A DNA stretch of 64,000 nucleotides from an uncultured Nitrososphaerota archaeon (GCA_963718895.1 CAVRAG010000008.1:1-64000), one strand, 5' to 3'. Shown: positions 1 to 64,000, counted from the first letter of the stretch. Made by a program: numbers and translations. Notes: generated by a model from the letters alone, not told the origin.

Positions 1-1466
1 CTACTTCCTTCCGCACACTCTGTACCATGAGTTCCGGCTGGGGACCTTTAGCCCAAGCCTTCATCAGCTGTTTGCGCTCAGCCAGATCTCGGGCTACCGG
101 TTCTCTGATTGGCTGCGCGTGTTGGGATGCGATCTCGAAGACATTCCCCGATTCCAGGTTCTTCTGCCTTCAAAGCGCACGATGCTACTCGATTCCTCTC
201 TGGTAGATGCTGATACGTGGATTCCTTGGTTCCGAAACCGCGCCCGCGGCGCTTCCGCGCCTCCGATTGCGCCTCTGGCACAGCTCCTGGAACTCACTGC
301 TCCCAGGCGACTTCGTTTCCTCTCCGAAATCGCCAATCGAGGCTTCTTGTACGCAAAGATTGGACGCCAAGATGCCCTTGCTTTCCCCGATCTGATTCCC
401 GGAAGCATTGTCCGTGTGAATCCAAGATTCTCGAACGGTCGTATACCTAAAACAAATGGCGCAACGTCCACCCAAATATTTCTGATCGAACACACCAAGG
501 GCCTCTTTTGTTGCCGCTTGCGTGTTGTCGAAAGGGCATCATCGTTCCGATCGGTACGTCGCTCTCTTATGCCCAAGTCGAACTGAAAGTTCCACGCGAG
601 GCGCGGATTGTGGGCGTTGCGGATCTCGAAATTCGACCTATGCTTGGATCCGAGCAGCCGGAAGTTCCAAGGGATTTGGCAAAACATTGGAAGCCGCGAC
701 CGCTGTCACGAACAAGAAATGTGGTCAACTCCTCCGTGCGTCACGTACCAAGCAGCGTCTATCTCTGCGGGAGGTGGCGGGAATGAGTCGCAACATCGCA
801 GGTCTGCTTGGGGATGGAAGATATTTTGTTTCTCCCAGTTCTCTTTGCGATTACGAGCTTTTTAACGCGCCACCGCGTCACTTTCACAAGGCGATTACTC
901 TCTGCTCGCTCTACGGTCTGCAGTTCCACGTGTTTCTGAACGCGATCGGAATTGTCTTGGCTGAAGCCGGTACGGAGCCGATACCGGACCATCTCGCTCG
1001 CAGAGTGCTAGACATGGAGTCCGTCGAAAACTCGGACCACAACGACTTGCCAGGCCAGAGCGGATTCCTTGAGCAGATGCTTGAACGATGCGAGGAAATT
1101 CCGTTCTTCCTGCGGGAGTCCATCGGGCCATTGTCTGGCCTGGAAGACGCTTCTCTGGACGACTTGTTCTGGATCGGCGGCGAATATGATGTCCTTCATC
1201 CTTGCCTGGCCAACGGGCTGTTTGCCCTCGTGAACCGTCGCGATAAGAGGCCAATCCATTTCACGTCGAAACCGGCCTGGCAACAGCCGGTGTATGTGAT
1301 CCAAATGCGCGACGGAACATACTTGTGTGCATGTTGTGGCATCGAGAACGGGACGCTGGTCATCCATCCGTATTCCCCGCAGTTCCGTCGTTCTGAACAT
1401 TTGCGCTACCACCACGATGCCGAGGTCGTCGGCCGAATTGTCACGGTGATAAGAAAGCTTGGCTGA
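1..1466 (+). CDS. Putative transcriptional regulator with two tandem (XRE-like HTH + S24/LexA-C-terminal-like) units; 5'-truncated, two apparent frameshifts (~530, ~710)
   Basis: Joined from ORFs 119-586, 508-786 and 522-1466. HTH-like LSLREVAGMSRNIA. Internal repeat: YFLPHTLYH..PSLHQLFALSQISGYRFSDWLRVLG vs YFVSPSSLCDY..PRHFHKAITLCSLYGLQFHVFLNAIG. The units end in S24-like EARIVGVADLEIR and DAEVVGRIVTVIR. Confidence 0.6.
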
Positions 1467-1622
1467 TCTTGTCGGTTTGCCGGACAAATGGAATCGCTGT
1501 CCTGCACACGAATCCTACTGATTGCTGGGAAAACCTACGTAGTTGAGCGAAAAGCGAACGCTTCACTCATTTTATGGACAAGCTTTCCGTATCTGGCTAA
1601 CCTCGGTCGTCAGGTGTGACTG

Positions 1623-3422
1623 TTGTCCTCTCTCTCTCATGAACGAAGCCGTTGGAAGTCCTGGGTACCGAGCGAACTCAAATGGCTTTCAAGACAGATT
1701 CGACCGCTGTTGCACTGGCATCTGGCTAGTTTTCTGTGCATCACCGCCGGCAGTCTTCTAGCACTTCTCACTCCGCTCGTACTCAAGTGGCTCATCGATC
1801 AGATCATCCCGCAGAGAAAGATGGGATTGCTCCTATTAGCGGTTGGCCTGATCTTTCTCGGCTACCAGGGCAGGATGGCGCTCACGAGCCTGGGCAGTTA
1901 CTTGATGCTGACTGCCGCCCAAAAGCTCACCCTCATGTTGAGAATGAGCCTACTTGGACGCCTCGACACGCTCTCTGCCGAGTATTACGAAGACACGCCG
2001 GTCGGCAGCGTAATGTACCCGCTCAAAGAGCCGATCGAAGAGGTCTCGTATTTCGGGTCCGACCTCCTGCCCGCAATCTTGCGCATGTTCCTGACGGCCA
2101 GCTTCACGCTGGTGACTATGTTCGTGCTCAGTCCTGTGCTTACGCTGGCCGTTCTCCCTCTCGTCCCGGTCTTTCTGATCGCGCGGCAGCACTTCCGCCG
2201 AAGGCTCGCGGCTAACGCGGACACCGTGCAGAGCAATCGGCTGGCGTGGAGCACATTCCTTGAGGAACATCTTTCCTCGGTGATTCCGATTCAACTGTTG
2301 GGACAAGAAAAACGCCAGGAACGAAGGGCCTTCCGGCTCCTGGCTCGTGGAGTCAGGTCACAACAAAAGCTATTCACTACCAGCGTTTGGTTTACGGTAT
2401 GGAGTTCCATGGCGGTTGTTTTGGCCATGTGCGCGGTCATTGGCTACGGCGGCGAGATGGTGCTGTCAGGAACCTTAAGCGTCGGCGGGCTTGTGGCCTT
2501 CTATGGCTTGGTTACGCAACTCTTTGATCCTCTCAGTGGCGCCGCCGATCTCTACGCGAGAGCACAGAAAACCTTCGCCAGTGTCCGGCAGTTAAAGTCC
2601 GGGCTTGAGTTACGCCCGAGCGTGACGAATGCCGCTGCTGCCGTTTGTCTTTCACGGGAGCATCCTCCCCAGATTGATTTTGCCGAGGTTGGGTTTGGAT
2701 ATCGAAGGCAAAAAAACATGCTTCACATCCCCTCGCTTCGAATCTTGCCGGGCGAACAGGTTGCCATCGCTGGGGAGAACGGTGCCGGAAAGAGCACCCT
2801 TGCAAAACTCATAGCACGACTCTACGACCCTGATTCCGGGTCGATTCGCATCGGAAACGTAGATATCCGGAACATTCAACTCAAGGATCTGCGCCGGTAC
2901 GTCTGCTATCTGCCGCGCGACCCCGTTCTGTTCGATGGAACGTTGTCCTTCAACCTTCGCTTTGTGCGGCCGGCAGCGCCTGACGATGAACTACAAGAAG
3001 CCATTCGCAGCGTGGGGCTCTCGCAATTTGTTGCAGCATTGCCCGATGGCTTACGCCAACGGATCGGACCCGGAGGCTGCCAACTTTCCGGTGGTCAGCG
3101 CCAACGACTCGCCCTCGCAAGAGCGATTCTGCAGCAACCTCGGATTTTGATATTGGATGAGGCAACTTCCTGTCTGGATCCTTCTTCAGAGAGAGTCGTT
3201 CTTGGGAACATTCGCCGTGGCCTCACAGCGTCAACGCTGATTGTCATCTCGCACCGCCCTTCAACATTCTCCACATTCGGCAGACTTCTTGTTCTTTCCC
3301 GCGGAGAAATCGTTGAAGACGGCAATCCCCATTCCCTCAAGTTTGCTTCGAGTCGCCCCTCCAACCAATCTTTTTCCACAGCCTCTACCATCGACGAAAA
3401 TCTCCGAGAGACTTCTCTGTAA
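1623..3422 (+). CDS. ABC exporter, fused permease + ATPase (lasso D-type, no C39 domain)
   Basis: N-terminal TM helices, Walker A GENGAGKS, signature LSGGQRQR, Walker B ILILDEAT, H-loop ISHR. Confidence 0.93.
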   Translation: MSSLSHERSRWKSWVPSELKWLSRQIRPLLHWHLASFLCITAGSLLALLTPLVLKWLIDQIIPQRKMGLLLLAVGLIFLGYQGRMALTSLGSYLMLTAAQKLTLMLRMSLLGRLDTLSAEYYEDTPVGSVMYPLKEPIEEVSYFGSDLLPAILRMFLTASFTLVTMFVLSPVLTLAVLPLVPVFLIARQHFRRRLAANADTVQSNRLAWSTFLEEHLSSVIPIQLLGQEKRQERRAFRLLARGVRSQQKLFTTSVWFTVWSSMAVVLAMCAVIGYGGEMVLSGTLSVGGLVAFYGLVTQLFDPLSGAADLYARAQKTFASVRQLKSGLELRPSVTNAAAAVCLSREHPPQIDFAEVGFGYRRQKNMLHIPSLRILPGEQVAIAGENGAGKSTLAKLIARLYDPDSGSIRIGNVDIRNIQLKDLRRYVCYLPRDPVLFDGTLSFNLRFVRPAAPDDELQEAIRSVGLSQFVAALPDGLRQRIGPGGCQLSGGQRQRLALARAILQQPRILILDEATSCLDPSSERVVLGNIRRGLTASTLIVISHRPSTFSTFGRLLVLSRGEIVEDGNPHSLKFASSRPSNQSFSTASTIDENLRETSL

Positions 3423-3681
3423 ATACAAGCTGCGTCGGACTTTGTTCCTTGCAGCCCTATCGTAGGGGACTTCAGCAACGGCAATGCTGATTAAAAAGCG
3501 GACACTTTGATTTTTTCCACACAAGAAATCTGAAACGCATCTTGTTGTCATTAAGCAACTTCTCTTCGCGCATGTTGGTTTACCGAACCTTTTCACCTTT
3601 TACTGGCTTTCAGGTGGCGAAGGGTGGCACAGTGCGCTCCAGGCATCCGACTCATTACAAGAAACAAGGGATGGGGCGGCA

Positions 3682-3957
3682 ATGTACAGAGTTTCTGACA
3701 CGGTGCGCAGCACACACAACCAGGACGGCGCAATTGTGCTGGATGTCCGGCAAGGTCAGATGTTCAACCTCAACTTCGTTGGATCGCGAATCCTCGAACT
3801 TCTCAAGAGTGGGTCCACCGAATCAGCGATTGTCGATGAGATCAGCCGGGAGTTCGGCATTAGCCGGGATCTTGCCGAGAACGATGTGCGGGAATTTCTC
3901 CAGAACTTGAAGAAATGTCACCTGGTCGAAGAGCACGAATCGGGCGTGGCGGTCTGA
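3682..3957 (+). CDS. PqqD-family RiPP recognition element (lasso B1/E)
   Basis: 91 aa; DGAIVLDVRQGQMFNLNFVGSRILELL...DVREFLQNLKKCHLV matches the PqqD/RRE pattern; lies next to B2 and cyclase genes. Confidence 0.92.
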   Translation: MYRVSDTVRSTHNQDGAIVLDVRQGQMFNLNFVGSRILELLKSGSTESAIVDEISREFGISRDLAENDVREFLQNLKKCHLVEEHESGVAV

Positions 3958-3972
3958 GCTGGGACCAAGATC

Positions 3973-5372
3973 ATGGAATCGACACAACAATCCGATCGAG
4001 AGACCTATCGCGCCATTGTGCTCGGGCAGGGTGGGAATGAACTGCTTTTGGCGCCGGCTAGCGATGGTTTTCTTCTGCCCTCGGTCGAGATCCCGCGTTG
4101 GCAGCGAATTGCCGAGAACCTAACTGCTGCTATGAGGAACGAGTGGGGCCACGAAGTGGTCTGTCTTTTCAACCCGGATGTCAGCGCTCCGGCGCTTCTC
4201 CCAGCGGACACAACTACCAAGTCATGGAGTCCTACGGGCCAGTGGCAAAATCCAGCCCGCGGGCCGAGTGGGTTCGTGTCGCGTCCTTGTCGGAGGAAGT
4301 CTTCGTTGACCCGGCAGACTACATGGCAGTGCAACGATCTCTGGCTGAATGTGCCGGGTACTCGGATGGTGTAGCGCCAGGACCGTTCGCAAAACTCGGC
4401 TGGTTTGGAGAGTTGCAGGGATGGATCGAAGAAGTAATCGGGCCACTGGGATTCCATCTGACGGGAAGTTTTTCCCAGTTGAATGCAAGCCCGTCATTCA
4501 GCTTGGTTCGGTTCGAGACGAGCGGCCCCGCTGTATGGTTCAAGGCTGTCGGCAAACCTAATCTTCGCGAATTTCCGATCACACTTGCGCTGGCAAGACT
4601 TCTCCCGCAATACCTTCCGCCGATTCTTGCTGCGCGGCCGGAATGGAATGGGTGGCTGGCCTTGGAGGTCGAGGGCACCAATCTCGGCGAGACTCAAGAC
4701 ACTCGCCATTGGAACGTTGCAGCGTCAGCCTTGGCAAAGCTGCAAATTGAATCCACTGACAGAATTGGGGTGCTCATCAACTCGGGTGCACGAGATCTTA
4801 GGGCGTCCGCCTTGTTGAAGCTGGTCCGCCCATTCCTGGATGCCATGGGTCAACTCATGGAAAAGCAGACCAAGGTTCCACCACCCGTTCTGTCGAGGAG
4901 CGAACTCATATTGCTCGGAGAACAGATCGAAGAGGCACTCTCTTTAAGCGCAGATTTGGGGATACCCGATGCGCTGGGACATCTCGACCTCAATCCCGGA
5001 AACGTGATTGTGTCTGAGGGCCAGTGCGTATTCCTGGACTGGGCCGAAGCATACGTGGGAAATCCGTTATTCAGCTTCCAATATCTCGTTGAACACTTTC
5101 GGCGCATGGCCGGCGTGGACGCGACAGCCGAGTCGGGCCTGACCAGCGCCTATGCCGAGGAGTGGCAGTCATTGGTCTCGCCCGAAAACCTGCAAGGAGC
5201 TTTGGCTTTCACGCCGATGCTGGCGGTCTTTGCCTATGCGGTCGCGACCGATGCGTGGGGCGACCAGGCCAGACTTCAAGACCCCAAGGTTGCCGGATAT
5301 CTGCGGAGTTTGACGCGGCGGATGCATCGCGAAGCAAACCGATTGAGGGACCAGTTGCAGTTGCCCATGTGA
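3973..5372 (+). CDS. Aminoglycoside-phosphotransferase/choline-kinase-like kinase with NUDIX-like N-terminus (one frameshift ~4195)
   Basis: Joined from ORFs 3973-4374 and 4098-5372. VWFKA lysine motif, Brenner motif HLDLNPGN, metal-binding FLDWAEA. Confidence 0.8.
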
Positions 5373-5389
5373 AATGGAGGTTCCTTGCC

Positions 5390-5764
5390 ATGTCAATTAT
5401 TGTCCTGCGAGCGTACGTGAAGCTGATTCAGTTCGACCTGTACCTGGCACGCGGGAATTTCGCCGCACTCTACGACAAAGTCCACCGCCACCCACTTGGC
5501 AACAAAGCGGCGTCTGCGAATGCAATCGAACAGATCTGTTCTGCGGTGGACATGGCTTGCATCTGGTATTGGAAAGAAGCATTGTGCCTGCAGCGTTCGG
5601 CAGCTACGGCATGTCTTCTCAAGAGGTATGGTGTTCCAGCTCAACTAGTCATCGGCGCACAGCAGATCCCATTTAAGGCCCATGCGTGGGTCGAGGTGAA
5701 CGGCGCCGTGGTCAACGACAAATCATACACGCGCGAAATGTACGCAGTGCTCGACCGATGCTAG
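5390..5764 (+). CDS. Lasso peptide leader peptidase (B2, transglutaminase-like)
   Basis: Cys-His-Asp motifs CLQRSAA, KAHAWVE, VVND. GGAGG RBS at 5376-5380 precedes ATG 5390. Confidence 0.92.
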   Translation: MSIIVLRAYVKLIQFDLYLARGNFAALYDKVHRHPLGNKAASANAIEQICSAVDMACIWYWKEALCLQRSAATACLLKRYGVPAQLVIGAQQIPFKAHAWVEVNGAVVNDKSYTREMYAVLDRC

Positions 5765-5785
5765 GTAGAAGCCAGGAGCGAAATT

Positions 5786-7747
5786 ATGAGTGTCATCTTT
5801 GGCAGATGGAATTTCGATGGCAAATCGCCAACACCACAGTACCTCCATAACGTCCGCGCAATACTCTCTCCATACGCACCGGATGGCGGCCATTCCTATT
5901 CGAGCAACGACATAAGCATTCTTTACCACGCCTTCCACACGACGCGGGACTCCCGCCAAGAAGCGCAGCCGCTTGTGACACAATCCGGGCTCGTTGTCAC
6001 GTGGGACGGACGCCTCGACAATCGTCAGGAACTCATACACGAGTGTAACGAGATGCTTCCGAAAGACCCGCCGGACGTTTTAATTGTTGCTGCGGCCTAT
6101 GAACTGTGGGGGACAAAATGCTTGGCGAAGATTACTGGAGACTGGGCACTCTCAGTCTGGAGCCCCGACGATCGTTCCCTCGTTCTCGCCAAGGACATTG
6201 TCGGCACCCGCCCTCTCTTCTACTCAATCGAGAAAAGCGAGATTACATGGAGCACGATTCTTGACCCGCTCGTTTTGTACGCCGACAAGTCATTTGTGCT
6301 TGACGAGGAATACGTTGCTGGCTGGTTGTCCTCATTTCCGGCCCCTCATTTGACGCCATATGTGGGAATCCATTCCGTCCCGCCATCATCCTTCGTTCAT
6401 TTGCAAAACGGGAAGCAGATAGTCAGACAATATTGGGATTTTGATCCGGCCAAACGTATTCGATACCGCACCGATGCTGAATATGAAGAACATTTCCGCG
6501 TTGTCTTCGCAGAATCCTTGCGGCGGCGACTCCGATCCGACTCGCCCATTCTTGCTGAGCTAAGCGGCGGAATGGATTCGTCTTCGATCGTGTGTATGGC
6601 GGATACCGTGATCGATCGTGGAGCTGCGGATACTCCGCGCCTCGACACTCTCTCTTACTACAACGACTCCGAACCCAACTGGAATGAGCGCCCTTACTTC
6701 ACCAAGGTTGAGGAGAAACGTGGTCGTACGGGACACCACATCGATATTGGTTTGGATGAGTCTTCCGCTTGCGGCATAGAGATAGAAGACGACCGTTTTA
6801 TGGCAGCGCCAGGCTCTTACGGTCGCCACGCCCCAAAGTCTGCCAGGGAATACGTGGTTTGGCTCGCGTCATCGGGCTATCGCGTTGTGCTGTCCGGCAT
6901 TGGCGGCGACGAAGTCACTGGGGGCGTTCCGTCACCGGCGCCCGAACTTGGCGATCTCCTAACTAGAGCGCGAATACCTGACTTCGCGCATCAGTTGAAA
7001 GTGTGGGCCTTGACGAAAAGGAGGCCATGGTTCCATCTGCTCTTTGAAGCCGTCCGCCCTTTCTTTTCCCCTAGTCTTTTCCGAAGTCCGGTTCAGAGGC
7101 GTCCGGCCCCCTGGCTTGAGCCGTCCTTCATCAGAAGAAATTACCCTGCCCTCACTGGTTATCAATCCCGGCTAAAGGTATTCGGACCTTTGCCAACCTT
7201 CCAAGAGAATCTGAATGCCCTCAACAGTCTGCGGCGCCAGATGGGATGCTCTGCTCTGTCATGCGAGCCTCCGTATGATATGCGTTACCCCTTCCTCGAT
7301 CGTGATCTATTGAAGTTCTTGTACGCAGTTCCACGGGAACAAATCTTGCGCCCAGGTCAGCGTCGCTCCTTGCTACGTCGGGCGCTTGCCGGTGTCGTGC
7401 CTGACGAAATTCTGAACAGGAAGAGAAAGGCCTATGTGGTCCGATCCGCACTAGCTGCTGTTTCGTCGGGCTGGGAAAGTCTCGCGGCGACCAACCAAGA
7501 GATGATCAGCAGTGTGCTCGAAATAGTGGATCAAGCAGGAGTTCTGGAAGCGTTAAAAGACGCCAGGAGAGGGTTCGAGGTTCCAGTGGTACTTCTGTTG
7601 AGGACAATCGCCATCGAAGCATGGCTCAGAGCACTGGAGAGTCGCCGGCAGTTGTACAGCCATCCACAGACGACCACTCAGAATTCCTCTCGCCTTGACG
7701 CGCGACTTATGTCGCATCCTGTCCGACAAAAAAGCTCAGCTAGCTAG
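5786..7747 (+). CDS. Lasso cyclase (asparagine synthetase-like, C protein)
   Basis: ELSGGMDSSSI PP-loop, SGIGGDE, RYPFLDRDL. Starts MSVIFG, so it lacks the catalytic Cys of true AsnB glutaminase domains. Confidence 0.92.
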   Translation: MSVIFGRWNFDGKSPTPQYLHNVRAILSPYAPDGGHSYSSNDISILYHAFHTTRDSRQEAQPLVTQSGLVVTWDGRLDNRQELIHECNEMLPKDPPDVLIVAAAYELWGTKCLAKITGDWALSVWSPDDRSLVLAKDIVGTRPLFYSIEKSEITWSTILDPLVLYADKSFVLDEEYVAGWLSSFPAPHLTPYVGIHSVPPSSFVHLQNGKQIVRQYWDFDPAKRIRYRTDAEYEEHFRVVFAESLRRRLRSDSPILAELSGGMDSSSIVCMADTVIDRGAADTPRLDTLSYYNDSEPNWNERPYFTKVEEKRGRTGHHIDIGLDESSACGIEIEDDRFMAAPGSYGRHAPKSAREYVVWLASSGYRVVLSGIGGDEVTGGVPSPAPELGDLLTRARIPDFAHQLKVWALTKRRPWFHLLFEAVRPFFSPSLFRSPVQRRPAPWLEPSFIRRNYPALTGYQSRLKVFGPLPTFQENLNALNSLRRQMGCSALSCEPPYDMRYPFLDRDLLKFLYAVPREQILRPGQRRSLLRRALAGVVPDEILNRKRKAYVVRSALAAVSSGWESLAATNQEMISSVLEIVDQAGVLEALKDARRGFEVPVVLLLRTIAIEAWLRALESRRQLYSHPQTTTQNSSRLDARLMSHPVRQKSSAS

Positions 7748-7786
7748 CTGTGAACGTGAATGCGAAAAAGAAAGGAGGTGAATACA

Positions 7787-7921
7787 ATGAAATATCAAAA
7801 GCCGGAAATCCGAACGGTCGTGTCAGCTCTGGATGCGGTACAGGCAATGGAGAAAGTAATCCTGCCGCATCCCGATAACACGGGCCTCCGGACTGAATCA
7901 GCATATCAAGCCGACGAGTAA
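7787..7921 (+). CDS. RiPP precursor peptide, 44 aa: MKYQKPEIRTVVSALDAVQAMEKVILPHPDNTGLRTESAYQADE
   Basis: Translated by hand (below the ORF-track cutoff). Strong RBS AAGGAGGTG at 7772-7780. YxxPxI RRE-binding leader motif. Directly after the cyclase and followed by a hairpin. Confidence 0.9.
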   Translation: MKYQKPEIRTVVSALDAVQAMEKVILPHPDNTGLRTESAYQADE

Positions 7922-7933
7922 GTGGCTTCAACA

Positions 7934-7970
7934 GCGCCGGAGTATTCGGCACAATCGAGTGCTCCGGCGC
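7934..7970 (+). terminator. GC-rich hairpin after the precursor (terminator or mRNA-stabilising stem between convergent genes)
   Basis: GCGCCGGAGTATTCG-N7-CGAGTGCTCCGGCGC, a 15-bp stem with two G-U pairs; no clear U-tract. Confidence 0.6.
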
Positions 7971-8048
7971 AAATAATTCAATTCGCAGCTCAAGTTCACA
8001 ACCGACTGAGCTCTCGGCCGAGATTTGGTGGGGGTTACGACCACACAG

Positions 8049-10390
8049 TCAGTCCTTCAGGTATTTGTCGAACCAAGCAATCACGCGATTGCAAAAATCA
8101 AGTTGGTTTGCGTAGCTCCAGAAAAGTTGCGTATGGTCTTCGCCTTCGTACTTAGCATAGTCGACTCGCTTGCCGAGCCTCCGCAAGGCTACGAAGAGTT
8201 CGTCGCCAAGAAAGGAAGCAACGGCAATGTCCTCCGATCCATGGACAATCAAAAGAGGTGTCTCTGTTGGATTCAGATAAAAAATGGGTGAGTTCTCCAC
8301 ATATCTGTCGCGGGAATCCCAAGGGTACCCCCCATCAAAGCTTGCCCGTGTTCTATCACTGAAGTTCCGTAGGCCGTCCCACTCTTGTCCATCTCCGTCG
8401 AACCGAAGAGATCTCCGGGACCATCTGCTTCCACGGCTGCTTTGAATCGCTTGGTCTGAACGATCAAGGAGAGCGTGCTGTAGCCCCCAAAGCTTTGCCC
8501 GATTACCCCGAGCCTCTCCGGATCTGCTATTCCCATTTCGATTACCTTATTAATTCCAGGCAGGATGGTCTTTCCTAAATCCGCCATCGGGGTGCCCAGA
8601 CGAAGCGGTGCATCAGGGAAGAGCACCGCGTAACCACGCGTCGCGAACAATTGCATGTTAAAAGTTCCGGAGCCTTCGAGTCCAAATTGATTGAAGTGGT
8701 TGGAGAGCGAGCCTCCTCCATAGACCCAAACCAGCAGCGGAAAATGCTTTCCTTCCTGGAAACCGACTGGTAACAGGAGCGCGCCGTGCAGCGCTTCCCC
8801 ATCGTCGCTCAACCAACTGATCAGTCGCGCCTCGCCCATCTTGTACTTGTCGAATTGCGGGTTGAGACGTGTCAATTGTCGCGGATTGCGAAACAATGCG
8901 TCGCTTATCCATAAATTTGATTCGTGCTGGGCGTCCTCCACGAAATAGATGATTTGTTTCTCATCCCGCGCGGACCCGGTAAATCCACCCTCGCTCAAAT
9001 TCATGCAGGTGAAGCACTGTTGTCGTTCTAGAAGTTTTGCACTTGAGCCGTCCGCCAAATTGATCTTATAAAATCCGTCTTGTTTACCCGAGTCGTCATG
9101 GGTCACGACGATGGTTGACGTTGCTCCGTCGGCTGTCCACAAGAAACCTGCCGTGCGTGGTATGAGTTGACTAATCTCCCGACCGGACACTTTGGCCACT
9201 TCGACAGCGTTCTTTTCTCCGAACGAGGTACGCCACAATGAGCCGTCGCGAATGAAATAAATTCTCCCCCTATCAGGGCCCCACAGGGGCGGTACTGGCT
9301 CGACTCGCTTCGCGCGTGGCGAAAAGTTTGTAAGATTTTTTGGACTTGTGCCGTCCATGCTGCCCAGAAAACAATCGTTTGTGTCTTCGTTCGGCCCAAT
9401 GCCCGAAAACACGAGATGTTGGCCATCGGGAGACCAACTGAATTGACCCCCGTCATAGTTCAACCTGATGTCGGAGGCGACCAGTTGTTCCTTTTTCGTT
9501 GACAGCGTCAGGATCACAAGATCGAATAGGGTTTGCTGCGAGCCTGGTCTCTCAAGGGATTTCGGTACCGTGTACGCGAGCTTTGAACCGTCCGGAGAAA
9601 GCAAAAAGGTACCGATCCTCCGCTGCTGAACGATGATCCTCGCGGTTCCCGTGACCACATCAATCGAGGCCAAATCACGCAGCCACAAATCCAGGTTCAT
9701 TGCATTGGACTTCGCGCCGTCGTGGGAATGCGATGCTGGGCTCCCCGATTGATATAGAACTACTGTTGACCCTGGTGTTCTCTCGGTTGTGGTTACAGTT
9801 TGATTTCCCGAAATTGAAGCAACTTTCGCCACGTATTCGTCAACCGAGAGACTGAGGAACCACGGGCACGATCATGCTCTCGCTGTCAGCCGTCCAGCCG
9901 AATTGGCCAAACTGTCTTACGGCAAGATCCGCAACCTTCTTGAGTTGGTCTTGGGTCGTGTCCAAACCCAGGGTCTCAATTGGCTGTCTCCGTCCCGATC
10001 GGCCAGGAAAGCGAGATAGCGCCCATTGGGCGACCACACTGGCAGAAAGTTATCCCCTACACCCCCGGTCAAATCTCTCGTCTCGCCCGTCTCGGTGTTT
10101 GCGATCCAGATGTCGGTTCCGGTGAAAACACCTCTAATACCGGAACGAATCCACATCTCGAAATCAACACTTCTGCTCTTCTGATTGCTCTTGATTGTAT
10201 AGGCAAGCCACTTTCCGTTCGGAGACAACTCAATTGGCATCAGTTCCGCGAATTCCGCCGTACCGAGAGCATCCTTTACGGATAAAGGCCGGGCCTCCTG
10301 CGCGACGATGGTGCGAGGGACCACAAAATACCATGTAATCAGGACTAGCGAGAAAAGGAATCGCCGCTTGCAAGCATTCTCTAAACGCAC
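8049..10390 (-). CDS. Secreted S9 (prolyl-oligopeptidase-like) peptidase, candidate lasso isopeptidase; about three frameshifts
   Basis: Joined from ORFs 9917-10390, 9840-10037, 8273-9832 and 8049-8300. Signal peptide, PD40/TolB-like WSPxG repeats, catalytic GQSFGG (Ser), VHGSED (Asp), EGEDH (His). Confidence 0.85.
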
Positions 10391-10512
10391 GAATGTGTCC
10401 CCCTGTGAACCTTGCTCGGATTGAAAGACCTGGTTGGACTTTTTGTCCTACGAACGATGAATAGTGCTCGGCCGTCCAGACGAAAATAGCGGTACGGGGC
10501 GCCAAATGACTC

Positions 10513-11560
10513 TCAGAACATTAGCTTCAGAGCAAATTGGACAGAACGGGGGCCGCCGATTTGATAGAGTGCATCGAATCCTCCGCCGCCTAGATTTCCT
10601 GAGTTCATGCTCTGACCCAGCATTTGAATTGATTGGCCAAATGAAGAATTGCTAATGTCGCTCACCGGTGGGCCAAAATTGGGATGGTTCAATACATTGA
10701 ACAATTCTGCCCGAAACTGCAATGTGAGCCTCTCGTGAACTGGAAAATCTCGATGAACTGCGAAATCCCACTGGGTAGCGCCAAAACCCCTGAGTGCGTT
10801 ACGACCAAGGATCCCCTGGCGCAAAGGGTTTCCATCCGCGTCGGTTGGTGGAGGACAGAAAGGTCCGACACAGCCCGCACCTCCTTCGTCTGGCGTGTTA
10901 TTGATTATCTTCCTTCCAGGATATTGCGACCCGTACAGGTAGATCGGGATACCTGGAACAATTCAGGTCGAACTTCCGCATAGCCGCCGTTCAGCGTCGA
11001 GAATGCACCATCAAAGACGTTCACGGGCGGCGCTGACCGGGCCTGAATGACACTTTGCAGTGACCAGCCCCGCAAAGCTGCATTAACCAAAAGGTTTCCC
11101 TTAACGGCGGGGATGTCATAAGTCACACCGGTGGAAAATGCGTTTCGAATATCGAAGTCGGAGGGTCCTCGATTCGCGCTTGGATTCACAGACGGTACGA
11201 GGGAATTAGAGCCGTTATAGGTGGAGCCTGCGGAAGCGGTGTCGATCGAGTGCGACCATGTGTACGAGGCGAGTGCTTGCAACCCGTGTGCCAGCCGTCG
11301 TTGAAATTGGACTTGCAGCGCGTCGTAATCCGACGTACCTACGCCGCCTACCAAATCGGCATTTCCGAAGCTTGGATTCGGGCTTACTACATACGCCGAC
11401 TGAATGAGCCGCCTACCCGCTGCGCCAACGTAGGATACAGTGATGGTTTGTTGCGCTCCCAAGGCTTGTTCCAAAGCAACATTCCACTGAAGCGTGTAGG
11501 GGAGCTGGAGATGAGGATTGAGAGCGCTCAATGTTGCCGATGAAGAACTCAAGCTCAGTG
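10513..11560 (-). CDS. TonB-dependent outer-membrane receptor (Oar-like), C-terminal part only, cut at the junction
   Basis: LPYTLQWNVALEQALG, SDYDALQVQFQRR, YTWSHSID, FRAELFNVLNHPNF, and terminal GGPRSVQFALKLMF ending in Phe. One frameshift near 10900. Confidence 0.88.
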
Positions 11561-11570
11561 GATAATCGTT
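11550..11570. other. Bacterial/archaeal junction (chimeric join or contig concatenation)
   Basis: The minus-strand TonB receptor frame and a plus-strand archaeal surface-protein frame (IIVPTGADLAVVNYTSG...) are both cut mid-gene here. Confidence 0.85.
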
Positions 11571-13523
11571 CCGACGGGTGCTGACCTGGCCGTGGTCAAC
11601 TACACATCTGGGTACGCGATAGGCCAAGCGTTCGTCACAGCCACTGCCACCGGCTTCAGCGCTGGAACATCCTCCCTCATCGTCATCGGGTCGCCCCCAT
11701 ACTCTCTCAAGGTCTGCGGCAGAGCCAAATGAGGCAGTCAGTTTCTCAGAGCGGCAGGGTGATGGTCTGGCTGACTGACCCGGCAGGGAATCCTGCCCGT
11801 GCACCATCGCCGATAACGGTGTCATTGACTTCTTCTAATCTGACCGTTGCCTCCGTAAGTCCTATCACTGTCATCATCCCGACCGGGGCCATCAGCGCGG
11901 TCGCGACATTCACCGACACCTCTCACAATGGCACGTCTACCATCACAGCGTCTGCCCAAGGGCTCCTCTCAGGATTCTCCAAAATCTCGACGTTCGGCGC
12001 AAAGCTCAAACCTGCGCGAGCTCGCCGTCTTCGCCGCGCCCAACCCTGTGCTTGCGGATAGCGGCGTTTACACTGCGATCCTCGTCGCCGTTGTGGATTC
12101 GGACGGCGCCAGACCAGATGTCGTGGCGGCAGACACCGCCGTAACGATAACCTCTTCAGACACCGCGGTCGGGACGGTCGTCTCGCAAGCGACGAATCAA
12201 AGCCGGTCAAGAGTTCGCCGTCGCGAACATCACCTCCACCTATCTCGTGGGCAGCACAGTAATCACGGCCTCTGCCCAGGGACTTCAGTCTGGACAGGCG
12301 TCAGAATCGGCTTTCGGGCCTATCCCGGTCTCGGTCGTGGTGAGCCCAGTAGCGAACACCATATCAGCGGACGGAGGGACTTACTCGCGCGCTTTCCGTC
12401 AGCCTCCAGGACTCGTTCGGTAACCCAGCAGTGGCCCCGAACAACATAGTAGTACAGTTGACATCCTCGCGTCCGGACGTCATGACGGTCACCTCTCCCG
12501 TAATCATCAAGGACCGGTCAGACCTACGTCTTCGCGCACCGTGAAGACAGGTCTCTCGCCTGGCACAACGAACATCACGGCTTCGGCCTCGGGATACAGC
12601 GCCACCTCGAGCTGTTCTGACCAGCGTGATCCCGGCTCCTGACAAGCTGGCTCTCTACATCGGTCCCAACTCGACCGTCAGCTCGCCCATCTCCCCCGAT
12701 GCTCTGCTGACTGTGCAGCTGCAGGACATCAATGGCCTGCCAGCGAGGGCTCAACAGGCGACCACTGTGACCATAACCGCATCCAACAAGACCCTGCTGG
12801 TCGAGCCTATCGTTCTGAAGATTGCTGCAGGAGCTGACTACGCCAGCACGTATGTCACGACGGCCAGCTACGGGCTCGCGAGTCTCACGGCCTCCGCTCC
12901 CGGTCTCGGTTCCTCATCACTGAGTCTCAACGTCGTCAACAGCCCTGTGACCGAGACACTGACTGCGGGACCGACAATCATCTACACCAATGAGACATCG
13001 ACCGTCTATGTCAGACTGCGTTGCTCTGGGGCAGGGCGTTGAAGGCGCCCGGTCTTCTGGAATGTCACTTCAGGTCAGGTCAGCTCTCCCAACTCCACCA
13101 CGAACGCCAACGGGATTGCAACCGTGATATTCAGCGATACGTCGGCGGCCACTGTGACTCCCGTAACAATCACGGCCTTCGTGACAAGTCCTTTCACAGG
13201 GGCCAAGAACTTCACGACGACGGTCGTCGTGCAGCCCGTCCCAGTGCCTCCCACGAAGTCATTCTACCAACAGATCGCGCCCTACCTAATCTACATCGTG
13301 CATCCTCATAGTCGTAGTCGTGGCGATTGTCCTCTACTTCTTCTTCCTGAGGCCGTGGAGGCGCAGGAAGGCAGCGGCAGCTCCTGCGACCGAGGAGACG
13401 CAGCCCTATGATGAGCTCGAGGAGATTCCAGGAGCAGGGGAGCCAGGCGCAACAGGAGGCGATGCGAGGGAGAGCAGCCGAGTGCGGCACTCCACTCAAG
13501 ACCCAAGTTTCGCGCGTTCTTGA
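11561..13523 (+). CDS. Archaeal surface protein with Ig-like repeats and C-terminal TM anchor; 5'-truncated, several frameshifts
   Basis: Repeated units (V.L.D..G.PA.A....TV.LTSS....; ITASA.G) across ORFs 11729-13411; TM segment and basic tail IVLYFFFLRPWRRRK. Confidence 0.75.
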
Positions 13524-13587
13524 GTTCGGCCGCCTTCTCAGATTGGGGTAAAGTGCTTTAAGCTGGAAGGAGGCGAATCCTAGAGCC

Positions 13588-14197
13588 TTGCGATTCAAAA
13601 AGAGGCGTGCGGTCAGCCCGGTCATCGCTGAGCTTCTCTTGATCGTGATCACTGTGGCGATAGGCACGCTCGTCTACAGCTTCGCCTCGACGGCGTTCGG
13701 CGGGTTTGGCGCAGGGTTCTCGAACCTTGTGCAGAATGCAGGAGGCCAGCTTACCGAAGACGTCATAGTCGAGCAGGTGTCTTTCTTCACAACAGCACCG
13801 GGCAGACGGGCGGATGTCCTTCACTGCTGCTCCTGGCTCGCAGGGTGAGTGCGCGAGGTGACATCTTCATAGGGAACGCCGGGTCCAACACGGCGGTCAT
13901 CAACGAGGTCTTCGTCACGAACGTCACGAGCGGATGCCTCAGTATCCAGTCCCGGCAACTTCGGTTTCTTCGCCTACACAGTAGCTCCGGCAAACGCGTA
14001 CACGACTCTCTTGCCAGACGCAGGAGGAGGAAACCCTCTTTCGCTTTGTGCCGCGACTTGTGTGCTGTCCATCACGCCGGGCGAGACTTTGATGTTGAGG
14101 TTCGCAGACTAACGATCTCCCAGTAGCTGGCACGACGTTCGCGTTCACCTTCATAACAGCCAGAGGTAACCAGATTGTTGCTTACGAGAAGGCGTAG
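13588..14197 (+). CDS. Archaeal type IV pilin (class III signal peptide); frameshifted
   Basis: KKRRA|VSPVIAELLLIVITVAIGTLVYSF; C-terminal FITARGNQIVAYEKA stop at 14195-14197. Confidence 0.85.
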
Positions 14198-16373
14198 GCG
14201 CTCCGGAGTCAGCAGCGTCATCGGCGCGATCTTCTTCGTGCTGGTCGTGTTCCTCGTGTTCTCGGCCACGATCTTGGTCTTCGAATCCTTCGGGAACTAC
14301 TCTTTGCTCTTCAAGGGCGTCGATCAGCAGGACGCTCAGAACCGAGTCACCGACGTCGCGGTGTCCAATCTGGCGTTCGGCGCCTTAGTCATTCCCACGC
14401 CTCCGACGGCTATTCAGACTCTCGCGGCCGTTGCGAACACCGCCTCTCCCACTCGCTCTCTGCTGCCGATATCGAACATGAACTTCAGCAGCGGCATGAG
14501 CGGCTGGGTCTTCTCCAGAGACTACAAGATAGTGAGGGACGACGGGAACGTCAGTAACACATACGAGCACGTGCTTCCCGGGGAAACAGTCTTCACGCTT
14601 TCAGTCGCCAACACCGACGCCTCCGGAACCTGCGCGGCCGGTACCTCGTGCATCTACAAAGTGACCATCCAGGTGGATTCCCGCTTTGCGATTCCCATAT
14701 GCCCTGGTTCTCCGCTCTGTCCAACTCCCCCACCGGGTTGGAGCGTAACGACTGCGGGTAACACCTTCATCTGGAGCACTCCGCAGGCCAACGGAATCTC
14801 AGCAGGCACGCCGCCCGTCTTCTTCCAGTGGGCCGCGCTGGTCGCGGGTGTCCCCGGCCCATATTTCAGCACCGTCTCATTAACGTGGTTGACTATATTC
14901 AACGGAGTCCCGATCACGGACCCGGGATTCGTGACCGTGGAGACAGACGTCGTGACGTCAGGCCCTGGCGAGGTATCGGTACCGCCCTTCTGCCCTGCCC
15001 CCGCGACCTGGAACATCTGCGCCGAGCCCCAGTCGGTGGTTCCGGGAGGAGCTGTGGGAGGGTACGATCCGATCTCGAACCAGGTCGGCTCTGAGAGTGG
15101 TCCCGGCAGCGTCTATCTTGACTTCCAGCCCACGTACAACGGTGCAGCTCTCGTCACGGGACAGGAGCTGACCGCAGAGATGAACTTTACCTCGGCTTTC
15201 ACCATCGACCCAGGTCAGGCATCTGCGCTGACGACGGTCGGTGCAGTCGACGCTCTCAACTTCGGCTTCTCTCTCGACCAGGTAAGGGCGCCGCCCAATC
15301 CGCTCATATTGATCAACCAGTATCTCGTCCAGATCGATCCCATAACCGGAGGGACGTTGGACGTTATCCAGATCCCGAACACGATCCCGGTCGTGCCAAC
15401 CGGGGTCAACAACTTCAACGCCTCGGGTTGGATTACCTGCGGGCCGAATTCCACGAACTGCCCTTCCAATCTTGTCCACACCGAGCCTTACTTCAACCCA
15501 TCCGCTCTGGATTTGACCCAAAACGGGCACCCATGGAACTGGATGGCTTCCACCCTCTATGAGCTGGAGATAACGACCACCGTCAGCATGCCTGGAGTGA
15601 ACCCCCCTAATGCGGACTATCCCACTTCGCTCCTGATGCACTTTGACGACATCGGTCTCTCGCTGCAGGACACGAATCTCGCCTTCTTCTCGGACAACGC
15701 AGCGGCACCCATGACGATCGCATTCGTGCCACCGGTGACGCCCTCGCAGGTTCAATCGCTCCAGCTGACGACGAACCTCGCGCTCAGCTCGACACCGGCA
15801 GAGAACGTGACCGCCTATGTCTTCGTCCAGGACATCTCCAGGGGGATAGGGAGTAAGGTCTGGGTAGAGGTCGGACAACTTGAGCTGTCTTCCTCTGCGA
15901 CAATCTCGGTGAACATTCCGGCTGCCTCGGCCTCGAACTTCCTGGACCCCACAGGCACGACCTGCGGAGTGACGGGAATATGTGTCCGGGTCTACGCCAT
16001 CTCCGACGGCACGATAAACTACCAGAGCCTTAGCGTCTCGACGACGGTGGTCGTCCAGACCTACCAACAGAACATCGTAAGTCTGGTGGTGCTCAACAAC
16101 AGCACCTTTCCGGTCGGATTCACCAACGCCTATATCTCCGGTCCCGACGGCGTCTCCAGCTATCTGCTGGTCCCTAACACGATAGGTCCTTACTATTGCA
16201 GTAGTTCGCCACCCTTGCCTACACCGGCTGTAGCGCCAAGTCCATGCTACGTCAACCAGGGCCAGCAGCTGATACTGCAGCTGCCATTCGGATGGAGGAC
16301 AGACCAGACGTACACGGCAACTATCGTAACCAACAAAGGACTCTCGTTCACGGCGACAATGGTTTCGCCCTGA
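14175..16373 (+). CDS. Large pilin-like adhesin (732 aa) with class III signal peptide
   Basis: RRRRRSG|VSSVIGAIFFVLVVFLVF, Cys pairs, and a pilin-like C-terminus (YTATIVTNKGLSF). Confidence 0.8.
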   Translation: MLLTRRRRRSGVSSVIGAIFFVLVVFLVFSATILVFESFGNYSLLFKGVDQQDAQNRVTDVAVSNLAFGALVIPTPPTAIQTLAAVANTASPTRSLLPISNMNFSSGMSGWVFSRDYKIVRDDGNVSNTYEHVLPGETVFTLSVANTDASGTCAAGTSCIYKVTIQVDSRFAIPICPGSPLCPTPPPGWSVTTAGNTFIWSTPQANGISAGTPPVFFQWAALVAGVPGPYFSTVSLTWLTIFNGVPITDPGFVTVETDVVTSGPGEVSVPPFCPAPATWNICAEPQSVVPGGAVGGYDPISNQVGSESGPGSVYLDFQPTYNGAALVTGQELTAEMNFTSAFTIDPGQASALTTVGAVDALNFGFSLDQVRAPPNPLILINQYLVQIDPITGGTLDVIQIPNTIPVVPTGVNNFNASGWITCGPNSTNCPSNLVHTEPYFNPSALDLTQNGHPWNWMASTLYELEITTTVSMPGVNPPNADYPTSLLMHFDDIGLSLQDTNLAFFSDNAAAPMTIAFVPPVTPSQVQSLQLTTNLALSSTPAENVTAYVFVQDISRGIGSKVWVEVGQLELSSSATISVNIPAASASNFLDPTGTTCGVTGICVRVYAISDGTINYQSLSVSTTVVVQTYQQNIVSLVVLNNSTFPVGFTNAYISGPDGVSSYLLVPNTIGPYYCSSSPPLPTPAVAPSPCYVNQGQQLILQLPFGWRTDQTYTATIVTNKGLSFTATMVSP

Positions 16374-16381
16374 CTCTAGAT

Positions 16382-17245
16382 CTAGACGACTAGAACGAAT
16401 ATCGCAACCGTCGCCGCGGCCATTATCAGGACGTGCTTGAACCCTGCCGTGAAGCTTCCCTCTCCGAGCTTGCCTGCGCCGAACCCCCCGAATATCGCCT
16501 CAATGAGCGCCATCTGCAGGAACAGGTCCTTTACCGACGCGAGCGTAAGTCCGGCCAGCCCGTTCCCGCTCCCAAAGTTCACCGTGGTGCCGCTGGACGA
16601 GCCGAGGACCTGTTTGAAGAAGCTGTCCACGAGAAGAACCGAGACGGCGACGAAGACCCCGAATGCGATGTAGATGACGACCACGTACGGTCGAAGGGCC
16701 GACCTCCTCTCCTTGTCGAGCAGGAAGAGCTCGTTCGCGTCCGACTGGATGATGTCGAGGAGCTCCTCGATCTTGCCCCCGGCCCTGTTCGCCTGCATCA
16801 GGAGGCCGAAGGTCCTCTTCACCATGGTGGTCTTTACCCTCTTCATCAGGTTCTCCAAAGCAACGTCGAATGGAACCCCGAGAGAGAGCTGCGTCTGGAG
16901 CTTCTTGAGCTCAGCCTGAAGTGGCCCGTAGTCCTTGGTCGAGGCAATCTCGAGCGCGCGGTCGAGGCTTATGCCCGGTCTTCACCTGGGCAGCTATGTC
17001 GGTGAGCATGCTCGGGATTGCCTCGTCTATCTGCCTCCTCCACCTCTGGTAGGAGAACTCCATGAAGTTCGGGAAGATCAAGAACAACAGAGCGATCAGT
17101 ATGACCATCGTGGGGGCGGAGAACGGGAGCGAGATGCGCCCGGCAGCAGAGAGCAACACCACAATCAGCGAGACAATCATCGCTCCCGACTATTGAGATC
17201 GCCGTAGACGAGGTTCCTGTGGACGTAGGCCGCTCTCAGGCTCAT
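16382..17245 (-). CDS. Type II secretion system F-family (TadC/FlaJ-like) pilus platform protein; frameshifted
   Basis: QIDEAIPSMLTDIAAQVKTG, ANRAGGKIEELL, ERRSALRPYVVVIY, AIFGGFGAGKLGEG. Confidence 0.85.
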
Positions 17246-17252
17246 CTCACAA

Positions 17253-18203
17253 TCATCTCTTTGGCATTATCCCGTCGGCCATTACCATTATCACGACGCC
17301 GCCTATTGGGACCATCACGTAGACCACGAGCTCGATGAGCAGGCTGATGCTGATGCCTCCCAGGCTGCCCGATATCACTCCCATGACCGCGAAGAGGATG
17401 ATGAGGATGAGCGGCATCACGACGAGCATGGTGGTGTACATCTCCGCGATGATACCGAGGGTCTCCGAGAACTGCTTGGTCTTGAGCCTCTTGTCGTTCA
17501 TGAGCGTCTTGGACTGCTTGACGAGGTACTGCTGGATGTCCGCCCCAGAGTTCGAGGTGGAGACTATCCCGTCAAGGAAGCCGGCGAACTCGTCCGAGGC
17601 CGACCTCTTCCTGGCTTCCTGCAGCGCCTGAGTTAGGTCCATGCCCAGCAGGTTCATGTCTCTCACTATCTTCCGGAACTCCTGGATGATGAGCTCGTTC
17701 GAGTCGTCGCTGGCTATCTCCCTTATCACCTTCTCCGGGGTCATCCCGCTGGCCGAGAGGACCGCCATCCTGCTCGCCACGTAGGCCAGCTCCTCGTCGA
17801 GCTGCCGTTTCCTGCTCCCCAGAGCGAACCTCGGCCTCAGAACTCCTAAGCCGAAGGGCGGCCAGCACCAGCGGCCAGGGCCAGCCCGATGGGGAGCGCC
17901 TATGCTCTCCCCAACCGGAAACCGAGCCGACGAGCGAGAGGATGATGCCGACCGCGAGCGCTCCTATGGCCGCGACGATCGTCGTGAGGACAATCACGCA
18001 GACGTACGCATGGTAGTTCAGCCTGCCGCCGCCCCTCCGGATCTGCGGCTCGAGGAAAGTGAGCGCCTTGTAGGCCCGTCCCATGTGAGGGCCGAGGTGG
18101 AAGTACGCCCACCTCCAGTAGGCGCTGCTTGATGCCGCGGCTCTCGCCCTTTCCCTAGCGGTTTCTGCTTGGCGCCAGCGGTCTTCTTGCCCTGCGTCTT
18201 CAC
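17253..18203 (-). CDS. Type II secretion system F-family (TadB/FlaJ-like) platform protein; frameshifted
   Basis: MAVLSASGMTP, EFRKIVRDMNLLGMDL, LDGIVSTSNSGADI, LGIIAEMYTT. Confidence 0.85.
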
Positions 18204-21200
18204 GCCTCAGCGCCCTCCAGGCCCCGCATCGCCATCTCAACGGCCTTGTTGGGGTCGGAGTAGAAATCCCTGATCTGCTGCGAGAGGTCCCTGTAGTCGC
18301 GTAGGTTCTTCTTGACCAGCCAGGTGAGGAATATCTTCCGGTCCTCGATGTCCTGCCTGATCTTCTCGGGAGGCGTACCGTAACGCTTCGTCACCTTCTC
18401 GAAGAGCCTGCTCCTGCCGGCGAAGAGGTACTTGTCGGAGACCGGGTCCCACTTGAAGGCGTTGTTGAGCACAATCTGGCCCGTGCTCGTCTCGTGCCCG
18501 ACTATCTCCGCGACGTGGACCATGCGCCTGACGCTCTTATCCTTCATCTTTATCCTTAGCTGCATGATGAGGCAGTCGAGGGTCGCACCGAGGAGGCTCT
18601 TGGGGACGTTCATCGGCTCCGTCGTGAGCCTGTTGATGGCCGCCTCGACCGAGTCGGCGTGGACCGTTCCAAGACCGCCGTGACCCGTGTTGTGAAGCGC
18701 CACCGGGGAGTCGCCTCCGAAGAACGCCTCGGTCCCAGGGACGGAGATATCGTAGACGAACCCGTCGAAGGGTTCCCTCTCTACGCTGAGGACGCGAGAG
18801 GCAATCAGCGACCCCTCTATCAGTGCCGAGATGGTGCCTATGAGTTCCGCTGCCTCCCAGGTCATCTCTCCGCGGGCCGTGGTGATTATCTCCTGGAGCG
18901 CTCTCTCGGCCCTCGACTTGGAGATGGTCTTGTTGGACGCCTTTGGCATGTGAATCCACGCGCGCGGATCCGATCAGCTCCTTCAGCCGCAGCAGTGGTC
19001 CCGCGGGGATCGAGTCCGACCGGTTGTCGTGGCCCTGCTTCGAGACGTAGACCGAGGGGTACTTCGATGACCTCTCGGAGATGTAGGTGGTGCGGGAGTT
19101 CAGCCTGGCGAGCCAGGAGATGGAATCGATCAGGTCCTTCCGGGCCGAGGAGATTGGCACGGACCTCCTGTCCTTTACGGTCCGGCGACCGTCAGCTTCC
19201 CATCCAGAGAGGAAAGCGCTGACCACCGGCGTAGGTGCCGTCCACATGAAGCCTGGGACGCGCTTCTCCTCAAGACTGGGCGCCGCACAGTTCACGGAAG
19301 ACCTCGGCCATAGGGCTGTGGTTGAACTCGAGCATCACGTAGGTCCCGCGGTCCTCGACGTACGGCGCAGAGCCGAAGCGCGCGAAGAAGCGGGTCGCGT
19401 CCTCGGCGAAGAGTGCCTTCTCGGCCGCGCCCAGGCAGAAGACGACTCTACTCGACCCCTTATGGGTCTTGACGCACCCATCGGCCAGGTAGATTCCGAG
19501 GACCCTCGCGAACTCCTCATCCACCGTCATCAGTTTGGGCAGGGCGAGCGACCTCTCGAAGGCGACTAGGCCCCGCCCCTGCGACAAGAGGGCGTTGGTA
19601 AACACCAGCTCTGGAGAGTCTACGAAGGTTGTCCTGCAGCTCCCGCACTGGTACCTCTGCTTTGCGCCGATGTGGCCCTTCAAGCTTGTGTTCGGTGCGC
19701 AGCAGCTGGGGCAGTTCGGCCGGGGTTTCTCGGTGATGACTCTGTGGCCTTCGACCAATCGAAGGATAGCTTCGACGTCGATTGACGGTTGTTCCCTCCT
19801 GAGCTCCGAGCCGCAGAAGCTGACCATCGTGTCGACCTCCGAGAGGCTGCTGACAGGCTTGGCCATTATCCGAGCGTCAGCGTCGAAGACGAAGACCGAG
19901 TGGCTCCCTGTCGCCCTGATGCGCCCACCGGCATACCCCACCTTGTATATCTCGTCGGCCCTGTGCCTTAGCACGTACTTCACCGGCGAGAAGGCCACCC
20001 CGCCGCTCCTCTCGAAGGATAGAACCTCGCGGCCATCGACGTGCTTCGGCACCCGCTCCTCGGACCCGGAGTAGAACCCGTCGACGAAGTGTCCAATCTC
20101 TGTAAGCTTGGCCCGGCCGCCCTCTCTCACGAGAACGGGAGTGTCTCCAGTTACGCTCGCGATCGCCTGGAAGAGCGTGAAGGCCTCGACTCCTCTGACC
20201 TCTCCGACGATGATGATGTCCGGGCGCTGACGCATGGCCGCCTTCAGCAGGTCGAAGAGCGTGATCTCGCCGGCGAGCCCTCCGCCCCTGCTCACCGACT
20301 GGATCCAGTTCTTGTGGGAGAGGTTGAGCTCGGGAGTGTTGTGGCAGAGGATGTTGTTCGCGATGAAACGACCTGTCTCGGGGACGCTTAGGTCATACAC
20401 CATCTCTTCGCGGTTGTTGTACTCCACCGATACAACCGGGTCGAAATAGAATCCGCTGGTCGCGAGCGCGTATGCCTTGCTCCCTCTGAATTGGGGGTCT
20501 GCCTCTGCAAGGTCAAGGAGCGTCTTCCTTGAGACGATGCCCCTCTTGACCCCTTTGTTAAGGCGCTGACGGAGCGCATCGTTGATCTTGGTCGCGCCGA
20601 CTCTCGTCTTCGACTCTCGGACCTCACGGGCGAGGAGGTCGTTGAGCGGCACGGGATCGAGGAAGTATTTTGAGGACTTAGTCCTAGCGAATAGCTTCTT
20701 CATCTGGCTGGACTGTTCGAAGCCGACCTTCCTCGCAAAGGAGGAGACCTGTGCTGTCCCAACAATGGACGCCCTGAATGTTCCCAGCCCGCCCAGGCTG
20801 CCTATCTTCCGCTTGCTCCCGACCGAGAGTATGATCCCGAACCTAAGGAGAAGAGTCTGGATGTCCCTCAAGAGTTGCATGGAAGCCGATTCAGCAAAGA
20901 CCTCGCCCGCGGAGACGTTCCCGTCTCCGGTGAAGTATCCGCGCAGGAGCGATGCGACGACATCATCCGGAGCACCGAAGAAGACGTCTGGGATGTGCCG
21001 CGTGTAGTCGTCTCCGGTAAGTTCCAGCGTCTTCTCGAAGAAGGTCTTGAGAGGCTGCGAGTGGATCAGCAGCGAAATGCCGTCACTGTGTCGCTTGAGA
21101 TTCAGCCCGAGCAAGTCCGTTGTGCTCCGGAGTCTGGATTCGATGTCCTTTGCTCCTGCGGAGAAGCCAACAGTCCTTGCACCATAGAACCCGTCGGCAA

Positions 21201-23344
21201 TCCACAAGCCCGCGAGGAAGGCAATGTCCTGGTTCAGTTCTATCTGCGCCGGGATGGACAGAGAGCTCCTCACCGCATGCACCCTCAGCTGCTGCGGTTG
21301 CCCCACCGTCGTCCCGGGTGCTGCCCTGATGGTGTAACGAGCGAACTCAGGCAGCGTACTTAGGTCGAAGAACGTGTTACCGGCACCGGAGGGGAGAGAA
21401 CGAGGGACGACCAGGAATGTACCGACGGAGATGTCCCTCCCGGATATGTTCGACAGTTCCCCGGCCTCATCCAAGCTGAAGAGCGAATGGTCGGCTGTGA
21501 CTTCCACGGTCCTGCCCGTGCGCGTCCTGACGTTCACAAAGTCCTTGTGGACCTTGTGCCTGATGAGAGCGGTGCAGTCGCTCCATAGCACCCTGCCTGA
21601 CGAATCGGCCGTCAGGACCCTCAGGTCGTTGGGCTTTGCGAGCTCGTGGCCCGTCGGGCTTAGCGTCGTACCGTCTTGCAGCGCTTGATCGATGTACGGA
21701 CCGATCTTGACCTTGCGGACCGCGCCACGCTCGGAGACGAGGATCTCCGCATCTCCCACTACAGAATCCTCGACGCTGACGATCTTCTGGTCTGGAGGGA
21801 TGAACATCGAGAGGGCGTTGAGGGTCGTGGTGTTGTGCAGGAAGACGCCGCCCACGCCGCCGACGAAGTTCTGCACGTCGGGAACTTCGAGGTCGTAGAC
21901 ATATTCGCCCGAGTACGGGACCTCCTCGACTTCGACAACCTCGTCCCAAGATAGCTCTACCTTTGACCTCGCGACGACTAACTGACCAGCCTGCATCTTC
22001 GTATGAAGAGTGACATATTCGGCATCCGATACGGGGACGGAGCTTGGCACCGCCACGTGCATCCCAGGACGGAGGCGGACGACCGGATATGGTTGGGCTG
22101 ATCCGTTCCCTGAGACGAAGATGGAATGATCGCCCGTGGTGCACACTTCCCGTCCCCCGCGAGTCTTAACTTTGAAGATCGTCTTCTCCGCAGGATGACG
22201 AACCACTGAGGCAACTGGAAATATGCCTACGCTAAGATTCGAATCGAATGCGAGCGTCTCGATGGAATGGAGATCGAGAATTTCGTATTCATCTTCGCGC
22301 CTGCACTCCGATGAAGTTGCAAATTCCTCGTATAGTTCCCCGATTGGCACGGTCCGGAGCATTCCACTTTGATAGACTGAGACCTTCTCGTCATGGGGTA
22401 TGCTCTTGCCGCTGGCCGTACCGCCTGCGACCAGAAGCGACATCCGCTTCTCGATGAGGTACCAGAGGTATGCGCCCAGCTCGGGGGAGAGCGTGTTGTA
22501 CTTGAGGAGGTCGACGATCGTGATGGGGTCGCCCTTGAACTTCCTTATGGTGAACGTGCTGCCCTTCTTCGTGATCTCCTTCCCGTAGGTGATCTGGATC
22601 CTGCTGCCGTCGGGGAGCGTCGCGTCCACGATCGGTGCCGCGATGGAGATGTGCTTGCCCGAGACATAGGCGAGCTTCGAGGCGAAGGTGTTGAGCTCCT
22701 CGTCGCCCTGGAACATCACGTTCGTCGGAATCGACTCGTAGTCCCTGTGCCAGATGAAGAGCGGGATCCTGGGCCCGTCGCAGCTGACATCCTCGATGCG
22801 CGGGTCGTTCATCAGGACCTCTATCCTGCCGAGCTTGATGTAGTCGCGGACGAAGTAGTAGGCGATCTTCTTGTAGGACTCGGGGGCGACGTTGATCTTG
22901 TACTTCTTCGCAAGCGTCTTGGCCTCTTCGACGAGATAGACCTCGGCGCTCTTGTTGTTCTTGAGCTTGGCCATGTCGACCTCGAGCTCGTCGACTAGCA
23001 GTCTGGTCAGCTTCTGGTAGACCTGCTTCTCCCAGAGCGTGAGCCTCGGCTCGACGACGACGTATCGGAAGCCGCCGGTCTCCGAGTCCTTCTGGATGCC
23101 CACGTACACGTCGGGGTTGTCCGGGTAGATCTGGTAGCGCATGACGAAAGGCGATGTCACTGCGGCTGGCAGAGTCTGTTCCTCCTTTCGTATCTCCGCG
23201 GACTGAGGGGCGTTGACTGGCTGCTGCTTCGGGAGCCGGTGGGGGGAGCGTCGCCCCGGCGCCATTCTTCTCCTCTTCAAGCCGAGGCTGGAACTGAGAA
23301 GCCATGCCTGCCTGTTGCTGCTGTTGGCTGACCTCGACTCTCAT
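18200..23344 (-). CDS. Type II/IV secretion (VirB11/FlaI/TadA-like) pilus assembly ATPase interrupted by three inteins
   Basis: After intein removal the protein reads Walker A GGTASGK|TT, Asp box IVSVED|TPEL, Walker B RPDIIIVGEVRG, His box QAIA|TGHGGLGTVHAD. N-terminal IEDVSCDG and DATLPDGSR motifs. Confidence 0.95.
18689..20157 (-). mobile_element. Intein 3 (~490 aa) with LAGLIDADG domain and zinc ribbon, just before the His box; two frameshifts
   Basis: Starts SVTGDTPV; block B ATGSHSVF; VLGIYLADG and FLSGWEADG; block F FVYDISVP; ends ALHN followed by TGH. Confidence 0.92.
20338..21765 (-). mobile_element. Intein 2 (476 aa) with LAGLIDADG homing endonuclease, in the Asp box
   Basis: Starts SVVGDAEI; block B VTADHSLF; FLAGLWIADG and LLRGYFTGDG; block F VYDLSVP; ends LCHN followed by Thr. 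Confidence 0.95.
21832..22404 (-). mobile_element. Intein 1 (191-aa mini-intein) in Walker A
   Basis: Starts SIPHDEKV; block B TTGDHSIF; block F YVYDLEVP; ends FLHN followed by Thr. No LAGLIDADG motif seen. Confidence 0.93.
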
Positions 23345-24182
23345 CGCGGGGGCTCGGGGCCGGGTCCTTGGACGCTGGCGTCCTTCTCCGATGGCGCTCC
23401 GGGTTCTGGGCCACGATCGGGAAGAGTGTCGACCTTCTCGGGACCCGGGGGAAGCGACGGCGCTACGGGGGAGGCCACTGGAGTCTGCTCGACAGGCGAC
23501 AGCGGTTCGACCATCTTCTCGGTCGGCGCCACTGCCTGTGGGGCCGGGTCGGGGATGATCTCTACAGGCACTTGCGACACCGCCTCCACCTGTGGGACGG
23601 AGACCTGGCCGACGTCGACTCCCGGCTGGAGCGCCAGAACCGGCACCGTCTCCTGGGTAACCCCCACTTCGGCGGCGTCGAAGACTGGACTCGATCTCCT
23701 TGCTCTCCAGGCCCAGACCTGCACGACCGCGAGCTCACCAAAGAGCAGGCCGATCAGCGCATATGCCGCCTGGGAGTTCGAGAGATGACCGTCGTGATCA
23801 GGAGGCTGGCGATAGGCAGCTTCGCCGGGAATGCCACGAGAATCGAGAAAGCCTCCAGTCCTAGGTACACGGCGAGAAAGAACGATACGCCCAAGGTAAT
23901 CAGCCGCACGTATCCAGTCACGATGTTCGGCGCCTCCTCGGGCAGGAGGTGAGTGTTCATGCCTGGCTGAGGAACGGGTTCTGGCTCCGTCTGCACGGCC
24001 TTGCTGTTCCATGGGTTGCGCCTCGACGGCCATTGGGCTGACCATTCGGTGCTTCCGACAGAGCGGGATCTTCCGGTGAGGCCTTCCTCTCCCTCTATCT
24101 TGGGCTTCTTCGACCTATTTCTCCGTGCGGTCGTGGTCGATTTTGACCGAGTGCTACGTTTCTTCTTCGGGGGATTAGCCAT
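23341..24182 (-). CDS. Hypothetical membrane protein, Lys/Arg-rich N-terminus and Pro-rich C-terminus; frameshifted
   Basis: ORFs 23754-24182 and 23341-24045 overlap; hydrophobic segments; abuts the ATPase start. Confidence 0.55.
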
Positions 24183-24299
24183 GATCGAACATCGCGCCTA
24201 ACCTAGACGCTTCTTGCGGAGTCTCCGGCAGCAGAATCCATCCCGCTGCCGTCTGTTCGAAGTCGGGAATTCAGGATAGGGCTCACCTTTGACCTCCGC

Positions 24300-24760
24300 A
24301 TCGGCTCATTTGGCCTCTTTAGCTGTTTATATAGATTTTACCAACAGATAGTTGTGTCTGTTGACCTACGGGTCAAATAGCATTACCTCTGGAGCAAAAA
24401 CGACAGTATTTAGCTCCGTAACCCAGCGTCGACGCTTGAATACGGTCCCGCAGCCCAAGGCGCCGCAGGTTTCTGCCGTTCCGACACGTTGTCTGTCATC
24501 CCCCTTTGGCGAATTTGGCGAATTAGAGGAATAATTGATTTAATAATTAATTCAGAGAAATATTGCCCTGGGTGGGGTTTAAGATATTTCAGCAAGTATT
24601 TCAGCATCTCCATGTAAATTGATTCTGGCGCATATGTAATCTCTGATTGATATGCACATAAGAATATTATGACATCCTTTACTATGAAAATCATCTATGG
24701 AGGAACTTGGAACTAATCTTATATAACTCAATTCTGGAGGCGCCATCCATACCAAGAATG
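24300..24760. promoter_or_regulatory. AT-rich intergenic region between the divergent pilus operon and giant surface-protein gene
   Basis: TATA-like TTTATATA at 24326 and CTTATATAA at 24718; visibly AT-rich against GC-rich flanks; short direct and inverted repeats. Confidence 0.55.
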
Positions 24761-25009
24761 GTGCTTGCGAACCCATGATAATGCCTGCAGCGCTCTCCGG
24801 GCGAAGCCTGACGTCTCCTGCAAAAGGGTCGCCGATGAAGCAACTAATCGTTCTTTGCCACCCGATTCCTGTGCTCATGGATAGCTTCGTCTCGCCGCTT
24901 CCGGTCCGTCCGGGAAGTATCTCCAAGGTCCCGATTACCCCGGCCTTAATCGAAGTTCATCTCTTATCACGAAGGTTGGCTCGACCGTGGTCGAGGAGTC
25001 GGTCTAACC

Positions 25010-28000
25010 TTGGCGGCTGCGAGCATGTACGGCCACGCCGGCGGGTACCGATTCTCCCGGAGACTCAGAGCCGACAGAAGACTCGTGCTCTCCATCGCCC
25101 TCATCACGCTGTTCGTGGCGCCCGTAGCGCTCAGCGTGCAACAGGCCCATGCCGTCGTAACAACGAACCCCGCGAGCGGCACAAACTACTCTACTGGGTT
25201 TGCCGACCAAAGGAAGGTCTTCGGCACGCCGACGGGTCTCGGTCAGACCACATGGTGGATCTTTTACTCGACCGGGAGCGTTGCAAAAGGGATTGAGTAT
25301 CAGTATTCTTTCAATGGCCAGACGTGGTCTACCCCGGCCACCTTGACGACCAGTGGGTTCATGACATATGGATGGGGATTTGACGCATACCAGGTAGGCA
25401 ACAACATCTTCTGGGTGACCTCCCCTCTCAGCGGCGCTAAGGCCGTCTACTTCGGTGAGATCACGCTTAACCCCGTCACCGGAGGGGTCACGATAGTTAC
25501 GAGCGGGACGTTCAACCTCGCGAACACGGTCAGCGGTTCTACAACGTCTTCAATCACGGTTGACGGGAACGGCTACACTTGGGTGGCCGTGTATACCGGA
25601 AGCTTCGTCGAGCTCTGGGCTGCAAGCAGGCTGCGCTTTCCACCTGCACCACAACACCCTCGGACTGGGTGGCCCAGGGTTCGGCATCCGGCTCCAGCAC
25701 CTTCGCGGTCAACTCGAACGGTGGCACCTATCTCACTCCGGTCCTCCTCTCTCTCAACTCCGGTCCGACGAACTATATGGCTTTGCTCTTCGTCCAACCC
25801 AACGCTGGCACTGCATACGGCACCCTCGATATCTACTACCTGGTCAGCAGCGGTTCTTCCTACGTCGCTTGGACGGGCCCAAACCATCCTGCCAGCGCTT
25901 TCTATCAGGTCTATGAGTTCTCTGCAGTCGTATCAGGTACGACGATCTACGTCGCGGGCGTGATGGCGACGTTTACGAACTTCTTCAGCTACACGCTCGG
26001 AGGAATCGTGACGGCAGAGACAGCCGTGGAAAACGCTGGAAGCTCATTCGTTCCCACCTTGTCTATCAGCGGGTCCACGCTCGTGCTAGCTTTCGGGTCC
26101 GGAGCTACAGTGTACTACGACACGGCGCCCCTTGCAACTGGCGTGTGGACGTTGGTACGCAACCAAGCGCCTCCTCGATACATAGCGGAGAACACCGAGA
26201 GCGTCGTTGCAGGGTACGACCTGAGCGCCACATCCGGGGACAACGGGAGTGCCCTGGCCTACATCTGGACCAACAGCGGAGGGGTTGTGCGCTTCTCGAC
26301 GCTGGAGATAGCTCCGGTACCAGTATCGGTCAGTCTATCACTAGTCGAATACGCGTTCAAGCAGACACCCTTTACGGAGACACAAAATGTCAGTGCCAGC
26401 AACTTCTACACGATTACGTATTGGGCCTGCACTCCGTCATGTTCTTCCCCCACTCAAAGTACCACTCAGTACACGTTCTCCAACGGTCAGACCCTCACAA
26501 TTTCCAATGTTGTCTCCCAGACTCTGGTGTACGATCTCCGCCACCACCTCTGGATCGAGCACCACGGAAGCTTGGTGTCTGGCGATAGGTAGCAACGGTG
26601 CCGGGACCCAGGGGGCCAACGCGCCGTGCAGCGCGATCTCGTTCGGCGCTTCGGATGGCGTCAGCGTGAAGTACTACTACTATGACCTTCTCTCAGAACC
26701 TTCGGTCTACTCTGTCTATGGAGGAGGCAGCCCCACTGCGCCAACGATCCACTACAACACTGCCCCCGGCGGAGTTACAACGACCGGCGCGCCCTCGACG
26801 CAGAACATCGCCCTCGCGATCAGCGCGGGGGTCTACCAGTTCGCCTCGAAGAGCTGCGCGTCCGCGGCGTCCTGCTCGATAACGCTGCCGAACAACGTGG
26901 TCGCGGGAGATGAGGTCGCGGTGGTCGTGATGTCCTCGGTGTCCACATCGACGGTGACTTCGATCGCCGACTCCCTGCTGACGAGCTACGCAAAGTCAAC
27001 GGCCGAGGCCTCGGTCGCAGGTGGAGACGTCGAGACGTGGTACGCGCACCTGGCATCGAGCGGTGCCAACACCATCACCGTCAACCTGAAGGCTGCGGCC
27101 GCGTCGGACATCATGGTCTACGAGATGCAGAACGTCAAGAACGCCGCGCCCACGTCGAAGATTAGCACGGGAACGTCACTCTCGCCCGCGGTCGCGTCCT
27201 ACGTTCCGTCGGTCGGCAGCATAGTGATCTCGGGGTTGAGTACCGCGTGCCGGACTGCGTGCTCGGTCTCGGCCGGTTTAGGGTACACCATCTCCTCGTC
27301 GCCTTCGGGCAACCTCGCGCTGGGAGCCACACTCGAAGGGGTCTCAGAGTACAGGCCTGTGGCGGCGGCCTCGGAGACGACCCCGTACAGCCTCACGACC
27401 TCTTCGGCCTGGAACGAGATATCGAGCTCCTTCGCGCCCACTAGTACACCGAACGCTTATTGGATTCTCAGGAACTCGACGTCCTACGTGAACACGGCCG
27501 TCTCGGGCCAGCCCGACGAGCAGTGGGCGGCCAACCCGGCAAACGCCGCCTGGATTATCAACTCAGCGAACGAGGTCCTGCAGAACATCCCGTACTATCA
27601 CCAGTACCTGAACTCGTATACGATTGCCGCTGCGGGTGGCCTGAATTTCGACCCCACGGTGAGTTACGTGCTGTACGGGACTCAGTACGGCCAGCCCGGA
27701 ATAGCGATAGCGACCCTCGCAGGGAGCACGCCGTCGATCACCACCTTGCAGTGGACAGATGCAGGGTCGACGGTCTCATTCCCTGCGCAGGGTAACAACG
27801 TGCCCGCGGGGACTAGGTGGATCCTCTCGCCCACCAGCACCCAGGTCACCCCGATCATAACTTCGGGGGGCAACGTCTTCGCCGTGATCTACTACAAGCA
27901 GTACGAGCAGAGCCTCGCCTACGCCATCTCCGACGGGACAACGCCGCCGATCAGCCCGCCGCCGATCAGCTACACGGCCTTCGGGGCGGTGCAGAACCCC

Positions 28001-30866
28001 ACGCTCAACGGGACGACCTCGCCGGTCTGGATGGACGCGAGCACAAAGGCGACCGTGACCCAGACCTACACGGGCGGCTCGGGAGAGCGATGGTACACGC
28101 CCACGGCAAGCTGGAACATCACGGCCACCAACATAGTGACGAACCCATCGATCGTCTGGTATCATCAGTTCCAGCAGACCCTCGCCTACACCACATCTGA
28201 CGGTCTCGCTATCCATGGCGCCCCCGGCAGTGTAACGATCAACTATTACTCGCTGGGCGTCGACAAGGCCCATCTCCTCAACCTTACGGCGAACGTGGTC
28301 TGGCTCGACGCCACGAAGCAGGTCTTCGTGAACGATCCGATATTCGGCGCTTTCCCCACTGAGCAGTGGACGGTGCAGCCAGGCAGCAGTTCCTGGCCCT
28401 CTATCTCCGCGACCAACCAGGTCACCAACCCGATCATGTACAATCACGAGTTCCAGGTGACCTTCGTTGTATCTCCCATAGGGACGGGCTCTATAACGGC
28501 CAACGGCAACGCCGTGCCCTTCGCCACTCCGGTCTGGGAGCCAGCGGGTCTCCCCGGGGCGAGCATAATCGGGAACTGGATCGTCGGTTACAGCTTCGGA
28601 GGATGGACGGACTCTGGCAGCATCCTCATAGTGGCGCCCGGGTCTTCTAGCACGACTGCCGTCATAAGCGGGACAGGGACCATAACTGCCAGCTTCACAC
28701 TGGTCACAGGGCTCGCATTCGTCGAGACGGGCGTGGCGCTGACAGGACCCTCCTGGTCCGTGCAGGTGACTGCCCCGGCGGCGATACCGAATCCCGGTTC
28801 CTCCGGCTGCATCCTTCTTTTCGGAACCACCTACACCTGCTCTAGCACTTCACAGGACATCATCATAGGCTCTGCGCCGCTTGGAACCTACACCTACACA
28901 ATCCCATCTCCTCAGGCATGGGCTGGGGGGACGCAGTACGCCTACACAGGTCCGGCCCCCACACCAGTAACGCTCTCGATCGCGTCTCCTTCGGCCACAG
29001 TCTCCGTCCCGTTCCAGGTCCAGTACTATCTCGCTCTGGTGACCAACCCGGTCGGCGCGGGCTCTATCACGGCCGTCCCATCGAGCAGCGCCGGAGCGCC
29101 CGCGGGCTGGTACTTCGCAGGCACGATCCCGACGCTGACGGCGACCGCCGTGGCCCCTGGAGCGGTCTTCCAGGATTGGACAGGGTTCGCCTCCGCGCCT
29201 TTGTGCGCCTCCCCCTCGACGCAGATAACAATGAACGCACCCGAGACCGCGACCACGAACTTCTTCGTGCCCCTTACGATACTGCTCACACCGGCGGCCG
29301 AGACCGCAGGCGTGGGGACGATCGTGACGACTACCGTCACTGCGACTGGTGGTAGCGGCTTCATCACCCTGGCCTCCGTGCCCCCTCTCCCTGCCGGCGT
29401 CACCGTCTCGTATTTCCCTAGCGGCAACCCCGGCCTGCCCGCCAACGCCAACGGGGCGATAGCCACGATGACCATCACGATCTCGCCGAACGCTCCGTTC
29501 GGTGTCTACACCTGGACGGTCACTGCGACTGACTCGAACATGCTGACGGCGAGCCACGACCTACCAGCTCGACATCATATCGCCCACGGTCACCACCATA
29601 GGGCTCGACCCGAGCGCCTACGCGATCACCTACGGCAGCCAGAACGCGCTCTTCTTCGCTTCCGGCCACTGGTTCGTCGTCTACTCCGACGGCACGAACC
29701 TGATTTACCGCTCCAGCACCGACTCGACCGGCAATTCATGGAACTCCGCAGCGTGACAATCGTCGAACGGGATCAACCAGGGCTACTCGTTCGCCGTGGC
29801 CAACTCTGGGTCCGGACGTCTACCTCGTGCTGCTCTCGCCCACCTTCACAGGCGGGTTCTACTTTGCCCAGGGGCAGGTGCGGTCCCGAGCGGAACGCCT
29901 CGAGCTGGAGCGCCTTGCTCTGGACCTTGCGCGCTCGGCCCCGTCGATGACAAGGTGAGCACCCCCCTGGCCCTCGGAGCGCTGACCACGGCGCGGGTCG
30001 CCGAACGTCTTCGTCGATACCTCGACGTACTGCCAGGGTGCTTCGCCTCTCACAGGGGTGTGCGTCTGGGTCACGGTCCCGGCGCTTGACAACCGCCTGA
30101 TGTGGCACGTCGAGGTCTTCCAGTTCACCAACTCGTGGAACATCCCGACGCGGCTTAACGGCGGGGACGTCAAGCTGCAACCAGGTCTACACCGGCGTCA
30201 ACTCCCAGGTCCACTCAGAGCTGTACGTGATGCCGGACGCGGTGGCAGCGACGTTCACGGTCGGCAACACACCGGAGCTCCCTCACGTCACGGTCTTCGA
30301 CCACGGGTACACCACAGCGGCGACCTTCTGCGTCGGAGGAGCAGTTCGACGGGGGTACTGCCCCGATCACCAGCCAGCTGGCCCGGAGCGTCGAGATCTA
30401 CACGCAGCAGCAGCAGGGAGCGGTTATGCCCGGCTACACCGGGACCGACATGATCTTCTTCGCGGCCTCGCGACCTACGGGTCGCCGGGCGCAGACGTCC
30501 AGTTCTACAGCTTCAACTTACGACTCCTAACCGCCGACGCTCTCGAGCTTCTCGGCCCCTGTCGCCCCTCGGGCATCACCACCATCCCGCTGAACGCGGT
30601 CGTCAACCACTCGTGGCACATTTCGATGACCTTCGGAGGTAGCTGGGCTCTACCTGGCCTACGGTGTCGACGACAACCTCGCCTTCCAGGTCGGGCACCC
30701 TGGGCCGGGCCCCGACTACACCCGTAGCTGGTCGGCGCCGATCCAGGTCCCAGGCGTCTCCGGCCTCGTGAACGGCGTCACGATCTCCTACTCGGGCAGC
30801 ACGGTCGGCCTGACCTGGGTGCAGACTCCGGGCCGCGGGTACGCGGTGAAGTTCTGCGTGATATAG
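25010..30866 (+). CDS. Very large secreted/surface protein (~1,900 aa reconstructed); multiple frameshifts
   Basis: Signal peptide ...VALSVQQAHA; Asp-box-like YSFNGQTW; repeated Y.Q(Y/F) beta units; FVETG..WSV and InlB-B-repeat-like (YSFGGWT, VFQDWTG) segments; Ser/Thr-rich. Confidence 0.7.
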
Positions 30867-30912
30867 GCCGCAAAGCCCGTATATAGCCGGGAGAGGAAGG
30901 CTGGTATAGCGC

Positions 30913-31767
30913 TTGAACTGTCAGTATTGTGGAAAGGAAGAGTCCCTCCCGTTCGTCTGCAACTACTGCGGCGGCGTGTTCTGCGGGGAGCACAGGCTTC
31001 CGGAGTCCCACCAGTGCACGGGGGACCTCTCACGCAAGCCCGTGGTGGAGACCTCGACCTCGAGCTTCGCCTGGAACGAAAGCGCAGTCGCCAGACGGTC
31101 AGGAGGCCGGTCGGCCACTCTTTCTCGGCCCACGAGGTCAGGGACATCCTCATAGCCTGGATGGCGCTGGGCATCGCCTTCACCCTTGCGAACACGGGGG
31201 GTCTGATCGCGGGATTCGCGGGACAGGTGAGCGTCCTGGACGGGAACACGACCATCGTCTTCAGCGCCCTACAGGTGCTCGGCCTCTCGCTCGCGACCGT
31301 CGGCGCGGGGTTCGTCCTCCACGAGCTGATGCACAAGTTCGTCTCGCAGAGGTACGGGTTCCAGGCGGAGTTCAGGATGTGGCCCCAGGGCCTCCTGCTC
31401 GCCCTGGTGCTCTCGGCGTTCACCGGTTTCGTCTTCGCCGCCCCGGGCGCGACCTACATCGACGGGCTACGGGATAAGGACCAAGGAGAACGGGGTGATC
31501 TCGCTCGCCGGGCCCCTGACGAACATCGTGATCGCGCTCCTCTTCTTCCCGCTGATCTTCTTCAACGGCGGGAGCCCGATCGTCTTCGAGGCGGGGTTCC
31601 TCGGCTCGTACATCAACGTCTTCCTGGCCGCCTTCAACATGCTCCCACTCATGCCCCTGGACGGCGCGAAGGTCTGGAGATGGAACAAGCTGATCTGGAT
31701 CGGCGTCTTCGGCCCGCTCGCCCTGGTCCTCCTCTCCTACTTCCTCGGGATCGTGCAGGTGATATGA
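30913..31767 (+). CDS. AN1-type zinc finger fused to site-2 (M50) intramembrane metalloprotease; frameshifted
   Basis: CQYC..CNYCGGVFCGEHRLPESHQC; HELMH; LAGP; FNMLPLMPLDG. Confidence 0.88.
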
Positions 31768-31768
31768 G

Positions 31769-34178
31769 ATGAGAGCGCGCCGCTCGGGAATCGCGAACCT
31801 CGTCGGCGCCGTCTTCTTCATCCTCATCGTGGTGCTGATGGTGGGCGCGCTAATCGCTACGAAGTTCAACACCTTCAACAGCGCCATAGGCGGGCCAGCA
31901 CACCTCGGCCAGAGCACGCTCGCAGCCCAGCAGCAGCAGATCTCGCGTCCAGAACCTCGTCTTCGGGGGGCTGACGAGCTATAACGGCTTCAGCTTCACG
32001 GCGAGGGGTTCCGTCACTCTCAGCCCCAACTCCGAGCAGCAGCCGATACTTCCGATCTCGAACATGAACCTCACGTCGGGGATGCAGGGCTGGACGACGT
32101 CCCACAGTCCTACACGCTCAGCAGCAACCGCTCGGCGGTAGGAGCTCCCCCCAGTTCATCACCTACAACGGCACCTATCCATCGTCGAACCCTACGTCGG
32201 TGATGTCGTTCAACCTCAACTTCACGAACAACGACGCCCTCGGCCAGCCCTATGAGATAGCCAGGGTCTCGGTCTTGGTCGACCAGAACTGGGGGGTGCC
32301 CAGCATCCAGCCCGTGACTCTCAGCTGGGGGCCAAGCGCCACTTTCACCAACAACCCTCCTTCGGTGGTGGGGAACAACATCACCTGGGTCTCGAGCTAC
32401 CCCGGATATGACATCGGCCCCGGGCAGTCGCAGGGATATCCGAGCCTGACTGAACCTCTGACCTGGACCGCGATCATCCCGAGGACCTACGGGACCTTCT
32501 ACAACACGGTAGTTGTATCGTGGATAAAGAACGACCTCGGTCCAGGCGACTGCAGCCCTCCCGGACCGTCTTGCCCGTTCGTCGAGACGACAATCACGAC
32601 GACGAACGCCACCATAACCCTTAGCGAGGTCTCCAGGTCGGGCACCCTCGGGACGTCCAAAGGGGTCGTTCTGCCTGACACGCCCGGGGCGATGCCCAGC
32701 GGCGTCTCGGCGGGCTACGACGCCAACGCCATGACCACGTCCTCGGAGAGCGGTCCAGGTAGCATGTACATCGACTACAAACCGTCGTTCAACTCGGTCC
32801 CGTTGGCCGACGGGCAGCAGCTGACGAGCAACGTCAACTTCACCACCTCATTCTCCCTCGACTCGGCCACGGCGGCGAGCCTAACGACGTCGGGGTGCTG
32901 CACGCTCTCTTGGGCGTCCAGCCTTGACGGCATCAACGCGCCGCGCAACTCCCTAATTCTCTACAAGGCCTACCTTACGCAATCTATTCTCTTCAGCGGT
33001 GCCACAACCGCTGGTACGCTTGCGACAACGCTCCAAGACACCCCAGCATCTTGGACGCCTAGTGGTGGGTAGGTGACTATCTCCAATACACTTCAGGACC
33101 TGCTCTGGGGCAAACTCTTGAAATCACGGCCAACACTGCGAACACAATTATGACAGGCGCATTCAACCCGGCTCCGACGCCAGGAGGAGGCGATACCTTC
33201 ATTATCAGCGGCCAGACCTATGAGCTGCCCGTTGGCGGGACGTCCCCAGACGCGACAGCCTGTGGAATAACGCCGCACTCAGTAGACTATGTCAACCCTA
33301 CCGCGCAGAATGACTTCAACCCGTCGGGGTGGGTCAACAACTACGCCACCTTCAACCCCAGCACCTGCTCGCCAGCTTGGCTCAACCCGATGGGCGAGTG
33401 GTATAGCGGCACGTACACGCTGACTATGACGGTAACGATGACCGTCCCCGGCCAGAACCCGCACGGCGTGGGATATCCGCCCGGCGTCTCGATTCACCTC
33501 GACGACATCGGCCTCGCACTTAGGCCCCAGCCAACCACCTCCTACGGCACGACGACCTTCGAGATACCCACGGGCCTGACCTACGCCCAAGTGCAGGGTC
33601 TCGAGGTGGGCATCAACGCCACAGTGGCCTCACAGGCCCCGCTCGGGCCGCCTGCAAACACGACGATTTACGCCTACGTCGCTGACAACTCGCGGTTCGT
33701 CTACAACCCGGTCCTCTGGGTCCAGATTGGGTCGGCGACGTTCATGAACGCAGCCACGATCGACTCGTTCACGGCGCTTCCCAACGCGGCCTACTACATG
33801 AATCTGCAGTTCCGGGAAGCCCGGAGGTCGGGGACCTGGCCGTGAGAGTGAACGCCACTTCGCCCATCTCGACCGTCAGCGGGACCTTCCAGGTCAACCT
33901 CGTCGTCTACGCAGTAGTTCAGACTTTCAACCAGACGCGGGCCGTCGTCGAGTTCAAGAACCAGGGGACCACGCCTCTCAATCTGCTCTCCGCTGGTGAT
34001 ATCCGGCCCCGGCTCAGCATCGTCTGCCACATTCCCTCTGACCTTCTACGTGAGTTCCGGGCAGACAGTGGTCCTCCCCGTGAACCTTATCTGGCTGCCG
34101 GGGCAGGTCTACACGGCTACCGTGACCACCACCGGCGGCGTCACCTACTCCCGATCGTTCACGGCCCCCCTCTCCTAA
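31769..34178 (+). CDS. Second large pilin-like adhesin, paralogue of 14175-16373; frameshifted
   Basis: RRSG|IANLVGAVFFILIVVLM; shares LPISNMN, SESGPGS, H.DDIGL and W...Q.YTAT..T..G motifs with the first adhesin. Confidence 0.8.
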
Positions 34179-34341
34179 AGGTTGGGGGCAGAACGCCCTT
34201 ATATCTGAGCACGAGCCGCGATGAGACTTTGTCGGTACTGTCTGCGGCTGACTGCTCGAGAGCCGGCAGAGCGCCAAGTCGTCTTCGGTCCTGAGGTGGA
34301 CAACCCGATGAGAAAAAAAGGGAAGGGAGGAGCGGAACCCC

Positions 34342-34920
34342 TTAGGCGACCGTCGCGGTCACCAGAAGGAGGACTCCGTACTCCTGCCCGTTCACTTGTA
34401 CGTCGAGGCGCAGCGTGTTGTAGGTCTGGCCCTTGAAGTTGGCGTGTGCGCCAGCCGCAAAGATGAACGACCCTGGGTTGGCGCTACTGGCGCCAGCGAG
34501 CGTGCCCTGTCCCACGAGGTGAGCCTGGTGCGGGCCCATCACCGCGGAGCCGGTGCCGAAGGTGTAGGTCGTGCCGTCGATGGAGATGGTTCCAGACGTC
34601 AGGGAGAGCGCGTACCCGCCCTTGTAGGCGCCGGTCACCGTGAGCGTCGCGGTGCCCGCTGCGGGTCCGGACTTCACGCTGTCGGTCGCCGTCGGGGAGG
34701 CTATCACGTGCCACACCCCGTTGGTGCTGGTGAAGGTGATCGTCTGACCGACGGTCAGAGCGGTCGGGGCTGGGATGACTGAGGTGCTGGTGGTGCTGGT
34801 CGCGCTCGTCGCGATCAGGGTTGTGTTCTGAGTCGCCGCCATCGCGGGGACTGCCAGAAGCAGCGCTACCATCGCGAAGACGGAGGCTGCGCCGATTGCT
34901 GCGATTTTTGCTGTCTTCAT
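34342..34920 (-). CDS. Hypothetical secreted protein
   Basis: Signal peptide ...LLLAVPAMA, Thr/Ser linker, beta-rich domain; TATA-like element near 34952. Confidence 0.75.
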   Translation of the reverse strand: MKTAKIAAIGAASVFAMVALLLAVPAMAATQNTTLIATSATSTTSTSVIPAPTALTVGQTITFTSTNGVWHVIASPTATDSVKSGPAAGTATLTVTGAYKGGYALSLTSGTISIDGTTYTFGTGSAVMGPHQAHLVGQGTLAGASSANPGSFIFAAGAHANFKGQTYNTLRLDVQVNGQEYGVLLLVTATVA

Positions 34921-34980
34921 TTGTCGTCAGGGCTGTCGAACGCCCTGAGAGTATATAGCGCCCGGGAATGCGCCGTCTGG

Positions 34981-35010
34981 ACGCGGGGTTCAGATACAGG
35001 GTTCAGAACA
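34981..35010 (+). repeat. GGGTTCAGA motif in tandem (left copy of a direct repeat)
   Basis: ACGCGGGGTTCAGATACAGGGTTCAGAACA. Confidence 0.6.
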
Positions 35011-35038
35011 GTCTACCGACCTAGGAGGTCCATCCGGC

Positions 35039-35252
35039 TCAGGGCTCGAGCCTTTTCAGCTCGGGGACGGCGTCGAAGTCGGCATGATAGCTCACCAGCT
35101 CCCTGATTCCGTTCCTGATCGCCGCGGCCGCGTGGATGACATCCCTAGGCTTGAGGCCCTCTCTCTGCCAACTCCTGCGCCCTCACTATCACCCCCGAAT
35201 GGACCGTGAGCAGCTTCAGCTTTGGCAGGTTGAGAAAGCTCTTCCCTTGCAG
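35039..35252 (-). pseudogene. VapC/PIN toxin remnant (C-terminal half)
   Basis: Hand translation: FLNLPKLKLLTVHSGVIVRAQELAE..GLKPRDVIHAAAAIRNGIRELVSYHADFDAVPELKRLEP; N-terminus missing. Confidence 0.75.
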
Positions 35253-35369
35253 CATAATCCAAGCAAGATTCCCGGACACAAGGTGAATGGAGATCGTACC
35301 CGAATTATTGGACAGAGCATGGCGGCGTGAACGAATGATTTATACACTCGTTACCGTAGTAGTAACATA

Positions 35370-35996
35370 ATGTCGTACTATGAGCTCTGGACGATCATGG
35401 GAAGATGGAGGTCAGAGTTCTCCACAGAAGATTTCGCCATCGCCTTCTCTAGCCCTGACCCCCGAAAGGTCCTTTTCGACATGACGAGCAAGGGCCTCCT
35501 GGAGCGAACAAGTCGTGGAATGTACAAGGTGATGAGTCCAGACCGCTACCTGAACTCAAGGTACGACGTCGGAGACGCCTATGAGATCCTGAAGACCGCC
35601 GAGAGGCCGTACGCCCTGACCAACGTGGACAGTGTGTTCGTGTGGACGCGCGGCGGGTACAACGCGAATCGATTCTTCGGGTCCTATCCGATATACATCA
35701 GGGTCAAGAAGTCAGACGTTGAGTACTGGACGAAATACTTCGCACTCAGAGGAAAGAAATCCATGTTGGAGGGCGCTAGACCAAAGGAAACCCTCTACGG
35801 AATCTATTTCGTTCTTCTTCCGGCGGCCGGGCTCAGGTTCGAAGTGGTCAACGGATTGAAGGTCGATGCTCTCAATGACGCTGTCGAGGTCTGTCTCAAA
35901 GATCCCTACACGTACGGACCCGCCCTGGAGATGCTCGACAAACTGTACAACCTTGGCTTGGGCGCAAGATATGAAGGTCCGCCGATTACTGGATGA
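35370..35996 (+). CDS. Putative AbiEi-like antitoxin/regulator (wHTH N-terminus)
   Basis: LFDMTSKGLLERTSRGMY wHTH wing; ATGA overlap with the NTase gene; GTTAC-N7-GTAAC inverted repeat at 35350-35366. Confidence 0.65.
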   Translation: MSYYELWTIMGRWRSEFSTEDFAIAFSSPDPRKVLFDMTSKGLLERTSRGMYKVMSPDRYLNSRYDVGDAYEILKTAERPYALTNVDSVFVWTRGGYNANRFFGSYPIYIRVKKSDVEYWTKYFALRGKKSMLEGARPKETLYGIYFVLLPAAGLRFEVVNGLKVDALNDAVEVCLKDPYTYGPALEMLDKLYNLGLGARYEGPPITG

Positions 35997-36766
35997 CTGG
36001 GTCGAGCCTCGCGGCGCGGGAAGCCGAGATACTGCGTCTCCTGGGCGTCCTTCACAGGAGGGGTGGTGGATTCACCCTGATAGGAGGTTATGCGGTCGAT
36101 GCATATTCTGCGCTTCCCAGATACTCCGTCGACTGCGACATAGTCGCCTCAACCGAAGCGAGCGAGAGGGTCTCATCGTTGCTGAACGAGGAGGGCTACG
36201 AAAAGGGAGAGATGCATCGGAACGAGTCAGAGGGGATCGAATCCAGAAAGTTCGTGAAGAGGGTAGGTGAGGACCAAGTATCCGTCGACCTGATGGTCGG
36301 AGGGGTGCGCTGTCGCCAGACCGAGGCCGTCTGGAAGGAAGACGAAGTGCGAAGTACCTCGAAGGAACTCCGAGTCGTGGGGGTAAGTGGCTCAGTCCTA
36401 TCGCGCGTGGCCTCGAAGGAGTTGTTGCTCGCGCTGAAGTTGCATTCAGGGAGGGACCCAGACCTTAGGGACGTTGTGATGCTGGCGGCTGGAGCCGACT
36501 GGAACACCGTGGGCGAGCTGAGCAGCAGGGGGTCGAAGGCAAGGGTCATCCTCCAGTTGGAAGCCGACGTCCGTATATTAGGTGATGACGAGTTCGAAGG
36601 ACGCTTGAAGGCATACTTCGGTTTGAGGAAGGGCGCGCGACAGGCGCATCGGCGGAACGCTGAATCAGGTCAGGAAGATTCTGGAGAGGGTCCGGCTGGC
36701 AGAATTCTCTGCCTAGTGAACCCACCCGCGCCTGAAGGCTGTGGGCTTCCTGCCCAGCCACCCTGA
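35993..36766 (+). CDS. Nucleotidyltransferase (AbiEii-like putative toxin); C-terminus probably frameshifted
   Basis: LIGGYAV...RYSVDCDI Pol-beta-type motif; LALKLHSGRDPDLRD. Confidence 0.75.
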   Translation: MTGSSLAAREAEILRLLGVLHRRGGGFTLIGGYAVDAYSALPRYSVDCDIVASTEASERVSSLLNEEGYEKGEMHRNESEGIESRKFVKRVGEDQVSVDLMVGGVRCRQTEAVWKEDEVRSTSKELRVVGVSGSVLSRVASKELLLALKLHSGRDPDLRDVVMLAAGADWNTVGELSSRGSKARVILQLEADVRILGDDEFEGRLKAYFGLRKGARQAHRRNAESGQEDSGEGPAGRILCLVNPPAPEGCGLPAQPP

Positions 36767-36885
36767 GGATCAGGGGATGGAAGCCTTCACGCAGGGAGAA
36801 GGAGAAAGCCGCGTCTTTTCGGCGCGAACCGGAATGATTCCCGAATCTAACAAGAGTAATTAGGGCTCGCATCGGGGCCCAAGGA

Positions 36886-36902
36886 ACGCGGGGTTCAGAA
36901 CA
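36886..36902 (+). repeat. Right copy of the ACGCGGGGTTCAGAACA motif
   Basis: 14-bp identity with 34981-34994; lies directly before TATA-like ATTAAA. Confidence 0.6.
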
Positions 36903-36935
36903 TTAAAGTACACTTTTGGAGATTGAGCTCAAACC

Positions 36936-37604
36936 GTGCCAACAGCGACGATAATTTCCGTCCTCAACCTCCTCTCCGGCGCGGTCGCCCTCCTCATCAG
37001 CTACTACGCCTACAAGAACAACCGGCTCGTGGGCAGCATCCTCCTCAGGTACATCAGCGTCGGGTTCCTGCTCCTCGGGTTGAGCCTCTTCCTCCAGGCG
37101 GGGACGGAGACCATCGTCAGCGTGACCGCCATAGACGCCCTCAGGGTCCGGGGAATCCAGGTGGTCGCCTTCCTCCTCTACACGGCGCTCCAGCTGATAG
37201 CCTACGGGGTCTTCGCCTGGGGGTACGGCCTCTCGTTCCTCTCGCGGGCGACCTCGAAGAGCGCGACGATCCCGGCCGTCCTCGCGAGCACGAGCGCCGT
37301 GACGAAGAAGCTGCTGGAGGGCATCGTCTTCATCCTCGCCATCTACCTCGCCTCCCAGGCCGCGATAGTCGTCCTGCTCTTCCTCATCGTCTATCACGGC
37401 GTGAGGGTCTTCACCCACACCCAGTCCAACCTCGCCCTGATGGTCCTCTTCGGGTTCGCCCTCATCTTCCTCGCCCACGTCATCATCCTTGTCGCGGCCC
37501 TCACGCTCGGAGCGACCCTGAACCTCGTGGGGAACACAATCGAGTTCTGCGGGTTCCTCTCCCTGCTCTTCTTCCTCTACTGGAGTGGTCGCGTTGTCAG
37601 CTGA
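36936..37604 (+). CDS. Multi-pass membrane protein with two internal 3-TM repeats
   Basis: About six hydrophobic helices; the pattern YA/HG.R....L..(V/F)GF.L occurs twice. Confidence 0.75.
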   Translation: MPTATIISVLNLLSGAVALLISYYAYKNNRLVGSILLRYISVGFLLLGLSLFLQAGTETIVSVTAIDALRVRGIQVVAFLLYTALQLIAYGVFAWGYGLSFLSRATSKSATIPAVLASTSAVTKKLLEGIVFILAIYLASQAAIVVLLFLIVYHGVRVFTHTQSNLALMVLFGFALIFLAHVIILVAALTLGATLNLVGNTIEFCGFLSLLFFLYWSGRVVS

Positions 37605-37875
37605 GCGCCCGAGGTCCGCCCTCAAGATCTACCTGGACATCCTCGTGACCGTCCGGGACGAGGGGAACACCAGGCCGACGCGCATCCTCTACCGGGCGAA
37701 CCTCTCCCACGACCGGCTCGTGAAGTACCTCGGGGAGCTCAGCTCGAAGGGGCTGCTCGAGGAGAAGACCGACGCCGACGGCAAGTACTATACGCTCACC
37801 CAGAAGGGGCTGGACTTCATCAACCAGATCAAGAAGGCCGAGGCTTTCGTCATGGGCTTCGGCCTGGCGATTTGA
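37585..37875 (+). CDS. Archaeal winged-helix transcription regulator (HTH_45-like)
   Basis: RSALKIYLDIL...TRILYRANLS...YLGEL..KGLL...YYTLTQKG. Confidence 0.85.
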   Translation: MVALSAERPRSALKIYLDILVTVRDEGNTRPTRILYRANLSHDRLVKYLGELSSKGLLEEKTDADGKYYTLTQKGLDFINQIKKAEAFVMGFGLAI

Positions 37876-38106
37876 GGCGGACGAGCTCGAGACGCGCGAA
37901 TCTCACGTATGTTAGAGATTCCATAAAGCAAGCTCGGTCGCGTGCAACCAATAGTCTAACATTGTCAGACCGACTTGACAACTTGCTCATCTACGGCTAG
38001 CTCCCGTGCATTTTTGCGCATTTACTAGGCGAAATATTATAGATATTGGTCAGAATCCACACGTAAAGGTACCCTGAACTATGTGTAATCTCTAAACTTA
38101 TATACA

Positions 38107-39000
38107 GTGACATTGTACTCGATGACGTTTGACATGGCAAACAGGCCAAGAGGTCTGCTGTACGAGCGAAACGTTTCGCTCTCGGTGAGCAGACACACAT
38201 TCACGCGGCCGGACCAGATCTTCAGGGTGGGTGGCTTCGGAAGGAGCACGTCCAACAGCTCCAGAAGATACTCCAGCCCCATCAAGGTCAATTCTGTCAA
38301 TCCGATCCTGAGCCCCCCCACCATCCGGTCGTTTGCCTTCACGCAAACGCCGAGAGCGGAGGCGGAATCTGCAGTCACGCCCATGATGCAGTCCGTCTCC
38401 GCGGTCGGCAACTTCCCCAGCCCGCTTCCGGGCCTGGGCTCGGGTGCTTTCGGCCTCGGCTCCGCGGTAAGCTCGAGGCTGAAGATGTCGTCCTCTCTGA
38501 AGAAGATGCTCCTCTCGGCCGTCCCAGGCTTCTTCGGACTGATGGGGCTCGGGCAACTGTACGAGAAGAGGCGGAAGACGGGCTCGTTCTTCTTCGGTGC
38601 CGGTGCCCTGCTTAGCATCTTTTCGTCCTGGTACACGATCCTCCCTGAGAGGATCTTCTCGTTCGTCTCAGGAGGCGCCGCGCTTCCTCCCTACGCTCTG
38701 ACCTGGATGTCCCGCTTCACGGGCTACAACTCCTCGCTCGGCGAGCTCTCGATAGTTCTCCTCGCATTCATCCCTGCGCTCTGGGCGCTCCAGCTCTACG
38801 ATTCAGTCTCTCCCATAATGATCGCAGTCCAGGCGGCTGCGAGACCGCTCTCCGCGGCTCCCGCCATCCCGAAGGCGCTCCCGATTGCGACAAAGAGCAA
38901 TGGCGTAAAGAGCCGCGAGGAAGCGGAAGAGAGCGTAAAGAAGCTCGCCAATGACCTGATGAAGACGAAGTCGCTCTTCAGCTATCTCTGGGAAAGATAA
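38107..39000 (+). CDS. Hypothetical membrane protein (paralogue of 45772-46889)
   Basis: AVPGFFGLMGLGQLYE...SSWYTILP...LWALQLYD. Confidence 0.65.
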   Translation: MTLYSMTFDMANRPRGLLYERNVSLSVSRHTFTRPDQIFRVGGFGRSTSNSSRRYSSPIKVNSVNPILSPPTIRSFAFTQTPRAEAESAVTPMMQSVSAVGNFPSPLPGLGSGAFGLGSAVSSRLKMSSSLKKMLLSAVPGFFGLMGLGQLYEKRRKTGSFFFGAGALLSIFSSWYTILPERIFSFVSGGAALPPYALTWMSRFTGYNSSLGELSIVLLAFIPALWALQLYDSVSPIMIAVQAAARPLSAAPAIPKALPIATKSNGVKSREEAEESVKKLANDLMKTKSLFSYLWER

Positions 39001-39040
39001 ATACTCGGACTAGCGCGAACCAAAAGAGGACTGGTTAGCG

Positions 39041-40060
39041 CTGAAAATAGCAATCTGCACCCATCTGAGCCTCTCCTACATGGGTGGCGGCGAAAGGGAG
39101 ATGTGCGAACTCGGAATCGAGCTCGCTAACAGAGGGCATGAAGTCGAATTCTACGCGCTGCCTTTCCTTATGGGGTGCGAAGCCCAAAGCAGACCCAGTC
39201 GACAGTGTCCTCGGGGGCATTCCATACCATGAAGGTGTGGACGCACAGAGAGTCCGTGACGGACGTCGCCTATACGTTTCTACCATCCTCTCTCTACACT
39301 CAATTTTCGAGTAAAAGGCAAGAGGATCGCTTCATTCCATTCTCAAGCATTCTTCTTGAGATCAGTTAGTCCCCGAGCTATGGCATTGATACCTATCGGC
39401 GGCCTCCTACGGACACGAAGCTCATTGGTCCACTCGAACTCCGAGTCGTTCGACGCAATCCACACCCACCATCCTCACCCGACAATAAAGCATCCCCAGA
39501 CCTACATCATTCCGGGCTGGGTTGACACCCAGGTATTCAAGCCCACTGGACCAAAGAATGAGGAGTTTACGGTGCTTTTCTCCGGAAGGGCGTTGTGGCA
39601 GAAGGGTTGGGACATCTATGTCAGCTTGGCGAAGAAGATGAAGGATTCGGGTATGCGTTTTGTCTACGTGGGCGGAGCAGTCAAGGACGAAATCATCCAC
39701 TCACTCGGGTTCCAAGGGAACATGCTCGCACTTTCTAGAATCTACAATAGCTCGCATGTTCTCATGGACCCTGTTAGGGCTGATACATTCGGAAGAGTCG
39801 CTGTAGAGTCTATGGCCTGCGGGACCCCCGTTGTTACTACTCCATCACCCTCTCACCGAGAGCTGAATCTGCCATTCGTGTTTGGAAATTCTTTGGACGA
39901 TTATGCGGCGTCGGTTCGGCACCTTAGGGCGCTTTGGGAAGCGGGCAGCCCGTATAGTCGACTCTCACAGCAATGTACAAGCGCCGCGAACACCTTTGAT
40001 TTCAAGAACACGGTTACCCAGTATGAAAAGATGTTCTTTGAAGTGCTTCATGCCAATTGA
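39041..40060 (+). CDS. GT4 glycosyltransferase; frameshifted
   Basis: KIAICTHLSLSYMGGGE at the start; GRALWQKG; DTFGRVAVESMACGTPVV. Confidence 0.85.
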
Positions 40061-40239
40061 GTCCACCTCGCTGGCGCTCTAGCTCCGCTCGGAGGTCTCC
40101 AAGTGTGATTCATCTGCTTGAGCGGGACCATCGAATTGAGACTGAATCACGCAGGGCCGGTGTCGACTCGCTCGATGACCTTCCACTCGGACGAGAACAA
40201 GTTTTGTGTCCCTTGTATGGGTGCGAAGGTTAAGACCAA

Positions 40240-42177
40240 TTGAGCGCTGCGAGGTCACCTTGGATAAGAAATCTTGTGTCTTTGAGATTACTGTTGCTAA
40301 TGATTGGACTATACTGCGCAATCATGTCTTATGTAGTGATTCTTAGGTTCAATGCGTTTCAAACCAACGCATTCGATTTTGGAATCTTCAATCAGGCTTT
40401 TTCCACAGCCTTGAAAGGAAAGTTGTTCTTCGAGACGCCTGATCAACACATAATTCTCTCTGGAAGTTTTCTGGGCACACACTTCAACTTGCTCATGTTT
40501 CTGCTACTGCCCATCTACGCGCTCATGCCGCTCGCACAAACGTTGCTCGTCCTCCAGACTCTATTCATTGGGATGGCAGCTTTGCCAGTCTATCTAATTG
40601 CTCGACGAATAATCAAAAATGAAAATCTTGCTTTGATAATGGCATTCGTATTTTTAGTAAATCCTGCTACATTGTCCCTCAATCTTTACGACTTCCACCT
40701 GGAAGCTTTCCTGCCATTCTTCCTTGGCATGTTCTTCTATTTCTATCTTAGTCCGCGAATTGGCGGGGCTACGGACTTTTCTTGGGGCTTTCGCTCATCA
40801 CAATTGAGTTTGCAGCGGTGCTAGTGGTTGCCATTTGTGTAGCCCACACGCTCCGCTCGATGGTGAGGAAACCTAGGTCGCGTCGTTTCCTCGGTTTCAA
40901 CCTTGACAGGATGCATGTAACAATTCTATTCTCGACAGTCGCCTTCTCAGTCGCGTATTTCTATATCGCTATTTATTTGTCGGCCGCGCTTTCAGGAACG
41001 AGTACCTCAGTACAAGGAATCCTTGCTGGATTCGTGACAGCACCCAAGAACGCCAACACCTTCTACATCATATCGGAGTTTTGGATGCTGCCTCTCGTGA
41101 GTCTAATGTTCTTGCCACTGCTCGCCCCGAGTCAGCTCGTCATGGTTCTACCATGGTTCATTGTAACGTTGCTTGTTAGCAGTAGTCCAACAGAGTTCAG
41201 TCTCGGGTACCAAAGCGCAGGCGCGTTTGTCGTCCCATTCCTGACATTGGCGCGATATTTTCCATAGGAAAGATCCATGCGAGAAATATAGATTTGCGGG
41301 GATTGCTGGTCGGCATTTTTCTGTTCTCCCTGATCCTCAGTCCTTTCAATCCTTTAACACAAAATCGCATCCCAGGAATCACATACCAAGAGGGATTCCC
41401 GTCAGTCACGTCGCATGACCAGGTCTTGCAAGCTGCGTTGGCATTGATCCCATCAAACGCATCGGTCCTAACTCAAGACAACTTGTTCCCCCAAGTCAGC
41501 AATAGGCTTGAGGCATATGTCTATCTGACGAGCAACAAGACTTCCATTGATTTCGTTTTGGGTGATTCGGAGTCGTCCTGGTATTCGCAAGAAATCTGGG
41601 GGACTCAAAGCATGAAGAGCTGGCTTCCCTACTTTCTCTCAACCGGGCGATACGGCTTCCTCGTGAACGATGACGGAGTCGTTCTCCTTGAAGCGAACTA
41701 TTCCGGATCTGTTCTTCTATCAGGAAGGACTAGTTACGTCTACAATTACCAGTCACTAAGCCTCTATTCTGGGTCGAGGGAGTCTGACTCTACATCCTTA
41801 AGCGGAACAGTACTGGTTCATAGCAACACTGACTTGTCCGGCGTAACGTTCTGGTTCGGTCCGTATGCATCTCTTCCTCCAGGTCAATACAACGCAACCT
41901 TCTATCTCAAAACTGATCAAAGCACCACCGGCTCTCTGAAACTGATGGTGTCGAATTTCATCAGTGCCACTGACGCCACACTACTTGCTGAACGTAACGT
42001 GAGTCTAACAAGCTTCTCAGCGCCAGACATTTGGACCGCGATTACCGTCCCTTTTGTCTACTCTCCACAGCAAGCTATCACAGGTAAGTTGGAGTTCAAG
42101 GGGTTCGACTCGTCGGGTGGTCCTTGCTACCCATAGACTACATTCAGGTGACTTATGTCGGAACTGATGGGTTGTGA
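40240..42177 (+). CDS. DUF2079-like (GT-C-type) membrane protein; frameshifted
   Basis: AFDFGIFNQAF, FLGTHFN, NLYDFHLEAF, LIPSNASV. Confidence 0.75.
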
Positions 42178-43233
42178 GGTTCGATTTGAGAATCGCGTTC
42201 TGCCATACCTACAGCCTAAGCTTCGGCGGAGGCGGCGAGTACTTTCTCTCAGGACTGGCGAACTATCTCAGTGGAAGGGGGCACGAGGTCAGCATTCACT
42301 GTGTTCCCATCCGCAAAGGGGTTGCCAAGGTCAAGCTATCAGAATCGGTGGAGGTTTGCCAGAGTCCCCTTCATGGGATATCAGCAGACGTATGCTACTT
42401 CGTATACATGCCTCTTGTTACCAAACTCTTCGTCACGAATTGTCCAAAGATTTGCAGGGCTTCATGGGGCGGCCGTCAATTCACCCAATCAACCGTATAA
42501 TCTTCGGGAGGGTCCGATGATTGCACTCGTGCATCTATTAGTGCGAGGATTCGGGACGACGCTTCTGCGAGAGTTTGATGCTATTCATACCGTGAACGCG
42601 AGCGAGAGCACTGCTCCCGTACCAACATACAACATCCCAAATTGGGTGGACTGCAGCAAGGCTGCAATGTGCTTGTCCGAAAAGCAGAGAGATCGGAGAG
42701 TTTTCAAAGCCTATTACGTTGGTCGACCAACTGCGAATCGGGGATTCGAGGACTTTCTCAAGCTGACCACCCTTGTCGATGTACCCGAAATTCAATTTGT
42801 CACTGTTACTCCAGCGGAAAGCGACCCCGGGACCAATCCTCGCATAGCAAGCTTAGGGTACGTTCCGCATGAGAAGATTTCCGAAGTCTTGACGGATGCA
42901 GACGTCTTGATTCAACCGATTCGGAATGAGACATTCGGAAGGATTATTCTTGAATCACTCGTATGTGGGACACCCGTTATCACCACACCGTCAACCCAAC
43001 ACATCGCGTTTGGCGTGCCTCTCCTGTACGCTGCTACGGCTAACGAAATGCGAAATCAACTGCTCAAGTTGTATGCACTTTGGAGATTCAAGCGGAGTGA
43101 ATATGATCACATGTGCAAACTTGGCGTGACTGCCGCTCTGAAGTATGATCGAGACATCGTTCTGCCGAAGCTAGAAATGATGCTGAAAGAGGTTGCTACC
43201 GGAAACTCCAAGCCCCGGAGTCACGTGGCGTGA
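42174..43233 (+). CDS. GT4 glycosyltransferase; frameshifted
   Basis: RIAFCHTYSLSFGGGGE; ETFGRIILESLVCGTPVI. Confidence 0.85.
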
Positions 43234-43252
43234 ATGACGCGGTATCCTCGAA

Positions 43253-44290
43253 ATGAAGAAAACTTTGATAGCGCCTTCCAAGAGCAGCGGTGGTAAGCTC
43301 TCTTCCCAAAAACTTGCTATCGCGCTTGGTGCCACGGTGATCTCCGCCGAGTTGCCACTCCGTCGAATCAAATCGGAGGTCGTCAAGAACAGATTTGATG
43401 TAGTAGACATACAGCTTGAATATCGTACATTCGGTTCGCATTTGCGAACATTGACGAATCTGCCGGCATTGGTCTTTCTTCTCAACGGGGTGGCCGAGGT
43501 GTTTGTGACTGTCCATGGTGTGCTTACCTATGAGTCATTGCGCGGTCAGAGACTCCGAGGCTTGAAATGGTTCGCATTTCTGACATCCCTCAGGCTCGCG
43601 GGCCTCTTCGGCTGTCACATGGTGGTTCACACTGACGAAATGCGGCGCGAGTTAATCAGATACGGCCTCAGAGATGCGGTCGTAATTCCCCATGGCAGCG
43701 GGCCCTTGTCCTATCGACCACAGGATACACGCGTAGGAACGTCCTCTTCTTCGGCTTTGTTCGGCCTAGAAAGGGGATCGAGAACCTCATTTCAGCATTC
43801 GGGCAAGTTATCCAAACTTATCCTAAATCGCAGTTGGTGATAGCGGGAGGGGTGAGTGATTCGAGAGAGACACCCTATCTCCACCAACTGATAGAACTAG
43901 TGGAGCAGCTTAAAGTTCAGACGAACGTGAAATTTAGAGCTAGTTTCTCGGCGAGTCCGACATGAACTCTCTTGCTGCCGAGTCAGGGATATTGGTCCTA
44001 CCGTATCTGGACCGCTATGTAGAAGTGAGCGGCGTCGTCCATGACTTCGCGGTTATGGAATGGCGGTGCTTTGCAGCGACACTCCCAGATTTGCAGAGCT
44101 TCGTGACGGATCGACTGTTTAAAGGTAAAGCCGACACCTTCTCATCTTGGAGACTCTTTATGTAAGATGCTCGGGGATTTAGAGCTGAGAGAGAGACTTG
44201 TAGGAACTTATCCAGGTTGAAAAAATTGAACCTTTGAAGTCCGTGGCAGAGATGCGTCAAGTGATCTACGGTCAACACGAGAAATTTCGC
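43253..44290 (+). CDS. GT4 glycosyltransferase; frameshifted
   Basis: VTVHG, VIPHG, FFGFVRPRKGIE (alternate frame), LVLPY...SGVVH. Confidence 0.7.
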
Positions 44291-44599
44291 TTGAGATCGA
44301 GGAGTTGACTTTCTACTACCAATCGGCATCTCGCTTTCTTGTCTCTCTCAGTCGTAGGGACATTAGAGACCATGGGAATGAAATTGATGAGAGCAGTCTT
44401 GCTTCAGAGAAATCGAATAGACCTCGAAACACGAGCTACAATTCGAGTTGCCTGAAGGAGTTCTAGCATTGCAACTTTCGATCAGTTCGGGGGTCCACGA
44501 TCGGCTCAATTTGATAGCAGCAATCCTCTTCACCTCCTATGACTAGCTTGTGGCGGGACCAAGGATTCGGACTGAACACAAAAACAAGCATCGACCGAA

Positions 44600-45396
44600 G
44601 CCCAGCTGGGATGCGATCTGGTTCGGTTTTCGCCATCCTCGTTATGCGTTATCGCTTTCTCTCGGCCTTATTGATTATGAAGATGTGCTAAGACGCCAGT
44701 AACCAAGGACCTCGCTGTCTTGCAAAGTCGGTATGCCTCAGTCCAAAGGGGTGGAATTCCCTTGTCAACGCTTACACAAGAAGAAATCCAGAGGAGGCTC
44801 ACCCTGCTTAGTCCATCCAAGAAAGAAACGCTTAGGGCTCATTCTGCGAATGGTATACCTTCCTCTATGCAGCAACTAGATGGTTGCGACCTGAAGTCGT
44901 CATAGTAACCGGAGTTCTATACGGACTATCGAGCGCAGCAGTACTTCAAGCCATGGAAGACAACGCTTGTGGGAAGCTCATTTCTGTTGACCTGCCAGTC
45001 TCAATGCACAAAATCAACATCGTGAACGGGCAGTCTATTCAGACAGGCTTCGCATCAGGAGGCCGTACAATAGGTTCGGCTATACCTCAGTCACTTAGGA
45101 GCCGGTGGGAGTTGCGGCTCGGCAACTCTTTAGAAGTGCTGCCGGATGTAATTTCGGGCCTGCCGACCTTGTCCATGTTCATTCACGATAGTCTTCACAC
45201 GCGGGACCACATGCTCGCGGAATACAGACTTGGGTACGAGAGGCTTCAGGCAGGAGGTCTCCTCGTATCCGATGACATATCTTACAATGCGGCTTGGAAA
45301 GAATTTTGCACGCTAAAGCAGGAACGGGGTGTCGAACTAACGAAAGGCATAAAGGGCAACAAATTCGGTTTCTTAGTTAAGTCAAACACGCAATAG
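44600..45396 (+). CDS. Class I SAM-dependent methyltransferase (Methyltransf_24-like); 5' part frameshifted, start uncertain
   Basis: RPEVVIVTGVLYGLSS, LISVDLP, FIHDSLHT, GGLLVSDD. Confidence 0.75.
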
Positions 45397-45771
45397 CCGA
45401 AAACCTAAGGATATACAACTGAGCCGGGGGAAGGATAACCAGGTAAAAGACCAGCACACCAGCAGCTACAACTGCAATGACCAAGGCAATCAGTCCTGCA
45501 TTCCCTGCGGCTATCGAAACGAAACGCTCCGGCATTAGCGTCAACTTTTGCATTGCCGAACTAAATGATAATGCCATTGTCGTCCCGGTAATTGTAACGC
45601 CGGGCAGGTTCTATTAATGCTTTCGGAGATGAATCGAAAGTACTCCTTCGGAACGAGTGGAGAGTCAGATATGCGAGTAGTCTCGCGGAATTCACGTTCG
45701 ACTCTGAAGTGTGTGCTTGGACACTTGAAATACTGGCATTCAGGGGGTCTAGAACAGAAGACAAGGGAACC

Positions 45772-46889
45772 TTGGCAGTCCCAAGCGAGCCAAAGCGGAC
45801 GCCGCGAAGCCCGTCGCATACCGCTGGCTAGCGGGCCTGCTTCCCGCGCTCCTGAGCGGGCTCGTCCTCGCTGCGATTCTCCTGATCATGCGGCGCCCGG
45901 GGTTCATCACGAACAGCTCTGCGTTCAACGCCGGCGGCTACCTCCAAGATTATTCTGCCCAAGGATACTATCAGTTCCTCATATCGTTGCTCGGCATCGT
46001 CTCAGGAGCCTCGTTCGCGGCCTTTCTGCTCGGCATCCGGTCCGTCTGGTATCCCTACACCGTGGTCCGGGCCAGGAAGGTGGCGTTCGCGCTCGTCAAC
46101 TGGCTCGCGGCGGTCACCATCGTGTGCTTCATCCTGTCGCTGTTCCTGGTGGTCCTCCCTGTGAGCGAGGTCGTGGCGTTCGGCGTCCTGACGGCCCTCA
46201 GCGTGTCCTTCGCCTTGCTCGGGCACCGGAGCCACTGGGCGAGCGGGCTTCCCGAAGAGCTGGTCCTGGCGATGGAGTCGGACACGCCGCTCTATGAGCT
46301 TCAGTCTATCGACCTCGACACCAGCCAGATCGTCTCCATCACGGAGGCCGACGTGCACGTCGCTCCGCCCTCACCTCAGGCCGCGGCTGCAACAGCCCCG
46401 TCGAGATTCGGCCTCTCCCGTGCCTCTGTCGAGGACGTCGCGCTCGCGGCCATCCCGGCGTTCTTCGGGTTGATGGGCCTGGCGCAGCTCAGGGAGGGCA
46501 GGTGGTCGAAAGGAGGTTCGTTCCTGGCCATCGGGATGATGCTCGGCGCCCTTTCCTCCTGGTATCTCATCCTGCCCACGAGGATTGGGGAGTTCTTCTC
46601 CAAGCAATCGATGCCGGCCGTGACCTCTCTGAGCTGGGTACCCTCGGCTGTCGGAAGCGGCGCGGTTGACACTTGGGTGGTCGGCGGCCTCCTCGGCGCG
46701 TTCTTCATTCTCTGGCTGTTCCAGCTCTCGGACACGATGAGGTACATTAGCCGGCCAACGGTGACTCGACCCGCGTCATCCGCGTTCTCCAAGCTGAAAG
46801 CAGCGCTCATCTCCGACAAGGAGGAGTTGGACCTCATCGCTCGCTCTCCCGGCAGACTGGTCTCTCGGCCTTCCGCCTTCTCTGCATGA
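45772..46889 (+). CDS. Hypothetical membrane protein; C-terminal half paralogous to 38107-39000
   Basis: AIPAFFGLMGLAQLRE...SSWYLILP...LWLFQLSD. Confidence 0.65.
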
Positions 46890-46968
46890 CAAAGGGCCAC
46901 ACCTGCCCCGTCTGTATTCCTTGACTGTAAATACCCTCGGACCCTTGCGACCTGCTAGGCGCTGCGCT

Positions 46969-47181
46969 TTGACCAGTCAGATCGAGGAGCGACACAGGCA
47001 GATCCTGACGGCGATCTTCACCGTCAGCCAGCCGCCAGGGCTTGTCGAGAGCAGGCTCCAAACCCTCAAGGGGCTGGTGGACGCTCGCGTGAACTCGGTC
47101 GAAGAGACGGTCTGGGTCGAGTTCGACCCTTCGGTCATCTCCGAGGCCGAAATCAAGCTTGCCTGCTCGCAGGCACGGTAG
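46969..47181 (+). CDS. HMA-like small protein lacking CxxC
   Basis: VESRLQTLKGLVDARVNSVEETVWVEFDPSVIS matches the HMA pattern. Confidence 0.55.
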   Translation: MTSQIEERHRQILTAIFTVSQPPGLVESRLQTLKGLVDARVNSVEETVWVEFDPSVISEAEIKLACSQAR

Positions 47182-47295
47182 CGCCTCCCCACACCCAACC
47201 CGGCCGATGGACGTCTTGCAGGTCGACCAACTCTCTCGGGAGCCCTCTGCGGACGGCGGAAAGCGATTGGTCTTACAAGTAAGACGCATGGGACT

Positions 47296-47832
47296 TCAGA
47301 GCAGCGTCAGCCCAATGGCCTGGTCGCTGATTTCCGCCACGACTTTCTGGCCCGCGTCCTGGAACGCCGAGACGAAGAAGCTCGAGAGATAGAGGGACCA
47401 CTTCCTCCCGAACGGATGCGTGAGCGTGATCGACTTTGGCGAGTTTGAAGATTCGCTGTAGTCGTACAGCGACGTGACGGACGCGTTCTCGCGGATGAAC
47501 GTCAGCACGTTGGGGACGGACTCGTGGCCCCACTTGCCGAGCGCGTACGCCTTGGGGACGCTGTGGCCGGAGGCCGCCCCGGCTGCGATGATGTCCTCGT
47601 CGCTCGTGGCTGCGAGTATCCTCTCGAACGCGCTTATGCTGAGGGAGATCGTCCCGAGCCTCTTTCGGTGTCTTCCCACATCGATGTAATCCGCGAGAAG
47701 CTGGTTCACGAGCGTGTTGACGCTGACCTTCTTCCGCGCCGCTTCTTCTTCGAGCCCCAGGAGGACGGCAGAATCTATTCTGAAGGAACGGTTCTCGGTC
47801 TTTCTCTTCTGAGGAGTGAAGTTCTCCTCCAT
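47296..47832 (-). CDS. Ribbon-helix-helix domain protein
   Basis: RSFRIDSAVLLGLEEEAARKKVSVNTLVNQLL; TATA TTTATATAA just upstream. Confidence 0.75.
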   Translation of the reverse strand: MEENFTPQKRKTENRSFRIDSAVLLGLEEEAARKKVSVNTLVNQLLADYIDVGRHRKRLGTISLSISAFERILAATSDEDIIAAGAASGHSVPKAYALGKWGHESVPNVLTFIRENASVTSLYDYSESSNSPKSITLTHPFGRKWSLYLSSFFVSAFQDAGQKVVAEISDQAIGLTLL

Positions 47833-47975
47833 AACTTTCTTCTCGCTTGCCCTCTTTATATAAGCATGTTTCGCGCAAAAGGGCGTTTTACGGCAATTCC
47901 GGGCCCGCGGAGCCCAATCCAGGCTCGGATGGTAAGCGGAAGCGATTACCCTCCCGCGCCCGACCGCGCCCCGCG

Positions 47976-48230
47976 TTAGACTATCTTCTTGGCCTCGAAG
48001 ATCTCGCAGTTCTCGAACGCGAGCTCCTTCTTTGAGAGAGTGTGGAACAGGAATCCCTTGTAGCTGGTCAGGTATTGCCACGTCTTGTTGAACCCGAGCC
48101 CTCCGGGGTTGTTTATCACGACCACGGGCCTGTCCATCTTCTCCACTATCTTCAGGAACTCAATGACGTCCACGGTGATCTTGGGCCCTAGGACCGCTTT
48201 GGCCTTTGCGTTCTGGTCTTCCCCTTCCAA
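47976..48230 (-). CDS. Hypothetical protein
   Basis: 84-aa ORF with host-like codon usage; TATA-like element upstream. Confidence 0.6.
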   Translation of the reverse strand: MEGEDQNAKAKAVLGPKITVDVIEFLKIVEKMDRPVVVINNPGGLGFNKTWQYLTSYKGFLFHTLSKKELAFENCEIFEAKKIV

Positions 48231-48303
48231 ATCGCCCTCCGCGCAAACCGGAATTCTCTATTAAGCTTTGACCGTCCGCGCTGCGCAAGGACCGCCTTCG
48301 CGC

Positions 48304-48729
48304 TCACGCCTTGATGATGTCGTTCCAGCCCTTGGCGAGCTGCCACGCCTGCTTGACGAACCCGCTCTGGGGCCCCCTCTCCGGTATCGACTGGAGCTTC
48401 AGCTGGTAGACGGCCTGGGTCTTCTTCCTCTTGTCGTTCCAGACGAGGACGTCCCTCTCGACGAACCCCATGTCGAGCAGCTTCCTCAGTAGCTTCACGT
48501 AGAAGTTGTGGTAGCTGTACTTCACCCCGAGCTTCCCGGCCTCGAGGTCCTTGGCGAAGAACCGCATCTCGCGCTTCGTCATCGAGAGGTTTGCGCCCGA
48601 TTTCATCCTGCCGATGAGCGTTTTCGCGGCGTCGATGGTCTCCTTCCTCTCGCCGAAGAGCACGGCGAGGACGTCACCGTTGTTTATCAGCTTCTCATTC
48701 CAGTACAACTTGATGCTCTTGGATGCCAA
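48304..48729 (-). CDS. Hypothetical protein, possible winged helix
   Basis: NFYVKLLRKLLDMGFVER; clean 141-aa ORF. Confidence 0.65.
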   Translation of the reverse strand: MASKSIKLYWNEKLINNGDVLAVLFGERKETIDAAKTLIGRMKSGANLSMTKREMRFFAKDLEAGKLGVKYSYHNFYVKLLRKLLDMGFVERDVLVWNDKRKKTQAVYQLKLQSIPERGPQSGFVKQAWQLAKGWNDIIKA

Positions 48730-48739
48730 GAGTCAGCCT

Positions 48740-49210
48740 TCACTCATCTGGCGTCGGAACTTTCCACTTGGAGAGGTCAACCACGCTTACGCCCAACTTC
48801 GCGGAGTGTTCTATCATGTACTTGTCGCTGGTGAGGATCGCTAGGTCGTGGCGCCTCGCGGTCGCGATATGAAATGAGTCGAAATAGCTCAGGCCCCTCC
48901 TCCCACCGTGACTAAGGTACAACGACATCGCTTCCTCTGCTATCTCGCCGCTCATCGGGTACGGCGTGTGAGGAATCGACTTCATGTCCGCGACAAAGTC
49001 CCTTGCGACGTCGATTGGTGCACCGTCAGCCCTGATGGCGGAGATGGCATCGTCGTACACCTCCGATGACGTTCTCAGCACCAACGCTCCCTTCCCGGAT
49101 TCCCCGATCACCGCGGCCGCTTGGGACTCGCACCGTCCTCCCCTCAGAAAGAAGAAGAACAGGTCCGTGTCGCCGACCAGGACGCGGGCGCGGTCGCTAT
49201 CTTCCGCCAT
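48740..49210 (-). CDS. vapC: VapC/PIN toxin
   Basis: LVGDTD, SYFDSFHIATA, ILTSD; overlaps the AbrB gene. Confidence 0.85.
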   Translation of the reverse strand: MAEDSDRARVLVGDTDLFFFFLRGGRCESQAAAVIGESGKGALVLRTSSEVYDDAISAIRADGAPIDVARDFVADMKSIPHTPYPMSGEIAEEAMSLYLSHGGRRGLSYFDSFHIATARRHDLAILTSDKYMIEHSAKLGVSVVDLSKWKVPTPDE

Positions 49211-49427
49211 TCGAGACCAGCTCCTCAGCCCTCTCTTCCAGCTCCTCCCACTCTGAGCGAATCAGGCCGCGATACTTCCCGCGGAGCTCGTCGACCCCAA
49301 CGAGAGGACGAAGCTCGACGACATCCCCTTTGGTTGTGACCTTGAAGCGTCTCGACTTGAACTTCCGTCTCAGCTCTATCGGGAGAAGTATTCTTCCTTT
49401 CTCATCGGCCTCGACGACGGCGTTCAA
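49197..49427 (-). CDS. AbrB/MazE-type antitoxin
   Basis: DEKGRILLPIELRRK; upstream inverted repeat TCCCAC-N10-GTGGGA at 49430-49451. Confidence 0.85.
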   Translation of the reverse strand: MNAVVEADEKGRILLPIELRRKFKSRRFKVTTKGDVVELRPLVGVDELRGKYRGLIRSEWEELEERAEELVSNGGR

Positions 49428-49488
49428 ATTCCCACCGGTGTACTAGTGGGAGGTCCTTAAGAACCCACCGCCGCTCATCGAGGGGGCC

Positions 49489-50910
49489 ATGATAATCTTG
49501 AGGAAAAATTCTCAACGTTTATCAACCCCGGTGCACTATGTACATTGCTTGGTTTATAGAGGCGTCCGGCGTCTCACCCTGTCCAGCCTCCTCGTCGTTT
49601 GTCTTGTGGTACTGGTGTTCGCGACCCTGCCTGTGGTCCGTGCCCAGTCGGTCGTGGCGACGATCCCGGTAGGGCCTGTGCCCATGGCCGTCGCCTACGA
49701 CCCGGGGAAGGGTGAGGTCTTCGTGGCGAATCAGGGTGTCTTTTCGAGCTTGCAGAATGGCAATGTCTCGGTGATAAACGACGCGACGAACGCGCTCGTG
49801 ACTACGGTCACCGTGGGATTGAACCCCGACGGCATCGCCTACGACTCTGGTAAGGGTGAGATCTTCGTGGCGAACCACGGCACGCTCGAGCGGCGGCTCT
49901 GTCTCGGTGATAAGCGACGCCACGAACACCGTAGTCGCGACCATCTACGTCGGACTCCATCCTTGGGGCGTCGCATACGACCCCGCCGAGGGAGAGGTCT
50001 TCGTCGCGAACTACGGCGTGGGCAGTCCCTCGGGTACGGTCTCAGTGATAAGCGACACCACCAATACTGTCGTCGCGTCGGTCACGGTGGGAGCGGGGCC
50101 GTTTGCACTCGCCTACGATCACGCCACCGGAGAGGTCTTCGCCACGAACCTCGTGGACAACACCGTCTCTGTGATAACGGACGGGTCAATCTCAGGGGAC
50201 ACCGCGAACGCGGTAGAGGTCACCATCCCCGTAGGGACGACTCCCGACGCCGTCACCTACGATTCGGGCAACGGAGACGTCTACGTGGCGAACGAGGGCA
50301 CCGGAACCGGCTCTGTCTCGGTCATAGATGGTCCCAGCGAGACGGTCGTCGCAACCGTGACCGTCGGAGCGTACCCGACCGGCATCGCCTACGACTCGGG
50401 CCAGGGGGAGGTCTTCGTGGCGAACGACGCCTCGCCCACGGGAACGCTCTCGGTGATAGATGACTCCAGCAACACGGTCACGGACACGGTCCCGCTTGGA
50501 GTCAATTGCTACGCTATCGCCTACGACTCGGCCAAGGGCGAGCTCTTCGTGACGAATCAGGTCGTACACGGCAACGCACTTGTAGTCTCCGACACTTCGA
50601 GCACAACGACCACTTCGACCACACTAGCTCCACGAGCACCAGTACTGCCACCTCGACCCTACCTCCTCCCGCGATCCCCGTTTGTCCCAGCACCTTCGGA
50701 GGCGTCCTCATGCCTTCGGGCGCCACGTTCACCGACTCTTACGGCAACACCTGGGTCGCCCCGAGCGGCAGCGATGGCGGAGGCGTCTGGAGCAGCTACT
50801 TCTTTGCAGGACCAGCGACCATCATCCCGCCCCCTATGCTCGCAGGCTGGGCCGGCGTCTACGGTACCTACGGCGCGCAGCAGGGCTGGATAATCACCTT
50901 CTTCTGCTAG
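49489..50910 (+). CDS. YVTN/YncE-type beta-propeller surface protein with a Gly/aromatic C-terminal domain; frameshifted
   Basis: Repeats of P.G(I/V)AYD...GEVFVAN...VSVI.D.TNTVVATI.VG; Thr linker; C-terminal domain in ORF 50506-50910. Confidence 0.85.
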
Positions 50911-51047
50911 GCGGCACCTGCGGTTCCGATGCCGGCACTCGGGGCTGGGTCGTAAGCTTCTACTGCGCCTAGGCTGCGCTCGGCGCTGCGAGTGTACTGA
51001 CGATTTAGGCACAACATTATTATCGGTCATGCCTTCGCACGAAATCC

Positions 51048-51452
51048 GTGTACATCAGGACGAAGGTGGTGAACGGGAACCGGTACGTCTACCTGGTGGA
51101 GGGTCGCAGAGACGCGGGCCGCGTAAGACAGAGGGTCGTCTGTTACATCGGACCGCTCACCAGGGCCGCGACGGGAATCCCTGAGTCCGTGAAGGGCGCT
51201 CTATCGCGGTCGGGCATCGATTGGGACGATGTGAACCGCCAGCTGGCCCTGATACCGCTCACCTTCGACGAGCTCTCCGAAGTGAGGCGTTCCAACTACG
51301 CCAGGTCTCTGGGCGCGAGGCGTACGGGTCGCCCCGCGCAGGGCTCCAGACCGCGTCCCGAGGGCGAGCTCGCCGCCCTCTCCGCTGTCGCCGCGGCAAG
51401 GTTCAGGGAGCTGTTCGAGACCGCGGGCGAAAGGGAGTACAGGATGAGATGA
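51048..51452 (+). CDS. Hypothetical protein with an IS1634-N-terminus-like beta-hairpin motif
   Basis: MYIRTKVVNGNRYVYLVEGRRDAGRVRQRVVCYIG; ATGA overlap with the next gene. Confidence 0.65.
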   Translation: MYIRTKVVNGNRYVYLVEGRRDAGRVRQRVVCYIGPLTRAATGIPESVKGALSRSGIDWDDVNRQLALIPLTFDELSEVRRSNYARSLGARRTGRPAQGSRPRPEGELAALSAVAAARFRELFETAGEREYRMR

Positions 51453-52037
51453 CCTCGAGCAAGGGCAGGTCGAAGACCAGCGCCGGGAAAGCGCCGCGTG
51501 ACCTTGCGGCCGAGCGCGTTCGTCTCGCGTCTGAAGAGGGAGCCCAACGATCTGAAGAGGAAGCTTCTCCTCCTCGGGTACCTCGGCGAGACACTCTCGA
51601 AGGAGGGGGTCTCCCTTTACCTTGTGGGAGGCCAGGCCGTCGAGGCGTACACCGCCGGACAGTTCACGACCGGTGACATCGACATCACGACAACCAAGAA
51701 GGCGGAGACCGAGAGGGCACTCGTGCGGCTGGGGTTCACGATGGAGGGGATGGTCTGGCTGAACGCCGCGCTCGGAGCGGCCGTGCACATCGTCGGCACG
51801 CATCCGACGCGAAGCGAGAGGACCCGCGCCATCGAGGTCGGGCCCTACAGGGTCAACATCGTGGGAGTCGAGGACCTCATCATCGACAGGCTGGAGGCGG
51901 CAAAGTTCTGGAAGAGCGAGCGGGATTCGGAGCAGGCGACGGTCCTCTACCAGGTCTTCAGGGGGGCGATCGACCTCGAGTACCTCAGAAAGAGGGCGGC
52001 GGAAGAGGGGGTCCAGGACATCCTTCCGGACGGCTGA
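51449..52037 (+). CDS. Nucleotidyltransferase-like protein (DUF6036-like)
   Basis: LVGGQAVEAYT...TGDIDI; EDLIIDRL; IDLEYLRKRA. Confidence 0.75.
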
Positions 52038-52100
52038 CGGATCCAGTACCCTGGCCTGCATCCGGGGCTGGATTGTTGCTCTCCACTCCGCCTCGAACGA

Positions 52101-52330
52101 TTAAGAGCGAGTCGTCCTCGGGGTGGTCAGGGTCCTCACGCGGCGGATGTCCTCTTCGATGCGGGCGAATTGCTTGTCATCGGTGAGCACCCCTGCGAAG
52201 GTCGAGAGCTGCGGTTTTCCGGATATCAGCCGGTCGATCACGTCGCTGAAACTCTCCCCTTTGGCCTTCGCTCAGGAGCTTTCTGTAGACATCCTCCCGA
52301 TGGCCAGATTCTTTACTGCCACACACAGAG
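52101..52330 (-). CDS. Orphan VapB-type antitoxin; frameshifted
   Basis: Reconstructed VKNLAI.EDVYRKL..KAKGESFSDVIDRLI...LSTFAGVL; no adjacent PIN gene. Confidence 0.65.
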
Positions 52331-52487
52331 ATGTATGCGTACCTGCATAAAAAAAGCCACCCACAAAACCGGTACACACCGATGATATTGATGCCGGAGA
52401 CACCATGCCTTCGCAGGCTCGAAACCGGGTTGCAGTGCCGATTTCCGGGCTCAACAACCGCCGCGGCGGACTCCATTCGTCCAAGGG

Positions 52488-52950
52488 TCAGCTCGGGAGA
52501 GGGAGAAGCTCGCAGATCTCCTTGAGGTTCCTCGTGTACCAGCGCAGGTTGTCCGCGGTCCTGCTGTTGAGGAAGGCCTCCTGGGTGATCGTCGAGGCGT
52601 ACTCCGAGACGAGGGTGTACTCGAAGACGGTCTTGACCTTCGTCCTCGGGCCCATCGCCCTCGAGGAAGACGAGCTGGTCGAAGGACTTGAAGAGCCCGC
52701 CGGGCGACTGCCTCGTGGCGAAGCAGACCTCGGGGTCGGCCCTGGTGACCTCCACGTAGACCTCTACCCTGACCTTACCCAGCCTCGCGAGGACCTCGAC
52801 CTTCGAGCCAAGCGCGAGCTTCCCCGGCGGTATGGCCTCGGAGGTGATGACATCAGGGTAGAGCTTCGGTAGGTAGGAGGGGTCGGTGAGGACGGCCCAG
52901 ACCGTGCTCGCGGGCGACTCGATCTCGATGATGTCTTCGACCCTCGTCAT
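52488..52950 (-). CDS. SRPBCC/START-family protein (3 of 3); frameshifted
   Basis: IEIESPASTVWAVLTDPSYLPKLYP...NLKEICEL. Confidence 0.8.
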
Positions 52951-53021
52951 GGTTGTTCACCCCCCGGCCCGGCTATTAAATGCGGGGGTTTACTACGGCG
53001 GCACTCGGGGCCGGACCCCTG

Positions 53022-53492
53022 CTACTTCTTCACGGGCTCGGGGTTGCGGAGCTCCGAGAGCTCCTTCAGGTTCTTCATGTACATCTCCTCGTTCAGGGAC
53101 GCGGCCTGGGTCAGCTGGAAGAGGTCGAAGCCCGGCCCGAAGTAGGCGACGGAGACCTTGAACTCGAATACCGCCTTCACAACGGTGCCCTCGGGGATCC
53201 CCTCGAGCTCTATGACCTCCGAGAAAGACTCGAACGCGCCGCCCCTCCGTCCCACGACCACGAACCTCTTGTTGGGGACCAGCTCGGCGACCCTCGTCCT
53301 AAACTCAATCAGCCGCTTGCCCACCCTCCCGCTGAGCGAGCGGGCCTGTCCGACCACTGCGCGGCCCGGCGGGTCGACCGTGATGTTGAGCAGGTCGGGG
53401 TATAGCTTGGGGATGAAGTTGGCATCGGTAAGGACGTCCCAGACGGCCTCGGGCCCGGCGTCCACGAGGAAGCTCGCCTGGACTCTGGCCAT
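53022..53492 (-). CDS. SRPBCC/START-family protein (2 of 3)
   Basis: VDAGPEAVWDVLTDANFIPKLYP...NLKELSE. Confidence 0.85.
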   Translation of the reverse strand: MARVQASFLVDAGPEAVWDVLTDANFIPKLYPDLLNITVDPPGRAVVGQARSLSGRVGKRLIEFRTRVAELVPNKRFVVVGRRGGAFESFSEVIELEGIPEGTVVKAVFEFKVSVAYFGPGFDLFQLTQAASLNEEMYMKNLKELSELRNPEPVKK

Positions 53493-53555
53493 GGGCTTGG
53501 CGGAGCGTCGCCCCTTATTAAGCCGACGGGAGGTCGGTCCCATCGCTTCGCTGGG

Positions 53556-54026
53556 TCAGCGCTTTCTCGCGGGCATGGGGCGCAGCTCAGAAATCTCCTT
53601 CAGCGTGTTGGAGTAAGACTCCAGGTTGTCCCTGACGAGGTTCTGGACGAGGGCCAGGCTGAGCGCCTTCCCGATGTAGCCGCGGGACAGCTCGTATTCG
53701 AAGACCGTCCTCGCCTCCGTCCCGCCCGCCCTGGCCGCGAGGGTCGTGCGCTGCTTGAACGACTCGAAGAGCCCTCCGGGACGGTGGACCACCGTCAGCC
53801 TCGCCTTCGGCGACATCTCGGAGACCTCGAGCAAGATCTCGACCTTCCTCCGGCCGGCCTTGCCCGTGAGGTGGTACCTCTGCCCGACGAACGAGCGCCC
53901 GGGCGGGTCGATCCTGACCAGGATGGCGTCCCTGAAGAGCTTGACTATGTACGACATGTCCGTCAGCACGTCCCAGACGGCATCCACCGAGGCCTCGATC
54001 TGGACCACTCTCTGGATCTTCGCCAT
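53556..54026 (-). CDS. SRPBCC/START-family protein (1 of 3)
   Basis: IEASVDAVWDVLTD...TLKEISE. Confidence 0.85.
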   Translation of the reverse strand: MAKIQRVVQIEASVDAVWDVLTDMSYIVKLFRDAILVRIDPPGRSFVGQRYHLTGKAGRRKVEILLEVSEMSPKARLTVVHRPGGLFESFKQRTTLAARAGGTEARTVFEYELSRGYIGKALSLALVQNLVRDNLESYSNTLKEISELRPMPARKR

Positions 54027-54075
54027 GCTCGCTTCAACCGATCCGGCGCTATATATAGCTCGGGCGAACTCCGCG

Positions 54076-54102
54076 ATGAATCGAGCTTGATATCAAGCTG
54101 GA
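54076..54102. repeat. Intergenic palindromic site, copy 1
   Basis: ATGAATCGAGCTTGATATCAAGCTGGA; perfect 16-bp core at 54084-54099. Confidence 0.85.
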
Positions 54103-54206
54103 GGCCGAGTCAGAGGCGACCACCGATTCGCCAGGCCTACAGGCGCGAATGCCCTGAGCAACGTGACGTCCTTGAAATCGAAGCGAGGGGGCCTTGACGC
54201 GGCCCG

Positions 54207-54653
54207 TCATCTGCTCTTGGATCCCGCCATGGGGTCGACCGTCCTAATGATCTGGCCCCTCCATTCCAATTCACTGACTCTCAATAACTCCGAGTCATGG
54301 GTGTAGACCTCAAGGACTCTATTTGCCAAGAAGCTCGCGAGAATGAGCGAATCCCTTCCGCCTAGCGCGTATCGCTCCGCTAGGTTCATCGCGAGCACCG
54401 TGGTCGACTTTGTCTGGTTGAAGAAGACCATGAACGGCAATCTGAGGAGTATCTCAAGCCTCCTTCTCGCCTCCTGTCTCGTCCAGCTCTGGCCGTATAC
54501 GAGAACGTGGTAGGCCTCGTGCATGACGGTCGGGTTTACAGCACACACGAACTCCGGAGAGAGTGACCGAAGGAAACTCCCGACCGTCTCATGCTCGGGA
54601 TACTTTGAATCGAGCATGTAGCAAACTATGTTTGAATCCAGACCGATCGGCAT
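54207..54653 (-). CDS. vapC: VapC/PIN toxin
   Basis: GLDSNI, VMHEAY, GGRDSLILAS, YTHD. Confidence 0.88.
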   Translation of the reverse strand: MPIGLDSNIVCYMLDSKYPEHETVGSFLRSLSPEFVCAVNPTVMHEAYHVLVYGQSWTRQEARRRLEILLRLPFMVFFNQTKSTTVLAMNLAERYALGGRDSLILASFLANRVLEVYTHDSELLRVSELEWRGQIIRTVDPMAGSKSR

Positions 54654-54895
54654 CAGGCCTTCTCCTTCCAGATTGACTTCATCCTCGCAGGTCCTGGGTT
54701 CGTGGGTTTCCCGGTCCTTCTTGGTTCTGATTCGAGCACCTTCAGGAATTCGGCCACCCTGTCTTCCTTCCTGCCCGGAACCAGCACGACGCCCGCCTCG
54801 GTCTTCTTAATCACGATGTGCACGCCGAGGCCCTCCCGGAACTCAGGAGGTATCAGGACCCTGCCTTTCGTGTCGATTTTGGCTGTCGTCTCCAT
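54653..54895 (-). CDS. AbrB/MazE-type antitoxin
   Basis: KIDTKGRVLIPPEFRE; upstream inverted repeat TCCCACT-N7-AGTGGGA at 54897-54917. Confidence 0.88.
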   Translation of the reverse strand: METTAKIDTKGRVLIPPEFREGLGVHIVIKKTEAGVVLVPGRKEDRVAEFLKVLESEPRRTGKPTNPGPARMKSIWKEKA

Positions 54896-54976
54896 GTCCC
54901 ACTAGATATCAGTGGGACTATAAAAAGGGCCGCTGGCCGCGGCCTGATGCGTGACTGGGCGGAGACCGAGGCTTAG

Positions 54977-54994
54977 CGAGCTTGATATCAAGCC
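54977..54994. repeat. Intergenic palindromic site, copy 2
   Basis: CGAGCTTGATATCAAGCC. Confidence 0.8.
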
Positions 54995-55018
54995 TGATGA
55001 CTATCGGGGCACCAGCGG

Positions 55019-55612
55019 ATGCCCTTTATCAGCGACCACGACCACCGTCGACCGTTGACGACTTACGTCGTTGCACCCCCGACGTCCGGCGATTACGTCT
55101 TCTGGCTTTTGTCCCTCGTCCTGTTCGCCGCGCTGGTCCTGGTGATCGTCGTCGCCCTCGCGCCGAGGATGCGGAGCAGCAGGGCGTACAGGAACAAGGT
55201 CGTAGCGGTACTCGCAGTCGTCATCGTGCTCGTGGCTTCGGGCTTTTTCGACCTCGACCCCTTCGCCGGGAACACCGTCGCCGTCTCGCAGGAGGCGTTG
55301 ACCATGAGCGCCCCCGCCCTCTTCTCCGTCACGCTGAACGCCGACCAGGTCAAGGAGGCCTTCGTGGTGAACCTGAGCACCTGGAACGTCGGGATATCCG
55401 GTGCCTCCGGCGGCGACAAAGGGTCCGAACTCAACATCGGAGCCTATCCGCTCTCGAACGGGGCGAGCGCGGACGTCATCTCGGATGAGCAGCTGAACCT
55501 CGTGGTCGTGGCGAGCAGCGGCCAGTACTTCATCCTCGGACCGAGCGACTTCCAGGCCTTTGTCGCCGACTTTTCAGCCCACGTCGCTCCTGTGACCAAC
55601 GCCACCCCCTAG
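55019..55612 (+). CDS. Two-TM membrane protein with a PH-like C-terminal domain
   Basis: Two hydrophobic helices, then G...G.Y...NG...FILGP.D...F. Confidence 0.6.
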   Translation: MPFISDHDHRRPLTTYVVAPPTSGDYVFWLLSLVLFAALVLVIVVALAPRMRSSRAYRNKVVAVLAVVIVLVASGFFDLDPFAGNTVAVSQEALTMSAPALFSVTLNADQVKEAFVVNLSTWNVGISGASGGDKGSELNIGAYPLSNGASADVISDEQLNLVVVASSGQYFILGPSDFQAFVADFSAHVAPVTNATP

Positions 55613-55963
55613 GCGCCAAACACCCCTGCCCGATCGACCGGCATCTGGTCGTCTCCTTCAGGAGCGACCGGAATCAAGAAGGGCGCAGCCAGCGGCCGCA
55701 AGCACCACTCGGCGGGGGTTGGGATCACGGTTCTGCGCGTTTGTGGAACCGCACGGCCGCGTCGTGGGGCCTGCCTTCCACCGGGGCGATATCAATCGGG
55801 ACGCTCGGATCGACCGTCCCTAGGATGGCCTCCCTAATCCCTGAATCATGGGGTGCCGGGTCCGCCTCGAAGCCGTCCAGGAACGCGAGGAGTCCTCATG
55901 GATTGTGTTCGCAACCGTCATATATCGACCCCGGCTCGATGCGACGAGAGAGGAGAGACGAGC

Positions 55964-56733
55964 GCTGCCCTGGCCCAGGATCCTGACGGCCGACGAGAAG
56001 CAGACAATCAGCCCGCATCAGGGCAGGATGGAGCAGGTGGTCGTCAGCAGCTTCCCGCTCTCTCGAAGCGGGGTGGGCCTGGTACGAGAAGGACCAGGGC
56101 GTGGTCGCGTGGGCCTTCCGCAACGCCGACTCCAGCCGGCACAGCATGGTCCTGCTGCGAAACTCCTACTACTTCGGGGACGCGTACTGGTCGATCTACT
56201 CCTCGAACCCCGGGTTCCGAACCTCTTTCCTCGGCGGGGGCTCGCCGCCGCGCCCGCTCGCGGCTACGAACGTGCCCCAGAGCGCCGCCCCGCTCGGGCT
56301 CGTCCAGTTCGACGGTTTCCAGCAGGCCATCGTCTGCTTCGTGATCACCCTCTCACCGGGACAGGCCTGGGCGATGCTCGAGCGGGGCTTCGACCAGATG
56401 GGCCCACCCGCCGACGTAGCTGTCTACGAAGCGACGCCGCTGGCCGGCGGAGAGTACTGCATAGCGAGCGACCTCCGGGCGGTCAGCGAATGGGACGACC
56501 AGACGCGGACCCGGCTCGGCGCGTACACGCCGAACCCCTCGACCTTCAACACGTGGCTCTTCCAGGCGGAGAACGGCGCCCCTTATCGGAAGGTATTCGA
56601 CGGCGACGCGGTGGCCAAGGGGAGGTGCTCGCAGGCACCGGCAGTCAAGCCGATGTCCCAGCCGGCCAGCGAGACGCGGGACATGTTCCCTCCCGTGTTC
56701 CCGGACGTCCTCTCGCCTCCGCTCAACCCCTGA
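55964..56733 (+). CDS. Hypothetical protein; frameshifted near 56060
   Basis: ORF 56101-56733 plus an upstream frame; aromatic-rich. Confidence 0.55.
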
Positions 56734-56769
56734 GAACACTTGCGGTATCGGCTGGCCCAGGTCACGACC

Positions 56770-56795
56770 ATATCGAGCTCGATATCGAACTTGAG
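56770..56795. repeat. Intergenic palindromic site, copy 3
   Basis: ATATCGAGCTCGATATCGAACTTGAG. Confidence 0.8.
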
Positions 56796-56904
56796 CAGAC
56801 CTCATCCTAGGAGCGACTCGAGCCGGATCCGCCTCAGCCCCGGCACGTTTCCGAGCTGCGGCCCCCGGGGTCGCACGTGTAACTGGGCGCGGGAGCGAGG
56901 CTTG

Positions 56905-56927
56905 TCGAGCTTGATTTCACGCTGGAG
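56905..56927. repeat. Intergenic palindromic site, copy 4 (degenerate)
   Basis: TCGAGCTTGATTTCACGCTGGAG. Confidence 0.65.
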
Positions 56928-56965
56928 AGAGCGTCAGTCCGCCCGGGGGAGGGCACGAGACACAC

Positions 56966-57185
56966 CTAGCTGTACGCGATTATCCAGCCCAGGTGCCCGC
57001 CGAAGGTCCCGTACACCCCGTCCCAGCCCTGCTCCATGAGGATTGGGACCGAGGTGATCGGACCCACGAAAAAGTAGGTCACTATGCCCCCGCCCGCCAC
57101 GGTCCACGTGTTCCCGAACGAGTCCGCGAAGGTCAGCCCCGGCGGCACAAGGACGCCCCCCCGTCGCGTCGGCGCCGGGCATCAT
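56966..57185 (-). CDS. Small stand-alone homologue of the YVTN protein's C-terminal domain
   Basis: GGVLVPPGLTFADSFGNTW...YFFVGP...GWDGVYGTFGGHLGWII. Confidence 0.65.
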
Positions 57186-57260
57186 AACCAACGACCGGGA
57201 GCTGCGCTCCCTTGACATCCCGACGTTCTGGTGACCGACCCCATCCGGAGGACTGCTTCC

Positions 57261-57767
57261 TCAGGGTGGCGGCGTCTCTGGGTTCTTTTCATTTGCGGCC
57301 CTGCCTCTCCCTCCGGATCGGTCGGGCGCACCGATTATCGCCCCTATCCTCTCCAGATCGACGTGGCGGATCCCAGGCGCCTTGGCGAAGTGGTGGTCGT
57401 CCGAGACGAACGTCTCCAGCCCCTTGGCGAGGGCCGATGCACAGTGAAGCGCGTCCCTCGGGCGCAGGTCCGTCGTCTCCATCAGCCCCTCTGCCCTGGC
57501 GGTGACTGCCAGGGTCGCTTCGAGGAACCTGAGGCCGGGGAACCGGAGGAGCTTCTTTTCCGCCGCGACCCCGTCCTCCCTCCCTATGGCCCTGCTGACC
57601 GCCCAGACCACCTCGTCCCAGGTCATGACCGAGGTGTACGCCACCATACGTCCTTCCTCTATCTCGTCGAGGACCCTTCTAGCAGCCTTCGACCTTCCGC
57701 CGGTCGCGGTTTCTCCAAGGAGAGGGAGGACGAAGACGTTGGAATCAACGTAGACCGGTTCGTTCAA
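57261..57767 (-). CDS. vapC: VapC/PIN toxin
   Basis: YVDSNVF, TWDEV, RPRDALHCASA, VSDD. Confidence 0.9.
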   Translation of the reverse strand: MNEPVYVDSNVFVLPLLGETATGGRSKAARRVLDEIEEGRMVAYTSVMTWDEVVWAVSRAIGREDGVAAEKKLLRFPGLRFLEATLAVTARAEGLMETTDLRPRDALHCASALAKGLETFVSDDHHFAKAPGIRHVDLERIGAIIGAPDRSGGRGRAANEKNPETPPP

Positions 57768-58005
57768 GCATCTCTTCCTCCAGGATACTCTCGACGTCGA
57801 CCCTGCGCTTCGGCTTCTCGCCCATGGTCTCGATGAAGTAGTCCACGTAGCTTCCTGGCGCAGGAGACGGGCGCTTCAGGACTATCTCGTCCCCCCGGAG
57901 CTCAACGATCACCTCGGTCCCCTCGACGAGCCCTGCCCTGTCCCTCAGCTCCTTCGGGATCACCACCTGGCCTTTGGGTCCAATCACACGGGTCAACCGC
58001 GGCAT
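57745..58005 (-). CDS. AbrB/MazE-type antitoxin
   Basis: IGPKGQVVIPKELRDRAGLVEGTEV. Confidence 0.9.
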   Translation of the reverse strand: MPRLTRVIGPKGQVVIPKELRDRAGLVEGTEVIVELRGDEIVLKRPSPAPGSYVDYFIETMGEKPKRRVDVESILEEEMLERTGLR

Positions 58006-58240
58006 AGCTTTCATGCAAGTACAACTACAGCTTATAGTTAAGTGCCACCTAACCGTGCTTTCCATCGCGGGCAGCGATGCGACACCTTTCGGACGCGGCG
58101 GCGGTTCCCATGGGGGAGGGGAGGACTGTCCCAACCAACGGTCGTCGGACTGCCTCCCTCGGCCTCCACCGATCCATCGAACGCGGGCAGCGTCTAGGCG
58201 CGCGTCCCTGCAAATCATGCAAAGATTACAGTTTACGCTC

Positions 58241-58387
58241 AGTTCCCCTGCAGGGGAACATCGCAAGTGGCGCCCTCTAAATGTATAGTGTATCCTGCAG
58301 GGACATAAACCAGCTCGTGGGAGCAAAGGATGGTGATGGCGTCGGACGATAAAAAATCGCAATGCCGTGTGTCCCTTAAGGGGTACA
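58241..58387. repeat. Cluster of three related palindromes in non-coding DNA
   Basis: GTTCCCCTGCAGGGGAAC (perfect, 58242-58259), GTGTATCCTGCAGGGACATA (58288-58307), TGTGTCCCTTAAGGGGTACA (58368-58387). Confidence 0.6.
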
Positions 58388-58442
58388 GATTCGGGTGGTT
58401 CCATGTCCGACCCCCGACACACTATGTTTTGCCTGAGTCAGA

Positions 58443-58733
58443 TCATAAGCCTATGGAAGGTTCGTAGATGGATGCCATTTTCCGGAGTCGGCGTATGCGG
58501 GGCGAGGAAGACTTCAACTTTCCATCCGTTACTCTCGGGTCAATTCGTTGGACTGCCAGGAGTCCTGCCTTACGTTCCCTCGCTGCAGCTCCGCCCTCCT
58601 TTCGCCTGACCTCCGCTCTGAGTGCTGCTTTCGTCACTTCCGTTGCAGAGATATGCAGTTCCATGAGTTTGTAAAACAGAGCCTCGTCGATCTTGATGGT
58701 CAGTACTTTCTTGGGATGCTGAGCAGACTCCAT
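58443..58733 (-). CDS. Orphan CcdA/RHH-like antitoxin, possibly degenerate
   Basis: VLTIKIDEALFYKLMELHISATEVTKAALRAEVRR; inverted repeat TGTGGGAC-AA-GTCCCACA at 58733-58750. Confidence 0.55.
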   Translation of the reverse strand: MESAQHPKKVLTIKIDEALFYKLMELHISATEVTKAALRAEVRRKEGGAAARERKAGLLAVQRIDPRVTDGKLKSSSPRIRRLRKMASIYEPSIGL

Positions 58734-58898
58734 GTGGGACAAGTCCCACACTCCATTTAAGCGCCACGTACACGCTGAGCGTGGTCTTCGGCACTTCTAG
58801 ACCCGCTAGACCATGCCCCCCACGGCCTCAACTAGGCGACTTCCGGGACCGAATACCCCGATTTGGGCTCCTTTTAGCAGGACCTGATCTTTGCCGGT

Positions 58899-59241
58899 CT
58901 AGGCCAGTTCATCCGACCGGGACGCGCTGAGACGCCTTGCTGCAACCTTCAGGAGCAGTTCGTCGTCGGTGACGAGCAGGTGGCCGCCCTCGAGCGCGGC
59001 GACGAGGTAGGAGGCGTCGTAGAACGTCAGGCCCTCTCTGCAGGCGCTCCCAAGGACAGCGGGTAGTGAAGACGCTCTCGCTCCCGACATGGACGGATAG
59101 GACCGTCTCGACATACGCCTGGCGACTTGCCGCGCCCCGGGGCTCGTAGTCCGCGAGGTCCGGCGTGCAGCCTCCGATCAGCCTCCTGATTCTGCCCTGG
59201 TGAAAGAGGTTCAGGATGGCCGATCAGTGGGAGAGACTCAC
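58899..59241 (-). pseudogene. VapC/PIN toxin, disrupted (internal stop and frameshift)
   Basis: C-terminal GLTFYDASYLVAA...LVTDD; GTGA overlap with the antitoxin; early TGA. Confidence 0.7.
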
Positions 59242-59468
59242 CTCGAGTCCCTGTCCTCTCTTATCGCACGGACCCAGTCCTTCTTCGAGACCTTCCGGAT
59301 TATGGTGCCCACGGTGTCGGCTCGTTTGAGCGACCGCTCCTGCTCCCTCTCACGGACCGCGTCCTCGATTGCCTTCCTGATGACGTCCGCCGGCACGATG
59401 CCGAGACCTTTCATCTTGCGCGCGAGCTCTTCCGGGACCTTGGCTGACACTGTAACGCTCTTGCCCAT
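59238..59468 (-). CDS. RHH/CcdA-like VapB antitoxin
   Basis: VTVSAKVPEELARKM...VIRKAIEDAVR...WVRAIREDRDSR. Confidence 0.82.
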   Translation of the reverse strand: MGKSVTVSAKVPEELARKMKGLGIVPADVIRKAIEDAVREREQERSLKRADTVGTIIRKVSKKDWVRAIREDRDSR

Positions 59469-59520
59469 CGCTACCGTAGGGCAGTAACTCGCTGTTGATT
59501 TAACCATCCATGTGCAATTA

Positions 59521-59547
59521 TCCAGCTTGATATCGAACTTGATTCAT
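59521..59547. repeat. Intergenic palindromic site, copy 5 (inverted 24/27 match to copy 1)
   Basis: TCCAGCTTGATATCGAACTTGATTCAT. Confidence 0.85.
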
Positions 59548-59566
59548 GCCGCTTGAGCCAGAAACT

Positions 59567-60756
59567 CTAGGATGGTTTCGCCCTCCCGAAGAAGTAGTAG
59601 AGCAGCGCTATGCCGAGGACGTAGAACCCGCAGGCGATGAACCAGGGGACCTCCAGGAGCCCGACGGAGAGCAGGTAGCCGCCGGCGAGGACGCTGACGC
59701 TGTTCGGGAGGCGGAAGATGATGTTGGTGAGGCCGCTCACGAGGCCGCGCTGCTCCTGGGGGAAGAGGCCCATGACGAACGAGTCCGTGATCGGGCCCGG
59801 ACATGTTCATCAGGGCGGTCCTCACGATGTAGCACCCCGCGGCGAGGTTCACGTTGGTGATGAACGCCATTGCGAGCATGAAGAAGGTCGAGGACCCGGT
59901 GGTGAGGACTATCGCCCTGACCTGGCCGAACCTCCTGGCCAGGGCCGGGCTCGCCAGCGCCGAGAACCCGATGAAGATGTTCGAGACCGCGAGGACCGGC
60001 CCGCTGTAGTAGTCGCCGACCCCGAACCGCAGCGAGAGCCAGGTCGCGAATATGGGTATGATGAAGCCCGCGCCGAGCCCGATGCTGCCGGAGAATATCG
60101 CGATCTTCGCCAGCGCGCGCTTGTTCCTGAGGCCCGCCCACCTCCGGGGACCCTCGCGCGGGTCCCGGTACTTCCTCAGGATCGCCGCCGTGGCCACGGG
60201 GGTGATGAAGCTCGCGAGGGCGAATATGGCGAGGAAGGTGCGGTGGACCGTGTAGCTGTCCAGCGAGAGGGCGGTCTCAACGGCGGGCAGGAAGACCGGG
60301 ATCGAGGAAGCCCACCCCCGAGCCCAGGTTGCTGACCACGAAGGAGAGGGAGAACGCCTTGGGCCTGCTCAGCTCCGTCGTCTGGTCGGCGATCAGGGCG
60401 TTCCAGGTCGTGGTCGAGGCCCCCTCGGACATCCCGCCTATCAGGGCCGCGAAGAGCAGGAGCGAGAAGTTGGAGGTGACGGCGAAGACCAGGAAGCTGC
60501 AGGACCCCGCGAACGCCCCCGCGACCAGGATGAGCCGCCGGCCGTACACGTCGGACGCTATCCCTAACGGTATCGCGGACACTATTGCGGCCGCGCCCTC
60601 GACCCCGATCAGGAGCCCGATCTGGGCGGCCGTGAAGCCCACCTGGAGGAACCAGGCGCTGATGGCGACGAGGATGAACCCGAACGCGACGAAGTTGGGT
60701 ATGGCCGAGTAGATCAGGAGCGAGACCCTCAGCGGCACCCCAGACTCGTCCGTCAA
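59567..60756 (-). CDS. MFS transporter; frameshifted
   Basis: Motif A GIASDVYGRR; second loop LARRFGQVR; about 12 TM segments over three frames. Confidence 0.85.
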
Positions 60757-60894
60757 TCCCGGTCCAGCCCACCCGCAATCGCTTATCCGTGTTGCGGGCA
60801 GGTTTCTTTGCGCTCGCGACGCCCTTCACCGGGCCGTCCGGACAGCGGTCGCGGCGCGAAGCTGAATTCTGGGAGAACCGCGACCGAGCCATCC

Positions 60895-60920
60895 TTCAAG
60901 CTTGATATCGAGCTCGATTA
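60895..60920. repeat. Intergenic palindromic site, copy 6
   Basis: TTCAAGCTTGATATCGAGCTCGATTA. Confidence 0.85.
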
Positions 60921-60968
60921 AGACCGAGGACTGATCACACGCTCGGAAACGCATCCTCTCGACGCCAG

Positions 60969-61381
60969 CTAGCTCAGGAAGAAGATGGGACTCCTGAACG
61001 GCTTCCTTCGCGACTCATCGATCAGCTCCTTCTCGCGGTTCGCGAAGAGGGCTCCTGACCTTATCGCGTACGCTACGGCGAAGGTGTAACAGTCGGCCAA
61101 TGATATGGACCTCTCGCACTTGATCTCCGAGGCCGCGAGGTGTATCGCGGGGTCGTCCTCGACGACGATGTATCCCGAGGCGATCATCGCGTCGATCTTG
61201 GCCCGCGCCGCTTCGTGTCCGACCTTCCTGCAGAGGATGTACGCGGTCTCGGCGATGTTCACCATGCTCACGTGGGGCAGGATGTTCTTCGCCCGCACCT
61301 TGGCGAGCAGCTCGTCGCCTTTGGGAGTGCCCTCGAGCATCTCGATCAGGACGCTCGAGTCGAAGGCCAGTTCTCCCTCAG
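60969..61381 (-). CDS. vapC: VapC/PIN toxin
   Basis: LAFDSSVLIE, VNIAETAY, ISLADCY. Confidence 0.85.
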
Positions 61382-61671
61382 GTGTACCTTCGCTCGAGCT
61401 CGTCCTCTCCTCGCCTGTCTTCGGACCGACCCTCCCGCAGCGCGCTTCGGATCTCTGCCGAGGAACGTCCGGTCGGTTTCACGGCCTCCATCAGAAGACG
61501 CTCATTCCTCCTGGACTTGGCCAGCAGGTACTCTATGACCTCCTCGTAATCGACCCTTCTCCCTCTCTTTGACTGCAACTCGCCGGCTACCTTCAGCAGT
61601 TCGCGACGCGTTCGGGCAGAGATCGTGATGGTTGTGCTATCCATTGTCTCCATAGCCACAATAGTCGTCAT
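61378..61671 (-). CDS. VapB-type antitoxin
   Basis: TTITISARTRRELLKVAGELQ...VDYEEVIEYL; overlaps the PIN start. Confidence 0.75.
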   Translation of the reverse strand: MTTIVAMETMDSTTITISARTRRELLKVAGELQSKRGRRVDYEEVIEYLLAKSRRNERLLMEAVKPTGRSSAEIRSALREGRSEDRRGEDELERRYT

Positions 61672-61777
61672 GGATATTTAAGGCCTGTCCCGAGCGACTC
61701 CTCGCAGTTCAGCGGACAGGGATGCGATCTCTCGGTCTCGACGTCGTTGTTATTAGTCTCGGCTTCCGACTCACATC

Positions 61778-62167
61778 GTGCTCCAGATCGACTGCTCAGA
61801 GCTGTCGCCCGACGAGAAGCTCGCGCTGGCCTCTGAGATATCTGACGCCCTCGAGGGGAGGGCCCTGGCGCTCGTGAAGCTCGACGCCATCGTCTTCGAC
61901 CAGCTTTCAGACGAGAAGGTCGGAGTCGACACACTGCAGCCGATCGTCAGCGACTTCGTATCTCGGAGGAAAGACTCGCAGTACTACGCAGTGGAGGTGA
62001 AAGGGGAGACCGTGATGGTACATTCGGCCGACCCCATCGCGGCAGCGAGGAGGAAGACCGAGTACACCCTGCCGCCGAACCTGAGGCAGTGCCCCTACTG
62101 CTCCTTCATCACCCAGTACGAGGAGGAGTACACGGTCCACATGAGGGCCCACCTCTTCGGGGTCTGA
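61778..62167 (+). CDS. Hypothetical protein with C-terminal C2H2 zinc finger
   Basis: CPYC-X12-HMRAH. Confidence 0.7.
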   Translation: MLQIDCSELSPDEKLALASEISDALEGRALALVKLDAIVFDQLSDEKVGVDTLQPIVSDFVSRRKDSQYYAVEVKGETVMVHSADPIAAARRKTEYTLPPNLRQCPYCSFITQYEEEYTVHMRAHLFGV

Positions 62168-62175
62168 AGCGCGGC

Positions 62176-63000
62176 TCAGGCGCCCATGGCGCGGACGTTC
62201 TGGCCGGCCGTCAGCTCGACCAGCTTGAACCTGAGCTGCGGCACTTTGGCAGCGTAGGACCGTTCGCCGACGAGACCGACCATGCCGAAGATGCCCTCGA
62301 TGAGGCCGGCGCACAGCCCGTATGTCGTCCAGCTATCCTTGACGCCCTCGCTGCTGGCGAAGATCGGGTCCCTGACGACGACGCCGACGGTGCCCCGCTC
62401 CATCTGGGAGAGGTCGAAGCTGGCCAGCCCCCACCCGCTGGTCCGCAGCTCGTCTTCGGCCGTGAGCAGCATCGCCTGCTGGGACGTCCCGGGGCTGGAC
62501 CTTCTGAGCGACCTCGTCAGGGCGAGCCCGGACTGCCTGCCCATCGCGAAGAGGACGAGGTTCCCCGTCTCCTCCGGGTACTTCGAGAACGAGCTCTCCA
62601 CCTGGACCAGGTTCTCTGTGGAGGTGATCACGAGCCTCGACCCGTCGAGGGCGACCACCGGGAAGAGGAACCGGTTGTATCGCGGGATCGCCATCTCGGT
62701 TCCCTGGGCCGATTCGACGACCAAGAGTCCCCTGAGGAGGCCGAGCAGCGTCTCGATGGAGACGTCGGAGGACTCCAGGCCGACGTTGGCAGAGATGATG
62801 AAGAGCTTGGTCTCCGGCATGCTCTGGGACTCCAGGCCGAAGAGCTCCACCCTGTGGTCCCGGAAGAGGACCAGCATCATCGCCAGGGCCTCGACGTGGT
62901 CCTTGCCCACCACCACCAGTTCGGTGACCTTGCGCTCGCTGGGCTGTTTCATCCCGAGGATGCGCGGGAGGTACTCCGCGGGCTTTGGCGGGAGCGTCAT
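62176..63000 (-). CDS. ACT-like + V4R domain protein
   Basis: VVGKDHVEALA (ACT-like); FAMGRQSG and SGWG...GLIEGIF (V4R-like). Confidence 0.7.
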   Translation of the reverse strand: MTLPPKPAEYLPRILGMKQPSERKVTELVVVGKDHVEALAMMLVLFRDHRVELFGLESQSMPETKLFIISANVGLESSDVSIETLLGLLRGLLVVESAQGTEMAIPRYNRFLFPVVALDGSRLVITSTENLVQVESSFSKYPEETGNLVLFAMGRQSGLALTRSLRRSSPGTSQQAMLLTAEDELRTSGWGLASFDLSQMERGTVGVVVRDPIFASSEGVKDSWTTYGLCAGLIEGIFGMVGLVGERSYAAKVPQLRFKLVELTAGQNVRAMGA

Positions 63001-63187
63001 TGGGAACGCCCGTCGGCTTCCCCTTCATAAAGCATACCTGCTAACCTGAGCCGCGGCTTCCACCGCCGGCCGTCCAACTCTTTTTCCCGCCCCCCGAAAG
63101 TCACTGTCGCGCGCTTGCCTAGGGATGAGAGGCCGGGCGACCGCGGTCGCGCCTCCCGATTCGCGGAGGCACGGTGAAATACCATTA

Positions 63188-63203
63188 GTCTTACTTGTAA
63201 GAC
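63188..63203. promoter_or_regulatory. Inverted repeat between the divergent ACT-V4R gene and pgk
   Basis: GTCTTAC-TT-GTAAGAC. Confidence 0.4.
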
Positions 63204-63345
63204 GGGTCCCCCATCGTGGCTGATGACCGCCTGCTCCCCGTCGAGGGCCGATCCGCTTTCACCATACCAACGTCGAACCCGTCGTCAGATGGGCGTCGAT
63301 CTCCGCAAAGGGATATAATTGGTTCACCGGAGGGCGTTGATGCAT

Positions 63346-64000
63346 ATGCCTGCCAAGACGCTGACGATGGACAACCTTGACCTGGAAGGGAAGAGAGTCT
63401 TCGTAAGGGTCGACATCAACACTCCGGTACATCCTGAGACCGGTGAGTTGCTCGAGCTGAGCAGGATCGAGGAGGCGGCCATAACGATTCGTGACCTGCC
63501 CAGGTCGGTCGCGGTGGTGGCTTCGCACCAGGGCAGGGTCGGAAGGTACGACTACATCTCGATGGAGAAGCACGCCAAGGCGCTCTCCAAGGTCCTCGGG
63601 AGGGAGGTCCGGTTCGTCCAGGACGTCTTCGGGGAGGCTGCGAAGGCGGCCATCGACGGCTCGAGCCCGGGGGACGTCATAGTCCTTGACAACCTGAGGT
63701 TCACGGCGGAGGAGAACGTCGAGTTCTCGCCTGCCGACGCCGAGAAGACGATCCTCGTCACGCGGCTGAGGCCCCACCTGGACGCCTGCATCCTCGACGC
63801 GTTCCCGACCGCCCACAGGTCCCCGCCCTCGATAGTCGGGTTCGCCGGGCTGATGCCCACCTGCGCGGGAAGGACCGTGGCAAGGGAGCTGATGAAGCTG
63901 GAGCGCATCTTCGGCATAGAGAAGGGCCCCTACGTCACGGTGCTGGGCGGGGCCAAGGTGACCGACAGGATAGAGGCGATCGACGCCTTGATAGCGAACA
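63346..64000 (+). CDS. pgk: Phosphoglycerate kinase (archaeal type), 3'-truncated by the window end
   Basis: Hand translation: LDLEGKRVFVRVDINTP, ASHQGR, LDNLRF, DAFPTAHRS, VLGGAKV. Confidence 0.95.
   Translation, partial: MPAKTLTMDNLDLEGKRVFVRVDINTPVHPETGELLELSRIEEAAITIRDLPRSVAVVASHQGRVGRYDYISMEKHAKALSKVLGREVRFVQDVFGEAAKAAIDGSSPGDVIVLDNLRFTAEENVEFSPADAEKTILVTRLRPHLDACILDAFPTAHRSPPSIVGFAGLMPTCAGRTVARELMKLERIFGIEKGPYVTVLGGAKVTDRIEAIDALIAN

Follow-up and report, generated by a model that had tools for sequence, protein, structure and literature searches.

The locus described here raises the question of what a short palindrome, repeated six times among toxin-antitoxin (TA) genes of an uncultured soil archaeon, is for. 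In the window (the whole stretch of DNA that was analysed, 64,000 bases) six sites match TC-VAGCTY-GATATC-RAGCTB-GA, a 22-base palindrome, with starts at 54080, 54975, 56772, 56904, 59520 and 60895. These are the six palindromic sites of the original prediction, whose "core starts" equal the pattern starts plus 4, and the 24/27 inverted match reported between sites 1 and 5 was recovered as well. A window scan with the earlier pattern, allowing up to three mismatches, gave 11 strand-matches that correspond to the same six sites (mismatches: 0 at 54080, 2 at 54975, 0 at 56772, 3 at the degenerate 56904, 1/0 at 59520 and 2/0 at 60895), confirming that the window holds no other full copy; none of 100 dinucleotide-preserving shuffles produced a palindrome match. 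The palindrome can in turn be seen as a pair of 14-base palindromes, TATCRAGCTYGATA, that overlap and repeat with a 12-base period. Among the genus sites compared, conserved arms of 8–10 bases surround an almost invariant GATATC centre, giving 22–26 bases overall.

When the whole genome of the window (G000; 3,127,762 bases, 80.5% complete) was scanned with up to three mismatches, a single extra match was found (C8:512822, three mismatches). The 14-base core with at most one mismatch gave eight matches, five of them inside the island, and the reversed-pattern control gave none. All good copies in the 3.13-Mb genome fall within 6.8 kb, so that the sites are confined to one locus and not spread evenly through intergenic DNA. 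REP and BIME elements are dispersed through intergenic DNA in tens to hundreds of copies; dispersal of this type was not seen in the whole-genome scans. No description of the motif in archaea was found in a literature search at the level of titles, one search returning cloning-vector matches only.

The sites lie between ORFs with Pfam support or conservation in relatives, and all six are intergenic, as had been proposed. On the left, the island adjoins a conserved block of three SRPBCC (Polyketide_cyc2) paralogs on the minus strand (52177–54026), the promoter of which carries site 1 (54080–54103; ATCGAGCTTGATATCAAGCTGGAG). This site precedes the SRPBCC gene start (54026) by 54 bases, has a TATATA 23 bases from its edge and lies 105 bases beyond the 3' end of a PIN gene. 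The module between sites 1 and 2 (54207–54895, minus strand) consists of exactly one TA pair, a PIN toxin (54207–54653) and an AbrB/MazE-like antitoxin (54653–54895), in agreement with the original prediction; the same pair is present in two congeners (G001 and G011) at other joints. Site 2 (54975–54998) precedes two genes: the AbrB-like one, whose start (54895) is 80 bases away, and a plus-strand ORF (55019–55612). The module that follows (55019–56810, plus strand) contains two ORFs without a clear family, and this segment had no match in the congener loci compared. Site 3 (56772–56795), at the 3' end of the plus-strand ORF 55848–56810, faces no gene start. Site 4 (56904–56926), 110 bases from site 3, is degenerate, with a GATTTC centre, and adjoins the 3' end of an NHL-gene fragment (56966–57148); it shares about 24 further flank bases with site 2 (the left flank of the latter).

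Between sites 4 and 5 (56934–59507, minus strand) lie the NHL fragment, a second TA pair (PIN, 57261–57767; MazE/AbrB, 57745–58008), a conserved non-coding stretch (58229–58390), a CcdA-like ORF (58443–58751) and small ORFs. Site 5 (59520–59543) is upstream of one of these small ORFs (59238–59507/59470), with a TTAAAT 17 bases away, and 2 bases beyond the 3' end of an MFS transporter gene (59544–60892, minus strand). That gene, split over two frames in the window, is the only one enclosed by sites 5 and 6, again as predicted. Site 6 (60895–60918) is located between its 5' end and the 3' end of a further PIN gene (60969–61340). The right flank up to pgk (60969–63000) is conserved and comprises this PIN gene and a partner ORF (61378–61671), a C2H2-finger ORF (61778–62167) and a paralogous ORF without known family (62176–63000); pgk starts at 63319. 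The region is indeed TA-rich if this is taken to mean rich in toxin-antitoxin genes: three PIN genes are present in 54207–61340 and a fourth at 48740–49210; the AbrB/MazE-like genes at the island number two.

Relatives were scanned for the motif, and the palindrome was found clustered at the syntenic locus beside pgk-gap in 12 of 22 congeners, where the sites bound gene modules that differ in presence and order. The MFS module is a clean indel, with sites 5 and 6 as its left and right boundaries in G000 versus a single site in G010, from which the gene is absent. In G001 the TA pair matching 57261–58008 is flanked by direct repeats of 35 exact bases that contain the site (12507 and 13364), and the order of this pair and the pair 54207–54895 is swapped relative to G000. 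Another TA pair, in G015, has sites on both sides. "Empty" pairs of sites 110–385 bases apart are represented by window sites 3 and 4 and by G002 9848/10255. Joints unique to one genome account for 12 of 24 joints with a site versus 34 of 142 without (Fisher p = 0.013, a crude value as the kin are not independent). The coincidence of breakpoints with the sites, which the original prediction had proposed to test, is seen as an enrichment at genome-unique joints, but many rearrangement joints are free of any site. In the only inversion seen, the SRPBCC block of G001 is turned round, and homologous recombination between NHL-gene paralogs in inverted orientation accounts for it. The intergenic DNA directly beside orthologous sites is unalignable, yet the site is kept. 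Of 32 genus sites, 17 are mismatched at the symmetric pair 3/20 and nine at the symmetric pair 8/15, with no compensation; the two arms vary independently, which indicates recognition as duplex DNA, whereas a hairpin does not fit.

Sequence comparison beyond the genus indicates that the motif predates the island and has a wider distribution. Further lineages of the Nitrososphaerales (31–43% and 60% G+C) possess one to four copies, mostly at one locus and close to the promoters of pgk-gap, class-II aldolase and sugar-acid genes, and the sequence is strongly conserved across genomes of 31–63% G+C. Exactly one site per genome, at up to three mismatches, was found in four genomes of two families (G188, G050, G115 and G034). 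At all five pgk-type loci (G050, G034 and G115 of family f11, metagenome contig L121 and GTDB contig L053) the site is 51–72 bases before the pgk start, and in three of them (G050, L053, L121) a TATATA is 20–21 bases from the site. Five further genomes, G401–G405, have two to four sites each, the better two or three copies of G401–G404 being within 5–13 kb and the two sites of G405 on separate contigs; these precede genes for FBP aldolase II, glucose-dehydrogenase-like ADHs and an MR_MLE dehydratase, and a small operon. The motif was found in none of 55 genomes of the sister genus g20 and in none of 112 in each of two large ammonia-oxidiser-sized families, and both congeneric and confamilial genomes exist that bear pgk without the motif. 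In G000, neither the pgk promoter nor the ED-type sugar genes on other contigs have a site.

The SRPBCC promoters of G000, G001 and G011 share the arrangement site, 23–25 bases, TATATA, about 25 bases, ATG; the spacing deviates in G007 (8 bases) and G002b (33 bases). TA-bearing modules carry their own promoters, and their site-to-TATA distance is not fixed (about 50–130 bases). The original prediction had regarded a fixed distance from TATA boxes as contrary to a recombination site; the distance is near-fixed at the SRPBCC promoters (five genomes) and at pgk (five loci), but not at the TA modules. By a reading of locus maps, a gene start at most 150 bases away faces about 20 of the roughly 30 genus sites. 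At least seven of the 30 or so are situated where two genes converge with their 3' ends and a promoter would not be expected (among them window sites 3 and 4, G021 9860, G003 1752, G013 4617, G015 11678 and G010 11506).

The reading that we favour, tentatively and at somewhat less than an even chance, is that the sites are operator-type binding sites of one putative DNA-binding protein that were multiplied with inserted modules. The palindrome would be the two-fold symmetric recognition sequence of a sequence-specific protein, read as double-stranded DNA. Its older, conserved placement is promoter-proximal: in another Nitrososphaerales family it precedes the BRE/TATA of pgk-gap by about 20–26 bases, in the further low-G+C lineages it stands before class-II aldolase, glucose-dehydrogenase-like and dehydratase genes, and before the SRPBCC operon of G000 (site 1) the geometry is that seen at pgk. 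Such a position matches that of an operator, or of an upstream activating site, serving a carbohydrate-metabolism neighbourhood. Within this genus, the site locus, beside pgk-gap and in the replication-terminus zone, would have become a gene-insertion hotspot, at which copies of the site, sometimes with 13–40 bases of one flank, were probably duplicated alongside modules (TA pairs, MFS and others). Such joint duplication would explain why the copies now stand at module joints. That a regulator binds the sites and that the copies spread through recombination, at the site itself or next to it (Campbell-type or short-homology), are steps that we infer.

A palindromic sugar-regulon operator is described for the Thermococcales, the TGM, which activates when upstream of BRE/TATA (PMC4158304). 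The TGM (TATCAC-N5-GTGATA, bound by TrmBL1/Tgr) and the present site are alike in being palindromic with TATCA/TGATA-type half-sites, in preceding sugar-metabolism or gluconeogenic genes (here pgk, aldolase and dehydrogenase contexts) and in their position upstream of TATA. They differ in spacing, which is 2 bases here and not 5, and in that the unit is doubled in tandem here; the TGM regulon is dispersed, whereas the present site occurs in one to six copies per genome, essentially at one locus. Moreover, its neighbours in G000 are TA pairs, SRPBCC genes and MFS, and no TrmB-type binder is tied to it. Elsewhere the sites do precede functionally linked genes (pgk-gap, aldolase II, GDH-like, MR_MLE). 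As a counterpoint to the operator reading, modules that are unrelated and seem to have come by horizontal transfer all have a near-perfect copy, and a regulator by itself does not account for this. The sites between convergent 3' ends, the variable TATA distance at the TA modules, the site-free sugar genes and pgk promoter of G000 and the pgk-bearing genomes without the motif also speak against it.

None of the candidate regulators considered (the C2H2 ORF, a wHTH protein of G007, a LAGLIDADG-HTH protein and a TrmB C-domain) could be tied to the sites by co-occurrence. Homodimeric LAGLIDADG proteins have 22-base pseudo-palindromic targets, and WhiA-like LAGLIDADG-HTH regulators exist. The present site is likewise a 22-base palindrome, and in all four low-G+C genomes examined one site is upstream of a small operon encoding a single-motif LAGLIDADG plus HTH_23 protein, the motif being without the acidic residue. 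This protein, however, was not found in G000, G007, G188, G050 or G034; G000 has only an unlinked two-motif LAGLIDADG ORF of patchy distribution.

A less probable but live alternative to operator-type sites is that they belong to a chromosomal cassette system, as its dedicated sites of site-specific recombination, with 8–10-base inverted arms around a 6-base GATATC crossover region. Modules would be inserted, excised and reshuffled by a recombinase encoded elsewhere, and TA genes would stabilise them. The architecture fits a tyrosine-recombinase core site with its almost invariant centre, and the genomes hold many tyrosine integrases able to act in trans. The clean MFS indel, the TA pairs flanked by sites, the swapped order of two of them, the "empty" site pairs, the sites at convergent 3' ends and the enrichment at non-conserved joints are all in its favour. 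Against it, several rearrangement joints lack sites, a fully symmetric site gives no directionality, and in other lineages the site occurs in one or a few copies, close to the promoters of core metabolic genes. Nor did the searches reveal a recombinase. Pfam scans showed no integrase domain in the window ORFs between 45888 and 63000, and BLASTX over 113 loci (765 kb; 108 fetched for a site, some of them chance bacterial matches, and five flank extensions without a site) returned no homolog of six G000 integrase query types, the search being one of homology to these queries and not of profiles. No serine recombinase was found in G000, and no integrase family has a distribution that matches that of the sites. 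The host XerA named earlier as a candidate was not found in the 80.5% complete genome: the best NF040815 score was 101 bits against a cut-off of 220, and the gene concerned abuts tRNA-Leu, like an ordinary element integrase. The cassette-shuffling interpretation of the original prediction is partly supported: it is strengthened by confinement to one locus, conservation in congeners, module bounding and enrichment at unique joints; it is weakened by the promoter geometry, by the failure to find a tyrosine or serine recombinase near or co-occurring with the sites, and by the other explanation of the inversion.

Known cassette systems resemble the island in part. Archaeal Xer/dif sites have two inverted arms of about 11 bases and a 6-base spacer, 28 bases in all, and occur once per chromosome; in pdif modules the boundaries are formed by pairs of Xer sites, opposed in orientation and similar to the host dif. 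The layout here is compatible with Xer/dif, but the site is shorter (22–26 bases), perfectly symmetric, and present in six copies in G000, being single only in G188, G050, G115 and G034. With Xer/dif, the pdif modules of Acinetobacter plasmids and IMEX it shares short inverted arms, a 6-base centre, site-bounded modules that are often TA pairs and a near-terminus position, and here too the recombinase would be encoded elsewhere. Unlike theirs, the site has no orientation, since it is symmetric, and no TAA-N6-8-TTA; the array is chromosomal whereas pdif modules are on plasmids. Integrons have an intI integrase gene and attI beside the array, and their attC sites are conserved in folded structure and not in sequence. 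The island is similar in that small modules of common orientation, many being TA pairs, alternate with a repeated palindromic element at a single locus. It differs in that its flanks encode SRPBCC genes and pgk-gap, with none of the six queried integrases having a homolog in the 113 loci, in that the sites are short and conserved in sequence, with arms that lack covariation, and in that the modules carry their own promoters.

GC skew and the position of orc1 place the locus in the replication-terminus zone, a result that comes from two genomes. In G007 (one 2.25-Mb contig) the island at 533–540 kb is 17–24 kb from the antipode of orc1/cdc6 (1.642 Mb), and the cumulative skew has a sharp peak at 1.66 Mb and a broad minimum at 0.4–0.7 Mb; in G000 the skew of C8 reaches its minimum at about 80 kb, with the island at 54–61 kb. 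It is conceivable, albeit unlikely, that the palindrome is the crossover site of a chromosomal terminus recombination system in XerA-less Thaumarchaeota, normally with one site per chromosome as a dif analogue, at which in this genus site-flanked, TA-carrying modules would accumulate by insertion and could be excised or reshuffled. We consider it improbable that the site has a terminus-linked role in chromosome maintenance (as a dif analogue of these XerA-less archaea, or as a matS/Ter-like organiser), being normally single-copy and multiplied here as insertions took place at it. In favour of such a role are the single copy per genome in four genomes from two families and the strong conservation across 31–63% G+C. 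Thaumarchaea are described as lacking xerA, as possibly using another recombinase and as having termini that are broad skew features (Cortez et al., PMC2958812). TAA-N6-8-TTA, given as the most conserved feature of archaeal dif (PMC11840125), is however absent from the consensus, a palindromic spacer would not orient dimer resolution, and the absence of the motif from g20 and from both ammonia-oxidiser-sized families shows that it is not a universal maintenance site.

It is very improbable that the sites are hairpins in RNA or single-stranded DNA (terminator, REP-like or attC-like) or inert relics of a local repeat: a perfect palindrome could give a 9-base stem and several copies sit after gene 3' ends, but the uncompensated mismatches in the arms, the retention of sequence and not structure across very different G+C contents, the lack of dispersal in the genome and of any Rfam match, and the survival of the site amid unalignable intergenic DNA all speak against this, the last against a neutral relic.

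If the sites are operators, they would form a cis-element conserved at central carbohydrate genes of uncultured soil Nitrososphaerales, implying a new regulator, and a clear example of a regulatory site copied along with inserted modules. If they are recombination sites, they would provide the first candidate terminus recombination site for XerA-less Thaumarchaeota and the first array of the dif-module type on an archaeal chromosome; a terminus crossover site, if real, would be the archaeal counterpart of dif modules and IMEX arrays.

A pattern for the 22-base palindromic site, allowing up to three mismatches, matched the window at 54080, 54975, 56772, 56904, 59520 and 60895, the six sites of the original prediction (sites 1 to 6), and gave no match in 100 shuffled sequences. 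Site 4 is a degenerate copy with the centre GATTTC. All six fall between ORFs; as had been claimed, sites 1 and 2 enclose one PIN plus AbrB-like pair, sites 5 and 6 enclose the MFS gene only, and the 24/27 inverted match between sites 1 and 5 was reproduced. The sites are confined rather than evenly spread: in the source genome, whose 3,127,762 bases form 11 contigs and whose contig C8 carries the window at 1–64000, a scan at up to three mismatches added only position 512822 of contig C8, with three mismatches. Good copies, in looser genome scans as well, were found only in the island, the variable stretch of toxin-antitoxin (TA) genes containing the six sites. A 14-base core, with one mismatch allowed, gave eight matches genome-wide, five of them in the island, and its reversed control gave none. 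Neither tRNA genes nor Rfam matches were found in the island region.

The site was tabulated from 32 copies from the source genus and 20 from other lineages. The (nearly) invariant positions are TC.AGCT.GATATC.AGCT.GA, with an A directly before and a T directly after most copies, flanks which in low-G+C lineages are extended to TA and TA. From this pattern the site is seen to consist of a pair of 14-base palindromes, TATCRAGCTYGATA, which overlap and repeat every 12 bases. In a few copies a third palindrome unit is present (16666/16678 in relative G007, 9836/9848 in relative G002). Judged by the independent change of its two arms, the site appears to be read as duplex DNA, half-site after half-site.

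Its distribution was determined by pattern scans at the mismatch limit stated for each count. At up to two mismatches the site is present in 15/41 close and more distant relatives, including 12/22 congeners, with one to five copies each, mostly clustered within a few kb of one contig. At up to one mismatch it occurs in 14/401 genomes from the order Nitrososphaerales, namely the source genome, 10/22 congeners, 1/6 members of genus g2 and 2/10 of family f11; at this limit it was not found in the sister genus g20 (0/55 genomes) or in two large families (0/112 for either). The congeners lacking sites are largely those without an orthologous pgk; site-less genomes G008, G009, G014, G017, G018 and G020 have a 30%-identical pgk or none. 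At 25 confamilial loci the DNA upstream of pgk contained neither the motif nor a palindrome in common. Scanning a single genome per species for exact copies gave 29 stretches; by record title 16 come from Nitrososphaeria or other archaea (one named Candidatus Gagatemarchaeum) and 13 are single bacterial matches. Metagenomes yielded 55 stretches with the site, about 21 of them carrying island-type genes. The site lies within 100 bases of a contig end in 9/55, of which only L119, L139 and L148 are among those with island-type genes. Four matches were found in viral contigs (48–51% G+C), island genes being absent from all. In a marine metagenome contig of 42% G+C and without island genes, L137, units of 12 bases, GATATCRAGCTY, form a long tandem array at approximately 1090–1300.

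Outside the source genus, G188 (genus g2) and three f11 genomes possess exactly one site, even at three mismatches. At pgk-type loci it stands 51–72 bases before the pgk start in 5/5 cases (G050, G034 and G115 of f11, metagenome contig L121 and GTDB contig L053). Five further low-G+C genomes (G401–G405) have two to four sites each, with two to three better copies within 5–13 kb of one contig in G401–G404 and two sites on separate contigs in G405. These precede genes for class-II FBP aldolase, glucose-dehydrogenase-like ADHs, an MR_MLE dehydratase and folD, and a small operon specifying a 110-residue protein and a degenerate LAGLIDADG-HTH protein; a KDPG aldolase gene adjoins one of them. The SRPBCC promoters (source genome, G001, G011) and the pgk promoters (G050, L053, L121) have a common layout of site, TATATA and start codon, in which 20–25 bases separate the edge of the site from TATATA and about 25 more lead to the start codon. 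A fixed distance to the TATA box, which counts against the archaeal cassette-shuffling system originally predicted, is therefore present at these promoters; at TA modules the distance is 50–130 bases. At least seven sites of the genus lie between convergent gene ends.

Because of the duplex-read palindrome, the deep conservation, the promoter geometry and the metabolic neighbours, we tentatively regard the site as a putative operator-type binding site, a reading to which we give somewhat under an even chance. The TGM/TrmBL1 operator (PMC4158304) is among the closest known systems. None of the regulator candidates examined was tied to the sites by co-occurrence. A C2H2 ORF was rejected as the binder, being present in 35/55 g20 genomes, all without the motif. 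In both G010 and G188 a site is located 59 bases upstream of ORF F19 (window 48304–48729); F19's matches in the Atlas are Nitrososphaerota hypotheticals only, and its AlphaFold model (mean pLDDT 49) is unusable. A two-motif LAGLIDADG ORF of the source genome (C4:315903–317618; 572 residues, two intact LAGVIDGEG motifs, similar halves) is patchy (8/22 congeners, 4/55 g20 genomes) and was also rejected since, at 6/12 site-bearing versus 2/10 site-less congeners, it has no clean link to the sites. In 4/4 low-G+C Nitrososphaeria genomes one site is upstream of the 110-residue ORF, which is conserved; next comes an ORF combining a single LAGLIDADG motif, without the acidic residue, with HTH_23 (L219:9591–10662, L058:6125–7225, L044:3071–4150, L218:6047–7563). 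The product of this second ORF may bind the site in low-G+C lineages.

The island is flanked on the left by a block of SRPBCC paralogs and on the right by pgk, gap, an aldo-keto reductase, a PA14 protein and SHMT. Congeners show synteny on either side of the island and variation in the stretch between. A gene-family map of 13 loci placed the sites between modules, which include three kinds of TA pair, the SRPBCC block, an NHL-repeat gene, a KaiC-like pair, the MFS gene, a permease and an aminotransferase, among others. Gene pairs within modules are kept together and neighbours across sites vary. The segment site 5-MFS-site 6 corresponds to a single site in G010, homology reaching the site from either side; in G001 a TA pair stands between two sites with 35 exact bases in common, and window sites 2 and 4 have about 24 further bases in common on one side. 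The expectation that sites coincide with synteny breaks held in part: joints with a site are more often unique to one genome (12/24, versus 34/142 of joints without one; Fisher p = 0.013, a crude count, the genomes being kin and the ORF calls rough), but several rearranged joints are siteless or carry a decayed trace. A site-mediated inversion of the SRPBCC block in G001 was rejected, as the gene map places the block between NHL paralogs in inverted orientation; homologous recombination is enough to account for the inversion, and no site-specific event is needed. Reads of seven runs contained at most 14% of sampled words, and the contigs from runs X1–X4 were 150–320 bases, none spanning joints.

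Several other features of the region were recorded. The MFS gene (59544–60892) is split over two frames; an X2 contig is one base short at 59792, and the frameshift may thus be an assembly error rather than the mark of a pseudogene. Non-coding window 58229–58390, with three CCCTGCAGGG-like palindromes and no Rfam match, is 77–91% identical across congeners, exceeding the conservation of neighbouring genes. Between the TATA box of the AbrB-like gene and its start codon is another palindrome, CCCACTAGATATCAGTGGG (54897–54915), which differs from the six sites and is probably the operator of that antitoxin itself. ORF 62176–63000 belongs to a paralogous family and has no Pfam domain.

A cassette system with a dedicated recombinase acting on the sites, in keeping with the modular gene map, is unlikely, though the strongest of the alternatives. 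The source genome revealed no serine recombinase and no XerA above the cut-off; Thaumarchaea are without xerA according to Cortez et al. (PMC2958812). It encodes at least nine integrase-like ORFs, none near the sites and none with a distribution among genomes that tracks them, and BLASTX of six against 113 loci (765 kb) gave no matches. At least nine of its tyrosine-integrase-like ORFs possess a conserved C-terminal extension in common (C8:627714–629024, C7:481979–483352, C11:6574–7881 and others); a different integrase (C8:1338882–1340213) abuts tRNA-Leu. Three integrase types were rejected as the site recombinase, their distributions differing from that of the sites: the L059 type, abutting tRNA-Leu; the multi-copy L061/L110 family (35–55% identity); and the L062 type, in few genomes only. 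Xer/dif with module arrays is also among the closest known systems (PMC8371274 and PMC11840125), but membership of the dif family fails on three counts: the TAA-N6-8-TTA core, copy number and XerA.

On C8 of the source genome cumulative GC skew has a minimum at about 80 kb and then rises over the remaining 1.5 Mb, the island being at 54–61 kb. G007 is a single contig of 2,252,123 bases with orc1/cdc6 at 1.642 Mb, a sharp peak of cumulative skew at 1.66 Mb and a flat minimum at 0.4–0.7 Mb; its island (533–540 kb) is 17–24 kb from the orc1 antipode, which puts the locus in the terminus zone. Cortez et al. (PMC2958812) describe the same picture, in which the origin is sharp and the terminus broad. 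Since the skew peak within 1.44–1.84 Mb of C1 adjoins orc1/cdc6, the G007 origin is the skew maximum, opposite to the usual bacterial sign. That the site serves terminus maintenance is improbable.

A hairpin or a relic is very improbable, since the variable positions of opposite arms change independently among the 32 genus sites (symmetric pair 3/20 mismatched in 17/32, pair 8/15 in 9/32), which argues against selection for a hairpin, and the site is retained where the DNA beside orthologous copies is unalignable, which points to selection on the site itself.

No description of this motif in archaea was found in the portions of the literature searched. Returning to the operator-type reading, a regulator alone is insufficient to explain why near-perfect copies precede inserted modules that are unrelated, occur where gene ends converge and form empty pairs; these copies would have spread through recombination at or beside the site.
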